DNA of 64,000 nucleotides from Myxococcales bacterium (GTDB taxonomy: Bacteria > Myxococcota_A > Polyangia > Polyangiales > DASUME01), in contig JASGJH010000001.1 in assembly GCA_047601445.1 (NCBI GenBank), positions 4,480,001 through 4,544,000 of the forward strand. The letters are read 5' to 3'. Position 1 is the first letter of the stretch. Every line of letters starts with the position of its first letter. The notes beneath the pieces were generated by a model. That model saw nothing but the letters and a program-made list of their open reading frames with translations. It was not told where the DNA came from and did no database searches. Both the position numbers and the translations under genes were made by a program. Positions 1 to 64,000 of the stretch are shown here, piece after piece.

Positions 1-536
1 TTGAGCGCGAGCTGCACCGCTCGCCGATCCACGCCCAGCAAGCGGGCCGCCGCGTGTCGATTGCCACGAGTGCGGGCCAGCGCTTCCAAAACCATGGCTT
101 CACGCACGAGCTGCTGGGCGTCCTTGAGGCTGTAGCGACCAAGCTGCGAGGCCGCCATCCGCTGCAAGGTGCTCGGCCCAAGCAGGATCTCGTCCAGACA
201 TTTGATCATCTGCGGTGTATCGAGCGGCTTTTCGAGCAGTGCGTCCACGCCGCGTTGCGCATACTGGAAGGCGGTGCGCGCCGAGCAGCCCTCGCAGATC
301 AGTACGATGCGCGGCCGTTCTTCGAGCCGCTCTGCATAACTGAGCGCCTGCTCCAGCTGGTGATCAGGTACGAACAAGACGGCACAGGCTTCGGGCCCCA
401 AGCCAGCACGCAGGCTCTCGACCAGCGAGACCGTCGTGAGCTTCCGAAAACCGAGCTCCTCGCACACGCGCTCGATGATCAGCGCGTCATTCGTGTCCAG
501 GCCAGCCACGGCGAAGCCCAACGTATTCTCGAACAT
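1..536 (-). CDS. Degenerate receiver-like domain plus Fis-type HTH transcriptional regulator (partial, runs off the left edge)
   Basis: Manual translation from ATG at 536 (GGAG upstream): MFENTLGFAVAG...PRIVLICEG...GVDALLEKPLD...VLEALARTRGNRHAAARLLGVDRRAVQLAL. Receiver-like KP motif and HTH_8 signature. No stop codon before position 1, so it is absent from the ORF track. Confidence 0.75.
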   Translation of the reverse strand, partial: MFENTLGFAVAGLDTNDALIIERVCEELGFRKLTTVSLVESLRAGLGPEACAVLFVPDHQLEQALSYAERLEERPRIVLICEGCSARTAFQYAQRGVDALLEKPLDTPQMIKCLDEILLGPSTLQRMAASQLGRYSLKDAQQLVREAMVLEALARTRGNRHAAARLLGVDRRAVQLAL

Positions 537-829
537 CTCCAAGGCACACCCCAACCTGGTAGGTCGGAAAAAGCTAACACAACCGATCGGCACATGAGGT
601 CGAACCGGCGCAGGGATCGCCTGATTTGGGGTCGCAGAACGCTTTGGACCGCAAGCCACCTTGACGGCAGCGGCGACGGCATTTCCTCCTCGTCACGTTG
701 ATCTCAAGGTCTCTAGCCACCAACGGTCGCAAGCCCGCTTGCTGGTCGCTTCCCGGGAATGGTGCTCAGGCCCGGTCGGCTCGTTCGACACGCTTGGCGT
801 GCAGCATTCGCATCCTCGTAGGCAACGAC

Positions 830-2023
830 TCAAGGTACCAGGCACTCGTTCACGCACGAGAACTGATCGCAGACCTCGACCACCGCAGTAGCGGCCCCGA
901 GCGCATAGGCGCTATCAAAGAAGCGATCGTTGACGTCTTCGATGTTCTCCGACTCCGCGCCTGCGGCGATCTGCTGCTTGCAAGGACCGGCGGCCGCCGC
1001 GTAGGTCGACCCGAAGCAAGGGTTGGGGTCGACGCCGATGCCGCAGAAGCAATCGCTGATCCAGAGGTTGCCCTGCGAGTCAGGGCCAGCGCAGCCGGTG
1101 GTGTGAATGCACTCGAGGATGTGCCGGAAGATCTCCGCCCGCGGCTGGCCTGAGTATGGATTGGCTGCCATCACGGCGGTCGTCCCGACCAGCGCCGCGC
1201 CCGTCTGATAGTGGTCGGGGCAGAGGCTCGCGCCGTTGTGCTCGCTCAACTCGCAGGCAAGGCAGGCATCGGCGCCCGCGTCGGGCAGATTCCGATTCAC
1301 GACCGTGATCGCAACCGACAAGCTGTCCGTGCAGTCGCCATCGGACACGGTCAAGGTCACGTTCACGGTGCCCGTCGCGGTGGCCGCAAACGTGGTGTTG
1401 GCAGCATTCGGCGAGTGAAAGGTCCCCGAGTCCGCGGTCCAGGCGTACTTGAGCGTGGTGGGCCCCAGGTCGTAGTCGTCCGCCCCGGATGCGAGGGAGG
1501 TGCTCTGTCCCGGGCCAATGCTCGAGGGAATGGCCGTGATCCAGAGGACGTCCGGGCACACGTTGAGGTCGCCGCTCACGAGGACGGGCGGGGCCTCCGC
1601 GGCCTGCCTGCGACACTGCAGGTGCGTCATCACCGCGGTCTGCGTGCCGGCGTTCACCGTGAACGTGGCCTGGCCCGCGCAGGTCGCGCTGCCGTCGATC
1701 GCCGTTGCTGTCAGCGTCAGGCGGTAGTCTTCCCCGGGGGGAAGACCCTGGATGAGACCGCTGAACGTTGAGCCTGTGCCAGGGGCCGCGAAGGTGCCCT
1801 GTCGGATCAGGGTGTCGCGCTCCACCTTCCACTGGATCGCGTTGATGGAGACGCCCGTGCCGAGCAACAGCGTCAGCTGCGTGTCACCCAAGGTCGAGGG
1901 GATGTCACCCTCGGAACCCGCCGCCTGGGATGCATCATGGCAACCCATGCTTCCCGAGAGGACCAACACCAGCAGAGCCAACGCCAAACCGACAACGCGC
2001 TCATCGCGACCACGTCTAATCAC
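830..2023 (-). CDS. Secreted lipoprotein with Ig/PKD-like beta domains and a Cys-rich C-terminus
   Basis: Within ORF 830..2254. GTG at 2023 preceded by GAGGAGGA, hydrophobic signal ending SMGC, PKD-like YAWTADSGTF...VTLTVSDG. Confidence 0.7.
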   Translation of the reverse strand: MIRRGRDERVVGLALALLVLVLSGSMGCHDASQAAGSEGDIPSTLGDTQLTLLLGTGVSINAIQWKVERDTLIRQGTFAAPGTGSTFSGLIQGLPPGEDYRLTLTATAIDGSATCAGQATFTVNAGTQTAVMTHLQCRRQAAEAPPVLVSGDLNVCPDVLWITAIPSSIGPGQSTSLASGADDYDLGPTTLKYAWTADSGTFHSPNAANTTFAATATGTVNVTLTVSDGDCTDSLSVAITVVNRNLPDAGADACLACELSEHNGASLCPDHYQTGAALVGTTAVMAANPYSGQPRAEIFRHILECIHTTGCAGPDSQGNLWISDCFCGIGVDPNPCFGSTYAAAAGPCKQQIAAGAESENIEDVNDRFFDSAYALGAATAVVEVCDQFSCVNECLVP

Positions 2024-2269
2024 GGAATCCTCCTCACGGCCGTGGCAAAGCCTGGCGTTCCCACGACAGCGCTCGGACAGGAGCGGGATTGCTGGGGCCG
2101 CGAAGCCCGTGAGCAATAAGCGGACCGTGTAGGGAGGCGCACGAGCAGAGCTGAATGCATCACCCTGCCAGCGGGCATCTCGGATCACCCCGAGTCCAGG
2201 ATCGATGCTGCAGGGCGCTGCGCGCTCACCCTGGCGGGGACGGGGGCCTGGCACTATTCAGAGAACACG

Positions 2270-3142
2270 ATGTCCAGCGCTCGTATGCTGCTGTTCTTCG
2301 CCCTTGCCGTGGGCTGCGGTAACGCCCGCCGCGAGGCAGTCCCCGCCCGTCAGGAGAGTCCTCCTGCTGAAGTGACCCATCCGGCGCCGCCTGCCAGTGA
2401 GCTGATCTGGGAGGGCGAAAGCGCCGGCTTTCACATCCGCTGGACCACGAGCGACGTGTTGGTCACCCAACCCGCTCGCGGCGAGGTCTTCTCGGTGGCG
2501 CGGGAGGTGAGAGCGGAGCTCGAAGCTGAGCTTGCCGCGCTCAAAGCGGGCGGCGGCTCCGATTGGGTGCAAGGCACGTGCAACCGCGGAAGTAGCGTGG
2601 TGCTGCTGTCCGTGGTCGGCTCCCTCCTGAGCTATCGAGAGGAGCGATCGACGACCTGTCCGTGGCAAGCTCATGATTTTGAGGAGACATTCTATCGGAC
2701 GCGAGATTTGACCAACGGCACCAACGCCTCGCTCTCGTCGTTGTTTCCGGCCGCCGACGTGTTCAGCGCGTTGCGCCGTGACAAGCTGGTGATGGCTGCG
2801 CTCAAGGACGGTTCCGAACGACCGCGAAGGTTGTCAGAGCTGGTCGGAGCGCTCGCCCCCGTGTACACGGACACGCAGTGCTTCTCCTTTCCGGACGACG
2901 TGTTGACTCGCTTTGCCTTTCACCATCTGGAGCAGGACAAGATCGCCGTGAGGATTGGGCTACCGGGCGCGGGCCTGTGTCGAACCAACCTCACCCAGCT
3001 GGGGCTGCTGCTGCCGGTTCCTCCGTCTCTGCGTGAGGCGCTCGGAAAGGCCGCTGAATTGCGCGAAGGATGGCTTGCAAGCTCCCTGCAAAGCATCGCG
3101 AAGGGCCGGGGGACGGGGCTCAGCATGGACGCGACGCCGTGA
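2270..3142 (+). CDS. Hypothetical lipoprotein
   Basis: 290-aa ORF with lipobox LAVGC. Confidence 0.7.
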   Translation: MSSARMLLFFALAVGCGNARREAVPARQESPPAEVTHPAPPASELIWEGESAGFHIRWTTSDVLVTQPARGEVFSVAREVRAELEAELAALKAGGGSDWVQGTCNRGSSVVLLSVVGSLLSYREERSTTCPWQAHDFEETFYRTRDLTNGTNASLSSLFPAADVFSALRRDKLVMAALKDGSERPRRLSELVGALAPVYTDTQCFSFPDDVLTRFAFHHLEQDKIAVRIGLPGAGLCRTNLTQLGLLLPVPPSLREALGKAAELREGWLASSLQSIAKGRGTGLSMDATP

Positions 3143-3158
3143 AACCTTGGCGGCCCTC

Positions 3159-5093
3159 CTACGGGGTCTGCTTGGACAGCTCCTCGTCCGGATCGTCTGC
3201 CCAGGCGCTCACCCAGGTGCCCTCGCGCTCCACGGTGCGCAAAAAGGCGTCGTAGTAATCGTGGCCGCCGAGCGTGGCGCTGTCGCCGAGCACCAGGAGA
3301 AAGCGCTTGGCGCGCGTGAGCGCCACGTTCATACGGCGAATGTCGGTGAGAAAGCCGAGGGCGCGGTCGGGGTTGCTGCGCACGAGGTCGACGATGATGG
3401 CCTCTTTCTCACGGCCTTGAAAGCCATCGACCGTTCCGATCTCCAGGCCCTGCCCTCGCTCCTCCGCGAGCAGGCTGCGCAGCAGCCGGGCCTGGGCCTC
3501 GTAGGGTGTGATCACCGCGACCTGGTCGGGAGCGAGACCGCGACGCAAGAGACGCTTGAGCTCGGCTGCCGCGCGCTCTGCCTGCTGCGGATTGCGGGAG
3601 CTTGGGTCATTGCTGGCGTGCTCTTCCTCCCAGCCCCGACCGGCGCTGTCGATGAACACCAGAACGCCCGGCCTCAGGGAGTCGGGGCGCATACCGAGCT
3701 CTTCGAGCGTGTGCTGGGCGACCGACGGCGTCGCCAGCAGCTGCCCCTGGTACATGCTCTGAGAGGGGAAGTGCATCAGCGTCTCGTGCATGCGGTGCTG
3801 CACGCGCAACAGCGCCACGAGCTCCGGCTGCATGGTCGCCACGCGCTCGAACCAGGTGCTGGCCAGGCCATTGTGCGCCGCTTCCTCGTCGATCACCGTG
3901 GGAGGAAGCTGCATCGGATCGCCAGCGAGCACGGCCTTGGGTGCCTTCAGCAGCGCGATCAGGGACATCGGATCGGGCGCCTGCGTAGCTTCGTCGATCA
4001 CCACGCGATCCACCGGGAAGCGCTGCATGAGCTTGGAATCGGCCCCTGCGCAGGTGGCACAGATCACCTTCGCCTGGGCAAGCACCAGGTCCTGCGCCGA
4101 GGCGAGCAGCGCGCGTGCGTCACCGATCAAGCGCGAAGCCTCTTGCAGCATGCCGCGTCGCTCGCGGTAGGTGATGGCGCCGCGTGCCAGGCGCTTGTCT
4201 GCGGTGCGCCGCAGCTGCTCTGCCTCTCGGTTCCAGGTCCTGGCCAGCTTCGAAGCGTCACTGACTTCCACCAGGGCATCCAGTGTTGCACCCTCGACTT
4301 CGGGCGAGACTCGCGCTGGATGCCCGAGACGAACCAGGGGAACACGATGCGCGATCAGGCGCTCGGCCAGGTTGTCGACCGCGGTGTTGCTGGCCGCCGT
4401 CACCAACACCCGCTCGCCTCGCTGCACGCACTGACGGATCACCTCGACGAGTGTGCGCGTCTTGCCGGTCCCTGGCGGGCCGTGGATAAGGGAGAGCGGC
4501 GCGGCGGCGAGGGCGAGCGAGACCGCGACGCGTTGAGGCGGATTGAGCTCGCCATCGAGAAACGTGGGCTCGGAAGCTTGCGACAGCTTCGACGTTCCCC
4601 GCAAGAGCGCCTCACGCAGGATCGCTTCGGGCGAGCCCGTGCGCGCTGCGATGAGCCGCGTGATCGCGCGCTCTCCACGATCAAAGGTGGACTCGGGGGC
4701 CTCACGGTCTAGCTGAAATCCGCCGTCCCAGATCCGTTCGGGCACGTCGCCATCGACGACGAGCGCGAGCTTGCCCCTGGCGCGGCGCGAGACCACCGCG
4801 GAGATCGCTTCGGGCTCATCGGGCGCCTGCCACCAGAGGCTCACCGGTTCGCCGTTGGAGATGCGGACATCGTCCAGATCGATCGAGCCGCGTGTCTCCA
4901 GCCACAAGCGCAAGCGGCCCCCTGCCACCGCTTCGGCGTCGCTCACGTGCAAGTCCTCGAGTGCAAGGCCGCGCTCCACGCGCTCCGCGAGCGACAGCGT
5001 GCTTCGCTCCTGCCGAAAGCGCTCGCGGGTCGCCAAGCGCTCGCGCAGCCACAGGGCCTTGAGCCGCTCTAGGGTGAAGTCAGGAGGTGCCAC
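3159..5093 (-). CDS. Superfamily 1 helicase, Upf1/IGHMBP2-like (AAA_11/AAA_12)
   Basis: GPPGTGKT Walker A, ASNTAVDNL, VIDEATQ, GDPMQLPP, QHRM, TVDGFQGREKE, NVALTRAK. Confidence 0.93.
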   Translation of the reverse strand: MAPPDFTLERLKALWLRERLATRERFRQERSTLSLAERVERGLALEDLHVSDAEAVAGGRLRLWLETRGSIDLDDVRISNGEPVSLWWQAPDEPEAISAVVSRRARGKLALVVDGDVPERIWDGGFQLDREAPESTFDRGERAITRLIAARTGSPEAILREALLRGTSKLSQASEPTFLDGELNPPQRVAVSLALAAAPLSLIHGPPGTGKTRTLVEVIRQCVQRGERVLVTAASNTAVDNLAERLIAHRVPLVRLGHPARVSPEVEGATLDALVEVSDASKLARTWNREAEQLRRTADKRLARGAITYRERRGMLQEASRLIGDARALLASAQDLVLAQAKVICATCAGADSKLMQRFPVDRVVIDEATQAPDPMSLIALLKAPKAVLAGDPMQLPPTVIDEEAAHNGLASTWFERVATMQPELVALLRVQHRMHETLMHFPSQSMYQGQLLATPSVAQHTLEELGMRPDSLRPGVLVFIDSAGRGWEEEHASNDPSSRNPQQAERAAAELKRLLRRGLAPDQVAVITPYEAQARLLRSLLAEERGQGLEIGTVDGFQGREKEAIIVDLVRSNPDRALGFLTDIRRMNVALTRAKRFLLVLGDSATLGGHDYYDAFLRTVEREGTWVSAWADDPDEELSKQTP

Positions 5094-5201
5094 GACCAGG
5101 GCGTGATGAAGGAACGGCCCTTGGCGTGCAAGGCGAGGATTGACCTGTCGTTCTTGCGCCCGCCCTCGTTTCCACTCCGATTTCCTTGCCGGCTGTAGTG
5201 C

Positions 5202-6398
5202 TCAGTCGGAGCGTGGGCGTCGTTTGAATCGGCGCAACATCATGGCGAATCCGACGAGTGCGAGCCAGGCCCCGCCTGAGCGCGACTGTTCTGCGCCTAC
5301 GCTGCAGCCCGAGTCGTCCTTCTTCGACGGTTTGGGCTCGCAGCGGGGATCCTCGTTCGGGCACTCGGCGCTGGCATCGACGGTGCCCGCATCATTCTTG
5401 GCCGGCCCTCCCGTTCCCTGCCCCATGTCGCCAGCTCCAGAGTCGCTGTCGCTGGTTCCAGAATCGACGTCCCCGTCACCCGTTCCCGGATCTACCCCGG
5501 CGTCGCCGCCCGTCGTGACGCCCAGCGTACAGTCGTTGTGGCAGGCGTCCGCGTCGACCTTGTTGCCGTCGTCGCAGGCCTCGCCTGCCGACTTCTTGCC
5601 GTCGCCGCAGTAGAGCCGCTTGCACTCCCTGCTGCAGGAGTCGCCGTCGACGAAGTTGCCGTCGTCGCACTCTTCGGGGGTCTTGAGATGACCGTCGCCG
5701 CAATAGCTGTCGTTGCAGCTATTGTTGCACTCGTTGGTATCGTCGTTGTCGCCGTCATCGCAGCCTTCGAGGCCTTCGAGCGTGCTGTTGCCGCAGTCCG
5801 ACGCCGGCAGCGTGCCCAGCTGCCCCGCATTGTTGCGCGGCGAGGGCACGGCGAGCTGGAAATCCGTGAAGCTATCGTTTGTGTCGTCGGCCCCTTCGAG
5901 CGTCGCGTTGGATTTCGTGCTGCGTTCGAATGACTTACCTCGTGGGATCCCGTCGCCGGGCCCCGCCGGATGCCCGGTTCCGCTCGTCGGACCCGTGTAG
6001 TTTCCCCACGAGACGCAGTCGATGGTCTCGAAGCAGATCTTCCCGCCCAGTGGATCGATGGGATTTGCCAGCGTAAGGTCGGCGACGATGTTGAACTTCG
6101 TCTGCGCTTCCGCGGTGGCGATCAGCACGCTGTCTTGGTTCAGCGCCGAAGACACATTTGCCGCGAACGTCGCCTCTTGGACGAGCGCCCCGTCGCTTCC
6201 GTAGATCAGCACAGAGTGGCCGCTGAGCTTGTTCTGGCCGGCCGCGTACATCTGCAGCTCGATATAGGACGAGTTGAGCCCGAGGTAGTAGCCAGTGAAC
6301 ACCTCGCGAATGCTCATCAGATGGTGATCGGCGCGGGCGGGCATCGAGGCCAGCAGAGCGCCGATGCTGAGGGCGATTCCAAGGCTTGGGCGTTTCAA
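5202..6398 (-). CDS. Surface protein with myxobacterial Cys-rich (DUF4215-like) repeats and a MYXO-CTERM-like tail
   Basis: Repeats of CGDG....E.CDDGN. C-terminal SGCSVG...hydrophobic...RRFKRR. Likely TTG start at 6398 with AGGAG upstream (the ORF track extends to 6545). Confidence 0.85.
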   Translation of the reverse strand: MKRPSLGIALSIGALLASMPARADHHLMSIREVFTGYYLGLNSSYIELQMYAAGQNKLSGHSVLIYGSDGALVQEATFAANVSSALNQDSVLIATAEAQTKFNIVADLTLANPIDPLGGKICFETIDCVSWGNYTGPTSGTGHPAGPGDGIPRGKSFERSTKSNATLEGADDTNDSFTDFQLAVPSPRNNAGQLGTLPASDCGNSTLEGLEGCDDGDNDDTNECNNSCNDSYCGDGHLKTPEECDDGNFVDGDSCSRECKRLYCGDGKKSAGEACDDGNKVDADACHNDCTLGVTTGGDAGVDPGTGDGDVDSGTSDSDSGAGDMGQGTGGPAKNDAGTVDASAECPNEDPRCEPKPSKKDDSGCSVGAEQSRSGGAWLALVGFAMMLRRFKRRPRSD

Positions 6399-6545
6399 GA
6401 GAGCTCCTAGTGTGTGAGACCGCAGGCGCTGGCCGGTCCGTTCGGGGCAAGCTGCTCGGAACGGGGTTGCCCTCACTGCGGACGACCTCAAGGTAGCGCC
6501 TTTTGTACCCGGAAGAGGAGCGGATGCTGGGGTGAGCGTCGTCAA

Positions 6546-7346
6546 TCACTCGGCGACGAACGGGATCTCCACGATCACCGTTCCACCTCCATTCGGCTTC
6601 GGCATGGACCAGCGCCGCACGGCATGGACGATGCAGCAGCCGACTAGCGCCTCGCCGGCTCCGTTGTCCACGAGCGCGGCAGACTGGATGCCCCCGTCGG
6701 GGCCGATCACGAACTGGGTGACGACACGACCACCGACATAGGGCAACACACCGATTGCGTCGATGAAGCAGCGCTGAAGGTCGCCGATTTGCACTCGAAC
6801 CGCATTGTGGATCACGTCCTTGAGTAGCCAGCCAATCGGCGAGGAGTCGAACCGGAGGTCTTCCCGTGCGACCCGCCCATAGAGCACGCTATCCGGCGGC
6901 AGGGTCGCCTGGGCCCGGTGCAGCTCATCGAAAACGCATGCGAGGGTCTCGGGGGACGGCAGCTCGCCAGGTTGCTCCCCCGCGATCTCCACGCGCCCGT
7001 CGCGCAGCACCACGTGCACCTCGTGGTCTGAAGTGGCGTCGAAGCAGGCCGAGAGAGCCGAGGCGTGGGCAGCGAGTGGCTCGGAGACCTCTGGAAGCGT
7101 CTTGCCGACAGGCTCGAAGTCGCTGGGCTCGCAAGCGCCGTGGGCAGCGACGTAGGCGCGCACGCCTTGCTGCGGGTCATTGGGCGCCTGCGGCTGGTGT
7201 CGAGCTGGTGATGAGCACGCGAGGGTCGCGAGCAACCATGCTGAGCACACTCGCGGAGGGCATTGCAGAAGATCGAACCGGCGAAAAGCGTTGAACATGC
7301 GCTGCAACATCCCCCGTGCTCGCCGTCCCTCGCGCGGCGCGGGCAC
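6546..7346 (-). CDS. Lipoprotein with AgmX/PglI (TonB C-terminal-like) domain
   Basis: C-terminal LQRCF...GRVVTQFVIGPDG...CIVHAVRRWSMPKPNGGGTVIVEIPF and lipobox TLAC. True start is probably downstream of 7346. Confidence 0.75.
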   Translation of the reverse strand: MPAPREGRRARGMLQRMFNAFRRFDLLQCPPRVCSAWLLATLACSSPARHQPQAPNDPQQGVRAYVAAHGACEPSDFEPVGKTLPEVSEPLAAHASALSACFDATSDHEVHVVLRDGRVEIAGEQPGELPSPETLACVFDELHRAQATLPPDSVLYGRVAREDLRFDSSPIGWLLKDVIHNAVRVQIGDLQRCFIDAIGVLPYVGGRVVTQFVIGPDGGIQSAALVDNGAGEALVGCCIVHAVRRWSMPKPNGGGTVIVEIPFVAE

Positions 7347-7448
7347 GGCTTTCCTTCGCCTTCTAGGCTACAGGCCTCAAGGCAGCCAGCGGAAGAGCGA
7401 CCCGGCGCACCCGTGCGCGCGCGACTTCGAAGTCGTGCATGTTCGATC

Positions 7449-7751
7449 TCACGCAAATGCCGGCGCGCTCTGTTCGGCCAGCTGCCTAAACAACACGACC
7501 AGCTCCTGTGTGGTCGACGTTGGAAACCGACTCGCGTGCTTCGCTTCAGGCCTTTCCAGGCATTTCCTGAGGACGCGATTCGCTTCTGCCCTGGCGCGCT
7601 CGAGCCGCGCCACGTTCGCGCGCTGGGCTCGCACTAACTCCTGCTCGTGAGCGCGGCAAAAGCGTAAGAGCCGCTCGAGCGTGCGCAACACGTCCAGCTG
7701 AGCAGCCTCGATGTCGGCGAGAAGGCCGGCAAAGTCCGCAGCGATGGTCAT
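7449..7751 (-). CDS. Hypothetical helical protein
   Basis: 100-aa ORF with ATG start and protein-like composition; no motif recognised. Confidence 0.4.
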   Translation of the reverse strand: MTIAADFAGLLADIEAAQLDVLRTLERLLRFCRAHEQELVRAQRANVARLERARAEANRVLRKCLERPEAKHASRFPTSTTQELVVLFRQLAEQSAPAFA

Positions 7752-7850
7752 AGGAGTGACCGGGCACTACAAAGCAAGCAGTCTGCATCGGCGAGTTCGT
7801 GTGAGCGGCATTAGTCATTGTCACCTCTTCGGTCCACGTCCGTTCTCTCT

Positions 7851-8153
7851 CTACTCACAGACCTCCCCCGCATCGCAAGCGCACCCGCGCCCCTTGTGAC
7901 AGCTCTTCTCCCGACTGATGCACGAGTCCCCGCAAGCCTGCCCCTTCGAACAGACCTTGCAGCACGACTCCTCGGGCACGCACGCGAGCATCACCGCATC
8001 GCCCGCGCCATGATCCGCGACCACCACGCGCCGCGCACCATCCGCCTCCGCGTCTCCGCCCACTGAGGCCCGAGCCTCCGCGCTCCACAGCCCGAGCGCG
8101 TACCCAACGAGTCCTACGGCGATCGGCCCAAGAAGTGCGCGCGTGCTCGGCAT
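7851..8153 (-). CDS. Small exported Cys-rich protein
   Basis: N-terminal hydrophobic segment and C-terminal CCKVCSKGQACGDSCISREKSCHKGRGCAC. Confidence 0.65.
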   Translation of the reverse strand: MPSTRALLGPIAVGLVGYALGLWSAEARASVGGDAEADGARRVVVADHGAGDAVMLACVPEESCCKVCSKGQACGDSCISREKSCHKGRGCACDAGEVCE

Positions 8154-8540
8154 CCTTTCATCATCCCGAAATCCCGCGGGCCCGCGCAATCCACAGCGCG
8201 TGAGGACAGGTTGGTGCGCGACGGATAGTCAATCGTTCGCCACCCATTGATCGCCGTTCAATCCTCGCATTTCCGCGATCCCACGCACGATTCGCGCGCT
8301 CGACGTTAGCCCGTCCCGCAACGCGCCCTGCCCTACCCGCTCCCTACCCGGGGTGGCGCACAAAGTAGACGCGCAGATTTTGCTCACAGGTCGAAACTGG
8401 CCAGTCGTACTATCCATCCAAGGGACAGGCCCGGAGCGACTCCTCTCGTCGCTTCGTTGGGGTTCGCGCGCGCTCGTTCACGTCGCGCGGCGAGCTCGGT
8501 GCACCCGTGCGCAGTTCACTCGCCTTTGACCAGGGAACCC

Positions 8541-9395
8541 ATGACCCTCGCCAACTACGCCGTCGCCAACGCCAACGCACCGGTCGCCATCAGCCCCGGC
8601 ATCTCCGCACCCGCCGGCCCCAAGTTCCCCGACCTACTCGGACCCGGCGCACCCGTACGCGCGCGCGACTTCGAAGCCCAAGGCAACGCGCTCCATCGCA
8701 ACATCGCCATCGCAGTGTGGGGCATCGCCATGCTCGGCCTCGTGGTCGGCACCATGGGCGCATTCCTCGGCCTGCTCATCCTCGGCTGGCTCATCGCGCA
8801 CGTCATGCGCAAGCGCATCCAGGCCCAAATCAAAGGCACCTGCCTCGAGGTCGGCCCCAACCAGCTCCCCGAGATCTACGCCTGCACCAAAGCCTTCGCC
8901 GAACGCCTCGGCCTCAAAGAAGTCCCCCACATCTACATCGCCGAAGGCAACACCGCCAACGCCGCCGCCGTCCGCCTCGGCTCCCGCAACATCGTCTTCC
9001 TCATCGACGACATCGTCTGGGGAGCCCTCAAAGCCGGCGACCCCAACGCCCTCTCCTTCATCATCGCCCACGAACTAGCCCACCACGCCCTCGGGCATAC
9101 CAGCTCGCTGCAGCTCTACCTCTCCACCATCTACAAGCCGCTGTCGCGGCTGAATGAGCTGAGTTGCGATGCGGTGGCGTTGCAGCTCGTGGGGAGTCGG
9201 GAGGCTGCCTACAACGGGATCATCATGCTGATGGTTGGGCCGCAGTTGGTTCCGTATGTGAACAGGGCGGCGTTGTTCGCGCAGGCGGAGCAGGTCGGGC
9301 AGGACAAGATGACGAAGAAGGCGGAGAAGGTGCACTCGCATCCGTTTGTGGCGCGAAGGTTGTGGGAGTTGAGGAACGTGGGGATGGGGCGGTGA
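8541..9395 (+). CDS. M48 family (HtpX/Ste24-like) membrane zinc metallopeptidase
   Basis: Two TM helices, NAAA, HELAHH (HExxH), ELSCD, HSHP...R. Confidence 0.88.
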   Translation: MTLANYAVANANAPVAISPGISAPAGPKFPDLLGPGAPVRARDFEAQGNALHRNIAIAVWGIAMLGLVVGTMGAFLGLLILGWLIAHVMRKRIQAQIKGTCLEVGPNQLPEIYACTKAFAERLGLKEVPHIYIAEGNTANAAAVRLGSRNIVFLIDDIVWGALKAGDPNALSFIIAHELAHHALGHTSSLQLYLSTIYKPLSRLNELSCDAVALQLVGSREAAYNGIIMLMVGPQLVPYVNRAALFAQAEQVGQDKMTKKAEKVHSHPFVARRLWELRNVGMGR

Positions 9396-9460
9396 GCTGT
9401 ATCTGGCTTGCGAGCGTCAGAACGCAACAGGGTTAGGTCCATGTCACGCGAGTTGAGGGG

Positions 9461-12400
9461 ATGAAGAAATCACCTGAGGTGGAGACACCGGAAGCCTGGG
9501 ACCTGAGTCGCGTTCGGCTCACGGTACAGGCCGTATCCGACGGCGCCGACGTTGGCGCGGCAACTCGCCTGTCGTCGAGACACGTTGGCTACCACCTTCA
9601 AGCGGGCAGAATTCTCGGATGGCTAGCTGGCGACAACAAGCACCCGACAGTCACCGATGCGGGACGAGCGCTCCTTGCAGCGCCACGAGACTCCGCTCAG
9701 GAAGCCGAGGCGCTTCGCTCCGCCGTTTCCGAATGCGCTGCCGTCAAGGTCGTCGTGGGGGAGCGCTTCAGTGGGATAACGTTCGAGGAGCTGGTCGCGG
9801 CTCTCGAAAGTAGCCCGCTAACCGGACTTGCGCGATCAACGGCCAAGAAGCGGGCCGCGGCGTTGCTGCGATGGCGTGACCGAACTCAGAGCGCTACGCC
9901 CGAGCTACCGTCCCAGGCAGAGAGCGCGCGGTGTGAACGCATACTTGTTCTTCAGTTCAGCGACATCCACACCAAAGACCACGCCGATCGCCAAAGGCTC
10001 GAGCACCGGCTATCCAGAGCGATATCGGCAGTAGCTGCACGGCCCGAAATCTATGGAATACGAGAATGCCTCGTGATCATATCCGGCGACATCTCGTACT
10101 CGGGGACGACAAGCCAGTTCGAACTCGCAAGCAGCGCACTGGAAAGCGCGCTTGGCAAGCTCAAGAGCCGCCTTTCTCTAAACGATGTCCAGGTCGTAGT
10201 CACCCCAGGCAACCACGACTGCGACTTTACCGTCGAGTCAAAGGCACGCGGAAAGCTGATCTCGTCAGTAGATCCGGCCGATGTAGACGTTTCATACGTT
10301 GAGGCATGCACAAGTACCCAAACAAGTTTCTGGAAGTTCGCATCGTTTTGGCACACCGGGCCGACGAGAAGCGTCGAAAAGAAAGTGGCAATGGAGATCC
10401 ACAGGATCTCCATTGCTGGGCGGACGATTCATGTCAACTCGTTGAACACTGCCTGGATGTCGACCATAGATGAGAAGCAGGGTGCACTCGTCTTTCCGAG
10501 TTCTGGAATCACAGCATTGCGAGCGCCATCGCCTGCTCCTGACGTCGTGATTACGGTTGGCCACCATGGCTACAACTGGTTTGAAGCCAACAACGCACGT
10601 GCCCTACGGACATCTGTCGAGACCTGCTCCGACATCCTCTTCAGTGGGCACGAGCATATGGCAGACAGCACGCTGAAGCTCGGATCCGCCGGCGACACCT
10701 CTTGGCATATCGAAGGCGGAGTCTTGAACGACAGCACCACCGCTGAGAACAGCTCGTTTAATGCGGTGATTCTGGACATAGCGGGAGGAGAACTTCGGGC
10801 TCTGTCGTTCCGGTGGAACGATGCAGACGACATGTATGTCATCGACCGTGAATCGTCACCCGTTGCATTCCAGCGCAACCAGTTGCGAATGAGGAGCGAA
10901 TTCCAGCTCAACCAAGCCTTCCAAGCGGCGTTGAACGACCCCGGAGAATCGTATCAGCATCCGAGAAAGTCTCCGATTCGGCTCCAGGATCTCTTTGTCT
11001 ACCCAAACCTGGAGGAGCGCGTTCACGAGAAGCACGCAGATGTCGCGCGACTAATCAGGACGCCTATCGATTTCATACTGCGAGAGCAATGCGTCCTGGT
11101 TCTTGCGCCTGAACGCGCAGGCAAGACGGCAATGGCACGCATGCTTTTCTCCGATCTATACAGGCTTGGATTCGTGCCGGTACTGATTGACGGGCGCCAA
11201 CTCGACAACCCGGCACCCGAGCGCGTCAACGCCAGAGCCGACGAATCGTTCGTTGAAGGCTACGACAGGGCGCTTCTTGAACGCTTTCGACAGCTCGACC
11301 CTGCCAAGCGGGTCTGCATCGTGGACGATCTTCACCGTTCTCCCCTCAACATCGCGGCCAAGGACAAGGCAATCGGAGTATTGGCAAGTTTTGCGGATAT
11401 GGTCGTAGTGTTCACCGATGAAAACTTCGACGTCGCAGCGGTCAGCGGCCCTACTCAAAGCTCCCATCTCTGGGATTTCTCGCATTGCACGATGCTCCCT
11501 TTGGGACACCGGGTGAGGTACGACTTAGTGTCGCGATGGTGCAATCTCGGGCGGGGCCATGGCGACGACCCCGATGCAGTTTCCCGAGAAACCGAGCGTC
11601 GCGACAGGACCGTAACACGTCTAATTGGCCAGAACTTTTTGCCTGCATATCCAGTCTTTGTCCTGCTCTGTTTACAGCAGCTGGAGATCAAGGCTCCTGA
11701 GAGCAACCTCGGATCATTTGGCCATCTCTACGAGGCGCTACTCACGCGCAACCTGATAAGCGGAGGCTCATCCTCGGGAATGGACCTGGATGCAAAGCAG
11801 CAGTTTCTTTCCCATTTCGCTTTCCACCTATTTGAGAGCGGCTCCGAAAGCACTGACAGGACTGCTTTCAATTCGTGTTACGACGAGTACTGCGAGCGAT
11901 TCCACGTTCGCTTTTCACTCGAACAACTTGAGAAGGAGCTGCTTGCCAGCCTAGTATTCGAGGTAAAATCCGGGCGGTATTGCTTCAAGTATCAGTACGC
12001 ATACCTATTTTTTGTTGCCAGGTATCTGCGAGATCGTTTGGACGAGACGAGGATTCGGGGCATCGTCGTTGAACTTTGCCGCAAGCTTCATCACGAGCAC
12101 TCAGCTAACATCCTCCTCTTCCTCTGTCATCTTTCTAAGCACCCATTCGTGCTGGACACTCTCCTGGAGGCGGCGCGGTCCTTGTTCTCCGACGGCATGC
12201 CCCTGGACATGGAAACGGCTCTTTCTCCGATTCACCAGAGGGCGGAGCCACGCACACTACGCCTGGAAGGCGGCGATCATCGCGAGAATCGACGCGCACT
12301 GCGCGATATCCGAGATCAAGGCGAACGCTCACGCGGCGACCGAATCGATCACGACGGATTGCCACCAGAGGTTATGACGTTCACCGCAGCCTACAAGACT

Positions 12401-12994
12401 GTTCACATTTTGGGCCAAGTACTCCGTGGGTTCCCTGGCTCGATTCCTGGAGACAAGAAGCTGGAGATTGCCTCCGAGTGCTACTCTCTCGGGCTGCGCT
12501 CGACACGCGCGCTGATGGAAATGATCATCGCTTCTCGCGAGGAAATCGAGGCCGGCTTGTGCGAGGTAATCGGGAGTCGACGGCCTGGACTTCGTGACGA
12601 TAGCGACAAGCTGCAAAACGCTGCGCGACGCATGCTTTTTGACCTTTGCGAGTCGATGTGTTTCGGGACCATTCAGCACATTTCAGACGCTGTTGGCCTG
12701 CAGACACTCTCACGGACCTACGACGAGGTCTTAAAGAAGCACAGCCCGATTTCATATCGCATCGTCGACCTATCCGTTCACCTAGACCATTTTGACGAGT
12801 TTCCGCAAACCCAACTTGATGGGCTACTACGTGACGCCAAGGGAAAGGTTCTTCCCATGAACCTGATCGGAAGACTGGTCTGGCGCCACATGTACCTCTT
12901 TCCTGTTAATCCAAGACTGATTCAGTCTCTGTGCAGCAAGCTGAACATTCAGTTCACCCTCGCCCTCAAGTCTTCGGGCAAGGGCCGAAGCTAG
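9461..12994 (+). CDS. Multidomain protein: N-terminal winged-helix-like domain, calcineurin-like metallophosphoesterase, STAND/NACHT-like P-loop NTPase, helical C-terminus (probable defence protein)
   Basis: Phosphoesterase motifs FSDIH, ISGDIS, PGNHD, GHH, SGHEH. Walker A APERAGKT (nt 11105-11128), Walker B CIVDDLH, then P-V-F-V and Y.F.Y STAND-like elements. Confidence 0.85.
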   Translation: MKKSPEVETPEAWDLSRVRLTVQAVSDGADVGAATRLSSRHVGYHLQAGRILGWLAGDNKHPTVTDAGRALLAAPRDSAQEAEALRSAVSECAAVKVVVGERFSGITFEELVAALESSPLTGLARSTAKKRAAALLRWRDRTQSATPELPSQAESARCERILVLQFSDIHTKDHADRQRLEHRLSRAISAVAARPEIYGIRECLVIISGDISYSGTTSQFELASSALESALGKLKSRLSLNDVQVVVTPGNHDCDFTVESKARGKLISSVDPADVDVSYVEACTSTQTSFWKFASFWHTGPTRSVEKKVAMEIHRISIAGRTIHVNSLNTAWMSTIDEKQGALVFPSSGITALRAPSPAPDVVITVGHHGYNWFEANNARALRTSVETCSDILFSGHEHMADSTLKLGSAGDTSWHIEGGVLNDSTTAENSSFNAVILDIAGGELRALSFRWNDADDMYVIDRESSPVAFQRNQLRMRSEFQLNQAFQAALNDPGESYQHPRKSPIRLQDLFVYPNLEERVHEKHADVARLIRTPIDFILREQCVLVLAPERAGKTAMARMLFSDLYRLGFVPVLIDGRQLDNPAPERVNARADESFVEGYDRALLERFRQLDPAKRVCIVDDLHRSPLNIAAKDKAIGVLASFADMVVVFTDENFDVAAVSGPTQSSHLWDFSHCTMLPLGHRVRYDLVSRWCNLGRGHGDDPDAVSRETERRDRTVTRLIGQNFLPAYPVFVLLCLQQLEIKAPESNLGSFGHLYEALLTRNLISGGSSSGMDLDAKQQFLSHFAFHLFESGSESTDRTAFNSCYDEYCERFHVRFSLEQLEKELLASLVFEVKSGRYCFKYQYAYLFFVARYLRDRLDETRIRGIVVELCRKLHHEHSANILLFLCHLSKHPFVLDTLLEAARSLFSDGMPLDMETALSPIHQRAEPRTLRLEGGDHRENRRALRDIRDQGERSRGDRIDHDGLPPEVMTFTAAYKTVHILGQVLRGFPGSIPGDKKLEIASECYSLGLRSTRALMEMIIASREEIEAGLCEVIGSRRPGLRDDSDKLQNAARRMLFDLCESMCFGTIQHISDAVGLQTLSRTYDEVLKKHSPISYRIVDLSVHLDHFDEFPQTQLDGLLRDAKGKVLPMNLIGRLVWRHMYLFPVNPRLIQSLCSKLNIQFTLALKSSGKGRS

Positions 12995-13289
12995 GCGCAC
13001 GGGCCGCTCGTGAGCACTTGCGTCGCTGAAGCCTGTACCTTCCTCTGTATGGAGCCCAGGGGCAAAGCACCAACTTAGAGCCGGCAGAGGGCGCCGAGTC
13101 GCATAGAGGCCGGAGCCTTTGAGTTCGAGCACGTTGGATCCAGCGTCGCAGGCAAGCCTGTTCGGAAGCCCTCCAAGATGCCTAAATCGTCAGTTTGGTT
13201 TTCACCCCTATGGTGCAATGACGGAGTTGGTTGAGGAGTGACTCAAAGTCCTAGGAGGATTGAGTGACCTAGGATAGGGTACGTACAGG

Positions 13290-13465
13290 GGCTCACAGGA
13301 GCTCTACACATCCGGCTACATCCTTTGCGGGCCCAATGCGCATTTGGGGTCGTGAGGGTCGCATCGGCGCGGGTCACCGCTCTGACGCATGAAATATACT
13401 TTTTCGCTCGGATGCGGCTTGGTGCGGGAGCTTGCGAGCAAACGCACCATTTTTAATTTGGTGTT
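13290..13465 (+). ncRNA. Putative DRT9-type RT-associated non-coding RNA (boundaries approximate)
   Basis: ORF-free region abutting the RT start. Stems: CATCCG(13309-14)/CGGATG(13409-14), CCCAA/TTGGG (about 13332-48), extended hairpin 13361-13388 (GCGG-GTCA-CCGC core), TGGTGCG(13420-26)/CGCACCA(13443-49). T5 tracts at 13400-04 and 13450-54. Confidence 0.7.
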
Positions 13466-13471
13466 GTTGCG

Positions 13472-15019
13472 ATGGCATCACGGACTGAGACCCATCTGCT
13501 GAACGCGATCCAGGATGAGGCGCGCAAGCTCATCCTTCGATATCAGCGTTATGCTCACGATCTGCACAACGAGGCCATGAGAATCGGGCGTCGAGCAGGA
13601 AGGGTTCCGCCGAAGGAAGTCAGGCGGCCGGGCTATTGGTCGTTGCCGGCGTTCGATCCATTTCATGTTCGAGCTCAGGCAGGGGGCTACGCGCATGCCC
13701 TCGCCCGTTCCCTTGAGCGAGACACCTACAAGCCGTGGCCCGCCGTTTCGTACGATGTCCCGAAGTCCGATGGCACGATGCGAGAGGTCAACGTGTTCTC
13801 GGTCGCCGACAATGCGTTCTCTCGTCTCGTTTACAAGGGACTGCTCGCAAAGAACTGCACGCGTTTCAGCGCTCGCTGCTATGCCTATAGGACCGACTTG
13901 ACCGTCCATGATGCGATTACACACATCGCGTCAGAGTTTCGTTCAACGCAGCGCCTCTTCATTGCGGAGTTCGATTTCAGCAAGTTTTTCGACTCGATTT
14001 CGCATGACCACATTCTTCGGGTACTAGACAGCGGTCAGTTCCTTCTGACGAATCGAGAGAGACGAATCATTGAGTCGTTTCTACGCACCCCGACTCTAGG
14101 AGTTGCCAGCTGGACGAACCGCTCGGTCCTAGTGCGCGAGCGTGGAATTCCCCAGGGAACTTCCCTCTCTCTGTTCTTGGCCAACGCAGCAGCAAGCCCC
14201 CTCGACAGGACGCTCGAACGCATGAGCGTGGGTTTCGCACGCTATGCCGACGACACAATTATTTGGTCCACCGACTACAGCGCAGTCCTGGGTGCCGTCG
14301 ACGCTTTGTCTGAGGCTGCTCGTCTGATGGGAGTTCAGATAAACCTGAAAAAGTCCGGCGGAATTAGCCTAGTTTGCCCACCAACCTACCGAAGCCCTGA
14401 GCTTGCTTCAAGCAAGGCGTCGGCTGTCTATCTCGGCTACGGGATCTCGCAATCATTCGTTTCGATTAGCCCGAACAATGTAGAGGGCATCAAGAAGCGG
14501 ATAGCCGAGATCGTGTTTCGCAACCTACTCGAGTTTCCATCGAATGGCATACTGAACGCCGCTCGCGTAGACCCTCCTATTGACCGGGACTACTACGTCA
14601 TGATTCTTCAGATCAGACGCTACCTATACGGTGACGTGAGTGAGCTTCAACTTCGTAGATTCTTCAATCGCACAAGCGCAAGGATTCGCTTTAGAGGGCT
14701 CATGTCTTTCTACCCGTTGGTCGACCACTTCGACCAGCTGAAGGCGCTTGATGGCTGGATGGTTCATACGATCGCGACGACGCTCAAACTGCGTGGCGAC
14801 TACTTTGTCAAAGCCGGAGTCCAACTGCCTCGTCCGCACGGCCTGAGTCGTGGTGAACTCCTTACCTTTCAGGGGCGAAGCACAAAGGACACCCCACTTG
14901 ACTTGCGCATTCCGAGCTTCGTACGGATGGCTCGCCTAATGCAGCGGGTTACGAAGTTGCGTGGAGCCAATGCAATCGCGAATCCCAAGTCATTTGAGTA
15001 CTACTGGGGCCTGACGTGA
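13472..15019 (+). CDS. Defence-associated reverse transcriptase, DRT9/UG28-like
   Basis: VPKSDG..R, YAYR, EFDFSKFFDSISH, GIPQGTSLSLFLAN, RYADD (YADD at 14243-54), KKS, LGY. The flanking motifs RPGYW..FDPF.V, IRRYLYG, GLMSFYPLV, LDGW, IPSF and NPKSFEYY match my recollection of DRT9 RTs. No maturase or endonuclease domain. Confidence 0.88.
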   Translation: MASRTETHLLNAIQDEARKLILRYQRYAHDLHNEAMRIGRRAGRVPPKEVRRPGYWSLPAFDPFHVRAQAGGYAHALARSLERDTYKPWPAVSYDVPKSDGTMREVNVFSVADNAFSRLVYKGLLAKNCTRFSARCYAYRTDLTVHDAITHIASEFRSTQRLFIAEFDFSKFFDSISHDHILRVLDSGQFLLTNRERRIIESFLRTPTLGVASWTNRSVLVRERGIPQGTSLSLFLANAAASPLDRTLERMSVGFARYADDTIIWSTDYSAVLGAVDALSEAARLMGVQINLKKSGGISLVCPPTYRSPELASSKASAVYLGYGISQSFVSISPNNVEGIKKRIAEIVFRNLLEFPSNGILNAARVDPPIDRDYYVMILQIRRYLYGDVSELQLRRFFNRTSARIRFRGLMSFYPLVDHFDQLKALDGWMVHTIATTLKLRGDYFVKAGVQLPRPHGLSRGELLTFQGRSTKDTPLDLRIPSFVRMARLMQRVTKLRGANAIANPKSFEYYWGLT

Positions 15020-15495
15020 TGGTAGCGCTGATTGAACCTTCGTAAGATGGGTTGGGTTTGAACTCGAGCGCGGGTTGTCACCGGCATTGGCCCAAAGGCC
15101 TCGCGCGGCGCACTAGGCGTCGAAGCTCTGCAGTTTTGCGCGTGGGCCTCTCGGGTCCGTGGGGCATGCGCCGTTGAACGTTGCGTCGGGGGCGAGGCTC
15201 AAGTCGCTCACGGTCGAGACGGCCCTGTGGCCATCTTGCCGTTTGCGGGCGGTCTCTAGGGTTGGATCGAGGACAGCCTTCTGTCTGAGCTGGCGGGCTC
15301 GGCGGTGCCGAACCGCATTCGCGGAGTCGGTATGGAGAGAAGCCGGTCACTGGGCACTAGCACATTGCGAGATGCTGCGAGGGCAAGCAGAGACGAGTGC
15401 CGAGATCGGGCGGGACTGGATTCAAAGTTGGAAGCAACGGTTTGACCGACATTGGCGTAGACATCGAGGTTTCTCGGCGAGATACACTCAGCTCC

Positions 15496-16248
15496 ATGCA
15501 TGAGTCAGATGCCGCAGACATCGAGTCCCAAGCCACTCAAGACATGCTAATGCGCCACTCGGTTCTGATGCTGTTCGCCAGCCGAACTACTGGAGAGTGG
15601 TCTCAGGGAACTGGCACGTTCTTCGAGACTGATCGGCATCACTATCTCGTCACCGCAGCTCACGTTGCCGAGGACTTAGGGGCAGATGATCTTCGGTTCG
15701 GGCTGATTCTGCAGCCCGGGGGGAGCAAGGCAATCTTCGAGCCGGAGAGGCCGGACCACTGGATTTTAGGGAATCAGGCGACGCGCGATGTTGCGGCGTT
15801 CCGACTTGCGCGTGGGGACGTGCAGGAGATCAAACGTGCCGGATTTCGATTCCTCAGGGTCTCCGACTTCGCCGACGGCGAGTTCGGGCGATTTGCGATC
15901 TACGGCTACCCAAAGGCCATGACAACAATTGACCATCATGGCCTGCACAAGGATTCGGTGTGGCTCGAAGTACCTGCGTATGAGGGCTCCGAACGGTGCG
16001 GGAAGAATGAGTTCCTACTGAAGTGGCACGACGGCATTGATTTTCATCTGGGCGGCGTAAGTGGTTCGCCGGTGTGGGCCGTCCTCGAACAGAGACCAGG
16101 CTCCATTTGGGGCGGACCAACGGCTCACTACAAATTCTGCGGTATCCAGATCAGCATAAAGAAGGGCGAATGGATCAAATTCGTGCAGGCGTTTGTGGTG
16201 GGAGAAATGCTCGATCTTGCAGATCGCATCCAGATCATTCGGAAGTAG
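15496..16248 (+). CDS. Trypsin-like (PA clan) serine protease, no signal peptide
   Basis: GTGTFF, YLVTAAHV (His), DVAAF (Asp), GYP, GGVSGSPV (Ser). Start uncertain (ORF open from 15397). Confidence 0.8.
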   Translation: MHESDAADIESQATQDMLMRHSVLMLFASRTTGEWSQGTGTFFETDRHHYLVTAAHVAEDLGADDLRFGLILQPGGSKAIFEPERPDHWILGNQATRDVAAFRLARGDVQEIKRAGFRFLRVSDFADGEFGRFAIYGYPKAMTTIDHHGLHKDSVWLEVPAYEGSERCGKNEFLLKWHDGIDFHLGGVSGSPVWAVLEQRPGSIWGGPTAHYKFCGIQISIKKGEWIKFVQAFVVGEMLDLADRIQIIRK

Positions 16249-16515
16249 CCTTCAGGTCTGTTTGAGGTTCGCGCGCTCTTGTCCGGTGCCGAGGCACAGC
16301 GCTGCGAGGTTCAAGCGAGGCACACGATAGCGAGCGTTGTGTTTACGGACGAGTCGAGCAAGACTGCGCTTACGGTCCCGTTCCGGCACGGCTTCAAGGC
16401 GTGGAAATGATCGGGATAGGCAGTTGAGGGCGCGCGGCTGTAGGCCCCGTAAACTCTCTTGCAAAGCCACGCTATTTCATCCTGCCAGTGACCAGCTCGC
16501 CGCCCTGCCCTCCGC

Positions 16516-16818
16516 CTACCTGCCCACCCAATACCCCGGCTTCCTCCGCTGATGCGCCACTGCCAGCACCTGCAACTCGTCGCCGACCACCCGCACGATC
16601 ACAAGATACGGGAACCGTCTCAATAGGTGCACGCGACGGGTCGGACTTCCCTTCCGCCATGCTCGTCCGCTGCGCGGAAACTGCCGCGCGCGCGCAAGCA
16701 CCACGCCTAGCTCGTCTACAAACGCGTCGCCGAGCTCGGCGCTCATCTCAGCGAAGTAGCGCTGAGCTTCCTGCACCTCGCGGGCGGCCGCAGGGTGGAA
16801 GAGAACCCTACGCGTCAC
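16516..16818 (-). CDS. Type II toxin, ParE/RelE family
   Basis: FHPAA..E...A..YF, RRFPY, VLAVAHQRRKPGYW; overlaps the antitoxin stop by 4 nt. Confidence 0.9.
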   Translation of the reverse strand: MTRRVLFHPAAAREVQEAQRYFAEMSAELGDAFVDELGVVLARARQFPRSGRAWRKGSPTRRVHLLRRFPYLVIVRVVGDELQVLAVAHQRRKPGYWVGR

Positions 16819-17042
16819 CGCCGTAGACTCTCGCGCAACCCATCCCAGTCGATTAGCTCGACTTCGCCCTTCTCAATCTCTTCCTCACGCCGATCGAGCT
16901 CCGCGCTCCAGGCGGCCTCAAAGTCCGCCACGTCTTCGCCGGGAGGGTCGAGTGTCTTGAGCAGCTGGGTGATGACCTTGGCGCGCTCGGAGCTGTCGAG
17001 CGCACTCGCTTGCTTCACGATGTCGGCAACCTTGGAGGCCAT
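16815..17042 (-). CDS. Putative addiction-module antitoxin
   Basis: 75 aa, acidic: ERAK...LL.TLD...AAWSAELDRR...I..G.V.LIDW; directly upstream of the toxin. Confidence 0.85.
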   Translation of the reverse strand: MASKVADIVKQASALDSSERAKVITQLLKTLDPPGEDVADFEAAWSAELDRREEEIEKGEVELIDWDGLRESLRR

Positions 17043-17074
17043 GGTTCGAGTTTACCTTTCCGCAGCTCCAAATC

Positions 17075-17106
17075 AAAAGGGCGAGCCTGCTGCTGCAAAC
17101 TCGCCC
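17075..17106 (-). terminator. Intrinsic terminator downstream of nrdJ
   Basis: Minus strand GGGCGAGTTTGC-AGCA-GCAGGCTCGCCC followed by TTTT. Confidence 0.8.
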
Positions 17107-17143
17107 CCTTCATCTAGCTCTCACTCGGGTGAGGCAGTGCTCG

Positions 17144-20100
17144 TCACGAGCACCCCATGCTCGCCCCGCAATTCAGGCACTTATAACAAGCCCCGTTCCG
17201 CACCGTAATGTGCCCGCACGTATCGCACATCGGCGCGTCCCCCATCATCTCACCCAAGTGCTGGTCGAGCACGCTGCTAGCACCCGCCCCATACTCCTTC
17301 GCACTCGCGCTCGAGCTCGAAGGCGGCGGCGGCAAGCTACTCGCTTCACCCGGTGAGTACTGATGCACCGCCCCCACGTCAGTCGGATCCTTCATGTCCG
17401 CCTGAACTTCATCCGGCGGCACATGCGCAAGGTCATACCGCTTGATGTACTCCACACCCAGCGTGCGGAAGATGTAGTCGATGATCGAGGTGGCGAACTT
17501 GATGTTCGGGTGCCCCTCAACCGGACCCTGCGGCTCGAAGCGCGTGAACGTGAACTGCTCGACATAGCTGCCGAGTGGCACGCCGTGCTGGAGACCCATG
17601 GACACGCTGATGGCGAAGCAGTTCATGAGTGAGCGGAAGGCTGCGCCTTCCTTGTGCATGTCGACGAAGATTTCGCCGAGCTCGCCGCTGTCGTACTCAC
17701 CGGTGCGCAGGAAGACCTTGTGGCCGGCCACGCGGGCTTCCTGGGTGAAGCCGTGGCGCTTCTTGGGCAAGCGGTGACGAACGGTGGGAGGGGGCGAGAG
17801 GCCTTCCTTGAGCTTGGCTGCCGGACGCGCTGCGACGGCGGGCACGGGGGCCGGGGCCGGGGCTTCGATCTTGGCGACGGCCTTGGTCTCGGACTTTTCC
17901 TTCTTGTCTTCGGTGCCGCTGTTGAGCGGTTGGCTGAGCTTGCAGCCATCGCGGTAGAGGGCGACTGCCTTGAGGCCGAGCTTCCAGCCCTGCATGTACA
18001 CGTCGGCTACGTCTTCTACCGTCGCGTCATTGGGCAGGTTGACGGTCTTGGAAATGGCGCCGCTCAAGAAGGGCTGAGCGGCGGCCATCATGCGCACGTG
18101 GGACATCGGAGCGAGGAATCGCTTGCCCTTCTTGCCGCAGCGGTTCGCGCAGTCGAACACGGGCAGGTCTTCGTCTCGAAGGTGGGGGGCACCTTCGATC
18201 GTCTGACGACCGAGCACCGTGTCGTTCAGCTCTTCGATCTGTTCGGGGGAAAGACCGAAGTGCTTGAGGAGGTTGAAACCAGGCTTGGCAGCCAACTCGG
18301 CGGGAACTCCGAGTCGGTCATAGGCTTCCTTACCGATGACCCAGAGCGCGAGGGCCTGACCCACGTCGAACACGCCCACGAGAGCCTTCTCGGCCTTGGC
18401 GATTTCGGCGTCGGAGAGTCCCTTTTCCGCGAGGATCTTGCGGCTGAGGTGTGGCGCACCCGTGAAGGTGTTGGTGCCGCTGATGAAGGCCACGATGTCC
18501 GCGGTCTGCGCGTCGGAGTAACCGAGGCGCTTGAGGGCGTCGGGCACGGAGTTGTTGACGATCTTGAAGTAACCGCCGCCGGCGAGCTTCTTGAACTTCA
18601 CGAGCGCGAAGTCGGGCTCGATGCCGGTGGTGTCGCAATCCATCAAGAGACCGATGGTGCCGGTGGGCGCGAGCACGGTGGCCTGCGCGTTGCGGTAACC
18701 GCTCTTCTCCCCCGCGCGCACGGCGAGGTCCCAGTCGTAGGCGCCCGCGGCGAGCACGGAGCTGATGACGTCGTCGGCGGCGCCGCCCTGGGCCTGGAAG
18801 TCGTTCTGCCAGGTGTGGGCTGCATTCTGGTGCTTGCGCATCACGCGCAGCATGGGGTCACGGTTCGGGGCGTAACCCGCGAACGGTCCCTTGCTCTCGG
18901 CCATCTGGGCGCTCACGGCGTAGGCGTGGCCGCACAGGATGGCGGTGAGTCCGGCGCACAGCGCGCGGCCCTCTTCGCTGTCGTAGGGGATGCCGAGGCG
19001 CATCAGCAGCGTGCCGAGGTTGGCGTAGCCGAGACCGAGCGGACGGTACTCGTGGCTGTTCTGGGCGATCTTCTCGGTGGGGTAGCTCGAGTAATCGACC
19101 AGGATTTCCTGGGCGATGAAGAGCACGCGGATGGCCTGGCGGTAGCCCTCGATGTCGAACTTGCCGTCGTCGGACAAGAACTTGGTGAGGTTGATGGACG
19201 ACAGGTTGCAGGCCGTGTCGTCGAGGAACATGTACTCGCTGCAGGGGTTGGACGCGTTGATGCGATCGGTGCCCGCGGCGGTGTGCCAGTCGTTGATGGT
19301 GGTGTCGTACTGCACGCCCGGATCGGCGCAGGCCCAGGCGGCCTCGGCGAGCTTCTTCCACAGGTCGCGCGCCTTGAGGGTGCTGGCGACCTTGCCGGTG
19401 GTGCGCTCGTAGGTGCGCCACTCGCCGTCCTGCTCCACGGCCTTCATGAAGGCGTCCGTGACGCGCACGGAGTTGTTGGAGTTCTGGCCGGCGACGGTGT
19501 GATAGGCCTCGCCGTTGAAGTCACTGGAGTAGCCAGCCTTGATGAGGGCCGCCACCTTGCGCTCCTCGCGCACCTTCCAGGTGATGAAGTCCTCGATCTC
19601 CGGGTGGTCCATGTCGAGGCACACCATCTTGGCGGCGCGACGCGTGGTGCCGCCCGACTTGGTGGCGCCCGCAGCGCGGTCGAACACCTCGAGGAAGCTC
19701 ATGAGGCCGGAGCTGGTGCCGCCGCCCGAGAGCTTCTCGGTGATGCCGCGGATCTTGGAGAAGTTGGAGCCGGTGCCGGAGCCGTACTTGAAGAGGCGGG
19801 CTTCGTTCTTGATGAGGTCGTAGATGCCCATCAGGTCGTCCGAGACGCTCTGGATGAAGCAGGCGGAGCACTGGGGCTGCTCGTAGGCGTTCTTGGTCTC
19901 GGCGACCTTGCCGACGACGGGATCGAAGGCGTAGCTGCCGCCCGAGCCTTCGATGCCATAGCGCTGGAAGAGGCCGCAGTTGAACCACACGGGCGAGTTG
20001 AAGGCGCCCTTCTGGTTGATGAGGATGGAGGAGAGCTCGGCCTCGAAGGTGTCGGCGTCTTCGGTGGAGGCGAAGTAGCCGCCGAACTTCTCACCGGCCT

Positions 20101-20461
20101 CGCGGATGGTGTGCGAGACGCGGTAGACGAGGTCGCGGGCGGAGGTCTCGCCGCGCTTGGCGTCGCCGTTGATGCCGGCCTTGCGGAAGTACTTGGAGAC
20201 GGCGATATCGGTGGCGAGCTGGGACCAGCTGGCGGGGATCTCCGCGTTCTTCAGCTGGAAGACGACGGTGCCGTCCGGGTCGGTGATGACGCTGTCGCGG
20301 TTCTCGTACTTGACCTCATTGAGGGGGTCGACGCCCGGACGCGTGAACATGCGAGCGAGCACCAGGCCCTTGCCGAGGCCCGAGTCACGAGCTGCCTTGG
20401 CGCCGCGACCGTTCGTCTTCTCCGTGTTTTTCTCCACTTCGACCTCCCCTTCCTCTTCCAC
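17144..20461 (-). CDS. nrdJ: Vitamin B12-dependent (class II) ribonucleotide reductase with TSCPD domain and C-terminal Zn ribbon
   Basis: [52 protein letters not shown]-terminal CDTCG...CYKCLNCG. Confidence 0.95.
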
Positions 20462-20606
20462 GAGTTCCCGAAAAAACCCCAGCCTGTCCCCAGCTCCAGA
20501 AACAGACGTTTTTCTTATTTATTCCAAGCGTTTAGATACGTGCGTTGCGCTCTGATTACAGACTTATTCAGAGGCGCGAATTCCCAAAGCGCGGCTAGGT
20601 CTGGTT

Positions 20607-20658
20607 TTCTCCACAGAAACCCCACCGCATTTCCCACACAGCCCACAGGCTGTCCACA
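20607..20658 (+). promoter_or_regulatory. Cluster of DnaA-box-like nonamers upstream of nrdJ
   Basis: TTCTCCACA 20607-15, TTTCCCACA 20630-38, CAGCCCACA 20639-47, CTGTCCACA 20650-58 versus consensus TTWTNCACA. Confidence 0.55.
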
Positions 20659-20701
20659 ACCGCTAGCGAGCCCCCCGGCCCCCCGACACAACTGCTAGTG
20701 G
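20654..20701. promoter_or_regulatory. Tandem NrdR-box-like pair (proximal)
   Basis: CCACAACCGCTAGCGA (20654-69) and ACACAACTGCTAGTGG (20686-701), starts 32 bp apart; resemble acaCwAtATaTwGtgt. Confidence 0.6.
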
Positions 20702-20901
20702 CGGCATTCGTAATCGCCACCCCGGGGTTCGGTCAACACGGTTAGCACGGGTGTGCTTACGATTTCCCGAATCCCTTTTGAACTCCGAGACTTACCGAAA
20801 GTGTCCCGAACCGAGGATAAGTATGCCGGCTAACAGTACTCACGCAGATCCTCGCCGGCCGTTCAGCTACGCATCATGCGCGTATCGTCAGGACCTGACA
20901 A

Positions 20902-20948
20902 CTACTACAGGTAGTGGCCCTTGTCCAAGAACATACAAACCATGGTGG
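20902..20948. promoter_or_regulatory. Tandem NrdR-box-like pair (distal)
   Basis: CTACTACAGGTAGTGG (20902-17) and ATACAAACCATGGTGG (20933-48), starts 31 bp apart. Confidence 0.65.
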
Positions 20949-21074
20949 CGAAAAGAGGGCGGATCGGTGGCGGCAAGGGGAATTCGGGGTGGATCGAGGA
21001 GAAAAACGGAGAGGGAGAGACGGGGCGATCTCACAAAAATGTTGCGGGGTTAGCTTGGTTGAGGGGGCAAGGAC

Positions 21075-21170
21075 GGAGGCGGGGCCGAGGCGGTGGCGGT
21101 GGCGGAGACCGGGGCGGTGGCCGGGGCGGTGGCCGGGGCAGTGGCGGGGTCGGAGGCGGGAGGCCGGATC
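21075..21170 (+). repeat. G-rich low-complexity repeat (GGCGGT / CCGGGGCGGTGG units)
   Basis: GGCGGTGGCGGTGGCGG and three CCGGGGC(G/A)GTGG units read directly. Confidence 0.7.
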
Positions 21171-21397
21171 GGGACCCGGTGGCTCGGCTCGGACTTGGGT
21201 GGCTCGGGAAGAACTCGCTCGGCGCACCCCGGGCTCCCGCCGGCCGATAGGTATGCATGCGCGAGTCAGGTGCTCGTCGGGACCCTATTGGGCTTCGTGG
21301 TAGCGTCCTCTTTATGGGCGCTCCTCCTAAGAAGCCCGCGTTGTTCATGCCTGAGGGGACTTGAGGGCGCAGAGCGCGCAGATTCGCAGGGGATGTC

Positions 21398-21877
21398 ATG
21401 GCATCGGTGGCGCAACAGAAAGCTGCGGAAGACCGCGTGCACATGGCGCGCGCCATTGCCCTCGCGCTGCCCGGGGTGGGCAAGACCGCGGACAATCCCA
21501 GCGTGGGCTGCGTGATCGCGCGCGGCGCGCTCGTGGTGGCAGAGGGCGCCACGGGTGTTGGCGGGCGGCCGCACGCCGAGGAGCAGGCCCTGGCTCGAGT
21601 CGAGGGCGACCTGTCCGACGCGACCGCGTACATCACGCTCGAGCCGTGCGGCGCGCGCTCGGTGGGCGGTCTGGCCTGCTCGACGCTGCTGGCCGAGCGT
21701 CGCATCGGTCGCGTCGTGGTCGCGTGCGTGGATCCATCGCCCTATGCGGCTGGCCACGGTGTGGCGCGCTTGCGGGGCGTGAATATCCCAGTCGAGGTGG
21801 GCCTGCTGGCAGACGAGGCTCAGTCGGCCCTGTACGAGGCCTACGTTACGCGCTTAGCGAACCTCGCTGCACGTTGA
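21398..21877 (+). CDS. Stand-alone RibD-type zinc deaminase domain (no reductase domain)
   Basis: NPSVGCVI, PHAE, TLEPC...C, DP; 159 aa. Confidence 0.85.
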   Translation: MASVAQQKAAEDRVHMARAIALALPGVGKTADNPSVGCVIARGALVVAEGATGVGGRPHAEEQALARVEGDLSDATAYITLEPCGARSVGGLACSTLLAERRIGRVVVACVDPSPYAAGHGVARLRGVNIPVEVGLLADEAQSALYEAYVTRLANLAAR

Positions 21878-21963
21878 CCGCGAAGGTCGGCGCTGTGCGG
21901 CGCTGGACATGAACACGCGGGCGGCGGACGAACCAAGAGGCACGAGCGCGTGATGAGAGGCGC

Positions 21964-22509
21964 CTAGCGCTGCTCGCACGTGGGCGGCGTCATCAAGTCG
22001 CAGCGCACGGAATCCTTGGGAGCGCGCAAGCCCTTGAGCTCCTTGGCGGTGCGCAGCATGTCACCGAGCTCGCGTTGGAACTCTTCGGTGCCGTGAGGGT
22101 CGCTGCGCAGGAGCTGCACGGTGTCGATGATGACTTGGAGGTCGGCGTCGAGTTCTTCGCCAGTACGCTCGGGTACGGTGTTCATGCGGGCTTGCCACTG
22201 CTCGGGGTGTCGATAGCTGGGGCCGGCGACGGAGATGAGTTGGTCGCGGCGATCGAGCAGGAGGTACACGTAGATGGGGCCCATGTCTGCGTCGGGCAGT
22301 TGGCCAGAGGTGAATGAGGGGCCCCTGGACGGATGCAGTGGGTGTTCGATGAGGATGGTGACGCGGGCGCCCGCGCGCGCGGCGGCGACTTGGAGCTCGC
22401 CCGAGGAGACGTGCAGCGTGGTGAGCTCGAGCGCGGGTGTTTGCGGGTGCTCCAAGCGCGCGTGATGGCAGGCGCTGCAGAGGAGGAAGAGAAGGACGAT
22501 GCGCTGCAT
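21964..22509 (-). CDS. Hypothetical lipoprotein
   Basis: MQRIVLLFLLCSAC signal/lipobox. Confidence 0.6.
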   Translation of the reverse strand: MQRIVLLFLLCSACHHARLEHPQTPALELTTLHVSSGELQVAAARAGARVTILIEHPLHPSRGPSFTSGQLPDADMGPIYVYLLLDRRDQLISVAGPSYRHPEQWQARMNTVPERTGEELDADLQVIIDTVQLLRSDPHGTEEFQRELGDMLRTAKELKGLRAPKDSVRCDLMTPPTCEQR

Positions 22510-22525
22510 GGTTCGATGAGGAAGC

Positions 22526-22942
22526 CTAGCGCGGGGGCATCTTCTCGAACTGCGTGAGCGTCGGGTTGATGGCGTCCCACGCGTGGCCGCTCACGGTGTA
22601 CGTGATCGCCTGCGGCTGATAGCGACGCGGGTCGTCGAGGCTTGCAGCATGGATGGTGAAGAGCTGCGGCGCGGCGGCGAAGGTGAGGTACACGGGGGAG
22701 CCGCAGGTGGGGCAGAAGCCGCGGGTCTTGGTGTTGCCGCTGTCGCCCTTGAGGTTCCAGTGAGTCGCGAGGCCGGTGAGCTTCACTTGGTCGCGGCTTG
22801 GGAACGTCAAGTAGGAGCCGTGGCCCGTGCCGCTCTTGCGCTGGCAGTCGCGGCACTGGCAGTCGTTCTGGGCCAGGGGCTCGTCGGTAATCTCGTAGCG
22901 GATGGCGCCGCAGGCGCAGCCGCCTCGGTAGGGTTCACTCAT
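22526..22942 (-). CDS. GFA/CENP-V family zinc protein
   Basis: GGCACGAIRY, CQCRDCQR, FCPTCGS. Confidence 0.92.
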   Translation of the reverse strand: MSEPYRGGCACGAIRYEITDEPLAQNDCQCRDCQRKSGTGHGSYLTFPSRDQVKLTGLATHWNLKGDSGNTKTRGFCPTCGSPVYLTFAAAPQLFTIHAASLDDPRRYQPQAITYTVSGHAWDAINPTLTQFEKMPPR

Positions 22943-23421
22943 GGCTTGCTCCTTGGTGAGTCAGACTCGCCCGCGAGGGTGCCGAGTTTGGCGACGACCT
23001 TCTTCCAACCTTCGCCCATGATCTTGAGGGCGCCTTCGTTGCGGGGGATGACGAAGCCGGCGTGGACGAGCTTGAGGCGGGTGCCGGCTTGGACTTGGGT
23101 GAGGGTCCAGGTGACGACGGTGTCGAGGGGGGCGCCGTAGCCGGTGTTGGCTTCGTGGCCACCTCTCCAGGCGTAGACCAGGCGTTCGTTGGGGATGACG
23201 TCGAGGACCTGGCAGTGGATCACGCCGTCCCAGGATCCGCCGGGCGTCGTTTGGAAGATGAAGTGCGTGCCCTTCACGGCGGCGAAGCCGGTGGGGGCCA
23301 TGAGCCAGCGCCCCATGAGCTCGCCGTTGGTGAGGGTCTTCCAGAGCACCTCGGGTGCGTGGGGGAAGACTTCGTCGACGACGATCTCCTGGGTTTGAGG
23401 CTTGCGGGCGACTTCGGTCAT
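22939..23421 (-). CDS. SRPBCC (AHSA1-like) domain protein
   Basis: PEVLWKTLT...WLM, V.DV.PNERLVYAW, VTWTL...GTRL.LVH.GF, GW; 4-nt overlaps with both neighbours. Confidence 0.88.
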   Translation of the reverse strand: MTEVARKPQTQEIVVDEVFPHAPEVLWKTLTNGELMGRWLMAPTGFAAVKGTHFIFQTTPGGSWDGVIHCQVLDVIPNERLVYAWRGGHEANTGYGAPLDTVVTWTLTQVQAGTRLKLVHAGFVIPRNEGALKIMGEGWKKVVAKLGTLAGESDSPRSKP

Positions 23422-23747
23422 GGGTCGATTTCCTTGAGTAGGCTGCGAAGGTTCTTGAAGCGCTCGCGCCAGAAGGTGCCGTAGTGGCCCATCCAGTCGA
23501 CGAGTGGAGCGAGGCCCTTGGGCTCGGCGCGATAGAAGACGTTGCGGCCCTGGGCGCGGTCGGCGATGAGGCCCGCTTGCTTGAGCGAGCGCAGGTGCTG
23601 CGAGATGGCGCCTTGCGTGACGCCGCTGCCCTGCGTGAGCTCGACGACGCTGATCTCCTGGGACTTGACGATGCGCTCGAACACGGCGCGCCGCGTGGGA
23701 TCGGCGAGCGTGCGCATGACGGCGTCGAGGGATGCAGCGTGGGCCAT
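23418..23747 (-). CDS. ArsR/SmtB family transcriptional regulator
   Basis: LADPTRR, SVVEL, ISQHLRSLKQAGLI, GR.VFY. Confidence 0.92.
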   Translation of the reverse strand: MAHAASLDAVMRTLADPTRRAVFERIVKSQEISVVELTQGSGVTQGAISQHLRSLKQAGLIADRAQGRNVFYRAEPKGLAPLVDWMGHYGTFWRERFKNLRSLLKEIDP

Positions 23748-23756
23748 GGGAAATAC

Positions 23757-23790
23757 ATTAGTGCGCACTAATTAATTAGTCAACGCTAAT
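23757..23790. promoter_or_regulatory. Double palindromic operator ATTAG-N6-CTAAT, likely ArsR autoregulatory site
   Basis: Perfect palindrome ATTAGTGCGCACTAAT 23757-72 and ATTAGTCAACGCTAAT 23775-90, just upstream of the ArsR start. Confidence 0.8.
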
Positions 23791-23966
23791 TGATCTGCCA
23801 GCCCCTCTCCGTGCAGCTCAGGAGTGCTCTTGTGCCTGAACGCGCCCGTGCGGGCGGAGCAAAGCAACGCTATGAAGGGAGCGCGACGACCCCGCGATGC
23901 CCCCCGAGCCAGCGCGGTGTCCGCGGCACACCATTCGGTGGCCGAGCCTAATGAGGGGAACTTGCC

Positions 23967-25145
23967 ATGACACGAAACCCGGCTTGGGTTGTCGTCCTGT
24001 TCGCGCTGTTCGGTCCCGGATGGTCTGCGTGTGCCAGCGTACTTGCGCCCAGGCCCGAGGAATCGTCTGCCGCCGCGCCATCAGCGACTCAAACGGTGAG
24101 CGCGACCGCTGCGCTCGCCGACGAGAGCGGAAGCGCCCCGACGGAGTCTGCCAAGACGGCTCCGCCTCCCAAGCTGAGCCCGCTCGAGCGGGTGAAGAGC
24201 TGGCTGACACCGCCCGATCCATTCGGGGTGAGCTTCGGTCGCAGCACGCCCGAGCAGATTGCGGCGCGCTTCAACGTCAAGATCGCGGACAGTCGTTGCG
24301 CGGAGCCCGCCAAGCCAGGTCTGCGCGTGCTGTGCTGGGGCGGTCCAATCGCCTTGCCCCATGCTCAAGAGATCATCGCGACGTTTGGCGATGGGGGTGG
24401 CGACGCGCCTGTGCTGCGCAACCTGGCGATCCGCTTCAGCGCTGACGCGTGGCAGGACCTCCACGACTACATGATTGGCGACTGGGGACTGGCGGAGCCG
24501 TCCAACACCGACGAGCGGATGCTGGCCTGGCACTGGGGGCAGATGGACTGGTATCTCTCGCGTGACGCCGATGAGGTGAGCTTCAAGGGCCACGCTGATG
24601 ACCTGCCGGTGTTCGCTCGTCAGGCGAAGCCGCAGGTGAACGCGGAGCCCTGGGGCGTGCGGCTGGGCGACCAGACCTACGATGAGGCGCGTGTCACGCT
24701 CGCAGCAGCAGGCTTTCGCCCGGGCATCAGCGAGTGCATGGACATCTACCCGCTGTCGAAGACGCGCGCGGTGCTTTCCTGCGAACTGGAAGCGCCGGCG
24801 TCGGCCAACATGTCCCGCGCGAAGCTGGACTACGTGCAGTTTGCTGGTGGGGTCCGTTTGATCTCGTCCTTGTCCTTCAATTTCAAGACCAGCACGGATC
24901 GGAAGGCCATCATCGAGGACCTGCGCTCTCGCTATGGCTCCGAGAAGAATGCCGAATACAAGTTCACGCGGCTCACCTGGCAGGTGGGCCCGGTGGAGAT
25001 CGAGCTCACGGACGTGATGGGTGACGACTCCATCGGGCGCTGGTTCACGCTGACGTATGCGCACACGCGCCTCAGGTCGATCGGGTATGGCGCGCAAGTC
25101 GAAAATGAGATCGGGAAGCGCGAACAGGTCCGCAAGGGGCTCTGA
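23967..25145 (+). CDS. Hypothetical exported protein or lipoprotein
   Basis: 392-aa ORF, signal ending WSAC; two internally similar halves (PFGV.FG / PWGV.LG). Confidence 0.7.
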   Translation: MTRNPAWVVVLFALFGPGWSACASVLAPRPEESSAAAPSATQTVSATAALADESGSAPTESAKTAPPPKLSPLERVKSWLTPPDPFGVSFGRSTPEQIAARFNVKIADSRCAEPAKPGLRVLCWGGPIALPHAQEIIATFGDGGGDAPVLRNLAIRFSADAWQDLHDYMIGDWGLAEPSNTDERMLAWHWGQMDWYLSRDADEVSFKGHADDLPVFARQAKPQVNAEPWGVRLGDQTYDEARVTLAAAGFRPGISECMDIYPLSKTRAVLSCELEAPASANMSRAKLDYVQFAGGVRLISSLSFNFKTSTDRKAIIEDLRSRYGSEKNAEYKFTRLTWQVGPVEIELTDVMGDDSIGRWFTLTYAHTRLRSIGYGAQVENEIGKREQVRKGL

Positions 25146-25308
25146 TCGCGGGCCGACTGTCTCACAGGTGCGCTGTAGGTGGGTTCGTCGCGAAACGGAG
25201 TCGGGGTGACCGGGCGCGTCCGCACAAGGACACGCTGGTGTCACCACCGACGCTCGCGATAGCCTTTCCCGGATCGAGAGGGCTTAGGCCCCGGGGGAAA
25301 GAGGACCG

Positions 25309-25860
25309 ATGCGCACACGATGGTTGCCGAGAATCGCGTTGCCGATGCTCGCTTTGATCTGCCTGTCCTGTGGTGATTCCAACAAGGGTTCGTCCGCTGG
25401 CAATCCGATGGGCGATGGCGATGGCGATGGCGATGGCGATGGCGATGGCGACACCTCGAGTTCGGGCCAGGACGTGGGCTTCGGGCCCGAGAGCTGCGCC
25501 GCGGTGGTGAAGCAGTACGGGGCTTCGTGCGAGCCGATGGACTTCGCGATGCCCGACTGCGAGGACATCCGCACGCTCTACGTGGGCGAGGGCTGCGGCA
25601 AGGTGTGGGCCGCGTGGGCGTCGTGCTCGGCGGCGGCGAAGCCGGACTGCGAAGAGGGAGACTTCGCGGACTGTCGAAAGAAGTACGACGAGCTTTTCGT
25701 CTGTCAGTCGGCCTTCGTGCAGCGCACGGGTTGTACGCGGGTCGGAGGCGATGAGGACTGTCCCGCCGAGGCGCCCTATGCGCTCCAGTGTTTGGGCGAC
25801 GCCCCAAGCAAGTCGTGCATGATGACCGCGGATGGCACGCTGTGTTGTCCGGCTAGCTGA
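25309..25860 (+). CDS. Cys-rich lipoprotein with Gly-Asp linker
   Basis: GAGGA RBS, lipobox CLSC, (GD)7, many cysteines. Confidence 0.8.
   Translation: MRTRWLPRIALPMLALICLSCGDSNKGSSAGNPMGDGDGDGDGDGDGDTSSSGQDVGFGPESCAAVVKQYGASCEPMDFAMPDCEDIRTLYVGEGCGKVWAAWASCSAAAKPDCEEGDFADCRKKYDELFVCQSAFVQRTGCTRVGGDEDCPAEAPYALQCLGDAPSKSCMMTADGTLCCPAS
25411..25452 (+). repeat. (GGCGAT)n coding microsatellite
   Basis: Six perfect GGCGAT units plus GGCGAC, encoding (GD)7. Confidence 0.9.
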
Positions 25861-25904
25861 GGGCGCGCGCTCGCGAGCCTGCGTGGCGATTTCGGGCCCG
25901 CAGC

Positions 25905-27524
25905 GTGCCTGCTTGCCTGGGGGTGGCGCGGTGGAGTACGCCCGACGGCGTGGGTCGTACGTGGGCATGGTTGGGAGCTGGGTTGCTCTGCTTGGGGAGC
26001 GGCTGTGAGCAGCTGAAGAACCTCAAGGGCAGCAACGCCGACGAAAGCGATTGGCCGCGCGTGGACCCCAATACGCCGGTCGTGGATCCTACCGATCTCA
26101 CGCCTGCTGGTGACGGGGTCGGCCCCAGCATCACCGTTCGGCCAGCTCCCGTCCTCGCGCCCACGGACGCCGCCACGGACGCGGCCACGGACGACACGCC
26201 GATCGAATGCGCGAGCACCGAGACGCGCTGCGACGACACCTGCGTCGACACGCAGACAACGAGCGGCCACTGCGGTGAATGCCACCACGCCTGCGCGAGC
26301 GATCAGCTCTGCGTGGCGGGCGCATGCGCCTGCACGGGCACGAAGATACTCTGCGGCGGCAAGTGCAAGGAACCCCAGGTCGGCCCCTGCGGCAGCTGCG
26401 GCGAGCTCTGCACCAAGCCTCCCGACTGCGACGATGGCTCCACGCACCAGACCGATTGGCCCACGCTCGGCGCGGACATGCTGCGCTCTGGCTACAACGC
26501 GGGCGAAAAGGGCGTGCCGCCGTTGACCGAGGGCTGGACGGCGACGCTCCTGAATACGCAGCTGAATCCAGCGATGGTCTACGGGTCGCGCGTGTTCGTG
26601 AGTGCCGACGCCTCCTTCAAGCAGACGGGGCCCGTGTATGCGCTCGATCTCGAGACGGGCGAGCCGCAGTGGACCAAGGACTTCGGCGATGTGTCCTCGG
26701 TGGGCATGCCCACGCTGGCCAACTGCAAGGTCTTCATCCAGAGCGCCAAGGGGGACCTACCGAGCAAACTGTGGGCGTTCCATGCCAACGACGGCGCGGA
26801 GCTTTGGAAACAGGATTTTCCTTCGCAGTGGGGTCACTACTGGTCACCCACGCTGTCGGCGGACGCCGTGTTCGTGGACGCCGGGAGCTTCGAGGGGTTG
26901 TACGGCTACGCGCAGGCGGACGGCGCTCTGCGCTGGGAAAACCTGGATTTGGGGCAGTACGATTCGTGGTCGGCGGCCTACTACGGAGGCGACGTGTACA
27001 GCTTCGTGGGGGGCACATTGCGGCGTCACGACGCGAAAACCGGCACCACCAAGGACAGCTTCTACGTGACCTGGAACGGGAGCTGGTCCATGAACACGAG
27101 CCCCGTGTTCTCGAGTGATGGCACCGTGTATCTGGTGGCGTCACCGCAGGTCTACGCGTTCAACGCGACGACCAAGCAGCCGCTCTGGATGGGCGGAACC
27201 AATGTGTCGGGCATGCCGGCCCTGGCCGAAGGCCTCTTGCTCGCGTTCGATAACCAGCAGCTCGTGGCCTTCGACGCCAAGACCGGCGAGAAGCAGTGGA
27301 CGGCCCTCGACACCGCGGGCCTGTGGCACCCGCCGGTGGTGGCGAATGGCTTTGCCTACGCGGCGAGCACCGGCACCACCTATGCAGTGGACTTGAAGAC
27401 GGGCGACGTAGTGTGGCACGTGGATGTGGGCGGCTGGCTCTCCATCGGCGGCGGACGCCTGTTCGTGGCGGGCGCCGATGGTGTGCTGCGGACGTATCGC
27501 TTGAGCGCCGCAGCAGGCAACTGA
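25905..27524 (+). CDS. Lipoprotein with Cys-rich module and PQQ-like (BamB-type) beta-propeller
   Basis: Lipobox GSGC, CVD.....HCG.C..AC, repeated YALD..TG...W / AFDAKTGEKQW. Start uncertain. Confidence 0.82.
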   Translation: MPACLGVARWSTPDGVGRTWAWLGAGLLCLGSGCEQLKNLKGSNADESDWPRVDPNTPVVDPTDLTPAGDGVGPSITVRPAPVLAPTDAATDAATDDTPIECASTETRCDDTCVDTQTTSGHCGECHHACASDQLCVAGACACTGTKILCGGKCKEPQVGPCGSCGELCTKPPDCDDGSTHQTDWPTLGADMLRSGYNAGEKGVPPLTEGWTATLLNTQLNPAMVYGSRVFVSADASFKQTGPVYALDLETGEPQWTKDFGDVSSVGMPTLANCKVFIQSAKGDLPSKLWAFHANDGAELWKQDFPSQWGHYWSPTLSADAVFVDAGSFEGLYGYAQADGALRWENLDLGQYDSWSAAYYGGDVYSFVGGTLRRHDAKTGTTKDSFYVTWNGSWSMNTSPVFSSDGTVYLVASPQVYAFNATTKQPLWMGGTNVSGMPALAEGLLLAFDNQQLVAFDAKTGEKQWTALDTAGLWHPPVVANGFAYAASTGTTYAVDLKTGDVVWHVDVGGWLSIGGGRLFVAGADGVLRTYRLSAAAGN

Positions 27525-27527
27525 ACG

Positions 27528-28697
27528 CTAGAACGATGCCGCCATCACGCTCGTCAAACCGAGCGATAGATACGCCGTGTCGAGGTTCGCGCCACTCGAG
27601 GCCACGCGCACGTGCTCGGTGACGAAGGGACCCGCGCCCATGACGAGAGCATCGAACAGATGGAACACGGGCACCAAGGCGGCGCTGAACTGCAGCTCGT
27701 GGGTGACCACGAAGGTATCGACGCCGCCGAACAGGTTGGAGTTGGCCACGATGTCCGGCGTGCTGTAGGCGAAGCGCACCATGCGATCGAAGCGGTAGTC
27801 GATCTCGGGCTGCAGCAAGAGTGACCAGCGGTCCTTGAGCGGGAGCTCGATGAGGCCCTGCAGGCCCGCGCCGAGCCAGTAGGGGGCCAGGCTGCCCACT
27901 TCGCGGGCGCCACCGAAAACGTGGGCGCCGAAGGCGAAGTGATCGGTGAGGAAGCGCATGTACCCTACGCTGCCGACCATGTTGGAACCCATCGCGACGT
28001 TCAGGCCGAGCACGTTCTTGCCGCGGCGTGCGAAGGCGGGCAGCACGGGCTTTTCGTCGCGCCCGTCGCGGGGCGGAGCACCGAAGGAGTAGGTCAGGTT
28101 GGGGCCGAAGTTGAGCCGCCATTCCCAAGTCTCGACCTCGGACAGCGGAGCGTAGGCAGTGAACGAGGGGCCGAAGCCGATGGCCGCGCTGGAGGACAGG
28201 TGCAGCAGGAGCTCGGTGGAGATGCCGAGAGTGGCCTGCATGAGCTTCTGCGTGATGAGGTGCGGAGGATACTGGCGGGCACCCTCATAGGGGTCAGCCA
28301 CGAGGATGCGGCGACGGCCATCGCGCACGCCGAACCAAGTCCAGATGCGCAGACTCAAGTGGCGGTTGAGGGGGATGTGACCGACGAGGTCGAGGTCGCC
28401 GCCGCCGTAGGTGGCCACGGGTTCATCGAAGAAGCCGGTGTCGCGCAGGCGGGCCATGTCGAACGTGAGGGTTCCGCCCATGGCGAAGTTGTTGCGGATG
28501 AAGTGGACCATGGTGAAGCGTCCACCCGCGTGCCAGGCCTGATGCGACTGGGTGAAGCCGCTGCCGTTCACGGAGGCGTTGAGCCCCGTCTGCACCACGG
28601 TGCGCCCCTCGGCTCCGTACTCGTTGCGCATCTGCGCGCGTGCGCCGCTGGCCAGGAAGAGGAGCGCCAACGTCAACACTCCGCACAAGCTCTTCAT
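27528..28697 (-). CDS. Exported protein, probable outer-membrane beta-barrel
   Basis: Signal peptide ...GARA, alternating amphipathic strands, terminal Phe. Confidence 0.6.
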   Translation of the reverse strand: MKSLCGVLTLALLFLASGARAQMRNEYGAEGRTVVQTGLNASVNGSGFTQSHQAWHAGGRFTMVHFIRNNFAMGGTLTFDMARLRDTGFFDEPVATYGGGDLDLVGHIPLNRHLSLRIWTWFGVRDGRRRILVADPYEGARQYPPHLITQKLMQATLGISTELLLHLSSSAAIGFGPSFTAYAPLSEVETWEWRLNFGPNLTYSFGAPPRDGRDEKPVLPAFARRGKNVLGLNVAMGSNMVGSVGYMRFLTDHFAFGAHVFGGAREVGSLAPYWLGAGLQGLIELPLKDRWSLLLQPEIDYRFDRMVRFAYSTPDIVANSNLFGGVDTFVVTHELQFSAALVPVFHLFDALVMGAGPFVTEHVRVASSGANLDTAYLSLGLTSVMAASF

Positions 28698-28813
28698 CGG
28701 CGCTGACGCTAGCACGCGAGGGTGCGGTGCTCGGTCGGCCGCGGGCCAGGAAAGCTCGATCACCCCGACCTTGGCGGGCTGTTTGCGGCAAGCGCGCGGA
28801 AGCTTCGGTTAGC

Positions 28814-29485
28814 ATGGCTGGCATGGTGGGATTTCGACGCGGGCACGGTGAATGTCGGGCGCTCTCGAAGGTGCTGCTGCTCGCGGCGCTCGGAGCGCTG
28901 CTCGCATGCGATCCAACCGAGCCTCCTGCCTCCTGGATCGTCGCGCACGACTCGGACGCGGGCAACGAGGGCGCGGATGCAGGCCGGGATGGCGCGGCCA
29001 ACCCACCAGGCGATGACCCGGACGAAGTGGACCCCGACCCCATCCTGTGCGGGGGCGCCTACAAGGACCCGTGTGCCGAGGGCAAGTACTGCGACTGGAC
29101 CGACGGCTGCGGCACCGCAGGCAACTGCTTCACGCGCGATGGCTGCGATTTGGGCGGCGATCACGTGATCTGCGGCTGCGACGGCAAGACGTACATGGAT
29201 GATTGCGTGGCGTACCAGCAGGGGGTCTCGATGGCCCACGAGGGGCCCTGCCTCGACAAGGCTCGCCAGTTCAGCTGCGGTCGCTTTACCTGCGACAACG
29301 GGAGCTACTGCTTGGACCTGAGCTCCGCGCATGACGAGCGCAGCCAGGAGCGCTTCGTGTGCCTGCCGCTGCCGACGGGCTGCAGTCCCGACAAGTGCGA
29401 CTGCAAACAGAAGCTCGACGGCGCTTGCTACGTGAGCTCGACGTGCTCGGTGGAGGGGAATCACCTGGTGGTGACGTGCAAGTGA
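28814..29485 (+). CDS. Cys-rich lipoprotein with Kazal-like motif
   Basis: Lipobox LLAC; ICGCDGKTY...C.A...GVS..HEGPC. Confidence 0.75.
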   Translation: MAGMVGFRRGHGECRALSKVLLLAALGALLACDPTEPPASWIVAHDSDAGNEGADAGRDGAANPPGDDPDEVDPDPILCGGAYKDPCAEGKYCDWTDGCGTAGNCFTRDGCDLGGDHVICGCDGKTYMDDCVAYQQGVSMAHEGPCLDKARQFSCGRFTCDNGSYCLDLSSAHDERSQERFVCLPLPTGCSPDKCDCKQKLDGACYVSSTCSVEGNHLVVTCK

Positions 29486-29532
29486 AGCGGCCTTACCCGG
29501 GGCCGATGGAATAGGCGCGCGGGCAGGGGCTG

Positions 29533-30138
29533 TTGGCGCGCGTGATTCGACGCCTCGTGAGCCTGCTGATGGTCTCGGTGTTCGTGGCGGGCCTGGCTTC
29601 GCCCGCGCGAGCCGAGGCGCCCGTGCAGGAGCCGCCCAAGGTGGAGCTCGAGCTGCGCACACCGGGCCCCGAGTACAAGGTGTGGATGCGCGGGAGGGGG
29701 CAACGTTCCCCCGTGGCGCTATGCGCGGGCGCGTGCACCGAGCTGGTGACGCCCGGCGAGTACCACTTTGCGTTGAGCTACGCGGACCGACCGCCACGTG
29801 AGGATCCGTGGTGGCTCTCCATTCGGGAGAACGTGGCCCTCGAGGGAAGCTATCGGAGCCGCCGCACGCTGCGCATGGCGGGTGGTGGCCTCATCCTGCT
29901 CGGTGTGGTGGGCATGTTCGCCACCATGAGGGCCGTGCACTCGCTGGACAAGACCGAGTGTGACTCCGAGTACGATGGGGACTGTCCCGACAACGAGGCG
30001 ACCTTCCCTAACTCGGACCGCATTCCACGCGTCATGGCCGGCGGATTGATTTCGTCGGGCCTGGTGATGCTCGCGGGGCTGGCCATGACCCTGCTGCGAG
30101 ACCGCGCGCGCTTCCAGGCCTTCACGCGCAAGAGGTAG
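29533..30138 (+). CDS. Hypothetical exported or membrane protein
   Basis: Signal peptide ...PARA and two C-terminal hydrophobic segments. Confidence 0.6.
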   Translation: MARVIRRLVSLLMVSVFVAGLASPARAEAPVQEPPKVELELRTPGPEYKVWMRGRGQRSPVALCAGACTELVTPGEYHFALSYADRPPREDPWWLSIRENVALEGSYRSRRTLRMAGGGLILLGVVGMFATMRAVHSLDKTECDSEYDGDCPDNEATFPNSDRIPRVMAGGLISSGLVMLAGLAMTLLRDRARFQAFTRKR

Positions 30139-30240
30139 GGTAGGCCGCGAGACGAGCCCGTAAACACGCGGAAAAGCCGGGCCCCGCGACTGCCCTCTCC
30201 CCGGGCGGGCAGGGGCACGGTATCCTCGGACTCGCCCTCG

Positions 30241-32511
30241 ATGAATATCGCCTCGCGCCTGCTCCTGGTGTGGCTCCTCCTGATCGCCCAAGCCGCCTTT
30301 GCCCAGGAGGCCGCCCGCAAAGCGCCCGCGGCTGCCTGGGTGCAGCCCATGGCGGTGCCCCGCGTGACCGGCGCCACGGAGGGCGACACCGAAGATCTGC
30401 TCGATGACTCGCAGCTCCTGGTGGAGGCCGGCCACCACACTAGCTACCGGCATGTCGCCTATGCGGTGCGCTCCGCGGCCGGAGTCCACAACCGTTCCGA
30501 ACTGACCATCGCGCGCGACTCCGACGAGCAAGTCACATGGCACTTCATCCGTCGCCACCGTGGCGGCGAAGTGGTGGACTTGCTGCCCAAGCTCGACATC
30601 AAGGTGATCCAGCCGGAGAGCGACCTCGACAACGGGCTGTACGACGAGTCCAAGCGCGAGGTGGCGTTCCTGGAGGACGTGCGCGTGGGGGATGTCATCG
30701 AGTACGCCTTCTCGCGACACACCAGCGACAGCGTCACCGGCGGCGCGTTTGCGGCTCGCTATTGGCTCGGTCGCAATGAGCCCATTGCGCGCTTCCACGT
30801 GAAGGTCTCCTGGCCCAAGGAGCGCACCATGCAGGTGCGTGAGTTTGGCGCCAACGTCGAGCGCACCGACGACGGCATCCGCTATCTCAAGGACAACGTC
30901 CAGGGCTACGAGGCGCAATCGCGGGAGCCCTTGTGGTTCGAGGGCATGGCCCGCATGGAGATCAGCGAGTTCGCGAGCTGGGAATCCGTGGTGAAGTGGG
31001 CGCTACCCAACTTCACGCTGGCCTCGGTGGATCCGAGTTTGGTGGCCCAGGCGGACGCCCTCCGCAAGCAGGCCCGAAGCCTCCCGGGGGCTGGTACGCC
31101 CGAAGAGCTGGCCGGGCTCGCCGTGCGCTTCGTGCAAGATGACGTGCGCTATCTCGGCTTCGAGGCCGGCGCTCAAGGGGTGGTGCCCCACCCGCCGGCG
31201 CAAGTGCTGGCCCAGCGCTTCGGAGATTGCAAAGACAAGACCTTCCTGTTGGTCACGCTGCTGCAGCAACTCGGCATCCAGGCGGCGCCCGCCCTGGTGA
31301 ACACCAAGTGGGGTCGGGGCATCGCCGATTCGTTGCCGAGCCCGTGGTCGTTCGACCACGCCGTGGTGTGGCTCAAGCTCGCTGGGCGCGAGGTGTGGGT
31401 CGATGCCACGCAGAGCTACCAGCGCGGTCCGGTGAGCTCGCTACCGAGTCTCCCCTATGGCAAAGCGCTGGTGTTGCGCGACGGCGAGCGCGTCTTGCGC
31501 GACGTGCCGGTGCAGATCCCCAAGGAGCCGCAGGTGTTCGTGCGGGAGCGCTTCTGGCTCGAGAACGACGCGTCCTCGCTGCTGGAGGTGCACACGGTGT
31601 ACTCGGGTTCCGAGGCGAACGACATCCGCGCGCGCTTCGCTCACGAGAAGAAAGAGGATCTCCAGAAGGGCTACCTGGACTTCTACGGCAAGAACTACGG
31701 CGCCATCGAGGTGGCGTTCCCGCTGAGTATCCAGGACGACCAGGAGAAGAACCAGATCACGGTGAGAGAGCAGTATCGGCTGACCGAAGTTGGTGCGAAG
31801 GGACAATACGTGGCGGCGGCCTGGACCTTGTTCGAGCACCTCGCGTTGCCCGAGGCCTCACGCAGTGAGAGCCCTTTTGCCCTCGCGCACCCGGTGCGTG
31901 CGCGGCACGTGCTGGAGATCCAGGACTTGGCCAAGAGCGAGTTCTGGGAGGACAGCGAAGACGTGTACAACCCTGCCTTCCGCTACCAGTACCGGGCCGA
32001 GCAGAGCGGTAGCGAGCTCACGGTGAGCCACGACTTCGTCTCCAACGCCGACCATGTGCTGCCCAAGGACATGGCCAAGTACGTGAAGGACGCCAAGAAG
32101 ATCCGCGACTGGCTCGAGACCAGCTACGAGACCGCCAGCCACAAACAGACCGCTCAAGAGAAGGAAGAGTCGCTGTACGCTGCGCTCGGCCTGGTGCTGG
32201 GGAGCCTGGGCCTGTTCGGCGGACTGGCCATCCGCAGGCATCTCAAGGCGCGACGCGAGAAGCAACGACGCAAGCTGAGGGTCGTGTACGAACCCGGCGA
32301 GACGCCCGAGACGGCGATCAGCGTGGCGGAGCTCTCGCAGGTGTCGCGCACGCTCGGGCGCATCAAGTGCTGCGATGCGCCGCTGTTCCCGGGCGAACTG
32401 CCCGACCCGAGCCGGGTGCGCTACGGCGGCGGCGAGCTCAGGGTCTACAAGCAGGCCTGCCCGCGCTGTGGCAAGGGCAAGGCGCGCTACTTCTCGCTAT
32501 CGGACGGTTGA
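30241..32511 (+). CDS. DUF3857 / transglutaminase-like protein with C-terminal TM and Zn-ribbon-like tail
   Basis: V.VGDVIEY, FVQDDVRY, GDCKDK (Cys), FDHAV, VDAT; TM segment then KCCD...CPRCG. Confidence 0.88.
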   Translation: MNIASRLLLVWLLLIAQAAFAQEAARKAPAAAWVQPMAVPRVTGATEGDTEDLLDDSQLLVEAGHHTSYRHVAYAVRSAAGVHNRSELTIARDSDEQVTWHFIRRHRGGEVVDLLPKLDIKVIQPESDLDNGLYDESKREVAFLEDVRVGDVIEYAFSRHTSDSVTGGAFAARYWLGRNEPIARFHVKVSWPKERTMQVREFGANVERTDDGIRYLKDNVQGYEAQSREPLWFEGMARMEISEFASWESVVKWALPNFTLASVDPSLVAQADALRKQARSLPGAGTPEELAGLAVRFVQDDVRYLGFEAGAQGVVPHPPAQVLAQRFGDCKDKTFLLVTLLQQLGIQAAPALVNTKWGRGIADSLPSPWSFDHAVVWLKLAGREVWVDATQSYQRGPVSSLPSLPYGKALVLRDGERVLRDVPVQIPKEPQVFVRERFWLENDASSLLEVHTVYSGSEANDIRARFAHEKKEDLQKGYLDFYGKNYGAIEVAFPLSIQDDQEKNQITVREQYRLTEVGAKGQYVAAAWTLFEHLALPEASRSESPFALAHPVRARHVLEIQDLAKSEFWEDSEDVYNPAFRYQYRAEQSGSELTVSHDFVSNADHVLPKDMAKYVKDAKKIRDWLETSYETASHKQTAQEKEESLYAALGLVLGSLGLFGGLAIRRHLKARREKQRRKLRVVYEPGETPETAISVAELSQVSRTLGRIKCCDAPLFPGELPDPSRVRYGGGELRVYKQACPRCGKGKARYFSLSDG

Positions 32512-32718
32512 GGATGGAAACGGCGCATAGCTCGGTCTTGCAACTGGAGCGACGCCGACATAGCCGATGCGGGTAGCTCGGAGGCGAAGCACCGAAAGCG
32601 CTGCGCGCCAAATCGCCCCACTCGCGTGAAAAGCCGATGGTCGTGCCGGAGCGCCTTCCTTGTGCGACGTGCCCCTTCTTGTGCCGCCTTCGCGTTCTCC
32701 CCTACGATCACCCCCCTC

Positions 32719-34461
32719 ATGTCGCGCCGCATTGTGTTGCTCCTGTGCCTCGCCCTCTCCTTCTCCATGCTCGCTGCTTGCTCCGAGGACAGCGCCTCCC
32801 ACGGTAGCGATTTACCGGATGCGGTGAGCATCGAGATCGACGAGAAGGGCGGCACGCTGGTGGCCAAGGGCGTGACCCTGGTGATCCCCGAGGGCGCGCT
32901 CGACAAGAAGACGATGATCTCCGCCAAGAAGCTCGACGAAGCCATGGTGGCGGAGAGCACCAAGGACGTGCAGGCGGTGCAGGTGTCGCCGGTGTACGAG
33001 TTCGGGCCGAAGGGGCTCGCGTTCAAGAAGGAGATCGACGTCAAGTTCGACACCGAGAAACCCGAGCCGGCCGCCAAGGTGTACTTCACCAAGCAGGGCT
33101 CGGACGACAAGGAGTTCGAGCAGCTCGCCACGGTGGTCGACCAGAAGGCGGTGTCCGCCAAGGTGAAGCACTTCAGCCTGGGCTTCGCGGGTGTGCCCTT
33201 GGACGGCCCGGGTCTCGACGGCGGTGTGGGAGGCGGACCCGATGCGTCACTGGGCGATAGCGGCGCTGGTGTGCTCGATGGCGCAGCAGGCGACGGTGGG
33301 CTCGACACGGGACCGCGCACCGTGGTGGTGACGAGCAAGGATCCCTGGGGCGTGCTGGCGAACCAGACCTGGGCGGCGTTTCAAGATGGCGATGGCGCAT
33401 GGACCCGCTTGGCGCCCGCCGGAGTCGGCACCTACAGCTTCGTGGTCTCGTCGGGTCGCTATGGCTTCGCCTATGTGTGCGGCAACGGCAGCAACTCGGA
33501 CGGACAGCTGCTGTTCGCGCCGAGCACGCACGATGCACTGAACATCCAGCTGAATGGGCTGTGTGCCACCAATCCTCCTGGCGCCATCTTGAGCGGCAAC
33601 ATCACGGCACCCGATTCGGGCGACGTGGACTATGCGCACCGCTTTACCAGCGGCTCGATCCCGGTGCTCAGCTTCATGCCCACCAACTACAACATCGGGG
33701 CGCTCTACACGGGCTTCGATACCGACATCGTGTTGGGTCTGCGCGTCGGGGGCGCCATCACCAAGTTCGACACCCTCCGCAGCTACGTGCCCAGCACCTT
33801 CGATTCGCGCGACATCGACCTGACCACCACGGGCATGGCGCCCGAGCTGCACAACGTGACCTTGCAAGGCAACGCCAGCGCGTACCTCGATGTGTCCCTG
33901 CGCCCCAAGGGAGTCGGGGCCGGCCTATCGGTCATCGGCACCACGAGCTCCGATGGCGCGGGCGGGCTCACGGCCCAGTACGCCAAGCTGCCCACCGGCC
34001 TGGCCCGCACGGACGACCACTACGACGCCTTTGCCGCTCTCACCGAGGGCTCCGACTACCGCGAGGTGAGTCTCAGCGTCGTGGACCCGGACGCGCTCGT
34101 GATCCAGCTGCCCGCCGTGTTCGCACCCACCGACCTGAGCCAGGGTGGGTCCGGCTACTTTGGCCCCACCATGAGCTTCGACGACGTGCCGAACGCCACG
34201 GCCTACTCCATGTGCATCTTCTTCAACACGGGTACCTTCACCATGACCACGGAGGTGGGCTGGTTCGGCGACGCGGCGAGCAGCCACCGCATCCTCTTCC
34301 CCGACCTGACCGGCGTGGACATGTTCGACCCGGCCTGGGTCCCCGCCAGCGATGCCACGCCGGTGGACGTGACGGGCGGCGTGATCTCCGTTTCGGGACC
34401 TGCCCAGTCGTCGACGCGCACCTACGCGACCCACAACAGCACGTTCACCATCGCTCCCTGA
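32719..34461 (+). CDS. Lipoprotein with ZU5-like N-terminal domain
   Basis: Lipobox LAAC; GGTL...V.L.IPEGAL, SPVYEFGPKGL.F, V.HFS. Confidence 0.75.
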   Translation: MSRRIVLLLCLALSFSMLAACSEDSASHGSDLPDAVSIEIDEKGGTLVAKGVTLVIPEGALDKKTMISAKKLDEAMVAESTKDVQAVQVSPVYEFGPKGLAFKKEIDVKFDTEKPEPAAKVYFTKQGSDDKEFEQLATVVDQKAVSAKVKHFSLGFAGVPLDGPGLDGGVGGGPDASLGDSGAGVLDGAAGDGGLDTGPRTVVVTSKDPWGVLANQTWAAFQDGDGAWTRLAPAGVGTYSFVVSSGRYGFAYVCGNGSNSDGQLLFAPSTHDALNIQLNGLCATNPPGAILSGNITAPDSGDVDYAHRFTSGSIPVLSFMPTNYNIGALYTGFDTDIVLGLRVGGAITKFDTLRSYVPSTFDSRDIDLTTTGMAPELHNVTLQGNASAYLDVSLRPKGVGAGLSVIGTTSSDGAGGLTAQYAKLPTGLARTDDHYDAFAALTEGSDYREVSLSVVDPDALVIQLPAVFAPTDLSQGGSGYFGPTMSFDDVPNATAYSMCIFFNTGTFTMTTEVGWFGDAASSHRILFPDLTGVDMFDPAWVPASDATPVDVTGGVISVSGPAQSSTRTYATHNSTFTIAP

Positions 34462-34597
34462 AAAGCCGGGAAGAGATCCTCTAAGTCCCCGAGATGAATG
34501 GAAAGAGCTCGAGAGCTCCGGTACGTGTCGAGTCTCGGAAAGTGAGGACCTCCACCGTTTGGCTCAAAGGAGCGAGCCCGATGGCGCATGAAGAGAG

Positions 34598-36355
34598 GTG
34601 GAGTTCACGTCCTTCTTCAAGTCTCTGCGGTTGCCCTCGCCCGTCGGATTCGGCGCGTGCTTCCTTGTAGTGTGCGGCTGCACCCCGCACGCTGCCTCTG
34701 CCCCTTCGTCCATGGAGCCTCGTGCTGACCCGGAGGCGGACGAAGGCGGCGGAGAGCCATCGCAGGACGATGCGAGTGTTCAGGCGACACCGAGTGACGC
34801 CAGTTTTGACTCTGGCGATGCCGACGCCGAGTCCGACTGGCCGGACGCGGGGGATGCAGGGCTCGGGGTCGTGAAAGGTGACGAGCTTACCATCCAGCTC
34901 AGGCCGGGTGTCGTGCACGGTCAACGCGTGGGCAATACACGGCAGTTCCTCGGCATCCCCTATGCCGCACCACCCGTGGGCGAACTGCGTTTTCAGGCAC
35001 CGCGTCCAAGAGAGCCTTGGTCCGATGTGTTCGATGCAACGAGGCCCGGCCCCATGTGCATGCAGAGCGGACCCTCGTTTGGGCGCGAAACATCCGAGGA
35101 CTGCCTCAGCTTGAACGTTTACGCACCTCGCGCGGACTCGAGCGTCAATCGACCTGTGATGGTGTTCATCCATGGTGGCGGATTCTTGACCGGGGCCGGT
35201 AGTGAATATGACGGGAGCACATTGAGTGAAGCCGGTGGCGTGATTGTCGTGACGCTCAACTATCGGCTCGGTGCGCTCGGGTTCCTTCATCATGCGGCGC
35301 TCGACGTGGCTGCTCTTGGGCCCCACACCAATCAGGGGCTTCGCGACCAGCAGCAGGCACTCCGGTGGGTGCACGACAACATCGTTGCATTTGGCGGCGA
35401 TCCGCAGCAGGTCACGCTATTCGGAGAGTCCGCTGGTGCAATCAGCACCTGCGCGCACCTCGTTGCGAAGGGCAGTGACGGCTTTGCTGACCGCTTCATC
35501 ATGGAGAGCGGGAACTGCGCGTACGGGCCACTGGCCCTGCAAACGAAGGACTATGCGATCGATGTGGGCAACAAGGTTGCGGCAGCGCTGTGCCCAGGGA
35601 AGGACGATGTCCTCGCGTGCCTACGCACGTTGTCTTCGGACCAAATCGCCGCGCAAGCCATCGAGACGACCGACCCCGCGGTCGATGGCTACTACCCGTT
35701 TGTGGATGGCGACCTCTTCGCTTTGGCACCCAGCGAAGCTTTCAAGAAGGGAGCGTTTCTGCGGGGGGACGTGATGATGGGAAGCAATCACGCCGAGTGG
35801 CTCTTGATGCAGACGCTCGGACAGACCACTTCGCCGTTGAATCGAACAGACCTGCGCAACCGAATCACGCAGTATTTCTCCACCGACCAAGCCGCTCAAA
35901 TCCAGGCACACTACGTGCCGGTGTCCGATGCCGAGGCGGGTGATGCCTTCCTGCGGCTGATGACCGACGCCTATTTTCGTTGCCCCGCTCGTACCCTGAT
36001 GCGCGCCATGGTCTCGCACGGACGTAAGGGGTACCTCTACGATTTTCAGGTTGAACCAGCCGCGCACGCGCTCGAGGTTGACTACCTGTTCAACATGACC
36101 GCCGTCTCATGGCTCTTTCCGTTCAGTGCGCCCATCCCGCCCACCGCCAGCGTCGTGAGGGCGATGCAGCACTATTGGACTGGGTTTGCTGAAGATGGAA
36201 ACCCGCATCCCGCAGGGTTGCCTGCCTGGCCCGGCTACGATCAGGACTCCGACCAGAACCTGGTGCTTGCCGACACGATCTCCACGAACTCAGGTCTGGC
36301 GCGTGCTGACTGTGACTTCTGGGCGAAGCTTTGGGGCGCGGCTTCTGGTCCCTGA
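34598..36355 (+). CDS. Type-B carboxylesterase/lipase, exported
   Basis: FLGIPYAAPPVGELRF, SEDCL.LNV, FIHGGGF, NYRLG, FGGDP..VTLFGESAG. Confidence 0.93.
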   Translation: MEFTSFFKSLRLPSPVGFGACFLVVCGCTPHAASAPSSMEPRADPEADEGGGEPSQDDASVQATPSDASFDSGDADAESDWPDAGDAGLGVVKGDELTIQLRPGVVHGQRVGNTRQFLGIPYAAPPVGELRFQAPRPREPWSDVFDATRPGPMCMQSGPSFGRETSEDCLSLNVYAPRADSSVNRPVMVFIHGGGFLTGAGSEYDGSTLSEAGGVIVVTLNYRLGALGFLHHAALDVAALGPHTNQGLRDQQQALRWVHDNIVAFGGDPQQVTLFGESAGAISTCAHLVAKGSDGFADRFIMESGNCAYGPLALQTKDYAIDVGNKVAAALCPGKDDVLACLRTLSSDQIAAQAIETTDPAVDGYYPFVDGDLFALAPSEAFKKGAFLRGDVMMGSNHAEWLLMQTLGQTTSPLNRTDLRNRITQYFSTDQAAQIQAHYVPVSDAEAGDAFLRLMTDAYFRCPARTLMRAMVSHGRKGYLYDFQVEPAAHALEVDYLFNMTAVSWLFPFSAPIPPTASVVRAMQHYWTGFAEDGNPHPAGLPAWPGYDQDSDQNLVLADTISTNSGLARADCDFWAKLWGAASGP

Positions 36356-36583
36356 GATCGGCGAATAGGAGATCCGTGCTTTGCGTTCCAGCATCGAAAG
36401 GGCGCGGAGCTCCGATGGGCCGCGTCCCTCCGAGTTGCTCTCACTTGGGCTGTGGCCGTGCAGGGGGGCCTGCACGTTCGCCTCACGGCAGTCGCAGGCC
36501 CGGGGCGCTGTCTCGCCATCCGTGGTGGCTCTGGTAGCTCCTCGCGAGGGCCACGCTGGGCGGCCCTCACGGGCGCTCATCGC

Positions 36584-37750
36584 TCAGAGACAGTCGTACG
36601 GATCCTGCTGCCCGCATCGCTCCATGATGCAGGCCTTGCACGCCGGGCCAGGGTCCCCGCCGTCACAGAAGTTGTTCAGCATACCGCAGGTTTCTTTGCA
36701 GCCGTTGTCGACCATGCCCTGCTCGCACGCACACCGCTGGCAAACGTGGCAGCTCGTCTCGTCGAACTTGCAATCGGCACCACAGGTGAGCGTACCTTGC
36801 CCCTGGCCGCGCTCCTCGCAGGTGGTCGAGAGACCGAAGTTCTTTCCATCGCATTCCTCTCCGAACCCGATGATGCCATCCCCGCACACCGCTTTGGGCT
36901 CACCGCCGGGAAGAGCGAGGACACACCCCGCGAGCTGCCCGCAGACCGCGGGGGCCAGCGTGTTGCAGGCGGCGACCGTGCCTTCGCAGGTCGTGAACTT
37001 CAGGCTGCAGCCCTCGATGCAGTAATCGTGGTCTCGCGTCGAGCACGCACTTGGCACGCCCGTGCAGCGCCCGGTTGCGTCGGAGAAGTCGCAACCGAAC
37101 AGCGCACAGGTTTGCGCGTCGAGGCCCGACGCGATGTCCGCGCAAGGCGTGGGAGTGCCGTTGCAGCCGGCATGGGGGACCACCGTGCAACCCATGGCCA
37201 TATCCGCTTCATAGCCCGGACAGCGAGGTTTCTCGTCGAACAGGTACTCGCTGCAGGGCTTCGCCGTTCCGCCGCACGACGGGATGCCGTGCTCGGTGTT
37301 CTCGCAGTACCCGTCCTTCACGCACTTGGTGTTGCTCGGGCAGTCCGCGTCCTTGCTGCACTTGGCCTCGCAGATCGAAGCAGTCGGGTGGCACCGCGCG
37401 TTTTCGCCGAACGGCTTGCAGTCGGCATCGGAGCCGCAGAACAACGTACACTGGTGGACCCCGACGTATTGAGTCTCGCCGGTGTCGCCGTTGCACTTCA
37501 GCGGTTCCATGCAATCGGCCTGTCGCTCGCAGTACGAGCCGAGCTGCCGGCTGGGAGCGCGGACCTGGCCACCGTCGGCATCGCCATCGCCCACCGAATC
37601 CCCGTCGCCGACCGCACCGCCGTCGCCGACCGAATCCCCGTCGCCGCCGCCCGCATCCCCCTTGGGCGAGCCTTTGCCGGAGCCACCGCCATCACCACAA
37701 CCGAGCGCCACGACGAGTGCACCCAACCCGAACCAACTCTTCATCGACAT
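36584..37750 (-). CDS. Cys-rich lipoprotein with Gly-Asp linker
   Basis: Lipobox ALGC, GDGD repeats, dozens of Cys including CGDG....EECDG. Confidence 0.8.
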   Translation of the reverse strand: MSMKSWFGLGALVVALGCGDGGGSGKGSPKGDAGGGDGDSVGDGGAVGDGDSVGDGDADGGQVRAPSRQLGSYCERQADCMEPLKCNGDTGETQYVGVHQCTLFCGSDADCKPFGENARCHPTASICEAKCSKDADCPSNTKCVKDGYCENTEHGIPSCGGTAKPCSEYLFDEKPRCPGYEADMAMGCTVVPHAGCNGTPTPCADIASGLDAQTCALFGCDFSDATGRCTGVPSACSTRDHDYCIEGCSLKFTTCEGTVAACNTLAPAVCGQLAGCVLALPGGEPKAVCGDGIIGFGEECDGKNFGLSTTCEERGQGQGTLTCGADCKFDETSCHVCQRCACEQGMVDNGCKETCGMLNNFCDGGDPGPACKACIMERCGQQDPYDCL

Positions 37751-37985
37751 CAGACCGTACTCCTCGCGAAGCTCGAGATATAAACGGAGCCTCGGAACCC
37801 GGATTCGCCGGCCCTTACCAAACCGAGATCGGTGTGCGGCCAGGCAACTCGCGACTATAGGAATTCGCGAAAGGGGCGCTATCCACTTTGCGAAGTCACG
37901 TGGGCCGTGTCGCACAATTACGAGGCGATGAGCTCGTTGTGAGCGTTGTTCGCCAGCGTCCGGAGCAAGGCCGTCTAGGACTCGT

Positions 37986-39299
37986 TCAAAGCTCGGTGCT
38001 GAGTCCGCCTGCGCGCATGGGCTGAGGACCGGCATCTGGGACGCGCTCGAGCGGGGCTTGCTCGCGGTAGGGGTCGAAGCGCGCGCTCGCTCCGCCGCGT
38101 GCGTTGAGGCGTGCCAAGTCCGCCGGTCGGAAGCCGCACTCGGACACGAGTGGGCACTGTTCGCGCAGGAAGGCTTCGATGTTGGCGCGCCCCAGTTCCC
38201 CGATCTCGTCGTCGGCGCAGGCTGCCCACACTGCGTACACCGCGTCGTGCTTGCGCTCGCGTTCGCTGTGCTCAGCGAGGGCGCGCCGCAAGAGCTTCTC
38301 GATGCGTCCGTCCGAGGCCTCCATGTCGGCGCGCCGCTTGCGCTCGATCAAGAGGTCGCGCAACGCGCGCGTGGCCTTGAGGAACTTGTTGCGCTCGTGC
38401 ACGGCGGGGTCGTCGCCTTCGATCCTCGACATCAGCTTGTTGAAGGCCAGCGCGGGCACCGCGGAGCCCGGCATGCCACCCGCTGCCACGGACTGCATCA
38501 CCGAGAGGCTCACACCGTCCTTCTGGCGATACTCCACCTGACCACTCGCGAGGATGGCTGCATCGAAGGAGGCGCCGCGATACACGTAGCGGGCGTGCGC
38601 GAGCGGCTTTCCAATCACCGACCAGGGGCGCAGGGCAAAGGTGACCAGGTCCCTGGCGCCGTTGTCGAGTCCCTCGCGGCCGCGCTGGAACGACACGCGC
38701 GTGAGCTCGGGGATGGACGATGCTAGCTCGAACTCTAGCTTGCGCTCGGCCTCGCGCGCTTGGTCCGTCGGCCTCTCGCGTGCGACCGGCAATGCGCTCA
38801 TGTCCACCAGCGTTCGCGCAGCCGCCGAGGGACTGAGATCCAACCCGACGGACCCGCGCACGCCTTGACCACGGCTGGACGCAGGGGCCGATGCTGCGGA
38901 ATCACTCGGAGTCGCGCGCTCGGCCGCGGGTTCGGCGGGGGCTGCAGTCGGAAGCTCCGAGCTGGCGAGGTTGGGCGCGCTCTCGGGGGCTTGGGCAGGT
39001 GCTTGCGTGGGCTGTCTATCCCGGGGCGCCTGAGTACCACGGGCGGGAGCGGGCACGCCAGGGTTGGGGTGATTTCGAGTTGGTTTAGGTGAGCCGAGCT
39101 CGAGTGCCGACGACGCGGGCGACGACTCACTAGGGGCACTCGCGGCCACCGGCACGGGAGCGAGATACCGGACCTCCAGATCCATCACAGGTGGCAGCGG
39201 ACCAGGTTCAACGCCCGGGGAATCCGGCAAAACCGCAAAGACCAGCGCGTGCAGCGCGGCCGAAGCGACCACCCCGAAGACGTGCCTTGCGTGACGCAC
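37986..39299 (-). CDS. Hypothetical protein with N-terminal TM anchor and Pro/Ala-rich linker
   Basis: SAALHALVF anchor (TonB-like S...H motif) followed by a Pro-rich region. Confidence 0.65.
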   Translation of the reverse strand: MRHARHVFGVVASAALHALVFAVLPDSPGVEPGPLPPVMDLEVRYLAPVPVAASAPSESSPASSALELGSPKPTRNHPNPGVPAPARGTQAPRDRQPTQAPAQAPESAPNLASSELPTAAPAEPAAERATPSDSAASAPASSRGQGVRGSVGLDLSPSAAARTLVDMSALPVARERPTDQAREAERKLEFELASSIPELTRVSFQRGREGLDNGARDLVTFALRPWSVIGKPLAHARYVYRGASFDAAILASGQVEYRQKDGVSLSVMQSVAAGGMPGSAVPALAFNKLMSRIEGDDPAVHERNKFLKATRALRDLLIERKRRADMEASDGRIEKLLRRALAEHSERERKHDAVYAVWAACADDEIGELGRANIEAFLREQCPLVSECGFRPADLARLNARGGASARFDPYREQAPLERVPDAGPQPMRAGGLSTEL

Positions 39300-39431
39300 C
39301 GAGCTCCAACAGCGGTCACCACCATTTGATTGCAGTGCCCCGTCTTTTTGCCCATCAGGGAATGCCTTTGGGACCGATGCCTCGGCGTGACCGTCCCCAT
39401 TGGGGAGGTCGCTAGCGAACGTCGTGAAGCC

Positions 39432-40550
39432 TCAGGTGAGCGCCTTGAGCAGCTCAATCACGAGCTCCGGCACGCGCCGTTCGATCAGCAAGAGCGGCAC
39501 CATCGGTACGACACAGCCGATGAGGAGCGTCAACATCGCCTTGGCCGACCAAAGAACGACCCTCATCTGCCCGACGCGCTCGTAGTCGCTCCCGAGGTCC
39601 GCCAGAACCGAGATCTGCGGTGCGTCGAGGGTCGCCGCTGGCGGATGCTCCGCCGTCCACGCCTCGAAGGCCTGGCCAAAGCGGTGCACGTACGCGCCGT
39701 AGTAGATCAGACCATCGCGGCGCGTGCGGCAGAGCTGACCGCTGAAGAACCACAAGGGGCCCATGCTCAGCAGCAGCGTCGCGAGGACGAAGGTCATCGC
39801 CGCCGGTTGGAAAAGCTCCAAGGGCGCGTGCTGGTAGATCACGTTGTTGGCCCAACTGCCGGCGATGGCCGCGCTCGCTCCCGCCGCAACCAGAGAGAAT
39901 GCGTTGGCGGGCCCGAGCAGCACGCCGAGCCCACCCATGCGATCCGGATGGGTGGCCACGAGCTGAAGATCGAGACGCGAAACGCGCGCGAGAAAGATGG
40001 TGTACAGGGTCCAGCTCCAGGTCCAGCGCAGCAGCACGAAGCGAAACAGCACCAGCATGACCGCCGTGCCGAGCCCACTGATCGGCATCGTCGAACCGGG
40101 AATCGGGTTCACATGAATGGAGGAAGACCCCACGGCCAGGGCGAACATCACGAGCTCTGCCAGGTTGGAGTCGCGCAGCCGGGCCATGCCGTCGGTGATC
40201 GCCCGAAAGCGCGCCTGGGCCTCGCTCGGTACCACACCCGCCTGGGTGAGATAGGCGGTGGCGGCGCGTCCGTGTACGTCGACCACATGCTCTGCCAGCA
40301 GAAAAAGCGGCAGCGAGATCAGCGTACGCACGTGCGTGTCGATGGCCTGGACGCGCGGATCCCACACACCCGCGCGCAGGCGATCGAGCACCACGGCGAG
40401 CGCGAAGGGAACATAGGCGATCACGGTGTAAGCGATCGCTCTCCTCACCGCGCTCTTCATTGCGCCTGGGCCCATGCCGAGTCGCTCTTCCGTCGCCTCG
40501 ATCCGGCTGGCTGGCGTGATGTGATAGGCCGGCACCCATTCGGTCCTCAT
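39432..40550 (-). CDS. Hypothetical integral membrane protein
   Basis: Multiple TM helices; HPDRMGGLG and SVLADL motifs. Start uncertain (ORF open to 40754). Confidence 0.75.
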   Translation of the reverse strand: MRTEWVPAYHITPASRIEATEERLGMGPGAMKSAVRRAIAYTVIAYVPFALAVVLDRLRAGVWDPRVQAIDTHVRTLISLPLFLLAEHVVDVHGRAATAYLTQAGVVPSEAQARFRAITDGMARLRDSNLAELVMFALAVGSSSIHVNPIPGSTMPISGLGTAVMLVLFRFVLLRWTWSWTLYTIFLARVSRLDLQLVATHPDRMGGLGVLLGPANAFSLVAAGASAAIAGSWANNVIYQHAPLELFQPAAMTFVLATLLLSMGPLWFFSGQLCRTRRDGLIYYGAYVHRFGQAFEAWTAEHPPAATLDAPQISVLADLGSDYERVGQMRVVLWSAKAMLTLLIGCVVPMVPLLLIERRVPELVIELLKALT

Positions 40551-40851
40551 TGGCGGCTCCGTTCGCGGCGGCTGAGGACGGGCCCGCGCAGATCCGCGCA
40601 CAGAGCCACGCACGCGAGCGAACGCGGCACGCCAAAGCGAGTGTCGCATGGGTGGATCTTGGCGAATGACATGCGCGCGCTTGACACGGATTCGAAGTAC
40701 GCACGCCGTGGGATGCAGACAGTGCGCAGGCGCGAGCTGCGCGTCGCAGCCCACCCGTTAGACGGTCCACACGGCAGGGTTGGGGTGATCTCGAATTGGA
40801 AAACGCCGATTTGACCATGCAACGCGGGATGTGCGAAGACTCCAACCTCCA

Positions 40852-41310
40852 ATGCGCAATCATCGCAGCCCTCTTTGTGCCCTCTCACTCCTGACCTTCG
40901 TCGTAGCTCTACCTGCGTGTGGTGACGACGACAGCAACAAGTCGTCGGGAGACGCGGGCCCGGCGCCAGACGCTGCCAGCGAGCAGGACGCCCAGACGCC
41001 CGCCATCACCTATCCAAACGGCCCAACGTTTCAGTGCAGCGGCGACTTGTGCCCCAAGGGAGAGTGCCGCCCTAAAAAGTACGCCAGTGGCGACGACGTG
41101 GCTTGCGAAGACGTCTACCCCAAGACCATCGACAAGACCTTCGAGTACTGTCCCGCCGCGGCGGTGGGCATGTATTGCATCTCGACCAGCACCGGCGACT
41201 CGCAGGCCTACGTGGTCACCTGCGATCACGGCGTGAAGGCCATCGAGCATTGCGCGGACAACTGCTTCGGTACGGTCGAGGACGGCAAGGACAAGTGGTC
41301 GTGCCCGTGA
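40852..41310 (+). CDS. Small Cys-rich lipoprotein
   Basis: Lipobox LPAC followed by GDDD; multiple Cys. Confidence 0.75.
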   Translation: MRNHRSPLCALSLLTFVVALPACGDDDSNKSSGDAGPAPDAASEQDAQTPAITYPNGPTFQCSGDLCPKGECRPKKYASGDDVACEDVYPKTIDKTFEYCPAAAVGMYCISTSTGDSQAYVVTCDHGVKAIEHCADNCFGTVEDGKDKWSCP

Positions 41311-41326
41311 GCGCTTCCGCGCTCAC

Positions 41327-42727
41327 CTAGATGCGCGCCTCGTCAGCGAGCATACGCGGAGGCACGGAGGTCGGGCGCCGCGGTCCCTGGTTGAGTGGAG
41401 GAATCTCGAGCTTGCCGCCCGGGCCTCCTCCGCACATCTCGTGGATCGCCTTTCCGTACGGATCGAGCTGACCGTCTGCGCCCGGCAAACCGACCAGCGA
41501 GACACCGAAGGGCAGTCCATCCCGACGGAAGCCCGCTGGCACCGCGAGCACGGGGCTGCCCAGGAAGTTCACGAAGCGCGAGTAGATGCCGAGCTTGTCG
41601 TTCACGGACACGGGGTCGCGCTGGTCGTCCTCCACACGAAAGTGAGTCGGCACGGTGGGCGTGACCATCAGGTGCACGCCGCGCAGAACCTCGGTGCAGA
41701 TAGCGACCAGATCCTGGGTCTGTTTGAAGGCGCGGAAGGCATCGGTGGCCGTGTAGCGCCGGGCCCCTAGAATGATCTTGCGGGTCACAGGCAAACCGGC
41801 TGCCGGAGTGGACTCGAGAAACTCACCCACCGACAGATAGCGCTCGACGACCCATGGGCCGTACAACATGTCCCCGAGCGCAGCGAATGGCCCCCACTCC
41901 ACGGGCACTCGAATGCCTCCCAGGTGCTGGAGTTGGCGCACGGCCGACTCGAATAACCGCTCGCTCTCCGTGTCCCCGCAGAACTCGAGCTTGGAGGGCA
42001 CGGCGAAGCGAAAGCCGCGCGGCAAGGTGGACGGTGGCGTGCGCTGTCCCGTGATCACGTCGCGCACGCGCGCGCCGTCGTGCACGCTGGTGGCGAGCAC
42101 CGAGACGCAGTCGAGGGAAGTACAGGCGGGGACCACGCCCTCGTTGGAGAACAGCCCGCGCGAAGGCTTCACGCCGACCACGTTGTTGAGCGCAGCGGGG
42201 ATGCGGCCGGAGCCGGCCGTGTCGGTGCCGAGGGCGAACGTGACCTGGCGCTTGGCGACCGCAACGGCCGAACCCGAGCTCGATCCTCCGGAGAGGTAGC
42301 GCTCATCGAACACATTGCGACACTTGCCGAAGGGCGAGCGGGTGCCCACGAGCCCGGTGGCGAATTGGTCCAGATTGGCCTTGCCGATGCAGATGGCGCC
42401 GGCTTGTTGCAGCGAGCGCACCACGGCCGCGGAGCGCGTGGGCATGTAGGCGAAGTCGGGGCAGCCTGCGGTGGTGGGCATGCCCGCGACGTCGATGTTG
42501 TCTTTGACGGCGAACGGAATGCCGTACAGCGAGAGATGCCGACGCCCTTCGATGGCACCGAGGTCCGCGGCGCGCTGCCGCGCTTCTTCGCGCGAGAGCC
42601 GGTGGATCCATACGGGGTGCAGCGGGTGCTGCTCGAGCTCGTCGTAGAGCTGGTCGATCATGACCTCGGGCGTGAGGACATGGGTCTCGTAGGCGGCCCG
42701 CAGACTGGCGATGTCGAGATCGATCAC
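41327..42727 (-). CDS. atzF: Allophanate hydrolase (amidase-signature domain only)
   Basis: FAVKDNIDVAG.PTTAGCP.F, GKANLDQFATGLVGTRSP, GGSSSGSAVAVA, LGTDTAGSGRIPA. Confidence 0.88.
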   Translation of the reverse strand: MIDLDIASLRAAYETHVLTPEVMIDQLYDELEQHPLHPVWIHRLSREEARQRAADLGAIEGRRHLSLYGIPFAVKDNIDVAGMPTTAGCPDFAYMPTRSAAVVRSLQQAGAICIGKANLDQFATGLVGTRSPFGKCRNVFDERYLSGGSSSGSAVAVAKRQVTFALGTDTAGSGRIPAALNNVVGVKPSRGLFSNEGVVPACTSLDCVSVLATSVHDGARVRDVITGQRTPPSTLPRGFRFAVPSKLEFCGDTESERLFESAVRQLQHLGGIRVPVEWGPFAALGDMLYGPWVVERYLSVGEFLESTPAAGLPVTRKIILGARRYTATDAFRAFKQTQDLVAICTEVLRGVHLMVTPTVPTHFRVEDDQRDPVSVNDKLGIYSRFVNFLGSPVLAVPAGFRRDGLPFGVSLVGLPGADGQLDPYGKAIHEMCGGGPGGKLEIPPLNQGPRRPTSVPPRMLADEARI

Positions 42728-42729
42728 GG

Positions 42730-43809
42730 CTACTCCTCCTCGCGTCGACGGGCCATCAGCCCCGCCACCTCGTTGACCAGACTTCCGTCCAGATACTGTT
42801 GATAGGGCATGGGGCGCTTGTACACGTCGTTGCGCAGCTGAAAGTCGTCCACCACCTTGCTCGAATGCACCACGCTAGTGAGCGAAGCGCCCGCTCTGAA
42901 GTGCTCGATGTTTCCCGACATATCCAGGAAGAAGGTGCCCTTCATGAGCTGCTGGTACTTCTCGGCGCTCAACCCCACGCGTGCGCCCATGATGGCGCTC
43001 GCTTCGGCGAGGTTCTCGGGCTTGCTCAGGTAGTCGGCGATGCGAAACCAGACCTTCACCACCTTCTTCCACTCGGGGCGTCGCGTGGCCAGACTATCGG
43101 GATTCACCGCCAGCACGTCGTAGATCAAGCCGGGTGCGTCGGCGCTCGTGAAGACCGCCTTGGAGCCCGCCACCTCACTCAGCGCTTGTCCGCTGTTCGG
43201 CTGCCACGCCACGATGGCGTCCACCTGTCCAGACTTGAGCAACTGTGGCGTCTGATCGGTGGGCACGTTGACGAGCGTCACGTCCTTGTCCGTCAAGCCC
43301 GCTTGCTGCAGCGCTTGAATCAAGAGCAGATGGCTCACGAAGCCGATCTCCACACCCACTTTCTTGCCCTTGAGCGACTTCACGTCGGCGACGCTGCTCT
43401 TCGCCACCACCATGTCGTTACCGTTGCTGTAATCGTTGAGCAGGATGGCCACGCTGGGTGCGCCCGAACTGCCCGTGACGAGCGCATCGCCGTTGGTCAT
43501 GGTGACGGCGTCGACTTTGTGCGCAGAGAACGCCTCCATCGAAGGCACGTACTCGAACCACTTGAAGTCGACCTTGACCCCTTCTTCATCGAACCACTTC
43601 TTCTGAATGGCGATCTCCCAGGCCACCCAGCCCGGCCAATCACTGTATGCAATCGTCAGAGGCTCTTTCACCGCTGGAGCGCTCGCCGGCGCCGACTCAG
43701 CCTTGGATGACTCGGACGATTCCGCGGTTTTCTCCGGGGTTTTCTCCACTTTTGACCCGGAACAAGCAGCCAACACGAAGAACGAAAACGCGATTAGATT
43801 GCCACGCAT
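42730..43809 (-). CDS. ABC transporter substrate-binding lipoprotein (NMT1/SsuA-like, urea-carboxylase-associated type)
   Basis: Lipobox [30 protein letters not shown]. Confidence 0.85.
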
Positions 43810-43973
43810 ACAGAGACTCCTTTCTCTGAACACTTTCGAAACCAACTCAGATTACGTGTCGATGTCAGAGCGCTTTTGATCGGAAGACCGCAATGCAAGT
43901 TCGGCGTTTCTCGCTCGATTTGTTGCGGATCTGAAAAAGCGCACTGCAGTGCTTCTGCTAGCCTGAGTGTTCG

Positions 43974-44699
43974 ATGACCTCTCAAGCTGTGACCGAGAAA
44001 CGCCGTGTCGGTCGGCCGCGCAAGCGCCTCACCACGACCGTCACGGGGGAACCGAGAGAAGAGATCCTCACCGTGGCCGCCGACCTCTTCGCCGAGCGCG
44101 GCATCGCGGAGGTCTCCATGATGGAGATCGCGGAGGTGGTGGGCCTCGGGCAATCGTCCCTCTACTACTGGTTCAAGCGCAAGGAGTTGATCCTCGCCGA
44201 ACTGCTCCAACAGGTGAACCGACTGCCCCTGGCCTTCGCCAAGCAGCTCGCGTCGCACCACGAGGGCGCCGACCTTCAACTCTACCGCTTGATTCGCTTC
44301 GACGTTCATACGGTGTGCACGTTCCCTCTGGAGATCACGGAGATTCATCGCTTCAGCCATCGTGACCCTGCTGCCTTCGAGACCTACTGGCTGGAGCGTG
44401 CCGAGCTGATTCATGCGGTGGAGAAGCTGGTGGAGCGCGGCGTGAGCGAAGGAGCTTTCTCGAATGTCGATGCCTATCTCACGGCGGTCATGATCATCGC
44501 GCAGGACGAGAGCGTGCAGAACTGGTACCCGCGTCCGATGCAGCCCGCGCTCTCGGTTCATCCGAAGATCGATCGGGCAAGAAGCTATGAGCCCAACGCC
44601 ATCGCAGAGTTCGTCGCCACCAGGACCATCGCCGGTCTGTTGGCCAAGTCGTCGCGGCTCGAAACCCTGAGAAAGCAGGCCCAGAAGGAGTCGCGCTGA
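43974..44699 (+). CDS. TetR/AcrR family regulator
   Basis: GRPRK, REEIL..A.DLF.ERG...VSM.EIA..VGL.QSSLYYWF..KE.IL. Confidence 0.92.
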   Translation: MTSQAVTEKRRVGRPRKRLTTTVTGEPREEILTVAADLFAERGIAEVSMMEIAEVVGLGQSSLYYWFKRKELILAELLQQVNRLPLAFAKQLASHHEGADLQLYRLIRFDVHTVCTFPLEITEIHRFSHRDPAAFETYWLERAELIHAVEKLVERGVSEGAFSNVDAYLTAVMIIAQDESVQNWYPRPMQPALSVHPKIDRARSYEPNAIAEFVATRTIAGLLAKSSRLETLRKQAQKESR

Positions 44700-44755
44700 C
44701 TTCGGCTGGGCACGAGGAAGAGGAACAGAGAGCGTCGAAAAATCCGTGCGAATCA

Positions 44756-44790
44756 AGGGCTGGAGCTCCCGCAGGAGCCCCAGCCCTCTT
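44756..44790. terminator. Hairpin between convergent genes, probable terminator
   Basis: AGGGCTGG-A-GCTCC-CGCA-GGAGC-C-CCAGCCCT. Confidence 0.65.
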
Positions 44791-44801
44791 GCTTGCGTAG
44801 G

Positions 44802-46922
44802 TTACTTCTGCGCGCGGGCGCGGCGGCGCAGCTGACGGCTGCGGAACATCATCGCCAGGCCTGCGATCAGACCCGCCATGAGGTTGCCGTGTCCGGGCAG
44901 ACCGGGGCTCGACACACTGCAGTCGTCGGACGAATCATCGTCGTCGGGTGCACCGGCGTCCGGAACGTCGCAGCTGATCCCGCCGTCGGCCGTGGGCGCG
45001 GGCGCATCGCCATCGCCGTCACCAGGAGCCGGCGCGTCGCCATCGCCGTCGCCAGGAGCCGGCGCGTCGCCGTCGCCATCGCCGCCAGACATGCCGGCGT
45101 CGGGCGTGCCGGCGTCGGGCTCGGGCGTGACGATGGTGCCGACCAGGAGCTCGATGTCCTTGGTGGTGGTGAGGTTCGCGTGGTCCGTGATCTCGAGCTT
45201 GATCTTCAGCGTGGTGCCGTTGGGCTGGGCCGGAATCACCGCGCGGAATAGATCGCCGCCGACGAAGGTGGCGGGCAGGGTCTCGCTGGTGCTGCCGGTG
45301 TCGTAGGTGAAGACGGCCGACTTGATCATCTGGCCGGTCTCGGAAGTGACACGGTCGCGCACACCGAAGCGGATCACGGTGGGCTCGCCCGGCACTGCCA
45401 CCACCTCTTCCACCTTGCGGAAGGCGGGCGGCGTGACGTCGGGCTTGGAATTGTCGGAGCCGAGGTAGATGCGATCCATCCACGACTTTCCGCCCTCGCC
45501 CTGACCCGTCACGATGTCGAGCAGTCCGTCGCCGTCCAGGTCCGCGATGTCGACGCCGAGCGTGGCGTCGTCCTCGATCGCGCCGCCGAGCGTGAGGCTC
45601 GGCAGGGCGCCGCTGACGTAGGTCCACTTGCCGGTGCCGTCGTTGATCAGCACCTTCTCGCCGGGAACGGTCAGCGAGGCCACGAAGAGGTCGTAGTAGC
45701 CGTCGCCGTCGAAGTCGGCGCACTTGACGGCATTGTCGTCGCCACCGGGTTCACCGAAGAGACGGGTCGCGGATTCATCGGCAAAATGGCCGGTTCCGTC
45801 GTTGACCAGGACCTGGCTGAAGTTGCCCTCGCCACCGGCAGGCTTGGGGCCCGCGTTGTCGAGGAACATGTCGAGGTCGCCGTCGAGGTCGAAGTCGCAC
45901 AACTCCTGGTTGTAGACGTAGGGCCCGAGCTTGTAAGGATAGTTGAGCGTCTCGTTGGCCCCCGTGTGATCGTCGAAGTGCGCCGTGCCGTCATTCACGA
46001 ACAGGCGGCTCTGGCCGTTGCGGTGGTTGACGATGATGTCGAGGTCGAAGTCCCCGTCGATGTCCGCCATGTCGATGTCGATGGGTGTGCGTCCCCAGCC
46101 GTGATCGTTGGGGTCGGCCTTGCCGTTGGAGCCCAGGTTCTGGATCGAGCGCATGGGCGGCGGAATCACGTTGGTGGGCTGTTGAGCGAAGCCACCCGCG
46201 CCGTCGTTGAGATAGACCCAGGTATTGCCGGGCTGCGCGCCGCGGGTCAGCGGGGGCACGCCCCAGTCGGCCACGATCAGATCGAGATCGCCGTCGCCAT
46301 CCAGGTCGCCCAGGTGCGAAGAACCCGCCAGCGACTTGAGCTTGCCCGGCAAGAGCAGGTCCGCCTTGTTCACGAAGCTGCCGTCGTCTTGCTGAATCCA
46401 GAGCTTGTCCAGATCCGCGCCATAGCCGCCGGGCTGGTAGATGTCCGGCAAGCCATCACCCGTCACGTCGCCGACCGAGAGCTGGCGCAGGCGCGAGGAA
46501 GCCCCGCCGAACTTGCTGGTGGTGACGTTCTGGAATGCACCGGTGCCGTCGTTGAGGAATACCGTGGATTCCTCCGCGTAGCCCAGGGAGTAATAGCGAC
46601 CGCCGTTCGCGAACAAGATGTCCGGGTCCGCGTCGTTGTCGATGTCGGTGACCACCAACCAGCTCGTGTAGCAGCCGGGGCCAGGCCAATCCTCGGGGTC
46701 CTCTCCGGCGGGGATCACCGGGCACTGAAGTCCGTTCTCCACCGTCGAAGGGAAGTTGGTCGTCGTCTTGTCTGTGAAGTACGGGGTGGCCTCGGGCGGA
46801 TCCTCCGCAGACGCGACACCCGGCAAGCTGCATAGCGCGCTGATCAACAGGGAGCTGGGTCGCCCGAGCCGACTGGCCAGCAGTCTCGCATTCGTCTTTC
46901 TCGTTCTTACTACTTTCGTCAT
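44802..46922 (-). CDS. FG-GAP/VCBS repeat surface protein with MYXO-CTERM-like tail
   Basis: Repeated D.DGDGDLD and F.NDG.G.F; C-terminal CSVS...hydrophobic...RRR. Confidence 0.88.
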   Translation of the reverse strand: MTKVVRTRKTNARLLASRLGRPSSLLISALCSLPGVASAEDPPEATPYFTDKTTTNFPSTVENGLQCPVIPAGEDPEDWPGPGCYTSWLVVTDIDNDADPDILFANGGRYYSLGYAEESTVFLNDGTGAFQNVTTSKFGGASSRLRQLSVGDVTGDGLPDIYQPGGYGADLDKLWIQQDDGSFVNKADLLLPGKLKSLAGSSHLGDLDGDGDLDLIVADWGVPPLTRGAQPGNTWVYLNDGAGGFAQQPTNVIPPPMRSIQNLGSNGKADPNDHGWGRTPIDIDMADIDGDFDLDIIVNHRNGQSRLFVNDGTAHFDDHTGANETLNYPYKLGPYVYNQELCDFDLDGDLDMFLDNAGPKPAGGEGNFSQVLVNDGTGHFADESATRLFGEPGGDDNAVKCADFDGDGYYDLFVASLTVPGEKVLINDGTGKWTYVSGALPSLTLGGAIEDDATLGVDIADLDGDGLLDIVTGQGEGGKSWMDRIYLGSDNSKPDVTPPAFRKVEEVVAVPGEPTVIRFGVRDRVTSETGQMIKSAVFTYDTGSTSETLPATFVGGDLFRAVIPAQPNGTTLKIKLEITDHANLTTTKDIELLVGTIVTPEPDAGTPDAGMSGGDGDGDAPAPGDGDGDAPAPGDGDGDAPAPTADGGISCDVPDAGAPDDDDSSDDCSVSSPGLPGHGNLMAGLIAGLAMMFRSRQLRRRARAQK
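44996..45085 (-). repeat. 30-bp coding tandem repeat (GDGDGDAPAP x3)
   Basis: GGCGCGTCGCCATCGCCGTCGCCAGGAGCC-type unit repeated with few substitutions. Confidence 0.8.
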
Positions 46923-46949
46923 GGGCAGGGTCCTTGTCTGGCGTGGGGG

Positions 46950-49343
46950 TTAGCGGGCGGACACAGTGAGAGGGCCTTCGGAGGCGCAGTCGACCGAGAA
47001 GGCCCCGGTGACGGCAGCCTCGATCTTCGAGCACGTCGTGAAGTAGCTGGCGGAGGGCAGCGTGAGCTTGGGCGCCTCGCTCGCGTCTTCGGGCGCGAGA
47101 CCACCGAGCAGGAACTGAGGACTCGAGACGATCACGCCGCACACCTTGCGCAGGCCCGCCTGGGCATCGAGCAAGCTCTTGGCGTCGGTGTCGAGCGTGG
47201 CCCCCAACAGCGACTCGAGCGCGGGCTTCTCGGCCAGCGGCTCGATGCTGGTGCGTCCGACCAGGCGATCCTTGAGGGCGATCACCAGGTCCGCCACCGT
47301 GGCTTTGCCGGGTGCGGTGACCTGCGCCAACAAGAGATCGATGTAGTCGGTCGCGGCGGGGTCGAGCTTGCTGCACACCGCGAAGCGATCTTCCCAGCCC
47401 AAGCGCGCCTGGAAGTCGAAGCCGCGGAAGCCAGGCTCGGAGTTCTTGAGGTAGTGTCCGGTCTCCGACTGGAACGTGCGTTCGGCGTCGATGATCGGGA
47501 AGATCGGGTCCTCGGGATCCACGTTGAAGGTGTCCGGGAAGGTCGAGTTGGGTGCGATGGGCGTCCAACCCATGGCGGAGTAGACCAGGCTGGCGGCCGT
47601 GCGGCTGGGCAGCGACACGATGCCGTCGGCGGCGCTGTTCTTGCGCTTGGCAGCGTCGGTCTCCGCGATGACCCACGGATCGAAGATCGCGGGCAGGGCG
47701 TAGGGCTTGGCGCCGCAACCCTCGGAGGGAGCGGGCACGTTGAAGTACGGGCTCGCCAGCACGGTCTCCACCAGCTTGCGGTTGGAGAAGCCGGACTTGA
47801 TGAACTCCTCGGTGAGGTGCTGCAGCTGATCGCGCGCGGCGGCGTTGCGCGGGAAGCGCGTGGGGATGGTGAGCGGCGTGCCCACGATCTGGATCCACAC
47901 CTTCTCCACGATGTTCATGGCCGTGAGGTAAGCGAACGCCTTGTCGGGATCCGCGACCTCGCCCGCCTCATCGGCGCCCAGGCCTTCCTTCTTGAGCTTG
48001 GCGAAGCCGGTGCGCAGGGACTCGGCAAGGCCCCAGGGGGAGGTGCGCAGGCCGGTCAGGTTGCCGAACTTGGCCTGCACGCCCGCGAGGTCGATGGTGA
48101 CGTACTTCTCTTCCTTGTACTTACCGCACGCGGCCGCCCAGCCCCACGGACGCGCCTGGCGCTTGGCCACTTCCGAGGCGCAGATGCGTTCGTTGAGGCA
48201 GCGCACGACGAGCTCGTTGGGGTCGGCGCACTTCACGTTGGCCTGAGCCTGTGTCTGCGTGCGCGTGCCGCAGTCGTTGACGAAGTCGCGATAGCGAAGG
48301 GGTGCGTGGGAGCGGTCGCCGCCCTCGTAGCCGCCGAAGGTGACGGGGCCCGTCGACTCACCGAACAAGCTCTTCTCGAGCAGCGCGTTGATCGGGAAGT
48401 GGCGATTGGTGAGCGGGTTGTTGGTCTGCGTGACCGAGAACTCGCTGTTGTGGCAGTTGAGACAGACCGTGTCGCGGTGCAGGTACACGCCTTCGAACCA
48501 GGCGCCGAAGTCGCGACGGCGCGTGAGCTCGAGGGCGACCGGCGTCGCGTTTGCGCCCAGGTACGTGAGAGTCAACATCGCGAAGATGTTCGCGTCGTAG
48601 ATGGGCGTGACGTCGTCGAGGGCCAGCGATCCCTGCACCACGTCGTACATGGTGAAGGTGCCGGTGCCGCCCCCATCGGAGCTGGCAGGCTTGCTGCGGA
48701 TGGTGGCCGCCACGGCCACAGGGTTCGCGTTCATCGGCTCCGCGAAGCACGGGCCGTTGTACTGCTCGTCGGCGCGCTGCACCTTGATGAAGTCGCGATA
48801 GAGCTCGGCCCAATACTTCGCGTACCCGGAATCCTTGAACAGGATGTCGAGCAGGGCCTTGCGCGAGCGCCGCAGCTTGGAGCCAGGCGGGTTGGTCTCA
48901 TCGGTCACGTGATCGATGGCGTCGATCTGGCCGATCAGATCTGCATAGGCCTGGACCTCGGCCTGCGAGTAGGGTCGACGGCCCAGCACGGCCATCAAGG
49001 CGTTGCGTACGAAGGCCTGGTCGGAGCTTTGACAGGCGTACCAGGGGGTTTCTGGTGTACCGCCATCTCCGTCTCCGTCTCCATCACCCACGGGCGCGTC
49101 GCCATCGCCATCGCCCACGGGTGCATCGCCATCGCCCACGGGTGCGTCGCCGTCGCCCACCGGAGCGTCGCCATCCCCCACGGGCGCGTCGCCATCTCCA
49201 ACGGGCGCATCGCCGTCACCGACGGGTGCGTCGCCATCGCCGGACGTCCCCGCATCGAGGTTCGGTCCGAGCATCTTCGCGCTGTCACCACAGGCCACCA
49301 GAGTGAGGGCGCAGACCAAGAGAAATCTTTGATAGCTACTCAT
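46950..49343 (-). CDS. Large lipoprotein with one CxxCH; DUF1549/DUF1553-like partner of DUF1501
   Basis: Lipobox LVAC, GDGDAPV repeats, D.AFVR.....LGRRP...E, CLNCH, F..SG.....LV..VL.SPYF. Confidence 0.7.
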   Translation of the reverse strand: MSSYQRFLLVCALTLVACGDSAKMLGPNLDAGTSGDGDAPVGDGDAPVGDGDAPVGDGDAPVGDGDAPVGDGDAPVGDGDGDAPVGDGDGDGDGGTPETPWYACQSSDQAFVRNALMAVLGRRPYSQAEVQAYADLIGQIDAIDHVTDETNPPGSKLRRSRKALLDILFKDSGYAKYWAELYRDFIKVQRADEQYNGPCFAEPMNANPVAVAATIRSKPASSDGGGTGTFTMYDVVQGSLALDDVTPIYDANIFAMLTLTYLGANATPVALELTRRRDFGAWFEGVYLHRDTVCLNCHNSEFSVTQTNNPLTNRHFPINALLEKSLFGESTGPVTFGGYEGGDRSHAPLRYRDFVNDCGTRTQTQAQANVKCADPNELVVRCLNERICASEVAKRQARPWGWAAACGKYKEEKYVTIDLAGVQAKFGNLTGLRTSPWGLAESLRTGFAKLKKEGLGADEAGEVADPDKAFAYLTAMNIVEKVWIQIVGTPLTIPTRFPRNAAARDQLQHLTEEFIKSGFSNRKLVETVLASPYFNVPAPSEGCGAKPYALPAIFDPWVIAETDAAKRKNSAADGIVSLPSRTAASLVYSAMGWTPIAPNSTFPDTFNVDPEDPIFPIIDAERTFQSETGHYLKNSEPGFRGFDFQARLGWEDRFAVCSKLDPAATDYIDLLLAQVTAPGKATVADLVIALKDRLVGRTSIEPLAEKPALESLLGATLDTDAKSLLDAQAGLRKVCGVIVSSPQFLLGGLAPEDASEAPKLTLPSASYFTTCSKIEAAVTGAFSVDCASEGPLTVSAR
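49068..49243 (-). repeat. 21-bp coding tandem repeat (GDGDAPV x7)
   Basis: Seven GDGDAPV units with synonymous variation. Confidence 0.88.
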
Positions 49344-50866
49344 AGTTGGTACCCCAGCACGCGCTTGGTGACGTCGACGATGGCGGCGGCGTCCTCCGAT
49401 TGGTTCTGAATCTCGCTGTTGCTGTAGCCGGCCTGGTCGAAGGGCCAGATGCCCATGGCCAACAGCGCTGCGATGCGATTCTCGGTGGGAGTGGTGAAGA
49501 CCTTGGCCTGACCGCTCTCCTCGATGGACCCGTACACGCCCTTTTGGGCTTCCGTGATGGGGCCGCCGATGTAGACCTGCATGTAGCCGTAGGGCCAGTG
49601 GTTGCGGCCGAAACCGCCGTTCTGTGCGGTGGGCGCGCGCCCAAACTCCTGGTTCAGGATGACCATCGTCTTGTCGAGATCGATCTTGTTGGGGTCGTTC
49701 TCGCCGGGCTTGTTGATGCTGGCGAGCAAGTTGGTCAGCAGGTTGTTCAAGTTGCGCGACTGCGTGAAGGTCATCTCACGGTGCGTGTCGTAGCCGCCGC
49801 CACCGTCGGCTTCCTCGAGTCCCGTGTCGACCACACAGCAATGCTTGGCTGGCGAGACGGGGTGCGTGAGCAAGTGCGTCGCCAGGCGCAAGCTCATGGC
49901 GGGCACGTTGATGTCGTTGGTCTCGCCGCAGGCGGCGCCAGGCAGCTTCACGAACAGGCTCGGATCGAGCACGTCCTTCACGCTCTGGGAGCCCGACACC
50001 GACTTGGCCGCTTGCGCGAGCTCGCGGTAACGCGTGGCGCGCAGCGGATCGCCCTGCTTGCCGAACTTGAGCTGAGACTCGTACTGATCGAAGTAGGCCT
50101 GCATCAGCGCGTCGTACTTGGTGCGGTCGTCGGACGAACCGACCGAGGTGCGGTCCAGCAGCTGGTTGAGGCGGCTCACGTTGTCGACCTTGATCAACAG
50201 CGGGCGCGCGGAGCCCGGGTGCAGGCCCGTGGCCACCAACGCGAGCACGTTGTCGGTGGGGATGAAGCCACCGGCCGTGGCGAAGCCGTAGGAGAAGGGA
50301 GCGGTGCGCGTGCCCGTCTCGATGTCCACGAAATGACGCTGTACGTGAGCGCCGAGGCTCGCCAGCGCCGGTGAGCCCAGGGTCTTGCCACAGATGGCCA
50401 GTGGGATGGCAGCTTCATGCGGCTCGAGCCCGTGGCGATTGATGACGATGCGCATACGCTTGAGCACGTCCGGCCGAGCGAGGATCGGCTGCAGGAACGG
50501 CCCGAGAAAAACTTGCTTCCCCAGCGAGTCCGTGGCGAAGGGGGTCAGGAGATTGTTGGCGTTGTAGTCGGTGTAGCCGCAGAGCGCGCTGGCCTGCACG
50601 GTGCGGTCCAGGAACGTGTACAGCCAGGCCGCGTTGTTCTTGCCGAAGGTGTCCGAGCAATAGAAGGTTTCCCACGGCGATACGCCGCCGTACATGAACA
50701 CTTCGAGAATGCTCTGGGCCTGGTTCGCCTTCGGCAGCATGGCGCCCGTGTAGTCCGCGGGGACCTCGCCGAACGGCAGCGCCTTGGCGCGGTTGATGAA
50801 AGGTCCAGACAGCGCCGCAGCCGCGACGCCCCCTGCCGTTGCCTGCAAAAAATGTCGTCTCTTCAT
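49340..50866 (-). CDS. Tat-exported DUF1501-like protein
   Basis: MKRRHFL twin-arginine signal; FMYGG.S..ETF, GYDTH, EFGRAP, GRNHWP. Confidence 0.85.
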   Translation of the reverse strand: MKRRHFLQATAGGVAAAALSGPFINRAKALPFGEVPADYTGAMLPKANQAQSILEVFMYGGVSPWETFYCSDTFGKNNAAWLYTFLDRTVQASALCGYTDYNANNLLTPFATDSLGKQVFLGPFLQPILARPDVLKRMRIVINRHGLEPHEAAIPLAICGKTLGSPALASLGAHVQRHFVDIETGTRTAPFSYGFATAGGFIPTDNVLALVATGLHPGSARPLLIKVDNVSRLNQLLDRTSVGSSDDRTKYDALMQAYFDQYESQLKFGKQGDPLRATRYRELAQAAKSVSGSQSVKDVLDPSLFVKLPGAACGETNDINVPAMSLRLATHLLTHPVSPAKHCCVVDTGLEEADGGGGYDTHREMTFTQSRNLNNLLTNLLASINKPGENDPNKIDLDKTMVILNQEFGRAPTAQNGGFGRNHWPYGYMQVYIGGPITEAQKGVYGSIEESGQAKVFTTPTENRIAALLAMGIWPFDQAGYSNSEIQNQSEDAAAIVDVTKRVLGYQL

Positions 50867-50912
50867 GCGCTCCTCCTCGGGTGCTCGAAACCAATGGGGG
50901 GGTTTAAGGGGC

Positions 50913-51530
50913 TCACTTTCCGTGACCGGGGCAGACGAACTTGATCACTCTCTTCACGGCCGGTTGTCCGCGCAGGAACGCGATCACATCGGCGACCTCG
51001 CTCTCCGACAGCTCGAACTTGGGCATGCCGGTGCACAGCGTCTTGCCGTCGTTGCCCACGCCTTGCGTGATGGCCTTGGCAATCTGCGCGTCGGTCCAGC
51101 TCTTGAGTCCGGTGGCGTCGGGGGTCAGGTTGGGGAAGAAGCCGAGCCCCGAGTAGTCCTCCTGATGACAGTCGGCGCACATCTCGGTCTCCGCGATGGC
51201 CTTGCCGCGCAGGTAAGCCTCACTGTGAGCGGGCTCGCCGCCGCCCGCGTCGGGCGTCTCCGTGTCTCCGTCGCCACCTGGTTCGGTGCCTGCGTCGACA
51301 TCGTCGTCACCGTCACCGACCGGCGCATCGCCATCGCCCGCGGGCGCGTCGCCGTCTCCGGTGGGCGCGTCGCCATCGCCCATCATCGAAGTCGCGTCGC
51401 CGTCGCCATCGCCCTTGATGTCCTCGATGACCTTGCCGGTATCGACGTCGTCGCCACCGCAACCCAGGACGAGCGCGAGACAGCCCAGACGCAGCCATCG
51501 ATAGGTTGAGTGCTTTACTTCTTCCCGCAT
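50913..51530 (-). CDS. c-type cytochrome lipoprotein
   Basis: Lipobox VLGC, CADCH, PNLTPD.TGL..WTD, MPKF. Confidence 0.88.
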   Translation of the reverse strand: MREEVKHSTYRWLRLGCLALVLGCGGDDVDTGKVIEDIKGDGDGDATSMMGDGDAPTGDGDAPAGDGDAPVGDGDDDVDAGTEPGGDGDTETPDAGGGEPAHSEAYLRGKAIAETEMCADCHQEDYSGLGFFPNLTPDATGLKSWTDAQIAKAITQGVGNDGKTLCTGMPKFELSESEVADVIAFLRGQPAVKRVIKFVCPGHGK

Positions 51531-52512
51531 TCGGCCATCTCCTTGTTGCTCGGCCGCAGATGGACAGTCGCGGGCGCAAGAGAGCCGAGCCCCTCACGGG
51601 GGGCCGTTCTCCTCACCAGTCTTACTGTTGTCTGGAGCCTGTCCGTTCTTACTATGGTGATAAGGGGCGGCCGCCGGCAGGGCTGGGGACGGCGAGCCCA
51701 CCTGGAGCTCCCACGCAGCCATACCGTCGCCGTCTCTCAATTCGCTATGCCATCAAATTGCTTGTGCCAGAGGTACATTTAGATGGTGTTTCGAGACCGC
51801 AAAACCCCCGGCAATACGCAGTTTTTCTTTCACCCCCCGCTTGTTTCGCTGCGACATCAAAAGCGGGTCCGCAAAGCCATCGAGAAGTGTTTAGGAAACG
51901 CAGCAGAAAACATGGCTAGGCGCGCGTAGCCCGAGCGTTTTCGCGTAACGCTTCGAGGAGCACGTCAATTCTCGATCAATCCAGGTCGGATCTGAGTGTT
52001 TGAGTCAGACGGATCCCACGCCTCTGTCGCTTCAACTGAGTCAGACCGAATCGAAGCATGGCCTCACGCTGCATGACCTGCTTGAGGCCGAGGCGAGCCT
52101 GCGCGAGGTCGCATGCGCCCGTCGGCATGGGAGGCGGCCACGCGATCATGCGTGCTCCAAGGACGAGTTTTGCGAGGTTTTGCGGCGTCGCAGCGCGTGC
52201 GCGCGACGGGAGGCGATCGAAGGCCGCCAGCGAAGGCGGATCCGCCTTCTTGCACGCTCCCGAAGCGTTGACGGAAGTTGGGGCGTTCTTGCCGAAGTTG
52301 AGGCGTTGTGTGACAGGCGCAGGCCCGAGTCCGTCGCGCCGTGTAGTGCTGAATCGAGTTCGAACGATGTGAAGTTTCGGGACGAAAAACGGAGGATTTA
52401 GGTCGAGGACATCGACGAGGAAAGCTTTCGCTCGGGTCGCGCGTGCGATATGGCATTCGAGAAGAACGACAGAGCGCAGCGCGCAGTCGTTCGACAACAC
52501 CGAGGCGAACTC

Positions 52513-53295
52513 ATGAGCCGTTGCCACGCCTGCTTGGCTGGGCTGCTCGTCATCCTCTCGCTGGGCTGCCAGCCGGATGACGACGCGTCCGTGGATCACA
52601 AGACCGATCGCTATCCATTCAATCCCGACGACCCGAGCGCGGACGCAGGCGAGAGCACTGCTCGCGATGAACCCGAGCTGGATGGCGGCCGTGACAGCGA
52701 TGGCGGCAGCACGTCCGAAGCGGATGCGCAGGCACCAGACGCCTCGCACCGTGACGCAGGCCACGACGGGGAGATGCCCACGGACGATGCAGGCGCCACC
52801 GGTGATGGCGACGGAGATCCGGGCGCGGGCTTGGATGGCGGCGACCGACCCACGGATGAAGAGGAGGAGCCAGGCGGCCTCGACGCCGGAGAGGATGCGG
52901 AGCGCGACGCCGACGTGACGGGCGACGCCGGGACCGACGCTGGCAACGAAGAGCCCAGCCCACCCGCCACCTTCACACGCGTGTTCGAGATCTTCAGCCA
53001 GCAATGTCGGGGCTGTCACCGCGGAGGTAGCCAATTCAGCCTGGATTTGGGCACCAAAGCCACGGCCTATGACGAGCTGATCGGGGGCCCGAGCAAGGGG
53101 GCCGCGGAGTTCATCACGTGCGCCAACCAAGGCTACTTCCGCGTGGTGCCGGGCAAGCCGGATGAGAGTCTTCTCATCCAGAAGCTCGAGGGCATTCAGC
53201 CATGTGGCGATCAGATGCCGCCAGGCAAGGCGCTGTCTGCGGCGCAGCTGCGCGAGGTGCGCTCGTGGATCATGGCCGGTGCGTTGAACAACTGA
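52513..53295 (+). CDS. Lipoprotein with acidic linker and planctomycete-type cytochrome c domain
   Basis: Lipobox SLGC, CRGCH, VVPG.PDES.L..KL, MPP, WI.AGA.NN. Confidence 0.82.
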   Translation: MSRCHACLAGLLVILSLGCQPDDDASVDHKTDRYPFNPDDPSADAGESTARDEPELDGGRDSDGGSTSEADAQAPDASHRDAGHDGEMPTDDAGATGDGDGDPGAGLDGGDRPTDEEEEPGGLDAGEDAERDADVTGDAGTDAGNEEPSPPATFTRVFEIFSQQCRGCHRGGSQFSLDLGTKATAYDELIGGPSKGAAEFITCANQGYFRVVPGKPDESLLIQKLEGIQPCGDQMPPGKALSAAQLREVRSWIMAGALNN

Positions 53296-53327
53296 GCGCA
53301 CCGCATCTATTAAAGGATGGAGGAGAC

Positions 53328-53723
53328 ATGTCGATGGGTTCGAAGTGGATCAACGGATGGGGCGCAGCGGCCACACTATGGCTGAGCGCCTGCGGCGGCG
53401 CGGCGCCAGCGGGAAGCACTACACCAGCAACGGCTGCACCCACGTTGGTGATCACGGAACCGGCCGAGTGGCAGAGTCTGGTCACGGCGGGCAAAGGCTC
53501 CTTCGACCTCGCTTGCGGCAGCTGCCATCCGGGTGGCGACGCCGACCTCGGTCCGGCGCTCAAAGGACACGCGCTGCCGCTCGATGCCATGACCAAACAG
53601 ATCCGCGAGGGCTCGGGGCGCATGAAGCCGATCGACCAGACCCAGCTACCGGAGGACCAAATGCGCGGGCTCTTCGTCTACCTCTCCACGTTGGCAGCGG
53701 TGAGTGGCGTGCAGGGACCGTAG
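53328..53723 (+). CDS. Small c-type cytochrome lipoprotein
   Basis: GGAGGAG RBS, lipobox LSAC, CGSCH, GPAL, G.GRM.P. Confidence 0.85.
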   Translation: MSMGSKWINGWGAAATLWLSACGGAAPAGSTTPATAAPTLVITEPAEWQSLVTAGKGSFDLACGSCHPGGDADLGPALKGHALPLDAMTKQIREGSGRMKPIDQTQLPEDQMRGLFVYLSTLAAVSGVQGP

Positions 53724-53773
53724 GGGTCGGCCGGCCAGGTTGTGGAACGAGCGACGCCTGATACGATGCCCCC

Positions 53774-54820
53774 GTGCACACCCCTCGTTGGCTCTTCACG
53801 GCGCTGCTTTGCTGCTTGCTCGGCTGCGCCTCCCGCTCCGGGCCCAGCAGCACGCCCGCCACGCCCACCACCAAGCTGGCCGCCGAGAAGCTCTCGCTCG
53901 TGGCGAGCAGCTTCCCGCCCTTCGTCGATAGCGCCGACAACCCGCGCGTCGCCATCGACCTGGTCACCACGGCGCTGGCGCGCGCCGGCTACATCGCGGA
54001 CACGGAGGTCACCTCGCTCGACGACGTGATCAGCGGGTTGCGCGAGGGTCGCTACGCGGGCTCGAGCGCGCTGTGGCGCAGCGAGGAGCGCGAGCAGTTC
54101 CTGCTCTACTCTCAGCCCTACCTCGAAAATCGATTACTACTGGTGGCGCGCAAGGGTACGGAAGTCGGCGCCCAACACCTGGGCGAGCTCATGGGCAAGA
54201 AGGTGGGCATCGTGGAGGGCTACGCCTACGGGCCGGAGCTCGAGCAGGCCAAGGAGCCGGTATTCGTTCGCGGGCCGAGCACCGAGGACAACCTGCGGGC
54301 GCTGCTTCGGGGCGAGCTCGACTACGTGCTGGCGGACGCCCTGTTGATCCATCACATCGCCCATCAGCACCCGGAGCAGACCGCGGCCAAGCTGGCCCTC
54401 GGCGAACACACGCTTCTTACGCGCAGCCTGCATCTGACCCTGCGCAAGGATCTCCCCAACGCGAGCACCATCCTGCAACGCTTCAACGAGGCGCTGCGCC
54501 AGATGCTGCACGACGGCTCCTATCACGAGGCCCTGCGTGTGGACTGGATCCACGCGGATGTGGACGGCGATGGGGTGCTCGAGATGGTGGCTTCGGGCGA
54601 CGAGGTCGGCGCCGAACCTCCGCGCACGGGCTACCGAGTGACCACGCTCCCCGGCAGCGGTGGGCCCAGCAGCGACCAACACCCGAGCAACGCGCGCTTC
54701 GTGGTGAAGGGCGTGCCTTACGGCTCGTGGGACCAGATTCCGCCCGAGTACAAGCGCAACCCGGCGTCGCCCATGGGCAGCAATCCGGGCACGCTACGCA
54801 CGAGCATCTTCGAGTTCTAG
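53774..54820 (+). CDS. Family 3 extracellular solute-binding lipoprotein
   Basis: Lipobox LLGC, FPPF, ERE..L.YS.PY, GKKVG.V.GYAY, LLRGELD. Confidence 0.82.
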   Translation: MHTPRWLFTALLCCLLGCASRSGPSSTPATPTTKLAAEKLSLVASSFPPFVDSADNPRVAIDLVTTALARAGYIADTEVTSLDDVISGLREGRYAGSSALWRSEEREQFLLYSQPYLENRLLLVARKGTEVGAQHLGELMGKKVGIVEGYAYGPELEQAKEPVFVRGPSTEDNLRALLRGELDYVLADALLIHHIAHQHPEQTAAKLALGEHTLLTRSLHLTLRKDLPNASTILQRFNEALRQMLHDGSYHEALRVDWIHADVDGDGVLEMVASGDEVGAEPPRTGYRVTTLPGSGGPSSDQHPSNARFVVKGVPYGSWDQIPPEYKRNPASPMGSNPGTLRTSIFEF

Positions 54821-56890
54821 CGGCGCGCAAACGCCGCCAAGTTGGCCACTGCGCTCACCAGAATCCTCGGGCCTCACGGGCTTGCCGATGTGATTGGCGA
54901 AGCCCATCGAGAGCGCCTTGCTCTTGTCTTGCGGACGCGTGTAGGCCGTCAGTGCGAGCGAGGGGATGCCTCCGCCGAGCTCGGGCGCGAGGGCCCTCAC
55001 GCGTTGGGCCAGCGAATAGCCATCTTCGCCTGGCATACCGATATCGCTGACGAGCACGTGAGGCCGGAAGTCGCCTACCCGCGCGAACGCGTCGGCAGCT
55101 GAAGAGGCCATCTCCACGGTGGCGCCAGCCTGGCTGAGCAGAGCATGGACCAGCTCGCGTGCGTCTTGCTCGTCGTCCACCACCAGCACGCGCTTGCCCT
55201 CCAAGGTGCCCGCGACCTTGGGCTCCACGAAGGGCCCCGGATCCCAGCTCTCCGCAGGCGTGTGCGGTTCCGGAATGACCGCGCGCTCCGGGATGCGGGC
55301 GCGAAACGTGGCGCCCTGCCCCAGCCCGGGGCTCTCGGCCTGCACCTCTCCGCCGTGCAGTTCCACCAGCTGCCGCGCGATGGCGAGCCCCAGGCCGAGC
55401 CCACCCACGCGACGCGCCGAGGAACTGTCGGCCTGCACGAAGCGATCGAACACGAAGGGCAAGAACTCGGGCTTGATGCCGCGGCCCTGGTCGCTGACGC
55501 ACACCGAGAGGTGCCCCCGTGAGCGCTCGATGACCACGCGTACGCGCCCGCCGGGATCGGAGAATTTCACGGCGTTGGAGAGAAAATTCCAGAACACCTG
55601 CTGGAGTCGCTGCGGGTCGCCCACCATCAGACAGTCGGGCGGAGCTTCCTGCAACTCGAGGGCGATGCGCTTGGCTTCGGCCGAGGGCCGCACCGCCTCG
55701 AGCGCGTCGCGCACGACCGCGCAGATATCCATGGGCTTGAGCTCCAAGCTGAGCTTGCCGCTGATGATGCGCGAGACGTCGAGGATGTCGTCGATGATCT
55801 TGGATTGCGACACGGCATTGCGGTGGATGACCTCGATGGCTTTCTCCAAGGAGGGATCGCCCCGGCGACCGCGCAGGATGGCGGCCCAGCCCAGGATGGC
55901 GTTCAGCGGGGTACGCAGCTCGTGGGACACGATGCCGAGGAATTCGTCCTTGATGCGGTTGGCGTCCTCGGCGGTGCGCGCGGCCTCGCGCATGCGCTGT
56001 TCGCTGACGCGCAAGCTCTGCTCGGCGAGCTCAGCGGCCGCGCGCGCGGCCTGCTCCATGGCCAGCGCTTTGGCGGTTTCCTGCGCCGAGAGGCGCGAGG
56101 TGAGGTCGCGCGTGACCTTGGCGAAACCGATCAACGTGCCCTGGGCATCGACCACCCGCGTCAGGACCACGTTGGCCCAAAACCGGTCGCCCCCCTTGCG
56201 TACGCGAAAGCCCTCCTCTTCGAAGCGGCCCGTCTCACGGGCGATGTCGAGCTCGCGCTGTGGCTTGCCCGCCGCCACGTCCTCCTCGAGGAAGAAGCGC
56301 GAGTAGTGCTGGCCGATGATCTCTCCTGCGGTGTAGCCCTTGAGCTTCTGGGCGCCCGCATTCCAGGTGCTCACCTCGCCGCTGGGGCTGAGCATGTAGA
56401 TGGCGTAGTCGGAGACCGACTCGACGAGCAGCCGCATGCGCTCCTCGGAGCGGCGCAGCGCCTCTTCGGCACGGCGGCGAGCCGTGAGGTCGCGCGTGAT
56501 CTTGGCGAAGCCGAACAACGAGCCGTCGTCGTCACGCAGGGCGCTGATCACCACGTTGGCCCAGAAGCGCGTCCCGTCCTTGCGCAACCGCCAGCCCTCG
56601 TCTTCCACCCGCCCCTCCTGGGCGGCCACACGGAGCTCCGAGCCCGGCTTGTCGCTCAGCCGATCTTCCTCGGGATAAAACACCGAGAAATGCCGGCCGA
56701 GAATCTCGTGGGCAGCGTAGCCCTTGGTCTTCTCGGCCCCGGGACTCCAGGTTTTGACGTAGCCCTGCTCGTCCAGCATGAAGATGGCGTAGTCCTCCAC
56801 GCACTCGACGAGTCGTCTCCAGTCGTCGGCGGACGCGCCCGGGACATGGCCCTTCGCTGGCGCGACCTTGGTTGCTCGTGCTTCGGACAC
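54794..56890 (-). CDS. Hybrid sensor histidine kinase (2 PAS, HisKA, HATPase, receiver) with an apparent +1 frameshift near the C-terminus
   Basis: DYAIFMLD / DYAIYML PAS repeats, SHELRTPL, NAVKFS, DQGRGI, GLGLGL, LVVDD, SDIGMP, KP. Removing one base at about 54862 gives the end DLVSAVANLAAFARR* (stop at 54817). Confidence 0.93.
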   Translation of the reverse strand: MSEARATKVAPAKGHVPGASADDWRRLVECVEDYAIFMLDEQGYVKTWSPGAEKTKGYAAHEILGRHFSVFYPEEDRLSDKPGSELRVAAQEGRVEDEGWRLRKDGTRFWANVVISALRDDDGSLFGFAKITRDLTARRRAEEALRRSEERMRLLVESVSDYAIYMLSPSGEVSTWNAGAQKLKGYTAGEIIGQHYSRFFLEEDVAAGKPQRELDIARETGRFEEEGFRVRKGGDRFWANVVLTRVVDAQGTLIGFAKVTRDLTSRLSAQETAKALAMEQAARAAAELAEQSLRVSEQRMREAARTAEDANRIKDEFLGIVSHELRTPLNAILGWAAILRGRRGDPSLEKAIEVIHRNAVSQSKIIDDILDVSRIISGKLSLELKPMDICAVVRDALEAVRPSAEAKRIALELQEAPPDCLMVGDPQRLQQVFWNFLSNAVKFSDPGGRVRVVIERSRGHLSVCVSDQGRGIKPEFLPFVFDRFVQADSSSARRVGGLGLGLAIARQLVELHGGEVQAESPGLGQGATFRARIPERAVIPEPHTPAESWDPGPFVEPKVAGTLEGKRVLVVDDEQDARELVHALLSQAGATVEMASSAADAFARVGDFRPHVLVSDIGMPGEDGYSLAQRVRALAPELGGGIPSLALTAYTRPQDKSKALSMGFANHIGKPVRPEDSGERSGQLGGVCAPLELEDARA

Positions 56891-57370
56891 CAGCGCTCCT
56901 CTTGCGATTCCAAGACAGGTGCGACCCTAGTCAGTGTTGACACGAAATTCGAGCATGCAACTTCCGCAGCGTGGCGCGTTACGCGCAGAGACGTTTCGCG
57001 CGCAGAGGCCACGAGCCAGCCGCCGCCCTGCGTAGGCCTTGAAGCCGACGAAGCGACCTGGACCGGTCAGCCAAAGCGCTACAGGAGAGGCGTTGTGCAG
57101 CGCACGCGAGCAGATTTGCCCCAGGGGTACGGGCGCGCGCGACTTTGACCGCTGCTCGCGGAGCGTGCCGAGGGGACCTCCCGAGTCTCGACAAGTGGCG
57201 GGCTGACCCGATGCGCCCTGCAGCGCCGAGCGCGTGGCCCCTACTGTCAACCCATGCCATTCCCGACTGACCAGCCCTACGGTTTTGCCACGCTACATGC
57301 GATTTTGCGCTTGGCGCCGCAGCTGCACACGTTAGGTTCGGGCCTCTGCATGCACGAGGAGTTGGGGCCC

Positions 57371-58046
57371 ATGATCAAGAGCGGCTGGTGTGCGGCGTTT
57401 TGCCTGGCGGTGTTGGGTGGCGGCTGCTTCGGCCCGGGCACCGCGCAAGAGCGTCCCCCGACCCAAGTCACGGTGGATGCCGGCACGGGCGGCCCGACTC
57501 CGCATACGCCTGCCCCCCACGATGCAGGCCAGATGCACGAGGCCGACGACACGCAGTGCGCCCAGGTCGAGGACACGGTGCAGCGTCTGCTCTGTATGGT
57601 TGGTCAGGGCGGCGGGGGACTCGACCAGGTGATCCGCGACATCCTGGGCGGAGGCAGTGAGACCATGGACTGCGCAGGGGAAGCAGAATCCCATCGCGAG
57701 CCTCCTGTGCGGCTTCATCGGCGGAGGCACCGGGCTCGAGGGCCTGCTCGAAGGCGTGTTGGCAGACGGTGGCGCCGAGCGCATCATCATCGGCACGTTG
57801 GCAGAGGTCATTCGCGGCATCCTCGACGACCTGACGACGGCGTTCCTCGATGGCCTGAGTCCCGGTGACGCGGGACTTCCACGCCCCGGCGCGCCGCGCC
57901 CGACGCGCGGGCCGCGCGCAAACAGCGCGCTGTTGACCTCCCGCGAGGCTCCTGCCAGCTGCGACGAGGTGACCTCGGACGATCTGCTCGGTAGGCTCCA
58001 GTGCGCACGACAAGCCCTGGACCGCGTCGCGCCCCCGCAGGAATAG
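57371..58046 (+). pseudogene. Hypothetical lipoprotein split by a 1-bp insertion (or sequencing error)
   Basis: MIKSGW...GGGC...ETMDCAG continues as KQNPIASLLCG... in ORF 57657..58046 if one G is removed from GGGG at 57677-80. Confidence 0.7.
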
Positions 58047-58078
58047 CGCGCCTTCCCGGTGCCCAGGCTGCAACGCAC

Positions 58079-58525
58079 TCAGGCGCTGCGCTTGCCCTTC
58101 ATGGCGAGTGCCGTGTGGACGCTGTCGAGGGTGTGGCCGATCTCGACGGCGCCGGCCTTGCAGTTGAGATAGGCCGTGGCCGCCGCCACGTCGCCGGGCT
58201 CGAAGCCCTTCAGGGGCGAGCCAATGAGCCAGGTGATGGCAGTGCCGATGTGGCGCGCCACCACCGAGTCGGTGAGCAACGCCGTGGGCGGTGGCTTGCG
58301 ACCGGCCTTCTTCCAGAAGTCACCGATGCGCCCGCGCTGCTTGGATGTGAGACCGCCACCGCCACGTACGGAGATCAAGAGGGCCTGATAGTCGAAGGTG
58401 CCGAGGCGCACGAGCCACTCCGTGAGCTCCGCGTCATCGGTGTCGTGTAGGCCAGCGCACTGAATCAACACGTCGTCCACGCGCACCCATCCCATGGTCT
58501 TCAGCACGACCCGACCAAACTCCAT
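58079..58525 (-). CDS. Hypothetical protein, STAS/SEC14-like myxobacterial family
   Basis: GGL..KQR, TALLTDS.VAR...TAITW; GGGGGAG RBS. Confidence 0.6.
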   Translation of the reverse strand: MEFGRVVLKTMGWVRVDDVLIQCAGLHDTDDAELTEWLVRLGTFDYQALLISVRGGGGLTSKQRGRIGDFWKKAGRKPPPTALLTDSVVARHIGTAITWLIGSPLKGFEPGDVAAATAYLNCKAGAVEIGHTLDSVHTALAMKGKRSA

Positions 58526-58628
58526 CGCACTCCCCCCGAAACGTCCGCAAAGCGTACCACGGATTGGCCAGAGCTCGCCTAGCTCGCTCACGCTTTCGCC
58601 TCGCCTCGCAGTGGCAACCTACTGACCT

Positions 58629-59306
58629 ATGCGAGTTTTGATGGTGCTGACGTCTCACGACAAACTCGGCGACACCGGCAAGAAGACCGGCTTTTGGCTC
58701 GAGGAGTTTGCCGCACCCTACTTCACGTTTCTCGACGCGGGGGCTCAGGTCACCGTTGCTTCCCCGCGCGGAGGCGCGCCACCACTCGATCCCAAGAGCG
58801 ACGCTCCCGAGGGACAGACCGAGGCCACCCGACGCTTCAAGCAAGACCGCCGGGCGCAAGACGTGCTCTCGCATACCGTCAAGCTCAAGGCCATCAGCGC
58901 TGACGACTACGACGCCGTGTTCTACGCGGGTGGACATGGTCCACTCTGGGATCTCGCGCTCGACCCGACTTCGGCGCACCTGATCGAAGACTTCTACGGG
59001 CAAGGCAAGACCGTGGCGGCCGTGTGCCACGGGCCGGCCGTACTCAACCGGGCCAAGGTGAAGGGCGAACCGCTCGTGAAGGGCAAGCGCGTCACGGGCT
59101 TCACCAACAGCGAAGAGGCCGCGGTGAAGCTCACGGATGTCGTGCCCTTCTCGGTGGAAGACGAGCTCAAGCGCCTGGGCGCGCACTACGAAAAGGCGCC
59201 GAACTGGCAGAGCTACGTGGTCACCGACGGCCAGCTCGTGACGGGCCAGAACCCTGCCTCGTCCATCGCAGTCGCCGAGAAGGTGATCGAGATGGCAGCG
59301 GTCTAA
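58629..59306 (+). CDS. DJ-1/PfpI (type 1 glutamine amidotransferase-like) protein
   Basis: TGFWLEEFAAPY, GGHGPLWDL, AVCHGP, VTGQNPASS. Confidence 0.93.
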   Translation: MRVLMVLTSHDKLGDTGKKTGFWLEEFAAPYFTFLDAGAQVTVASPRGGAPPLDPKSDAPEGQTEATRRFKQDRRAQDVLSHTVKLKAISADDYDAVFYAGGHGPLWDLALDPTSAHLIEDFYGQGKTVAAVCHGPAVLNRAKVKGEPLVKGKRVTGFTNSEEAAVKLTDVVPFSVEDELKRLGAHYEKAPNWQSYVVTDGQLVTGQNPASSIAVAEKVIEMAAV

Positions 59307-59616
59307 CAGAGCGCGACGAAGTCAGCGCTCTGTTCCCGTGCCGGCCTGCCCCAGCAAGGCGAGCCCGTGCCCACTCTCTGCTCCCGACAGACTCCTGCGA
59401 GCTCAGCCTCGCGCGTGGGAGGGCGGCGGCCCCACCCGCCGCGACCAGCGGCCATCGGTGTCCGCACTGGGCGTGGACAGCGCGAATGCGCCGGAGCGCT
59501 CGGGCTCCTGGGACGCGCAGCGCGGGGAGGCGCTGTCGACCTGTGCACGCCCCGTGGTTTCCTGTGTCGTCGCGTCCTTCAAGCCGTGGGGGTTGGGCGC
59601 GAGCATGCCGAACTCC

Positions 59617-60681
59617 TTACTTGATGTTGGTGGTCATCTGAGACTTCGCGAGCGTGGACTTGAGCACACTCGCCCAGCGAGTGTCGCCCTCGAGGTAGAC
59701 CTTCTGGAAGGCGAGCGCGTACTTGCCCGAGACGCCGCCGCCCGCGTCGGTGGGACCGAACCAGTTGAAGTGGGTGGTGCCGTCGATCTTGACGATCATC
59801 TTGGGCGTGGGGTCCTTGATGTTGCCGTAGGCTCCCTGGGACATGTTGCAGGCAGCGGTCGTGTCGGAGTTGCCGCACAGCAGCAGGGTGGGCACCGTGA
59901 TGCCCGAGGTGGCGGGGTTCCAAGCCGCCAAGCCCACCGAGCTCTTGAGGGTGGGTCGCTTGGTGGATGCGATGGTGGTGCCGCCGCCGCCCATCGAGTA
60001 GCCCGAGGTGCCCACGCGCTCGACGTCGAGCTTGTTCTGGAGCGGACTGCCGGACTTGCCGTTCTCCGCGAGGAGCTGATCGAGCGCGGCTAGCAACTTG
60101 GTGGCGCGCGTGCCCGGATCGTCGATGCCGTCGGTGGTGACGATGATGGTCACGATGCCGTAGGACGCGTAGAAGGGCGCCCAGGCCTTCATCTCGGGAC
60201 CGGTATTGGTGAAGCCTCCGCACAACGCGACCGAGGCGAACGGAGGCTCAGCGTCGGTCGGATAGGTCACGGTGCCGAGCGGGAGCTTGAGTTCCGCGGT
60301 CTTGAAGGGACCGTTGTCGGAGGTCAGGGCCTTGGGGGACGGACCGTGACACAGGCAGTCGCCGTCGTCGCAGCATTCGCCGGTGCCCATCGGCTTCTCG
60401 GTGCCAGCGTCGCCGTCTCCATCGCCGACATCACCATCGCCGTCGCCGACATCACCATCGCCGTCACCAACGTCACCGTCGCCGTCGCCATCACCAACGT
60501 CGCCGTCACCGTCGCCATCACCATCGCCGTCGCCATCGCCGTCGCCATCACCTTCGTCGTCACCATCGCCATCGCCATGGGCCGGGTTGATGTCGCTACC
60601 GGTGGAGGGCGCCTCATCCCCACAGCCGCTACCGAGTGCCACGACCAATGCCAGACCCAAGGTGAACTTACTCAAAGCCAT
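59617..60681 (-). CDS. Lipoprotein with cutinase/PET-hydrolase-like alpha/beta hydrolase domain
   Basis: Lipobox GSGC, long GD linker, GPF, YPT, GGFT, ASYG..T, GYSMGGGGT (Ser), AAWN, GNSDTTA (Asp), THF (His), YLEGDTRW. Confidence 0.88.
   Translation of the reverse strand: MALSKFTLGLALVVALGSGCGDEAPSTGSDINPAHGDGDGDDEGDGDGDGDGDGDGDGDGDVGDGDGDGDVGDGDGDVGDGDGDVGDGDGDAGTEKPMGTGECCDDGDCLCHGPSPKALTSDNGPFKTAELKLPLGTVTYPTDAEPPFASVALCGGFTNTGPEMKAWAPFYASYGIVTIIVTTDGIDDPGTRATKLLAALDQLLAENGKSGSPLQNKLDVERVGTSGYSMGGGGTTIASTKRPTLKSSVGLAAWNPATSGITVPTLLLCGNSDTTAACNMSQGAYGNIKDPTPKMIVKIDGTTHFNWFGPTDAGGGVSGKYALAFQKVYLEGDTRWASVLKSTLAKSQMTTNIK
60408..60578 (-). repeat. Gly-Asp coding repeat tract (GD / GDGDGDV units)
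   Basis: Continuous TCGCC(A/G) / TCACC(A/G) hexamers on the + strand. Confidence 0.85.
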
Positions 60682-60807
60682 GACGTCGCCTCCGCGCATC
60701 TCTCTCTCAAGTGACCGTCTCTTCTCATGGCCAGATGCGAGCACTCAAGCGCCCCATTCGGGCGCGTCGCAGAAAAGCGTCCGGGCTATGTAAAAATCAC
60801 TGCGCAA

Positions 60808-60838
60808 CTGTACAAAAATATCATTCACGGTTGTACAG
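60808..60838. promoter_or_regulatory. Inverted repeat CTGTACAA-N15-TTGTACAG in a divergent promoter region
   Basis: Perfect 8-bp arms at 60808-15 and 60831-38 in an AT-rich intergenic segment. Confidence 0.55.
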
Positions 60839-60961
60839 CCGCCCAACATTGCGGGATGACGCACAAATCAGCCAGGGCCGCGCTGAAGATGGTGGCGGTT
60901 TCGCGGATCTCGGCGACGAACTTCGCTGCAACCCACGACGATTTTTGGCAAAACGGTGGCT

Positions 60962-62209
60962 ATGTCGTTCTGGCGCAGCCTGCGCGCCCTGCTGGCTTTC
61001 TGGTTCTGGTCGCTGCGAGGTGGCCTGCGAACCGTGATCTTCATGCTGCGCTTGCCGGGCGATGCCGCATGGGCACTCAAGTCAGCACAAGCCGTGAATC
61101 GCCGGGGCATCCAGCACGAGTCGCGACTCGAGTTGGTGGGACCTTCGCTCTACCGCCTCAAGGAAGCCGACCGACGCACCGCCAACGCCGACCGCAGCTC
61201 GGTGCATGAGCAGGACGATGGGCGTACGCGTCCACCCATCGTGATCTATTTCACCGGCACCGGTGAAACGCCCGAGGCGGTGCTGCTGGGCTTTCAGCGG
61301 ATGCGTCGCGAGATCCCGGCGTTGGCCGAGGCCACCGAATACGTCGTCGCACCGCCGAACAACAAGGGTGCGTACTACAGCGGTGACCAGTTCGGCGCGC
61401 GCATGTGGGAAGTGGTGGAGCCGCTGGTGAAGCACTACCCGGGTCCCTTCGTGTTCGTGGGCTTCAGCCGAGGCGCGGTGGTGTCGCTCGACGTCGCCAC
61501 GCGGGTGGCCGAGGAGCACGCCAAGGTGGCCGGCGCGCTCGCCCTGTCGCCGCCGCTGTTGGTCCCCGAGCGCTTGCCCTTGCCGGTGCGCACCATCGCA
61601 GGCTTCGAGGTCGTCGTGGAGGGCCTGCGCGAAGCGGGCGCCGAGCTGCCCCGCTGGCTCGCAGAGCATGTCGAGTTGAGCGTGTACCAGTCGCAGCTCT
61701 TGCTGACCGGCATGGTGCTCAAGAACCTCGGCGTGGTCGCGCCGGAGGAGCTCGACATGGCCGTCAGCGACATGCGCAGCCGTGGCACGTTCGACAGCGC
61801 CCTGGCCGCCTCCCGTGAGTTTCGCTTGCTGACCGAGGCTCGACCGCGCGAAGGAGAGCTGTTCACCGAGCAGCTGGCACGCTCGTTCGCCGAGTCGCGC
61901 TCCCTCTACGCCGAGTTGCTCTGGGGTAGCGCTGACGACTGGGTAGACGGCAAGCTGTGTGAAGCGCGCATGCAGCAGCTCTTGCCGCAGTACCCGCAAG
62001 CCCGTGAAAGGTTTCGGATGACCATCATCCCGGCGCAGGGCCACGCCCTCTTCCGGGCCAGCGGCGCGGACCCCCAACCCACCCTGCAAGCCTTCCGCCG
62101 AGTCGCCGAGCAGGTCACGAAGCTCGCCGCCGAACGCGAAAGCGAGGCGCGACAGAAGGCCCAGCAGAGTGCTATCCAGCGTTTACGATCGACCGAAGAG
62201 ATGCCATGA
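60962..62209 (+). CDS. Alpha/beta hydrolase fold protein
   Basis: IVIYFTGTG, GFSRG nucleophile elbow, WGSADDWV (Asp), QGHAL (His). Confidence 0.8.
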   Translation: MSFWRSLRALLAFWFWSLRGGLRTVIFMLRLPGDAAWALKSAQAVNRRGIQHESRLELVGPSLYRLKEADRRTANADRSSVHEQDDGRTRPPIVIYFTGTGETPEAVLLGFQRMRREIPALAEATEYVVAPPNNKGAYYSGDQFGARMWEVVEPLVKHYPGPFVFVGFSRGAVVSLDVATRVAEEHAKVAGALALSPPLLVPERLPLPVRTIAGFEVVVEGLREAGAELPRWLAEHVELSVYQSQLLLTGMVLKNLGVVAPEELDMAVSDMRSRGTFDSALAASREFRLLTEARPREGELFTEQLARSFAESRSLYAELLWGSADDWVDGKLCEARMQQLLPQYPQARERFRMTIIPAQGHALFRASGADPQPTLQAFRRVAEQVTKLAAERESEARQKAQQSAIQRLRSTEEMP

Positions 62210-63618
62210 GCGAACCCCGCAGCGAACCCGAGTCAGGTCTGGGCAGCCTGGAGGCCATCCGAACCCAGTTCGAGGAGCGACAGCGCACGCTCGGCAAGGG
62301 CTTCCATGCGCTCGGCGAGGAGGTCTTCGCGGCCTATTGGCAGGCCCAGGAGCGCCTGCCCAAGCCGGCCAGCGCCATGACCTTCCGCAACTTTCTCCAG
62401 GGCAAGACCGTGCTGCGCGACCCCACGGCACTGGAGCTCTACTTCCGGGCCCTGGGCGCCACCGACCACGAAATGCGCGTGATCCGCGCCACGCTGCAGC
62501 AGGAGCTCGACCGCAAGCTGGCCACGCCGCGCCAACAGGCCGCACTGCGCGCCCTGGACGACTTCGACCTCGCCGCCATGCCCTACTCGCGCGCGCTGGT
62601 GGAGTGCGAGGTGATCACCAAGCTCGAGGACTCCGTCGACGCTCCCATCACGCACCTGACGCCGCGTGAGTACCTACTCGGCCCGGACGGACAGCGCGAC
62701 GCCGGGCCCGATCCCGAGCGCTGGGGGCTGGTGCAACACCTGGAGGAGTTCACGCTGTACATCGCCAAGCTCGACCAGACGCTCGCCGACGAGCTCGAGG
62801 CACTGCCGCGCCGCAACGTGCAGCAACGCCGGCTGCAGGCCTATGCGGACCTGCGCGAGGTGGCCAGCGCCTACGCCCACTGGCTCCTGTATCGCCCGCG
62901 GGCGGCCGACCTCCTGTTCTCCAAGCGTCGCTACATGCTGCACGGTTTCTTCCCCGAGGGTCAGCGCGAGGCGGCCATCGCGCTGGCCAAGCGCGCCACG
63001 CGCACCATGTTCGGCGTGGTCGAGCGGCTCGCCATCGAGGCAGTGCTGCAAGGTAAGCACCGCGTGGAGCTTCTGCGCACGCCGCAGGCCGAGCGCGCCC
63101 TCGAGGGCGTGTCCGAGCGTCTGTTCGCCATGGTGAACTCCTTCTTCCTGATGGTGGTGCACGGCTCGTCGGGCACCGGCGCCATGTTCCAGGCTTCCTA
63201 TCAGCTACGCCGCGAGCACAAGGGGTTGTCGAACGGACTCAGTGAGATCCACGAGCAACTCATCACGAGCTACGACGAGGCCGTACGCAAGGCCAACCGC
63301 GCCCTCGACGAGGACGTGCGCATTCCTTACGCCAAGCTCAAGGAAATCTACGACCGCCAGTTCGACGAGATTCGCCCCGCAATGGTCGAGATCTGGAAGC
63401 GCGAGTACGCCCCGCACCTGGTGCGGCAGACGCTCTCGTTGATGCTGAGCGAGCTCCACGAGGCGGGCGCACTGAACGACAAGGAGTTCTTGAGCCTCAC
63501 CAAGGAACTCATGACCGGCGCCGACGCCAAGAAGGCACTCTTGGCCAAGCACCCGGACAATCGCTACAAGCGCATCGAGATGACGCCGAAGGCCGGCAAG
63601 GGGCCGGCGTCCAAGTAG
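62206..63618 (+). CDS. Hypothetical helical protein, translationally coupled to the hydrolase
   Basis: 470-aa ORF with host-like codon usage; ATGA overlap with the upstream stop. Confidence 0.8.
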   Translation: MSEPRSEPESGLGSLEAIRTQFEERQRTLGKGFHALGEEVFAAYWQAQERLPKPASAMTFRNFLQGKTVLRDPTALELYFRALGATDHEMRVIRATLQQELDRKLATPRQQAALRALDDFDLAAMPYSRALVECEVITKLEDSVDAPITHLTPREYLLGPDGQRDAGPDPERWGLVQHLEEFTLYIAKLDQTLADELEALPRRNVQQRRLQAYADLREVASAYAHWLLYRPRAADLLFSKRRYMLHGFFPEGQREAAIALAKRATRTMFGVVERLAIEAVLQGKHRVELLRTPQAERALEGVSERLFAMVNSFFLMVVHGSSGTGAMFQASYQLRREHKGLSNGLSEIHEQLITSYDEAVRKANRALDEDVRIPYAKLKEIYDRQFDEIRPAMVEIWKREYAPHLVRQTLSLMLSELHEAGALNDKEFLSLTKELMTGADAKKALLAKHPDNRYKRIEMTPKAGKGPASK

Positions 63619-63636
63619 GCCGGGCTCGCTGCGCGA

Positions 63637-64000
63637 TCACTCGTAGGGGCGGTAAGCGGACAACTGCAACGGGTACGGCACATCATTCGGCAAAGCAGGG
63701 TTACCCACGCCGTAGCCGCTGCCGTTGGTGATACACAAGTGCTCGTCAGCGCGCACCAGCACGCGCCCTCCGTGCATCGCGAGTCCCTCGTTGTTGTGGA
63801 AGAGCGCCGCCGCACTATCCGGCATGGCCACCTGGAGATAGGGTGGCCCCTGGATCGACTTGACCTCGTGGCAGGTCGTGCCCGCGGGCAAGATGTACAC
63901 CCCCTGGTCCGAGTTGTGGCGCACCACGTCGGTGATCACGAGCGGCCCCGCGATGTCGAATAGCCGCAGCCATCCGTAGGTTCCCTGCGCCGAAGTGCCT
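63637..64000 (-). CDS. Hypothetical protein (partial, begins beyond the right edge)
   Basis: The frame of ORF 63637..63939 stays open to the edge (GTSAQGTYGWLRLFDIAGPLVITD...). Confidence 0.6.
   Translation of the reverse strand, partial: GTSAQGTYGWLRLFDIAGPLVITDVVRHNSDQGVYILPAGTTCHEVKSIQGPPYLQVAMPDSAAALFHNNEGLAMHGGRVLVRADEHLCITNGSGYGVGNPALPNDVPYPLQLSAYRPYE

Follow-up and report, generated by a model that had tools for sequence, protein, structure and literature searches.

Three neighbouring genes in a Myxococcales genome probably form a defence island of independent DS-8, DRT9 and protease modules

Does a block of three co-oriented genes in a Myxococcales bacterium encode one coupled anti-phage system, or is it a defence island in which independent modules lie side by side? 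An earlier sequence-only reading of the 64,000-nucleotide stretch of DNA that carries this block (hereafter the window) had left both possibilities standing after recognizing a metallophosphoesterase-STAND NTPase, a DRT9-like reverse transcriptase (RT) with a non-coding RNA (ncRNA) and a trypsin-like protease. Our analysis favours the island: with a probability of roughly 0.8, positions 9461-16248 hold three modules that work independently of each other, a DS-8 gene, a DRT9 unit and a protease gene (Table 1).

Table 1. Features of the block and its surroundings (positions counted from the first letter of the window)
Feature	Position	Strand	Basis
DS-8 / PDC-S60 family gene, metallophosphatase + NACHT/STAND NTPase + C-terminal region, 1177 aa	9461..12994	+	NF053861, PDC-S60, Pfam
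N-terminal extension of about 160 residues, lacking in other DS-8 members	9461..9940	+	profile start, family alignment
DRT9 ncRNA core, scaffold and template RNA	13267..13426	+	covariance model R1, RNAalifold
TTTTT tract	13400..13404	+	invariant columns, 7-sequence alignment
DRT9 (UG28) reverse transcriptase, 515 aa	13472..15019	+	PADLOC Drt9, Pfam RVT_1, YADD
Second spacer, 476 bp	15020..15495	.	GC, folding, blastx
Stand-alone cytoplasmic trypsin-fold serine protease, unnamed family, 250 aa	15496..16248	+	fold model, triad, HMMER
ParE-type toxin, 100 aa	16516..16818	-	Pfam ParE_toxin 40.9 bits, cut-off 23
Antitoxin (addiction module component), 75 aa	16815..17042	-	Pfam Unstab_antitox 48.7 bits, cut-off 23.3

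The three open reading frames (ORFs) are all found on the plus strand of the window, at 9461-12994, 13472-15019 and 15397 or 15496 to 16248, and their translations carry every motif that the sequence-only reading had named: GNHD and GKT in the first protein, YADD in the RT and TAAHV...D...GVSGSP in the protease. The spacers, which it had put at about 480 bp on each side of the RT gene, measure 477 bp (12995-13471) and, assuming that the protease starts at the ATG at 15496, 476 bp (15020-15495). Its remark that the block is less GC-rich than its flanks and richer in A/T-ending codons is borne out by clear dips that can be observed directly: GC content is 0.546-0.576 in 1-kb windows from about 10000 to 15500, compared to 0.63-0.69 in both flanks, while GC3 is 0.64, 0.64 and 0.66 in the three genes, compared to 0.78-0.89 in six of the seven flanking ORFs that were measured. 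The seventh (22964-23758; GC3 of 0.55) may be a wrongly called frame. When 60 relatives (9 from the same genus and 51 from the same order) were searched with the DS-8 and RT proteins, no DRT9 or DS-8 orthologue was found, the best other matches being 31% identical for the RT (residues 75-271) and 22% identical for the metallophosphoesterase. The composition of the block and the absence of orthologues in these relatives suggest that it is a horizontally acquired defence island of foreign origin. Since the GC3 values of the three genes are nearly equal, a joint transfer from a single donor is probable, which counts against their independence.

A toxin-antitoxin pair had also been noted after the block. 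The pair is indeed present, resembling ParDE-type type II systems in that both domains score above their cut-offs and in that the antitoxin gene precedes the toxin gene, with a 4-nt overlap at the toxin start; NCBIfam TIGR02574 also matches the antitoxin, with 31.9 bits and thus exactly at its cut-off. It lies on the opposite strand from the three genes. Its GC3 (0.76 for the toxin, 0.76-0.78 for the pair) is host-like, so that the pair is not necessarily part of what was imported. With no link to the three genes apparent, it would be a further independent unit.

The identification of the first protein as a metallophosphoesterase-STAND NTPase was right, and the gene can be assigned to a named family. 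Its product matches the NCBIfam equivalog NF053861 (DS8_antiphage) over the full profile (positions 1-994 of 994, residues 165-1163) with 847.6 bits, above the curated cut-off of 790, and a whole-genome search with NF053861 again placed the gene over the cut-off (848.2 bits). Two matches to the PADLOC candidate PDC-S60 (E of 1.6e-75 and 2.5e-24) and one to Pfam Metallophos (residues 163-400; 32.7 bits, cut-off 21.5) were obtained as well, together with an nSTAND_NTPase4 match that stays under its cut-off (22.7 bits, cut-off 27). GDxxxxG, GNHD, GHHG/GHEH and GKT can be read in the translation, and we take these to be motifs of a metallophosphatase and of a P-loop NTPase, GKT being the Walker A motif. 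The domain order is that of DS-8 (DefensePredictor system 8): a metallophosphatase domain with its catalytic motifs, a P-loop NACHT/STAND NTPase and a long C-terminal region, GNHD and GKT being intact in the window copy. According to the DefensePredictor paper (PMC13092281), DS-8 defends by means of one protein that combines a metallophosphatase with a NACHT domain; the E. coli representative protects when it is cloned alone and loses this activity when the metallophosphatase or the NACHT domain is mutated. For the substrate of the metallophosphatase, the paper raises a nucleotide signal as a possibility.

What distinguishes the window copy is about 160 extra N-terminal residues, which neither the profile nor three other full-length members have: the profile match begins at residue 165, and the three members align only from window residue 158-161, corresponding to their own residue 11-42. 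Residues 5-143 of this extension match a separate 272-aa ORF from a genome of the same order (32% identity, E of 4e-7). Pfam gave nothing below an E of 0.1 for the extension, and an Atlas search pointed to DUF7226/wHTH clusters (score 0.85), as a lead only; the extension is possibly a winged-helix-like domain.

The second gene had been called a DRT9-like RT that works with an ncRNA, and this call proved correct on both counts. Its product matches the PADLOC Drt9 model from end to end (residues 6-510, profile positions 2-487 of 488; E of 2.8e-168, 558.7 bits), the runner-up PADLOC RT model reaching 104 bits, and contains a Pfam RVT_1 domain (residues 96-323) with an intact YADD. It ends in ...NPKSFEYYWGLT, with tyrosines Y510 and Y511. 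For comparison, the priming peptide of SenDRT9 is given as IMNPQSLNYDYE (Y496/Y498) in published work; the two tails were compared by eye on the NPxS motif, and the window RT carries C-terminal tyrosines as well. The closest relatives that we found, in Acidobacteriota MAGs and in Plesiocystis pacifica, are only 45-49% identical to it.

Structure is real in the spacer upstream of the RT gene, which is the only one of the two spacers to which the earlier claim of a structured spacer applies. A covariance model (R1) that was built from six relatives, with the window left out, matches 13267-13426 on the plus strand over its full length (28.2 bits, rough E of 3.7e-6), and this is its best match on both strands of the whole window. 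RNAalifold predicted 29 pairs from the window and the six relatives, 12 of them with compensatory changes, and a conserved block (ACGCA.GA..AAT.TAC-TTTT) was seen in two alignments. The T columns of the TTTTT tract, which directly precedes the 3' arm of the closing stem, are invariant in the seven sequences, and this tract is presumed to be the poly-U template for poly-dA synthesis. Folding of the whole first spacer is modestly better than that of shuffled sequences (z of -1.62, 8 of 100 shuffles being as good). Rfam has no family for this ncRNA, which is matched only by the model of its own subclade; at the other 49 DRT9 loci, R1 gave no match. The second spacer (GC of 0.62), which is presumably the 3' region of the RT gene and the promoter and 5' UTR of the protease gene, shows no excess structure (z of +0.32), no match in Rfam, no ORF with a Pfam match at E up to 1 and no resemblance to genes that lie next to DRT9 elsewhere (best blastx E of 0.78).

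DRT9 is described in PMC12483538 as an RT with an upstream ncRNA, accompanied only occasionally by a SLATT protein, and the systems reported there defend without any protease. The window locus shares with SenDRT9 and PsaDRT9 the order of ncRNA and RT on one strand, the full-length profile match, YADD, a pair of tyrosines in the tail of the RT and an ncRNA that is structured and carries a U tract; it has no SLATT gene. By its sequence, the second gene together with its upstream spacer is a canonical DRT9, for which poly-dA synthesis is predicted. DS-8 and DRT9 are both already described as self-sufficient anti-phage systems; defence by each module on its own is a prediction for this organism.

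The third product is a cytoplasmic trypsin-like protease, as had been proposed: no signal peptide was seen by inspection, and its AF2 model (pLDDT 90.8, pTM 0.90) adopts the chymotrypsin double beta-barrel fold with a His-Asp-Ser triad. Foldseek returned at least 500 PDB matches with this model, all with E<=0.001; thrombin and further trypsin-like proteases head the list (TM of 0.5-0.6). Membership in Pfam Trypsin_2 (PF13365) is not claimed, the sequence match (22.9 bits) lying below the cut-off of 27.6. In an exhaustive search with HMMER, the family came to 106 representatives at E<=1e-3, the query included, with identities of 36-37% at best; His56, Asp98 and Ser189 are invariant in 40 family sequences, and the N-termini of the family align with the ATG start at 15496 rather than with the alternative GTG at 15397, which would give 283 aa. 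No match was found in NCBIfam, and the best PADLOC matches, to LmuA and PDC-S45, are insignificant (E of 0.0014-0.0018). The protein resembles PA-clan (Trypsin_2) effector domains, such as that of the protease-type Lamassu LmuA (PADLOC), in its fold, its triad, its cytoplasmic location and its defence-island contexts, but it differs from the LmuA type in that it stands alone, at about 250 aa, has helices of its own at both termini and no sensor or NTPase partner, scores below the Trypsin_2 cut-off and belongs to a family that has no name.

If the three genes formed a coupled system, one would expect its components to recur together in unrelated genomes; this was not found. A scan of genome contigs for the RT led to 78 loci, among which 55 qualify as true DRT9 (phmmer E<1e-50), and none of the 78, hence none of the 55, contained a DS-8 homologue by tblastn or phmmer. 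The protease family was detected by HMM at a single one of the 55 (L035), where it lies upstream of DRT9 and divergent from it, whereas the window copy is downstream and co-oriented. A Pfam survey of the ORFs no shorter than 200 aa that lie up to 5 kb from the RT (278 ORFs at 53 of these loci), called with a crude longest-ORF caller, gave Metallophos once (a 251-aa stand-alone protein, L030), SLATT_5 twice and no Trypsin family, at thresholds (1e-5 and 1e-6) that miss trypsin matches as weak as that of the window protease itself; the largest neighbour cluster consists of tyrosine integrases (6 loci). Starting from the protease, 18 family loci were reached independently of DRT9, 6 of them genomic (L097, L109, L110, L169-L171) and 12 metagenomic (L111-L122), and none had a DRT9 RT, a DS-8 homologue or a conserved partner gene; as 6 of the 12 contigs from metagenomes fall short of 4.5 kb and L115-L117 are three copies of one element, about ten contexts are informative. 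The three other full-length DS-8 loci that were examined likewise lacked an RT and the protease family, and shared no conserved neighbour with the window. The trio, or DS-8 beside DRT9, was therefore found in no second genome, an absence that is a direct observation. As far as sequence data reach, this agrees with what the earlier reading had named as a refutation of coupling.

These surveys weigh heavily against one coupled three-gene system, in which the RT product would be sensed or broken down by the STAND-phosphoesterase and set free by the protease. In its favour, all three genes point the same way and have their atypical composition in common, the unusual N-terminal domain of the DS-8 protein could be an adaptor, and a consensus scan found no convincing terminator between the genes, although this is a weak test, the scan sites overall being no more frequent than in shuffled sequences. 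However, DS-8 and DRT9 are each reported to protect when cloned alone, and both spacers are long enough to allow separate promoters, so that we consider this reading highly improbable. A narrower version, in which DS-8 is independent and the protease is an optional DRT9 accessory that acts on the RT, for example by cutting its C-terminal tail with the tyrosine-linked poly-dA, or an effector triggered by the poly-dA-protein, is somewhat less so, but still improbable. DRT9 products are described in published work as staying covalently bound to the RT, so a protease partner would be chemically sensible; together with the window, moreover, 2 of 56 DRT9 loci have a family member no more than 500 bp away from the ncRNA and RT, even though full-length members are scarce (4 genomes of 401 in each of two phylum samples). 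Against this stand the 54 DRT9 loci without the family, the absence of DRT9 from its 18 independently reached loci, the differing orientations at the two shared loci and the defence by published DRT9 systems without a protease. L035 is a dense defence island that also encodes Shedu (SduA), HNH, AAA and an S8 peptidase, making adjacency through island clustering plausible, and we put chance adjacency over 55 loci at about 10%, an order-of-magnitude estimate rather than a computed value.

That the protease is no defence gene at all, and instead a mobile-element passenger or a housekeeping-type peptidase of variable regions, is possible, if on the unlikely side. Some members have metabolic neighbours (L111, epoxide hydrolase; L118, TonB-dependent receptor and AMP-binding enzyme), its matches in PADLOC and NCBIfam are as poor as given above, and no publication on the family was found, which has no name to search by. 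Yet the invariant triad indicates an enzyme under selection, and most contexts with enough sequence carry defence or mobility genes: in addition to L035, these have Schlafen/AlbA_2 and a type II methylase (L109), patatin, a Ppl-like ATPase and a type IIG restriction-modification enzyme (L110), TIR_2 (L114), AbiEii/AbiEi with type IV secretion genes (L117) or an integrase (L112). Overall, the family is thus met with restriction-modification, Shedu, TIR, AbiE, integrase and conjugation genes.

Considering the family memberships and the ncRNA, both observed directly, an island of independently working modules remains the best supported reading. By analogy with published DS-8, the NACHT/STAND NTPase would respond to a phage cue by oligomerising, which would switch on the N-terminal metallophosphatase. 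As proposed for DRT9 in the literature, the ncRNA would scaffold an RT oligomer and offer its U tract as template, and once infection occurs, a C-terminal tyrosine of the RT (Y510/Y511) would prime the synthesis of long poly-dA, which would remain bound to the protein and lead to abortive infection. The protease would most likely be a separate single-gene module, possibly phage-triggered or phage-directed, whose family spreads independently among defence islands and mobile elements; any role of it in defence is suggested here by analogy. As a separate observation, this rare family lies directly beside DRT9 twice, in distant lineages, which counts against independence.

Of the three genes in the block, it is the protease family alone that is uncharacterised. 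We tentatively propose that it may be a new stand-alone single-gene anti-phage protease, which we regard as likelier than a role as a DRT9 partner.

The three genes of the block, which encode a DS-8 protein, a DRT9 (UG28) reverse transcriptase (RT) and a small trypsin-fold protease, are best interpreted as an ordinary defence island. As the sequence-only reading had proposed, they are co-oriented genes in a low-GC block: all three ORFs lie on the plus strand, GC is 0.546-0.576 across ~10000-15500 versus 0.63-0.69 outside (1-kb windows), and GC3 values of 0.64, 0.64 and 0.66 for genes 1, 2 and 3 compare with 0.78-0.89 in six of the seven flanking ORFs measured. Since GC3 is uniform across the three genes, the block was probably imported in one piece. 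The seventh flanking ORF, picked by a crude caller, has a GC3 of 0.55 at a GC of 0.66, unlike its adjoining ORFs, and probably reflects a miscalled frame or strand, not a gene of foreign origin. The toxin-antitoxin pair noticed next to the block is also real, but it had to be reassigned to the minus strand, and it may lie outside the imported block, since its GC3 is 0.76-0.78.

Features of the block and its flanks, and of three comparison loci from other genomes (L035, L051 and L053, each in its own coordinates)
Feature	Coordinates	Strand	Remarks
M48-type peptidase gene	8457-9395	+	flank of block
21-nt direct repeat, first copy	8457-8477		18/21 identical to second copy
Gene 1 ORF (DS-8)	9461-12994	+	1177 aa
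N-terminal extension of gene 1	9461-9940	+	outside DS-8 profile
First spacer	12995-13471		477 bp
ncRNA covariance-model match	13267-13426	+	28.2 bits
Gene 2 ORF (DRT9 RT)	13472-15019	+	515 aa
Second spacer	15020-15495		476 bp, GC 0.62
Gene 3 ORF (protease)	15397/15496-16248	+	250 aa from ATG 15496
21-nt direct repeat, second copy	16262-16282
ParE_toxin gene	16516-16818	-	toxin of pair
Unstab_antitox gene	16815-17042	-	antitoxin of pair
Class II ribonucleotide reductase gene	17144-20461	-	other flank of block
Seventh flanking ORF	22964-23758	-	GC3 0.55
L035, protease-family gene	8661-9497	-	Epilithonimonas pallida
L035, DRT9 RT gene	9989-11482	+	Epilithonimonas pallida
L051, SLATT_5 gene	11422-12087		Rothia sp.
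L053, SLATT_5 gene	11488-12105		Sinorhizobium americanum

The window contains no tRNA genes, and hence no tRNA-linked integration site, and a promoter/terminator scan gave sites that were no more numerous than in shuffles, so that it does not inform operon structure. A repeat search returned just short two-copy matches. A 21-nt direct repeat brackets the segment that runs from the M48 peptidase gene to the end of gene 3; it is probably a chance match, since the GC dip begins only at ~9460, ~1 kb further in. Three genomes of the same genus resemble the window only as far as the ribonucleotide reductase stop codon, with no left-flank gene found close by; since synteny beside the reductase gene is not conserved there, the insertion borders are not fixed. 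When the RT and DS-8 proteins were used as queries, neither had an orthologue in 60 related genomes (nine from the window's own genus, 51 from its order), which fits a recent acquisition.

The 1177-aa product of gene 1 scores 847.6 bits with the NCBIfam equivalog model NF053861 (DS8_antiphage; cut-off 790), with residues 165-1163 covering the whole 994-position profile, and it is also matched by both PADLOC PDC-S60 models and by Pfam Metallophos. Passages of the DefensePredictor paper (PMC13092281) present DS-8 as a system of one protein that combines metallophosphatase and NACHT domains; defence was lost when either domain was mutated, and the substrate is given as unknown. The window's protein differs from the family by ~160 additional N-terminal residues; its alignments with three further full-length members, all of its own phylum, begin only at its residue 158-161. 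Since residues 5-143 match an ORF of 272 aa that stands by itself in a genome of the same order, this extension is a real domain. Pfam gives nothing below E 0.1 for it, and an Atlas search points to DUF7226/winged-helix clusters with a score of 0.85, which by the Atlas guidance is a lead only. The GC of the extension is 0.636 versus 0.553 in the remainder of the gene, with a similar GC3.

Gene 2 is matched end to end by the PADLOC Drt9 model (E 2.8e-168; runner-up RT model, 104 bits). According to parts of a Nature article (PMC12483538), for which 438 UG28/DRT9 homologues were assembled, DRT9 consists of an RT and an upstream ncRNA, occasionally with a SLATT protein alongside; the poly-U tract of the ncRNA is universally conserved and is the template for poly-dA, whose synthesis is probably primed by two tyrosines, Y496/Y498, in the C-terminal tail peptide IMNPQSLNYDYE. 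The window's RT has a YADD motif and ends in ...NPKSFEYYWGLT, a tail that shares the NPxS...Y arrangement with the described peptide and in which the corresponding tyrosines would be Y510 and Y511. By analogy with what these portions of PMC13092281 and PMC12483538 report, the DS-8 and DRT9 mechanisms would carry over to the window's proteins.

The sequence-only reading had included a structured spacer in the block, and structure is borne out for the first spacer but not for the second. Evidence for the ncRNA was drawn from the six closest DRT9 loci, with 45-49% protein identity to the window's RT. Aligned with the window, their upstream regions share a conserved block ending in ACGCA.GA..AAT.TAC-TTTT. 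RNAalifold predicted 29 pairs, with compensatory changes at 12, and a long closing stem that has the U tract directly before its 3' arm. A covariance model trained on these six loci alone matched the window's first spacer with a rough E of 3.7e-6, and the next match within the 64-kb window had an E of 0.1; this model is narrow and, among 55 DRT9 loci, recovers only its six training sequences. Folding of the first spacer alone gave a z of -1.62, which is weak evidence. No curated family covers the DRT9 ncRNA, since Rfam matched nothing between 8000 and 18000 at E<=1. The second spacer has a GC above that of its adjoining genes and shows no excess structure on folding (z +0.32) and no detected coding signal or homologue. 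Neither Rfam nor, for its ORFs, Pfam gives a match, and it does not resemble the neighbours of other DRT9 genes; it looks unremarkable.

Gene 3 encodes a protein that Pfam Trypsin_2 reaches with 22.9 bits, under the cut-off of 27.6, and that has no significant match among PADLOC and NCBIfam models. A word-based search of 5.8 billion proteins returned nothing but the protease itself, in its 250-aa form, and the Atlas has several unnamed clusters of 250-275 aa. When 1.84 billion representatives were searched exhaustively with HMMER, 106 proteins passed E<=1e-3 and 10 passed E<=1e-10 (query counted in both); almost all have 200-300 aa, and the closest relatives reach 36-37% identity. Across an alignment of 40 relatives, His56, Asp98 and Ser189 (the last in G-x-S-G) do not vary. 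With this alignment, AlphaFold2 predicted a double beta-barrel flanked by one additional helix at either terminus (pLDDT 90.8, pTM 0.90), for which Foldseek retrieved trypsin-like proteases from the PDB, thrombin on top, at TM 0.5-0.6 and 12-17% identity. The N-terminus is acidic, and by inspection the protein looks cytoplasmic; it belongs to a sparse, unnamed family of small, apparently cytoplasmic trypsin-fold proteases.

We then considered whether the three genes keep company elsewhere. A single scan covering 185,579 species genomes yielded 78 loci, of which 55 have a true DRT9 (phmmer E<1e-50), and a homologue of the window's DS-8 protein was found in none of the 78 (tblastn E<=1e-3 or phmmer E<=0.01). 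The protease-family HMM matches exactly one, L035, where the protease gene is divergent from the RT and lies ~490 bp upstream of it. Pfam was also run on 278 ORFs of >=200 aa lying <=5 kb from the RT in 53 of the 55 loci, as called by a greedy in-house ORF caller (two short contigs had none): Trypsin families were absent, Metallophos appeared once, in a 251-aa stand-alone protein adjoining a Sua5 gene (L030), and SLATT_5 appeared twice. The commonest neighbour cluster was that of tyrosine integrases (six loci). The two SLATT_5 genes lie directly 3' of the two most divergent DRT9 RTs (L051 and L053), in keeping with the SLATT protein that published work describes as an occasional companion of DRT9; no such gene is present in the window.

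From the protease side, 401 genomes of the window's phylum gave 12 matches at E<=1e-5, three of them full-length besides the window's own (L097, L109, L110), and 401 genomes of the phylum of L035 gave four at E<=1e-10, the genome of L035 included (contexts L169-L171). A metagenome scan, for which an 11-sequence alignment was used as the 40-sequence one had no sufficiently conserved stretch, added 12 loci (L111-L122), three of which are copies of one element and six of which are under 4.5 kb. The three copies (L115, L116, L117; 99-100% protein identity) carry the protease-family gene, a second partial family match ~1.5 kb upstream, TrbL/VirB4-type conjugation genes and an AbiEii/AbiEi pair. Neighbours vary from locus to locus: L109 has Schlafen/AlbA_2 and a type II methylase; L110 has patatin, a Ppl-like ATPase and a type IIG restriction enzyme; L112 has an integrase; L114 has TIR_2, DUF2971 and a DNA ligase; the AbiEii/AbiEi pair in L117 comes with type IV secretion genes; and L111 and L118 have metabolic genes. 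The family thus recurs among defence and mobility genes, and these neighbourhoods suggest a defence role for the protease. All-against-all BLASTP revealed no partner gene common to protease loci beyond close relatives.

The sequence-only reading had left open an undescribed coupled system of all three genes, and these counts speak against it: DS-8 accompanies none and the protease one of the 55 DRT9 RTs, neither a DRT9 RT nor a DS-8 homologue occurs in any of the 18 protease-family loci, and neither an RT nor a protease partner in the three other full-length DS-8 loci (L161-L163, 10.9-20 kb), with about ten protease contexts and three other DS-8 contexts being informative. No second instance of the trio, or of the DS-8/DRT9 pair, was found among the genomes and metagenomes searched. 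A narrower possibility is that the protease is an accessory of DRT9, in line with its second adjacency to this RT in L035. That island, the only other one with such an adjacency, also has Shedu SduA, an HNH protein and an AAA plus S8-peptidase pair. Since DRT9 and protease genes both favour defence islands, we consider a functional link between them quite improbable. An island of independent modules, the other option of that reading, agrees with all of this: DS-8 and DRT9 are members of systems that the cited passages report to work alone, and the protease has no fixed partner.

This result guards against taking adjacency in a defence island for a new composite system. The protease family would be a sensible choice in a phage-challenge screen, and the added N-terminal domain of this DS-8 could help to define how the metallophosphatase-NACHT family is regulated or what it senses. 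Finally, a DRT9 with a recognisable ncRNA is now placed in a GC-rich genome of 9.5 Mb, a long way from the enterobacterial models.

Follow-up and report, generated by a model that had tools for sequence, protein, structure and literature searches.

A putative template RNA with a U5 tract upstream of a divergent DRT9 reverse transcriptase gene in a Myxococcales bacterium

The locus described here raises the question of what role is played by a strongly structured segment with an AT-rich tract that directly precedes a reverse transcriptase (RT) gene in otherwise GC-rich DNA; the 64,000-nucleotide stretch of a Myxococcales genome in which it lies is referred to below as the window. An earlier note had read this segment as a non-coding RNA (ncRNA) whose first U-tract templates reiterative poly-dA synthesis, with a second U-tract that could serve as an alternative template, the RNA 3' end or an attenuator. 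The structured element is placed here at 13288-13457, directly 5' of an intact DRT9 RT gene, and is likely the partner ncRNA of that enzyme, working as in DRT9, a reading to which we assign a probability of about 0.86. What is established directly for this locus is its sequence, the predicted fold, the family and residues of the RT, and conservation and covariation among homologues.

The gene downstream of the element is assigned to the DRT9 (UG28) family:

13472-15019, + strand: DRT9 (UG28) reverse transcriptase, 515 aa, intact, with YADD at residues 258-261 and C-terminal tyrosines Y510-Y511

Its product aligns with positions 2-487 of 488 of the PADLOC Drt9 profile (558.7 bits, E 2.8e-168), the next family scoring 104 bits, and residues 6-511 align with the solved DRT9 structures (PDB 9ioa, 9iob, 9nlv, 9nlx, 9vku and 9vma; E 2.3e-102). 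For group II maturase, Drt3a, Drt2 and retron RTs, its scores stay under the cut-offs set by NCBIfam. A DRT2 identity was rejected at 36.1 bits against the NCBIfam Drt2 cut-off of 390, as were retron and group II intron identities, at 53.4 vs 235 and 117.1 vs 300 bits, respectively, and with no Rfam match. An alignment of 102 full-length RT proteins shows that residues Y25, K98, R104, R140, D168, YADD and Y496 of the Salmonella system (SenDRT9) are all kept in the window RT, where the active site is Y258-A-D-D261, K98, R104 and R140 are present and the N-terminal tyrosine is Y27; K208 of SenDRT9 is not kept, at a position that is variable across the family. At the C-terminus, Y510 aligns to Y496 and W512 to Y498, the second tyrosine (Y511) being adjacent rather than at +2, and this YY arrangement is the commonest form (60/102 RTs, with YxY in 33/102). 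The window RT shares 40% identity with SenDRT9 and 50-51% with its best match, its closest relatives being a Plesiocystis/Acidobacteriota group at 46-51%. In a quick tree (SH-aLRT only, midpoint root) it falls with Plesiocystis and Acidobacteriota homologues, its own branch being long (0.78), although its exact placement is unsure.

DRT9 is already characterized genetically, biochemically and by cryo-EM, and a commentary counts it as well established (PMC13213688). The published system consists of an RT with an upstream ncRNA (Tang et al. 2025, PMC12483538). In SenDRT9, U123-126 template poly-dA, deletion of U124 abolishes defence, replacement of U4 by A4 leads to a poly-dT product, and the C-terminal tyrosines probably prime synthesis; C93-G113 kissing pairs build the oligomer, and SL3 is nearly dispensable (PMC12483538). 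Han et al. 2025 agree, with a 188-nt RNA of six stem-loops, U124-127 and Y496/Y498 (PMC12489045). In E. coli, ExoI silences DRT9, and gp58 of phage T5 is the trigger (PMC12483538).

Folding of 13290-13465 gives -71.4 kcal/mol (z -3.35), and 0/200 shuffles are as stable. The elements of the RNA, some of them bounded from the alignment of a covariance model (R1, below), are as follows:

13275-13280, + strand: candidate -10-like hexamer (TAnnnT), 6 nt before the AG preceding SL1, from a by-eye comparison of 20 near-clade loci
13288-13305, + strand: SL1, 5' hairpin of 7 bp with a 4-nt loop, pair probabilities 0.78-0.85, R1 alignment
13307-13316, + strand: 5' arm of the long-range stem SL2 in register 1, one A between SL1 and the arm
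13322-13358, + strand: inner hairpin, a single SL3/SL4-type stem, pair probabilities 0.78-1.0
13361-13388, + strand: SL5 with a GUCA tetraloop, pair probabilities at least 0.93
13389-13405, + strand: template loop, with U5 at 13400-13404
13406-13416, + strand: 3' arm of SL2, R1 alignment, with SL2 covariation in homologues
13420-13457, + strand: SL6-like compound hairpin (13420-49) with a U-rich tail (13450-57), -14.7 kcal/mol, a predicted intrinsic terminator or RNA 3' end

The long-range stem drawn by the earlier note holds, 13309-14 (CATCCG) being the exact reverse complement of 13409-14, with pair probabilities of 0.79-0.84. Of the two hairpins that it had placed inside this stem, 13361-88 is as drawn, whereas 13332-48 is present but only as the tip of 13322-13358; SL1, with double changes in 5/5 pairs among homologues, was missing from its list. 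The single inner hairpin of SL3/SL4 type is a layout common to Plesiocystis pacifica (L001) and most homologues. A short near-duplication supplies a second possible 5' arm for SL2 at 13314-13323, which is closer in likeness to the conserved arm of the clade yet lies far from SL1, and register 1 is more stable by 6.7 kcal/mol. Outer SL2 is weak in register 1, pairs that are near-invariant in the near clade being mismatched there.

Motif context suggests that C13375 in the SL5 loop is likely the counterpart of SenDRT9 C93, the inter-subunit kissing base, and that G13391 is likely that of G113. The reference for this comparison is L079, an E. coli locus that shares its protein accession with SenDRT9, in which numbering from L079:1014 puts C93, G113 and U123-126 as published, at motifs common to the window, with C93 in a GUCA context. 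The loop C of a GUCA, GACA or GUCG motif lies 26-28 nt before the U-tract in 19/20 near relatives, and 25 nt before it in the window. At the 5' end, the candidate -10 hexamer would put the transcription start near 13283-13287, with an alternative hexamer at 13270-75; a consensus promoter scan and a simple terminator scan of 12900-13600 each returned 0 sites. Upstream of the ncRNA, nested repeats occupy 13236-13283: an inverted repeat with arms of 9 bp (13238-46/13260-68), two direct repeats of 7 nt, and a hairpin resembling SL1 that R1 matches weakly (E 0.71). They may represent an operator or what is left of a duplicated 5' end. As a candidate for SL1 itself, the hairpin at 13248-62 was rejected, since it lies about 45 nt from SL2, whereas SL1 adjoins SL2 in homologues.

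Loci recovered in scans for DRT9 RT homologues number 78 in genomes, 80 in metagenomes and 14 on viral contigs, the last being only partial and distant matches, and the 123 loci that match the RT from near its N-terminus, L079 included, form the set used here. A script bounded the SL1-SL2 core in 97/123 loci, two of which were mis-bounded and dropped; in the 26 unbounded loci, R2 (a second covariance model) finds the RNA in 15, and R1 in two more of those given to it. At three loci with DRT9-like RTs (L053, on a very long branch, L055 and L109), neither the script nor R2 detected the ncRNA, and visual inspection gave no clear layout. Cores mostly measure about 120-130 nt and contain two inner hairpins, as in the window; SenDRT9 has three in 147 nt.

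The two clades were modelled separately, since a mixed MAFFT alignment of 64 sequences misaligned them at SL2, and SL1 was all that RNAalifold recovered from it. R1 was built from 20 near-clade RNAs with the window left out, and R2 from 43 Salmonella-like (distant-clade) RNAs of 88 distinct, with SL1 and SL2 pairs only. The best R1 match in the window is 13287-13417 (29.1 bits, a rough E-value of 8.9e-5; next 12.5 bits), which is also the best in the 9.5-Mb genome (rough E-value 0.013; next E 8.4). This score is far below those of the training members (63-137 bits) and one held-out relative (87), and near that of another held-out relative (34). R2 does not find the window element, and also misses the near-clade loci L001, L002, L004 and L082, while R1 does not find L079. 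The covariance model from regions upstream of homologous RTs that the earlier note had called for thus gives a divided answer, weakly positive with R1 (29 bits) and negative with R2, and it is RT orthology and motif correspondence that connect the element with the experimentally tested RNA, because no single model spans the window and the SenDRT9-like RNAs. The whole window has 0 Rfam matches at gathering score.

Within each clade, covariation is consistent with the proposed pairs, the window being included in neither alignment. Double changes occur in 12/15 SL1/SL2 pairs of the 43 distant-clade RNAs, where pairing holds in 90.5% of cells, compared with 36-50% when the partners are slid, and in 18/30 pairs of the 20 near-clade RNAs (96% against 30-48%), although these counts lean favourable because the alignments were bounded by a script seeking SL2 pairing and the sequences are related. 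The covariation score was reached by 0/500 shuffles in each clade, and the structures beat all slid controls.

The low R1 score bears on whether the RNA still works. A DRT9 ncRNA that has decayed or misfolded, in a system no longer working, would have lost its outer SL2 pairs and left the 3' arm with competing partners; in register 1 only 2/5 outer SL2 pairs form, the 3' arm can pair also with 13314-23 or 13360-71, and a non-canonical fold is favoured by 1.1 kcal/mol when the transcript reads through to 13474, to which may be added the 29 bits, the long branch of the RT (0.78) and the finding of no other DRT9 in 400 sampled genomes of the phylum (E<=1e-60). We nevertheless consider decay quite improbable, given an intact RT ORF in which all catalytic and regulatory residues checked are kept except K208, variable in the family, an RNA that has all its elements and for which the canonical fold is lowest in energy in transcripts ending at 13419 or 13458, and the same layout in Plesiocystis L001, with a 19/20-identical template loop.

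The AT-rich segment starting at 13391, with T5 at 13400-04, is present as previously described, and 13392-13404 is one of only two stretches in the window with at least 12 A/T in 13 nt. As to rarity, T5 is not very rare in itself (11 runs of at least five T and 15 of at least five A on the + strand of the 64 kb), 6/11 of the T runs sitting in a 6.9-kb low-GC island (57% GC vs 66% elsewhere). By L079 reference numbering, the T5 at 13400-04 occupies the position of SenDRT9 U123-U126, just 5' of the SL2 3' arm; 13384-13403 is identical at 19/20 positions to Plesiocystis L001, and a DRT9-like motif, AA-N(1-2)-YAYTTTT, occurs once in the window when both strands are scanned. The only invariant columns among 64 aligned homologue RNAs are three T of the U-tract. 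Among the 95 bounded loci, duplicates included, the T-run at the template position measures 4 nt in 55 cases and 5 nt in 28, is longer (6-8 nt) in 11 and shorter (3 nt) in one, so that a U5 is ordinary. The fifth U is a substitution and not an insertion, because the first U lies 6 nt from the SL2 arm, the same as in L004. In the minimum-energy fold, some of the U-tract is paired with the preceding GAAA, at an opening cost of only 1.8 kcal/mol. With a DRT9 RT, a tract at the homologous position and the published mechanism (PMC12483538, PMC12489045), the proposal that the first U-tract is the poly-dA template is supported by analogy.

A DRT9-type RNA of a divergent lineage could instead yield a different product, for example an A-rich mixed or short-repeat cDNA read beyond the U-tract. 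The deep-branching position of the lineage, its 40% identity to SenDRT9, the different SL2 core, the shorter linker from the U-tract to SL2, the lack of cross-detection between R1 and R2 and the U3 of the near-clade locus L093 lean this way, but the U-run is the only invariant feature across the 64 aligned RNAs and the active-site and N-terminal residues that contact it are kept, making this alternative very improbable.

The compound hairpin at 13420-49 (7-bp perfect arms, 13420-26/13443-49), the T5 at 13450-54 and the ATG at 13472 are likewise as first reported, and the hairpin and T5 are best read as a predicted SL6 terminator. Among the roles offered for the second tract, that of RNA 3' end is favoured, as the tract corresponds to the terminator-like SL6 of SenDRT9; the legend to Extended Data Fig. 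4c of the published account suggests SL6 to be a terminator, and the RT-bound RNA is without it (PMC12483538). A hairpin with a U-tail after SL2 was found by a local test in 71/73 distant-clade vs 2/20 near-clade loci; this test replaced a global-folding terminator count (52/73 distant, 3/22 near) that missed the reference hairpin itself. The simple terminator scan did not detect SL6 because its interior is 16 nt and the scan's loop rule is 3-8 nt. The role of alternative template is not supported, as SL6 and U-tail in only 2/20 of the nearest relatives cannot be a conserved template, and perturbation of the equivalent 3' U-rich tract had no effect in SenDRT9 (PMC12483538).

Read-through transcripts allow a further pairing, as 13445-49 may pair with 13459-63, just 5' of the start codon, instead of with 13420-24 in the terminator, the two being within 2 kcal/mol. 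On these modelled energies an attenuator is possible, and a regulatory role for the pairing is speculation. This choice of partners could be cited for a view in which the whole element does no more than regulate the RT mRNA in cis, as an attenuator-type leader, or in which the second T5 is the template. Such an account is scarcely probable beside the first U-tract in 20/20 near relatives and SL6 with U-tail in 2/20, an in-frame start 7-16 nt after SL2 in 15/20, and, in SenDRT9, a 3' U-rich tract that tolerates perturbation and an RT-bound RNA that lacks SL6 (PMC12483538). A group of acidobacterial-type DRT9 RNAs without SL6 (L002, L028, L082, L084-L086, L089, L091-L093, L124, L128, L143 and L150) ends 7-16 nt before the RT start codon; with SL6 absent and the start so near, such an ncRNA would need to be cut from the mRNA or to act within it. 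These RNAs contrast with SenDRT9, where scrambling SL6 did impair defence (PMC12483538).

The window DRT9 sits in a 57%-GC island within 66%-GC DNA, and has the following genes as neighbours:

9461-12994, + strand: DS-8-type anti-phage protein, 1177 aa, metallophosphoesterase and NTPase (NF053861, 847.6 bits vs cut-off 790)
15397-16248, + strand: stand-alone trypsin-like ORF (Pfam Trypsin_2 below cut-off; no PADLOC or NCBIfam match)
16516-16818, - strand: ParE-family toxin, at the island edge
16815-17042, - strand: 75-aa ORF upstream of the ParE-family toxin, antitoxin-like in appearance

Beside the ParE pair at the island edge lies a 1105-aa ORF, presumably a class II ribonucleotide reductase. 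The DS-8-type protein, with an extra N-terminal segment of about 160 aa outside the NF053861 profile, belongs with DS-8, a metallophosphatase-NACHT defence protein (PMC13092281), and the trypsin-like ORF, in the low-GC defence island, is a candidate defence gene. These neighbours are not part of the system, since none recurs beside the homologous RTs: tblastn of the DS-8, trypsin-like, M48 and ParE proteins gave no match at E<=1e-3 in the 123 DRT9 loci, of which 92 have more than 1.5 kb upstream and 84 more than 1.5 kb downstream. No direct repeat of at least 10 nt is found between the two island edges examined. The window DRT9 is the only one in the genome which, with none in the 400 sampled genomes of the phylum, is consistent with a recent acquisition.

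The ExoI C-terminal domain (PF08411) was not detected in the 98.7%-complete, single-contig host genome, the E. coli control being detected, so that the silencer must differ if the system is active. Two short DEDDh-domain frames in the host (C1:8854392-8854877 and C1:6539976-6540458) are candidate poly-dA silencers. Many other DRT9 hosts likewise lack sbcB, so the lack of an ExoI match is not peculiar to this locus; it prompts one to ask how poly-dA is kept in check outside enterobacteria. One answer, which we hold to be unlikely, is that a deep-branching, GC-rich DRT9 lineage is gated at the RNA level instead of by ExoI, through two switchable pairings, namely the choice between two 5' arms for SL2 and that between the terminator and a start-occluding hairpin; it also appeals to the escape of the RNA from the Salmonella-like models and to a host without ExoI to destroy poly-dA.

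In the preferred reading, that of a DRT9 partner ncRNA, transcription, templating, priming, oligomer formation and defence are carried over from SenDRT9 and EcoDRT9. The U5 loop at 13400-04 would be held at the YADD site of the RT, where it would template reiterative, likely tyrosine-primed, poly-dA synthesis, and poly-dA build-up during phage infection would likely lead to abortive infection. The scaffold for the RT would be formed by SL1, SL2 and SL5, which would also drive oligomer assembly via a C13375-G13391 inter-subunit kissing pair. Most transcripts would terminate at the hairpin and U-run (13420-57), and those that read through would supply the RT mRNA.

The locus belongs to a bacterial defence system that is well studied, and within it is ordinary, if somewhat divergent. 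It shows each feature of DRT9 membership that can be tested by sequence, with one mixed covariance-model comparison (an R1 match and none with R2), and it adds no new kind of system, as the mechanism proposed in the earlier note is already established for DRT9. Its value is modest and comparative, as a natural variant with a U5, a single inner hairpin and a YY tail that bears on points left by Tang et al., such as the number of uridines needed. Among near-clade ncRNAs, L093 has only three uridines in its template tract (L093:830-832) and several others have four U shifted by one base, and these constitute natural tests of that number. A limited literature search for DRT9/UG28 with Acidobacteri* or Myxococc* gave no DRT9 study of this lineage among the matches listed.

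Compared with the DRT9 systems of Salmonella enterica and E. coli, the window has in common an ncRNA directly upstream of a stand-alone RT. Its RNA shares with that of SenDRT9 SL1, the long-range SL2, SL5 with a GUCA loop, a template loop of G followed by TAC-UUUU, and a 3' hairpin with a U-tail, and its RT shares the N-terminal extension, YADD and C-terminal tyrosines. The two differ in that the window has one inner hairpin, as do most homologues, and a core of 130 nt, where SenDRT9 has SL3 and SL4 and a core of 147 nt; in U5 against U4; in an SL2 core of CAUCCG/CGGAUG with a shorter linker against ACGG/CCGU; in a C-terminal YY against YxY; and in a loop near residue 207 of the RT that is longer by 15 aa. 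The host also has no ExoI match, unlike the E. coli host. Closer to the window is a GC-rich DRT9 sub-lineage made up of Plesiocystis pacifica L001, the Acidobacteriota MAG loci L002-L004 and L028, and metagenome loci, with the closest RTs and a common GUCA-loop SL5. Plesiocystis L001 shares the layout, template loop and SL6 terminator of the window, whereas in acidobacterial members the outer SL2 is near-invariant (GCCGC/GCGGC) and SL6 is mostly missing, the window having a weaker outer SL2 and keeping SL6. The ncRNAs of DRT2 (UG2) and DRT10 (UG17) are likewise upstream scaffold-plus-template RNAs that give repetitive cDNA (PMC12483538 for DRT2), DRT2 copying a template of about 120 nt into a gene and DRT10 producing tandem repeats and having a SLATT effector; compared with its 558.7 bits for Drt9, the window RT reaches only 48.8 for Drt2 and 82.8 for UG17.

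Follow-up and report, generated by a model that had tools for sequence, protein, structure and literature searches.

A DRT9 reverse transcriptase and its predicted upstream RNA in a Myxococcales genome

An open reading frame at 13472-15019 of the 64,000-nt stretch of DNA analysed here (the window) had been attributed, in an earlier note made from the sequence alone, to a divergent DRT9 (UG28) reverse transcriptase (RT) whose product or trigger may differ from those of known members. The locus thus raises the question of whether it encodes such an enzyme together with its RNA and, if so, which product is to be expected. We find that the product of this frame is a DRT9 reverse transcriptase and that the locus very probably constitutes a two-part DRT9 abortive-infection system composed of the RT and an RNA. 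Poly-dA synthesis, oligomerization and phage defence by this system are predicted by analogy with its characterized relative SenDRT9. The features of the locus are collected in Table 1.

Table 1. Features of the DRT9 locus and its neighbours (window positions)
Feature	Position	Strand	Basis
DS-8 anti-phage protein (metallophosphatase and STAND/NACHT NTPase), neighbour	9461..12994	+	NF053861 847.6 bits, cut-off 790
DRT9 non-coding RNA, predicted, about 167 nt	13288..13454	+	ends inferred from fold and homology
5' hairpin (SL1 equivalent), 7 bp	13288..13305	+	fold
Long-range helix, 13309-13314 pairing with 13409-13414	13309..13414	+	fold, duplex test
Hairpins inside the long-range helix, plus template loop	13322-13358 and 13361-13388 (GUCA loop)	+	fold
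Family motif preceding U5	13391-13399	+	sequence model, relatives
U5 tract, predicted poly-dA template	13400..13404	+	homology to Sen U123-U126
Terminator-like 3' hairpin, then second U5 run	13420..13454	+	fold, z -2.5
DRT9 (UG28) reverse transcriptase gene	13472..15019	+	PADLOC, PDB 9ioa match, model, residue map
15-codon segment without SenDRT9 counterpart	14090..14134	+	about residues 207-221; alignment, tree, spacing
Trypsin-like protease frame, low GC, neighbour	15397..16248	+	Pfam Trypsin_2 22.9 bits, below cut-off

The family assignment of the 515-residue protein, whose frame has no internal stop, is upheld by both profile and structure. In the profile search that the earlier note had proposed as a check, the PADLOC Drt9 model matches it with 558.7 bits over about 487 of 488 model positions (2-487), the runner-up model reaching 104 bits and no other UG model more than 83.3; for comparison, the Drt9 model gives SenDRT9 735 bits and the Plesiocystis protein 587. 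The top solved relative is 9ioa (E 2.3e-102), followed by five further DRT9 entries and then a match at E 9e-18; the alignment to 9ioa spans the full length, including the N- and C-terminal extensions. With SenDRT9, 196 of 493 aligned positions (40%) are identical; the Sen reference was E. coli locus L079, whose protein accession is that of the SenDRT9 entry of Tang et al. (WP_211092143.1) and whose RNA is possibly not quite identical to that of Salmonella SenDRT9. An AlphaFold2 model computed on an alignment of 64 rows (pLDDT 93.2), in which the N-terminal helix extension occupies residues 4-42, retrieved DRT9 chains as its six best Foldseek matches (TM 0.82-0.88, E 5e-46; the highest TM, 0.88, for 9vma), compared with TM 0.43 and E 1.6e-12 for DRT2. 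A FastTree phylogeny of 110 proteins, free of other UG clades and made up of the window RT, three outgroups and 106 near-complete, de-duplicated proteins taken from 138 loci, also places the protein within the DRT9 loci.

The intact RT core and all nine motifs named in the earlier note were located in the frame, at residues 225 (GIPQGTSLSLFLAN), 258 (YADD), 52 (RP.YW..FDPF.V), 381 (IRRY.YG), 409 (G.MSFYPLV), 426 (LDGW), 480 (IPSF), 504 (NP.S..Y) and 206 (an extra segment), and seven of the nine, including YADD, are common to SenDRT9. The reported lack of maturase, HNH, Cas1 and retron VTG motifs was likewise borne out, with RVT_1 as the only Pfam match and VTG absent from the protein. On this basis a group II intron RT (TIGR04416 117 against a cut-off of 300), a retron RT (retron St85 53 against 235) and a CRISPR-associated RT were rejected. 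A SLATT-associated DRT9 or DRT10 was rejected as well, there being no adjacent SLATT gene and no match to SLATT_5 (PF18160) anywhere in the host genome by a search that was positive in another genome (G421).

The extra segment before GIPQG, presented in the earlier note as carried by this copy, is real in comparison with Sen and is not peculiar to the window RT. Aligned to 9ioa it corresponds to a 15-residue gap in Sen, occupying the site of the Sen R205-K208 loop, and the D168-G225 spacing is 57 residues in the window, 42 in Sen and about 42 in Sen-like proteins. The spacing is 56-59 residues in all 119 homologues considered (the best 119 of 1095 matches among 8000 scored candidates), and the segment was rejected as a unique feature. 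Proteins with and without it are called long-form and short-form below. The short-form DRT9s make up one clade of the tree (support 0.961) nested within long-form lineages, among which the window protein is sister to that of Plesiocystis pacifica (L001; support 0.845). Extra residues at the same site are also carried by GsI-IIC and by the outgroup RTs, which include two proteins from a genome of the same genus (G001) that are not DRT9 and look group II intron-like; eight further outgroup candidates were excluded for want of a usable reading frame. From this topology and these outgroup residues the segment is probably ancestral and was lost in the Salmonella-like branch, a tentative polarity with the root placed on three long branches. 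In Sen, R205 and K208 bind U67 in the RNA of the partner subunit (Han et al., PMC12489045). Since the segment sits at this very loop, that contact is probably made in another way by the long form, if the analogy with Sen holds.

Residues of established importance are retained elsewhere in the protein. Sen Y25, K98, R104, R140 and YADD 243-246 correspond to Y27, K98, R104, R140 and Y258-A-D-D261 of the window RT, and hardly vary among 51 long-form and 42 short-form rows. The window RT does not conserve Sen K208 and R420, two positions that vary across the family. At the C-terminus, Sen Y496 corresponds to Y510 and Sen Y498 to W512, with Y511 between them, and by analogy Y510 and Y511 are predicted to prime synthesis. 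A count over the final 14 residues, some rows being incomplete, gives a YY tail in 90 of the same best 119 homologues (YxY in 4, one Y in 22, none in 3) and in 20 of 42 Sen-like loci. It is shared with L001 and most Acidobacteriota rows. The replacement of Y498 by W512 calls for caution as to activity, since the Y498F change alone is reported to have abolished T5 defence by SenDRT9.

A U-tract RNA upstream, implied by the DRT9 assignment, was found directly before the RT gene. The hand-chosen span 13288-13420 has a folding energy of -58.3 kcal/mol (z -4.5, beating 200 of 200 shuffles; 17 extra bases bring z to -2.1), and the minimum free energy fold weakly pairs part of the U5 tract. Its layout matches the description of the Sen RNA and, by eye, that of relatives, in nearly all of which an SL1-like element, hand-placed in some, begins about 83-123 nt before the U-tract. 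A model built from 52 long-form RNAs, with the window excluded, placed 13355-13411 at the top of five matches in the 64 kb (E 2.7e-5, next 0.046); RNAalifold gave no consensus pairs in this 52-row alignment, so that the model scores sequence only, and its training RNAs were anchored on T-runs, so that conservation of the U-tract is partly built in. A covariance model from 36 Sen-like RNAs, which recovered 9 of 14 held-out loci, did not match the window RNA, and an Rfam scan returned nothing meaningful and no family for it. In a duplex test of the long helix at 40 loci, own-locus partners averaged -21.7 against -13.5 kcal/mol for cross-locus ones; the own partner ranked among the top three at 21 of the 40 loci and sixth of 40 in the window. 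The test supports locus-specific pairing on average, and only moderately for the window RNA. The RNA of the nearest relative, L001, folds no better than chance (z -0.2), and by eye it matches the window RNA at 19 of the 20 nt surrounding the template.

The U5 tract lies in the template slot, and poly-dA is accordingly the predicted product. We considered whether the enzyme is instead a DRT9 member making mixed or short-repeat DNA, the fingers segment or the RNA shifting the template register. This would fit the 15-residue segment and YY tail, unlike those of every solved DRT9, an RNA too divergent for the Sen-like model, and the fact that the literature consulted reports no product for long-form enzymes. 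It is nevertheless very unlikely: the motif that precedes U5 is the one found in Sen; the slot holds at least 4 U in 59 of 63 long-form loci and 3 U in the other 4 (hand-picked, T-run-anchored loci, with truncated, duplicate or doubtful ones such as L053, L093, L117, L127, L131 and L148 omitted); and the segment would by homology lie at the subunit interface, outside the template channel described for Sen. An altered template was rejected for this locus on the same ground of U5 behind the family motif, and with catalytic and lock residues kept and a segment that is usual in a large branch, the suggestion of a divergent enzyme whose product may differ finds no support.

By extension from SenDRT9, the poly-dA system would work as follows. 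The RNA and RT would form an RNA-scaffolded oligomer, the C-terminal tyrosine Y510, perhaps Y511, would prime synthesis, and the RT would slip on the U-tract and copy it over and over, giving long protein-linked stretches of poly-dA that would accumulate on phage infection and stop the cell. How poly-dA harms the cell is called elusive by Tang et al. (PMC12483538), and its sequestration of phage SSB is cited in another paper.

The window system resembles SenDRT9/EcoDRT9 (UG28; WP_211092143.1; PDB 9NLV, 9NLX, 9IOA, 9VKU, 9VMA; PMC12483538, PMC12489045) in its RNA-then-RT order, N-terminal helix extension, YADD, lock residues, equivalents of Y25 and C-terminal Y496, a U-tract template within a long-range helix, and a 3' hairpin with a U run, the 3' U-rich region being described as dispensable in the SenDRT9 RNA. 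It differs in the 15 additional residues at the R205-K208 loop, in a YYWGLT tail in place of YDYE, in having two internal hairpins in the RNA where Sen has three, and in a host without detected ExoI. The long segment is common to the window RT, L001, Acidobacteriota MAGs, Myxococcus AB056 and AS-1-15, HalDRT9 and MpoDRT9 (supplement rows compared by eye), and among the matches listed the window RT is at most 54% identical to long-form homologues. DRT10 (UG17) and DRT2 (UG2) share with the window system class 2 RNA-templated repetitive synthesis, and DRT10 is also reported to be protein-primed and SbcB-controlled; unlike the case for these systems, the window RT scores only 83 and 49 bits with their respective PADLOC models and has a homopolymer template, not A-B-A', and its host, unlike DRT10, has no SLATT_5 gene found. 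The literature consulted also comprises 10.1101/2025.03.24.645077, 10.1101/2025.10.16.682844, 10.64898/2026.04.29.721553 and 10.64898/2026.06.29.735271.

DRT9 in myxobacteria is already catalogued, as Supplementary Table 1 of PMC12483538 holds two Myxococcus rows, long-form by eye, one of which Mestre et al. place in UG28. Its Table 2 has long-form homologues among the systems tested, and the only ones that Tang et al. name as defending in E. coli are the short-form Sen and Psa systems; Hal, Mpo, Rpe and Kae, all with the long segment by eye, are among those tested and not named active. No work on a long-form DRT9, or on one from myxobacteria, turned up in our literature search. DRT9 being well characterized and already listed from myxobacteria, the single locus in itself matters little.

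The myxobacterium-like character ascribed to the window is supported by MYXO-CTERM, myxo_disulf_rpt and AgmX/PglI tail proteins over NCBIfam cut-offs, and by a host genome of 9.5 Mb and 66% GC. GC content falls to about 55% over 10-15 kb of the window, and while five flanking genes have GC3 values of 0.76-0.89, the value is 0.64 for the genes of DS-8, the RT and the protease. Drt9 was found in none of 400 other genomes of an 'order' sample and none of 400 of a 'phylum' sample, two overlapping sets with many small genomes. The RT-RNA module would have arrived by horizontal transfer, within a small defence island. No convincing flanking repeat was seen at the island ends, and in an empty-site comparison the flanking peptidase had only 31-35% matches, in 3 of 9 genus relatives.

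Within the island, the DS-8 gene ends 293 nt before the RNA, on the same strand. This proximity, the equal low GC3 and the absence of ExoI and SLATT_5 matches from the genome would suit a single system in which the DS-8 phosphoesterase is the missing silencer or the effector. Such a partnership is extremely unlikely, given that DS-8 has no match in 138 DRT9 loci, 68 of which include over 3 kb of upstream sequence, and is reported to defend as a single protein (PMC13092281). The protease and an M48 peptidase were rejected as partners on the same count (no match in 138 loci), and ParE gave one weak match among the 138. Three further observations concern these neighbours. At its N-terminus the DS-8 protein is extended by about 160 residues (9461-9910) that resemble DUF7226, an atlas match (score 0.92) to be taken as no more than a lead; a ParE-type toxin and a TIGR02574 antitoxin (16516-17042) lie at the right edge of the island; and adjoining them is the host class II ribonucleotide reductase gene nrdJ (17144-20461), an adjacency probably due to chance, though phage nrdA is implicated in DRT9 activation.

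A recently acquired island could also carry an intact-looking RT gene as a silent or non-functional passenger. No sigma-70 match was found in 12900-15400, no clear Shine-Dalgarno sequence is visible by eye before the RT ATG, and no ExoI is available for detoxification. Set against this, the frame and the tested residues are intact, the RNA retains all its helices, a TAGGGT hexamer stands 7 nt before SL1, by eye at the spacing of -10-like hexamers in some relatives, and ExoI is also absent in 15 of 20 other DRT9 hosts; we regard a passenger as unlikely and a working DRT9 system as the preferred reading. Just upstream of the RNA (13236-13274), GAGTGAC and CCTAGGA each occur twice, making up an 8-bp inverted repeat (fold z -1.5), possibly an operator.

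The control of such a system would have to differ from that in E. coli, where ExoI is reported to remove the DRT9 product and T5 gp58 or a phage ribonucleotide reductase to tip the balance. ExoI/SbcB (PF08411) had no match in the host genome, which is 98.7% complete, by a search positive in E. coli; ExoVII, a single-strand exonuclease, and two DnaQ-fold nucleases are present. We infer that the off-switch in this host is not ExoI; the likeliest candidates to take its place are a different single-strand exonuclease, ExoVII for instance, and a low resting dATP level. The earlier suggestion that the trigger may differ is therefore plausible, on the different ground of the ExoI result. Among 20 other DRT9 hosts of our own choosing ExoI was present in five, all of them Gammaproteobacteria, and missing in 15, which makes the missing silencer a family-wide question, not one peculiar to this locus. 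The published control model needs host ExoI, and the long-form systems offer a natural test of how poly-dA stays harmless elsewhere. A broader reading, conceivable and still somewhat doubtful, is that the window system belongs to an ancestral long-form YY branch with a poly-dA product, an altered back-to-back interface (the segment filling the loop that binds a partner RNA base in Sen), ExoI-independent silencing, and a novel silencer and trigger.

Several other DRT9 loci depart from the usual arrangement. Three basal DRT9-like loci seem to be without the U4 template: the family-like motif is followed by CTTG in Sinorhizobium americanum (L053:5900-5925; Drt9 500 bits) and by CGGA in L172:1440-1465 (G586), and a Thioclava plasmid (L170:1385-1497) has a CTTAC..CTTAC repeat with no clear U4 slot. 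A SLATT gene lies directly downstream in L053 and L170, and a search for viral relatives of L053 gave none. These three loci, aligned by eye, could represent a DRT9 branch making a product other than poly-dA, a deviation that may be of more interest than the window locus itself. In Terrisporobacter (L045:5850-5985) an intact DRT9 RT (698 bits) is preceded only by an RNA 3' end and terminator; with no U-tract and no RNA-model match, this RNA may be truncated. The RNA of a Deferribacterales MAG (L014:5657-5990) is separated from the RT start by about 170 nt more than in the usual arrangement. Finally, two IMG/VR contigs classed as viral (L163 and L164) carry short-form DRT9 systems, that of L164 being sister to SenDRT9 in the tree.
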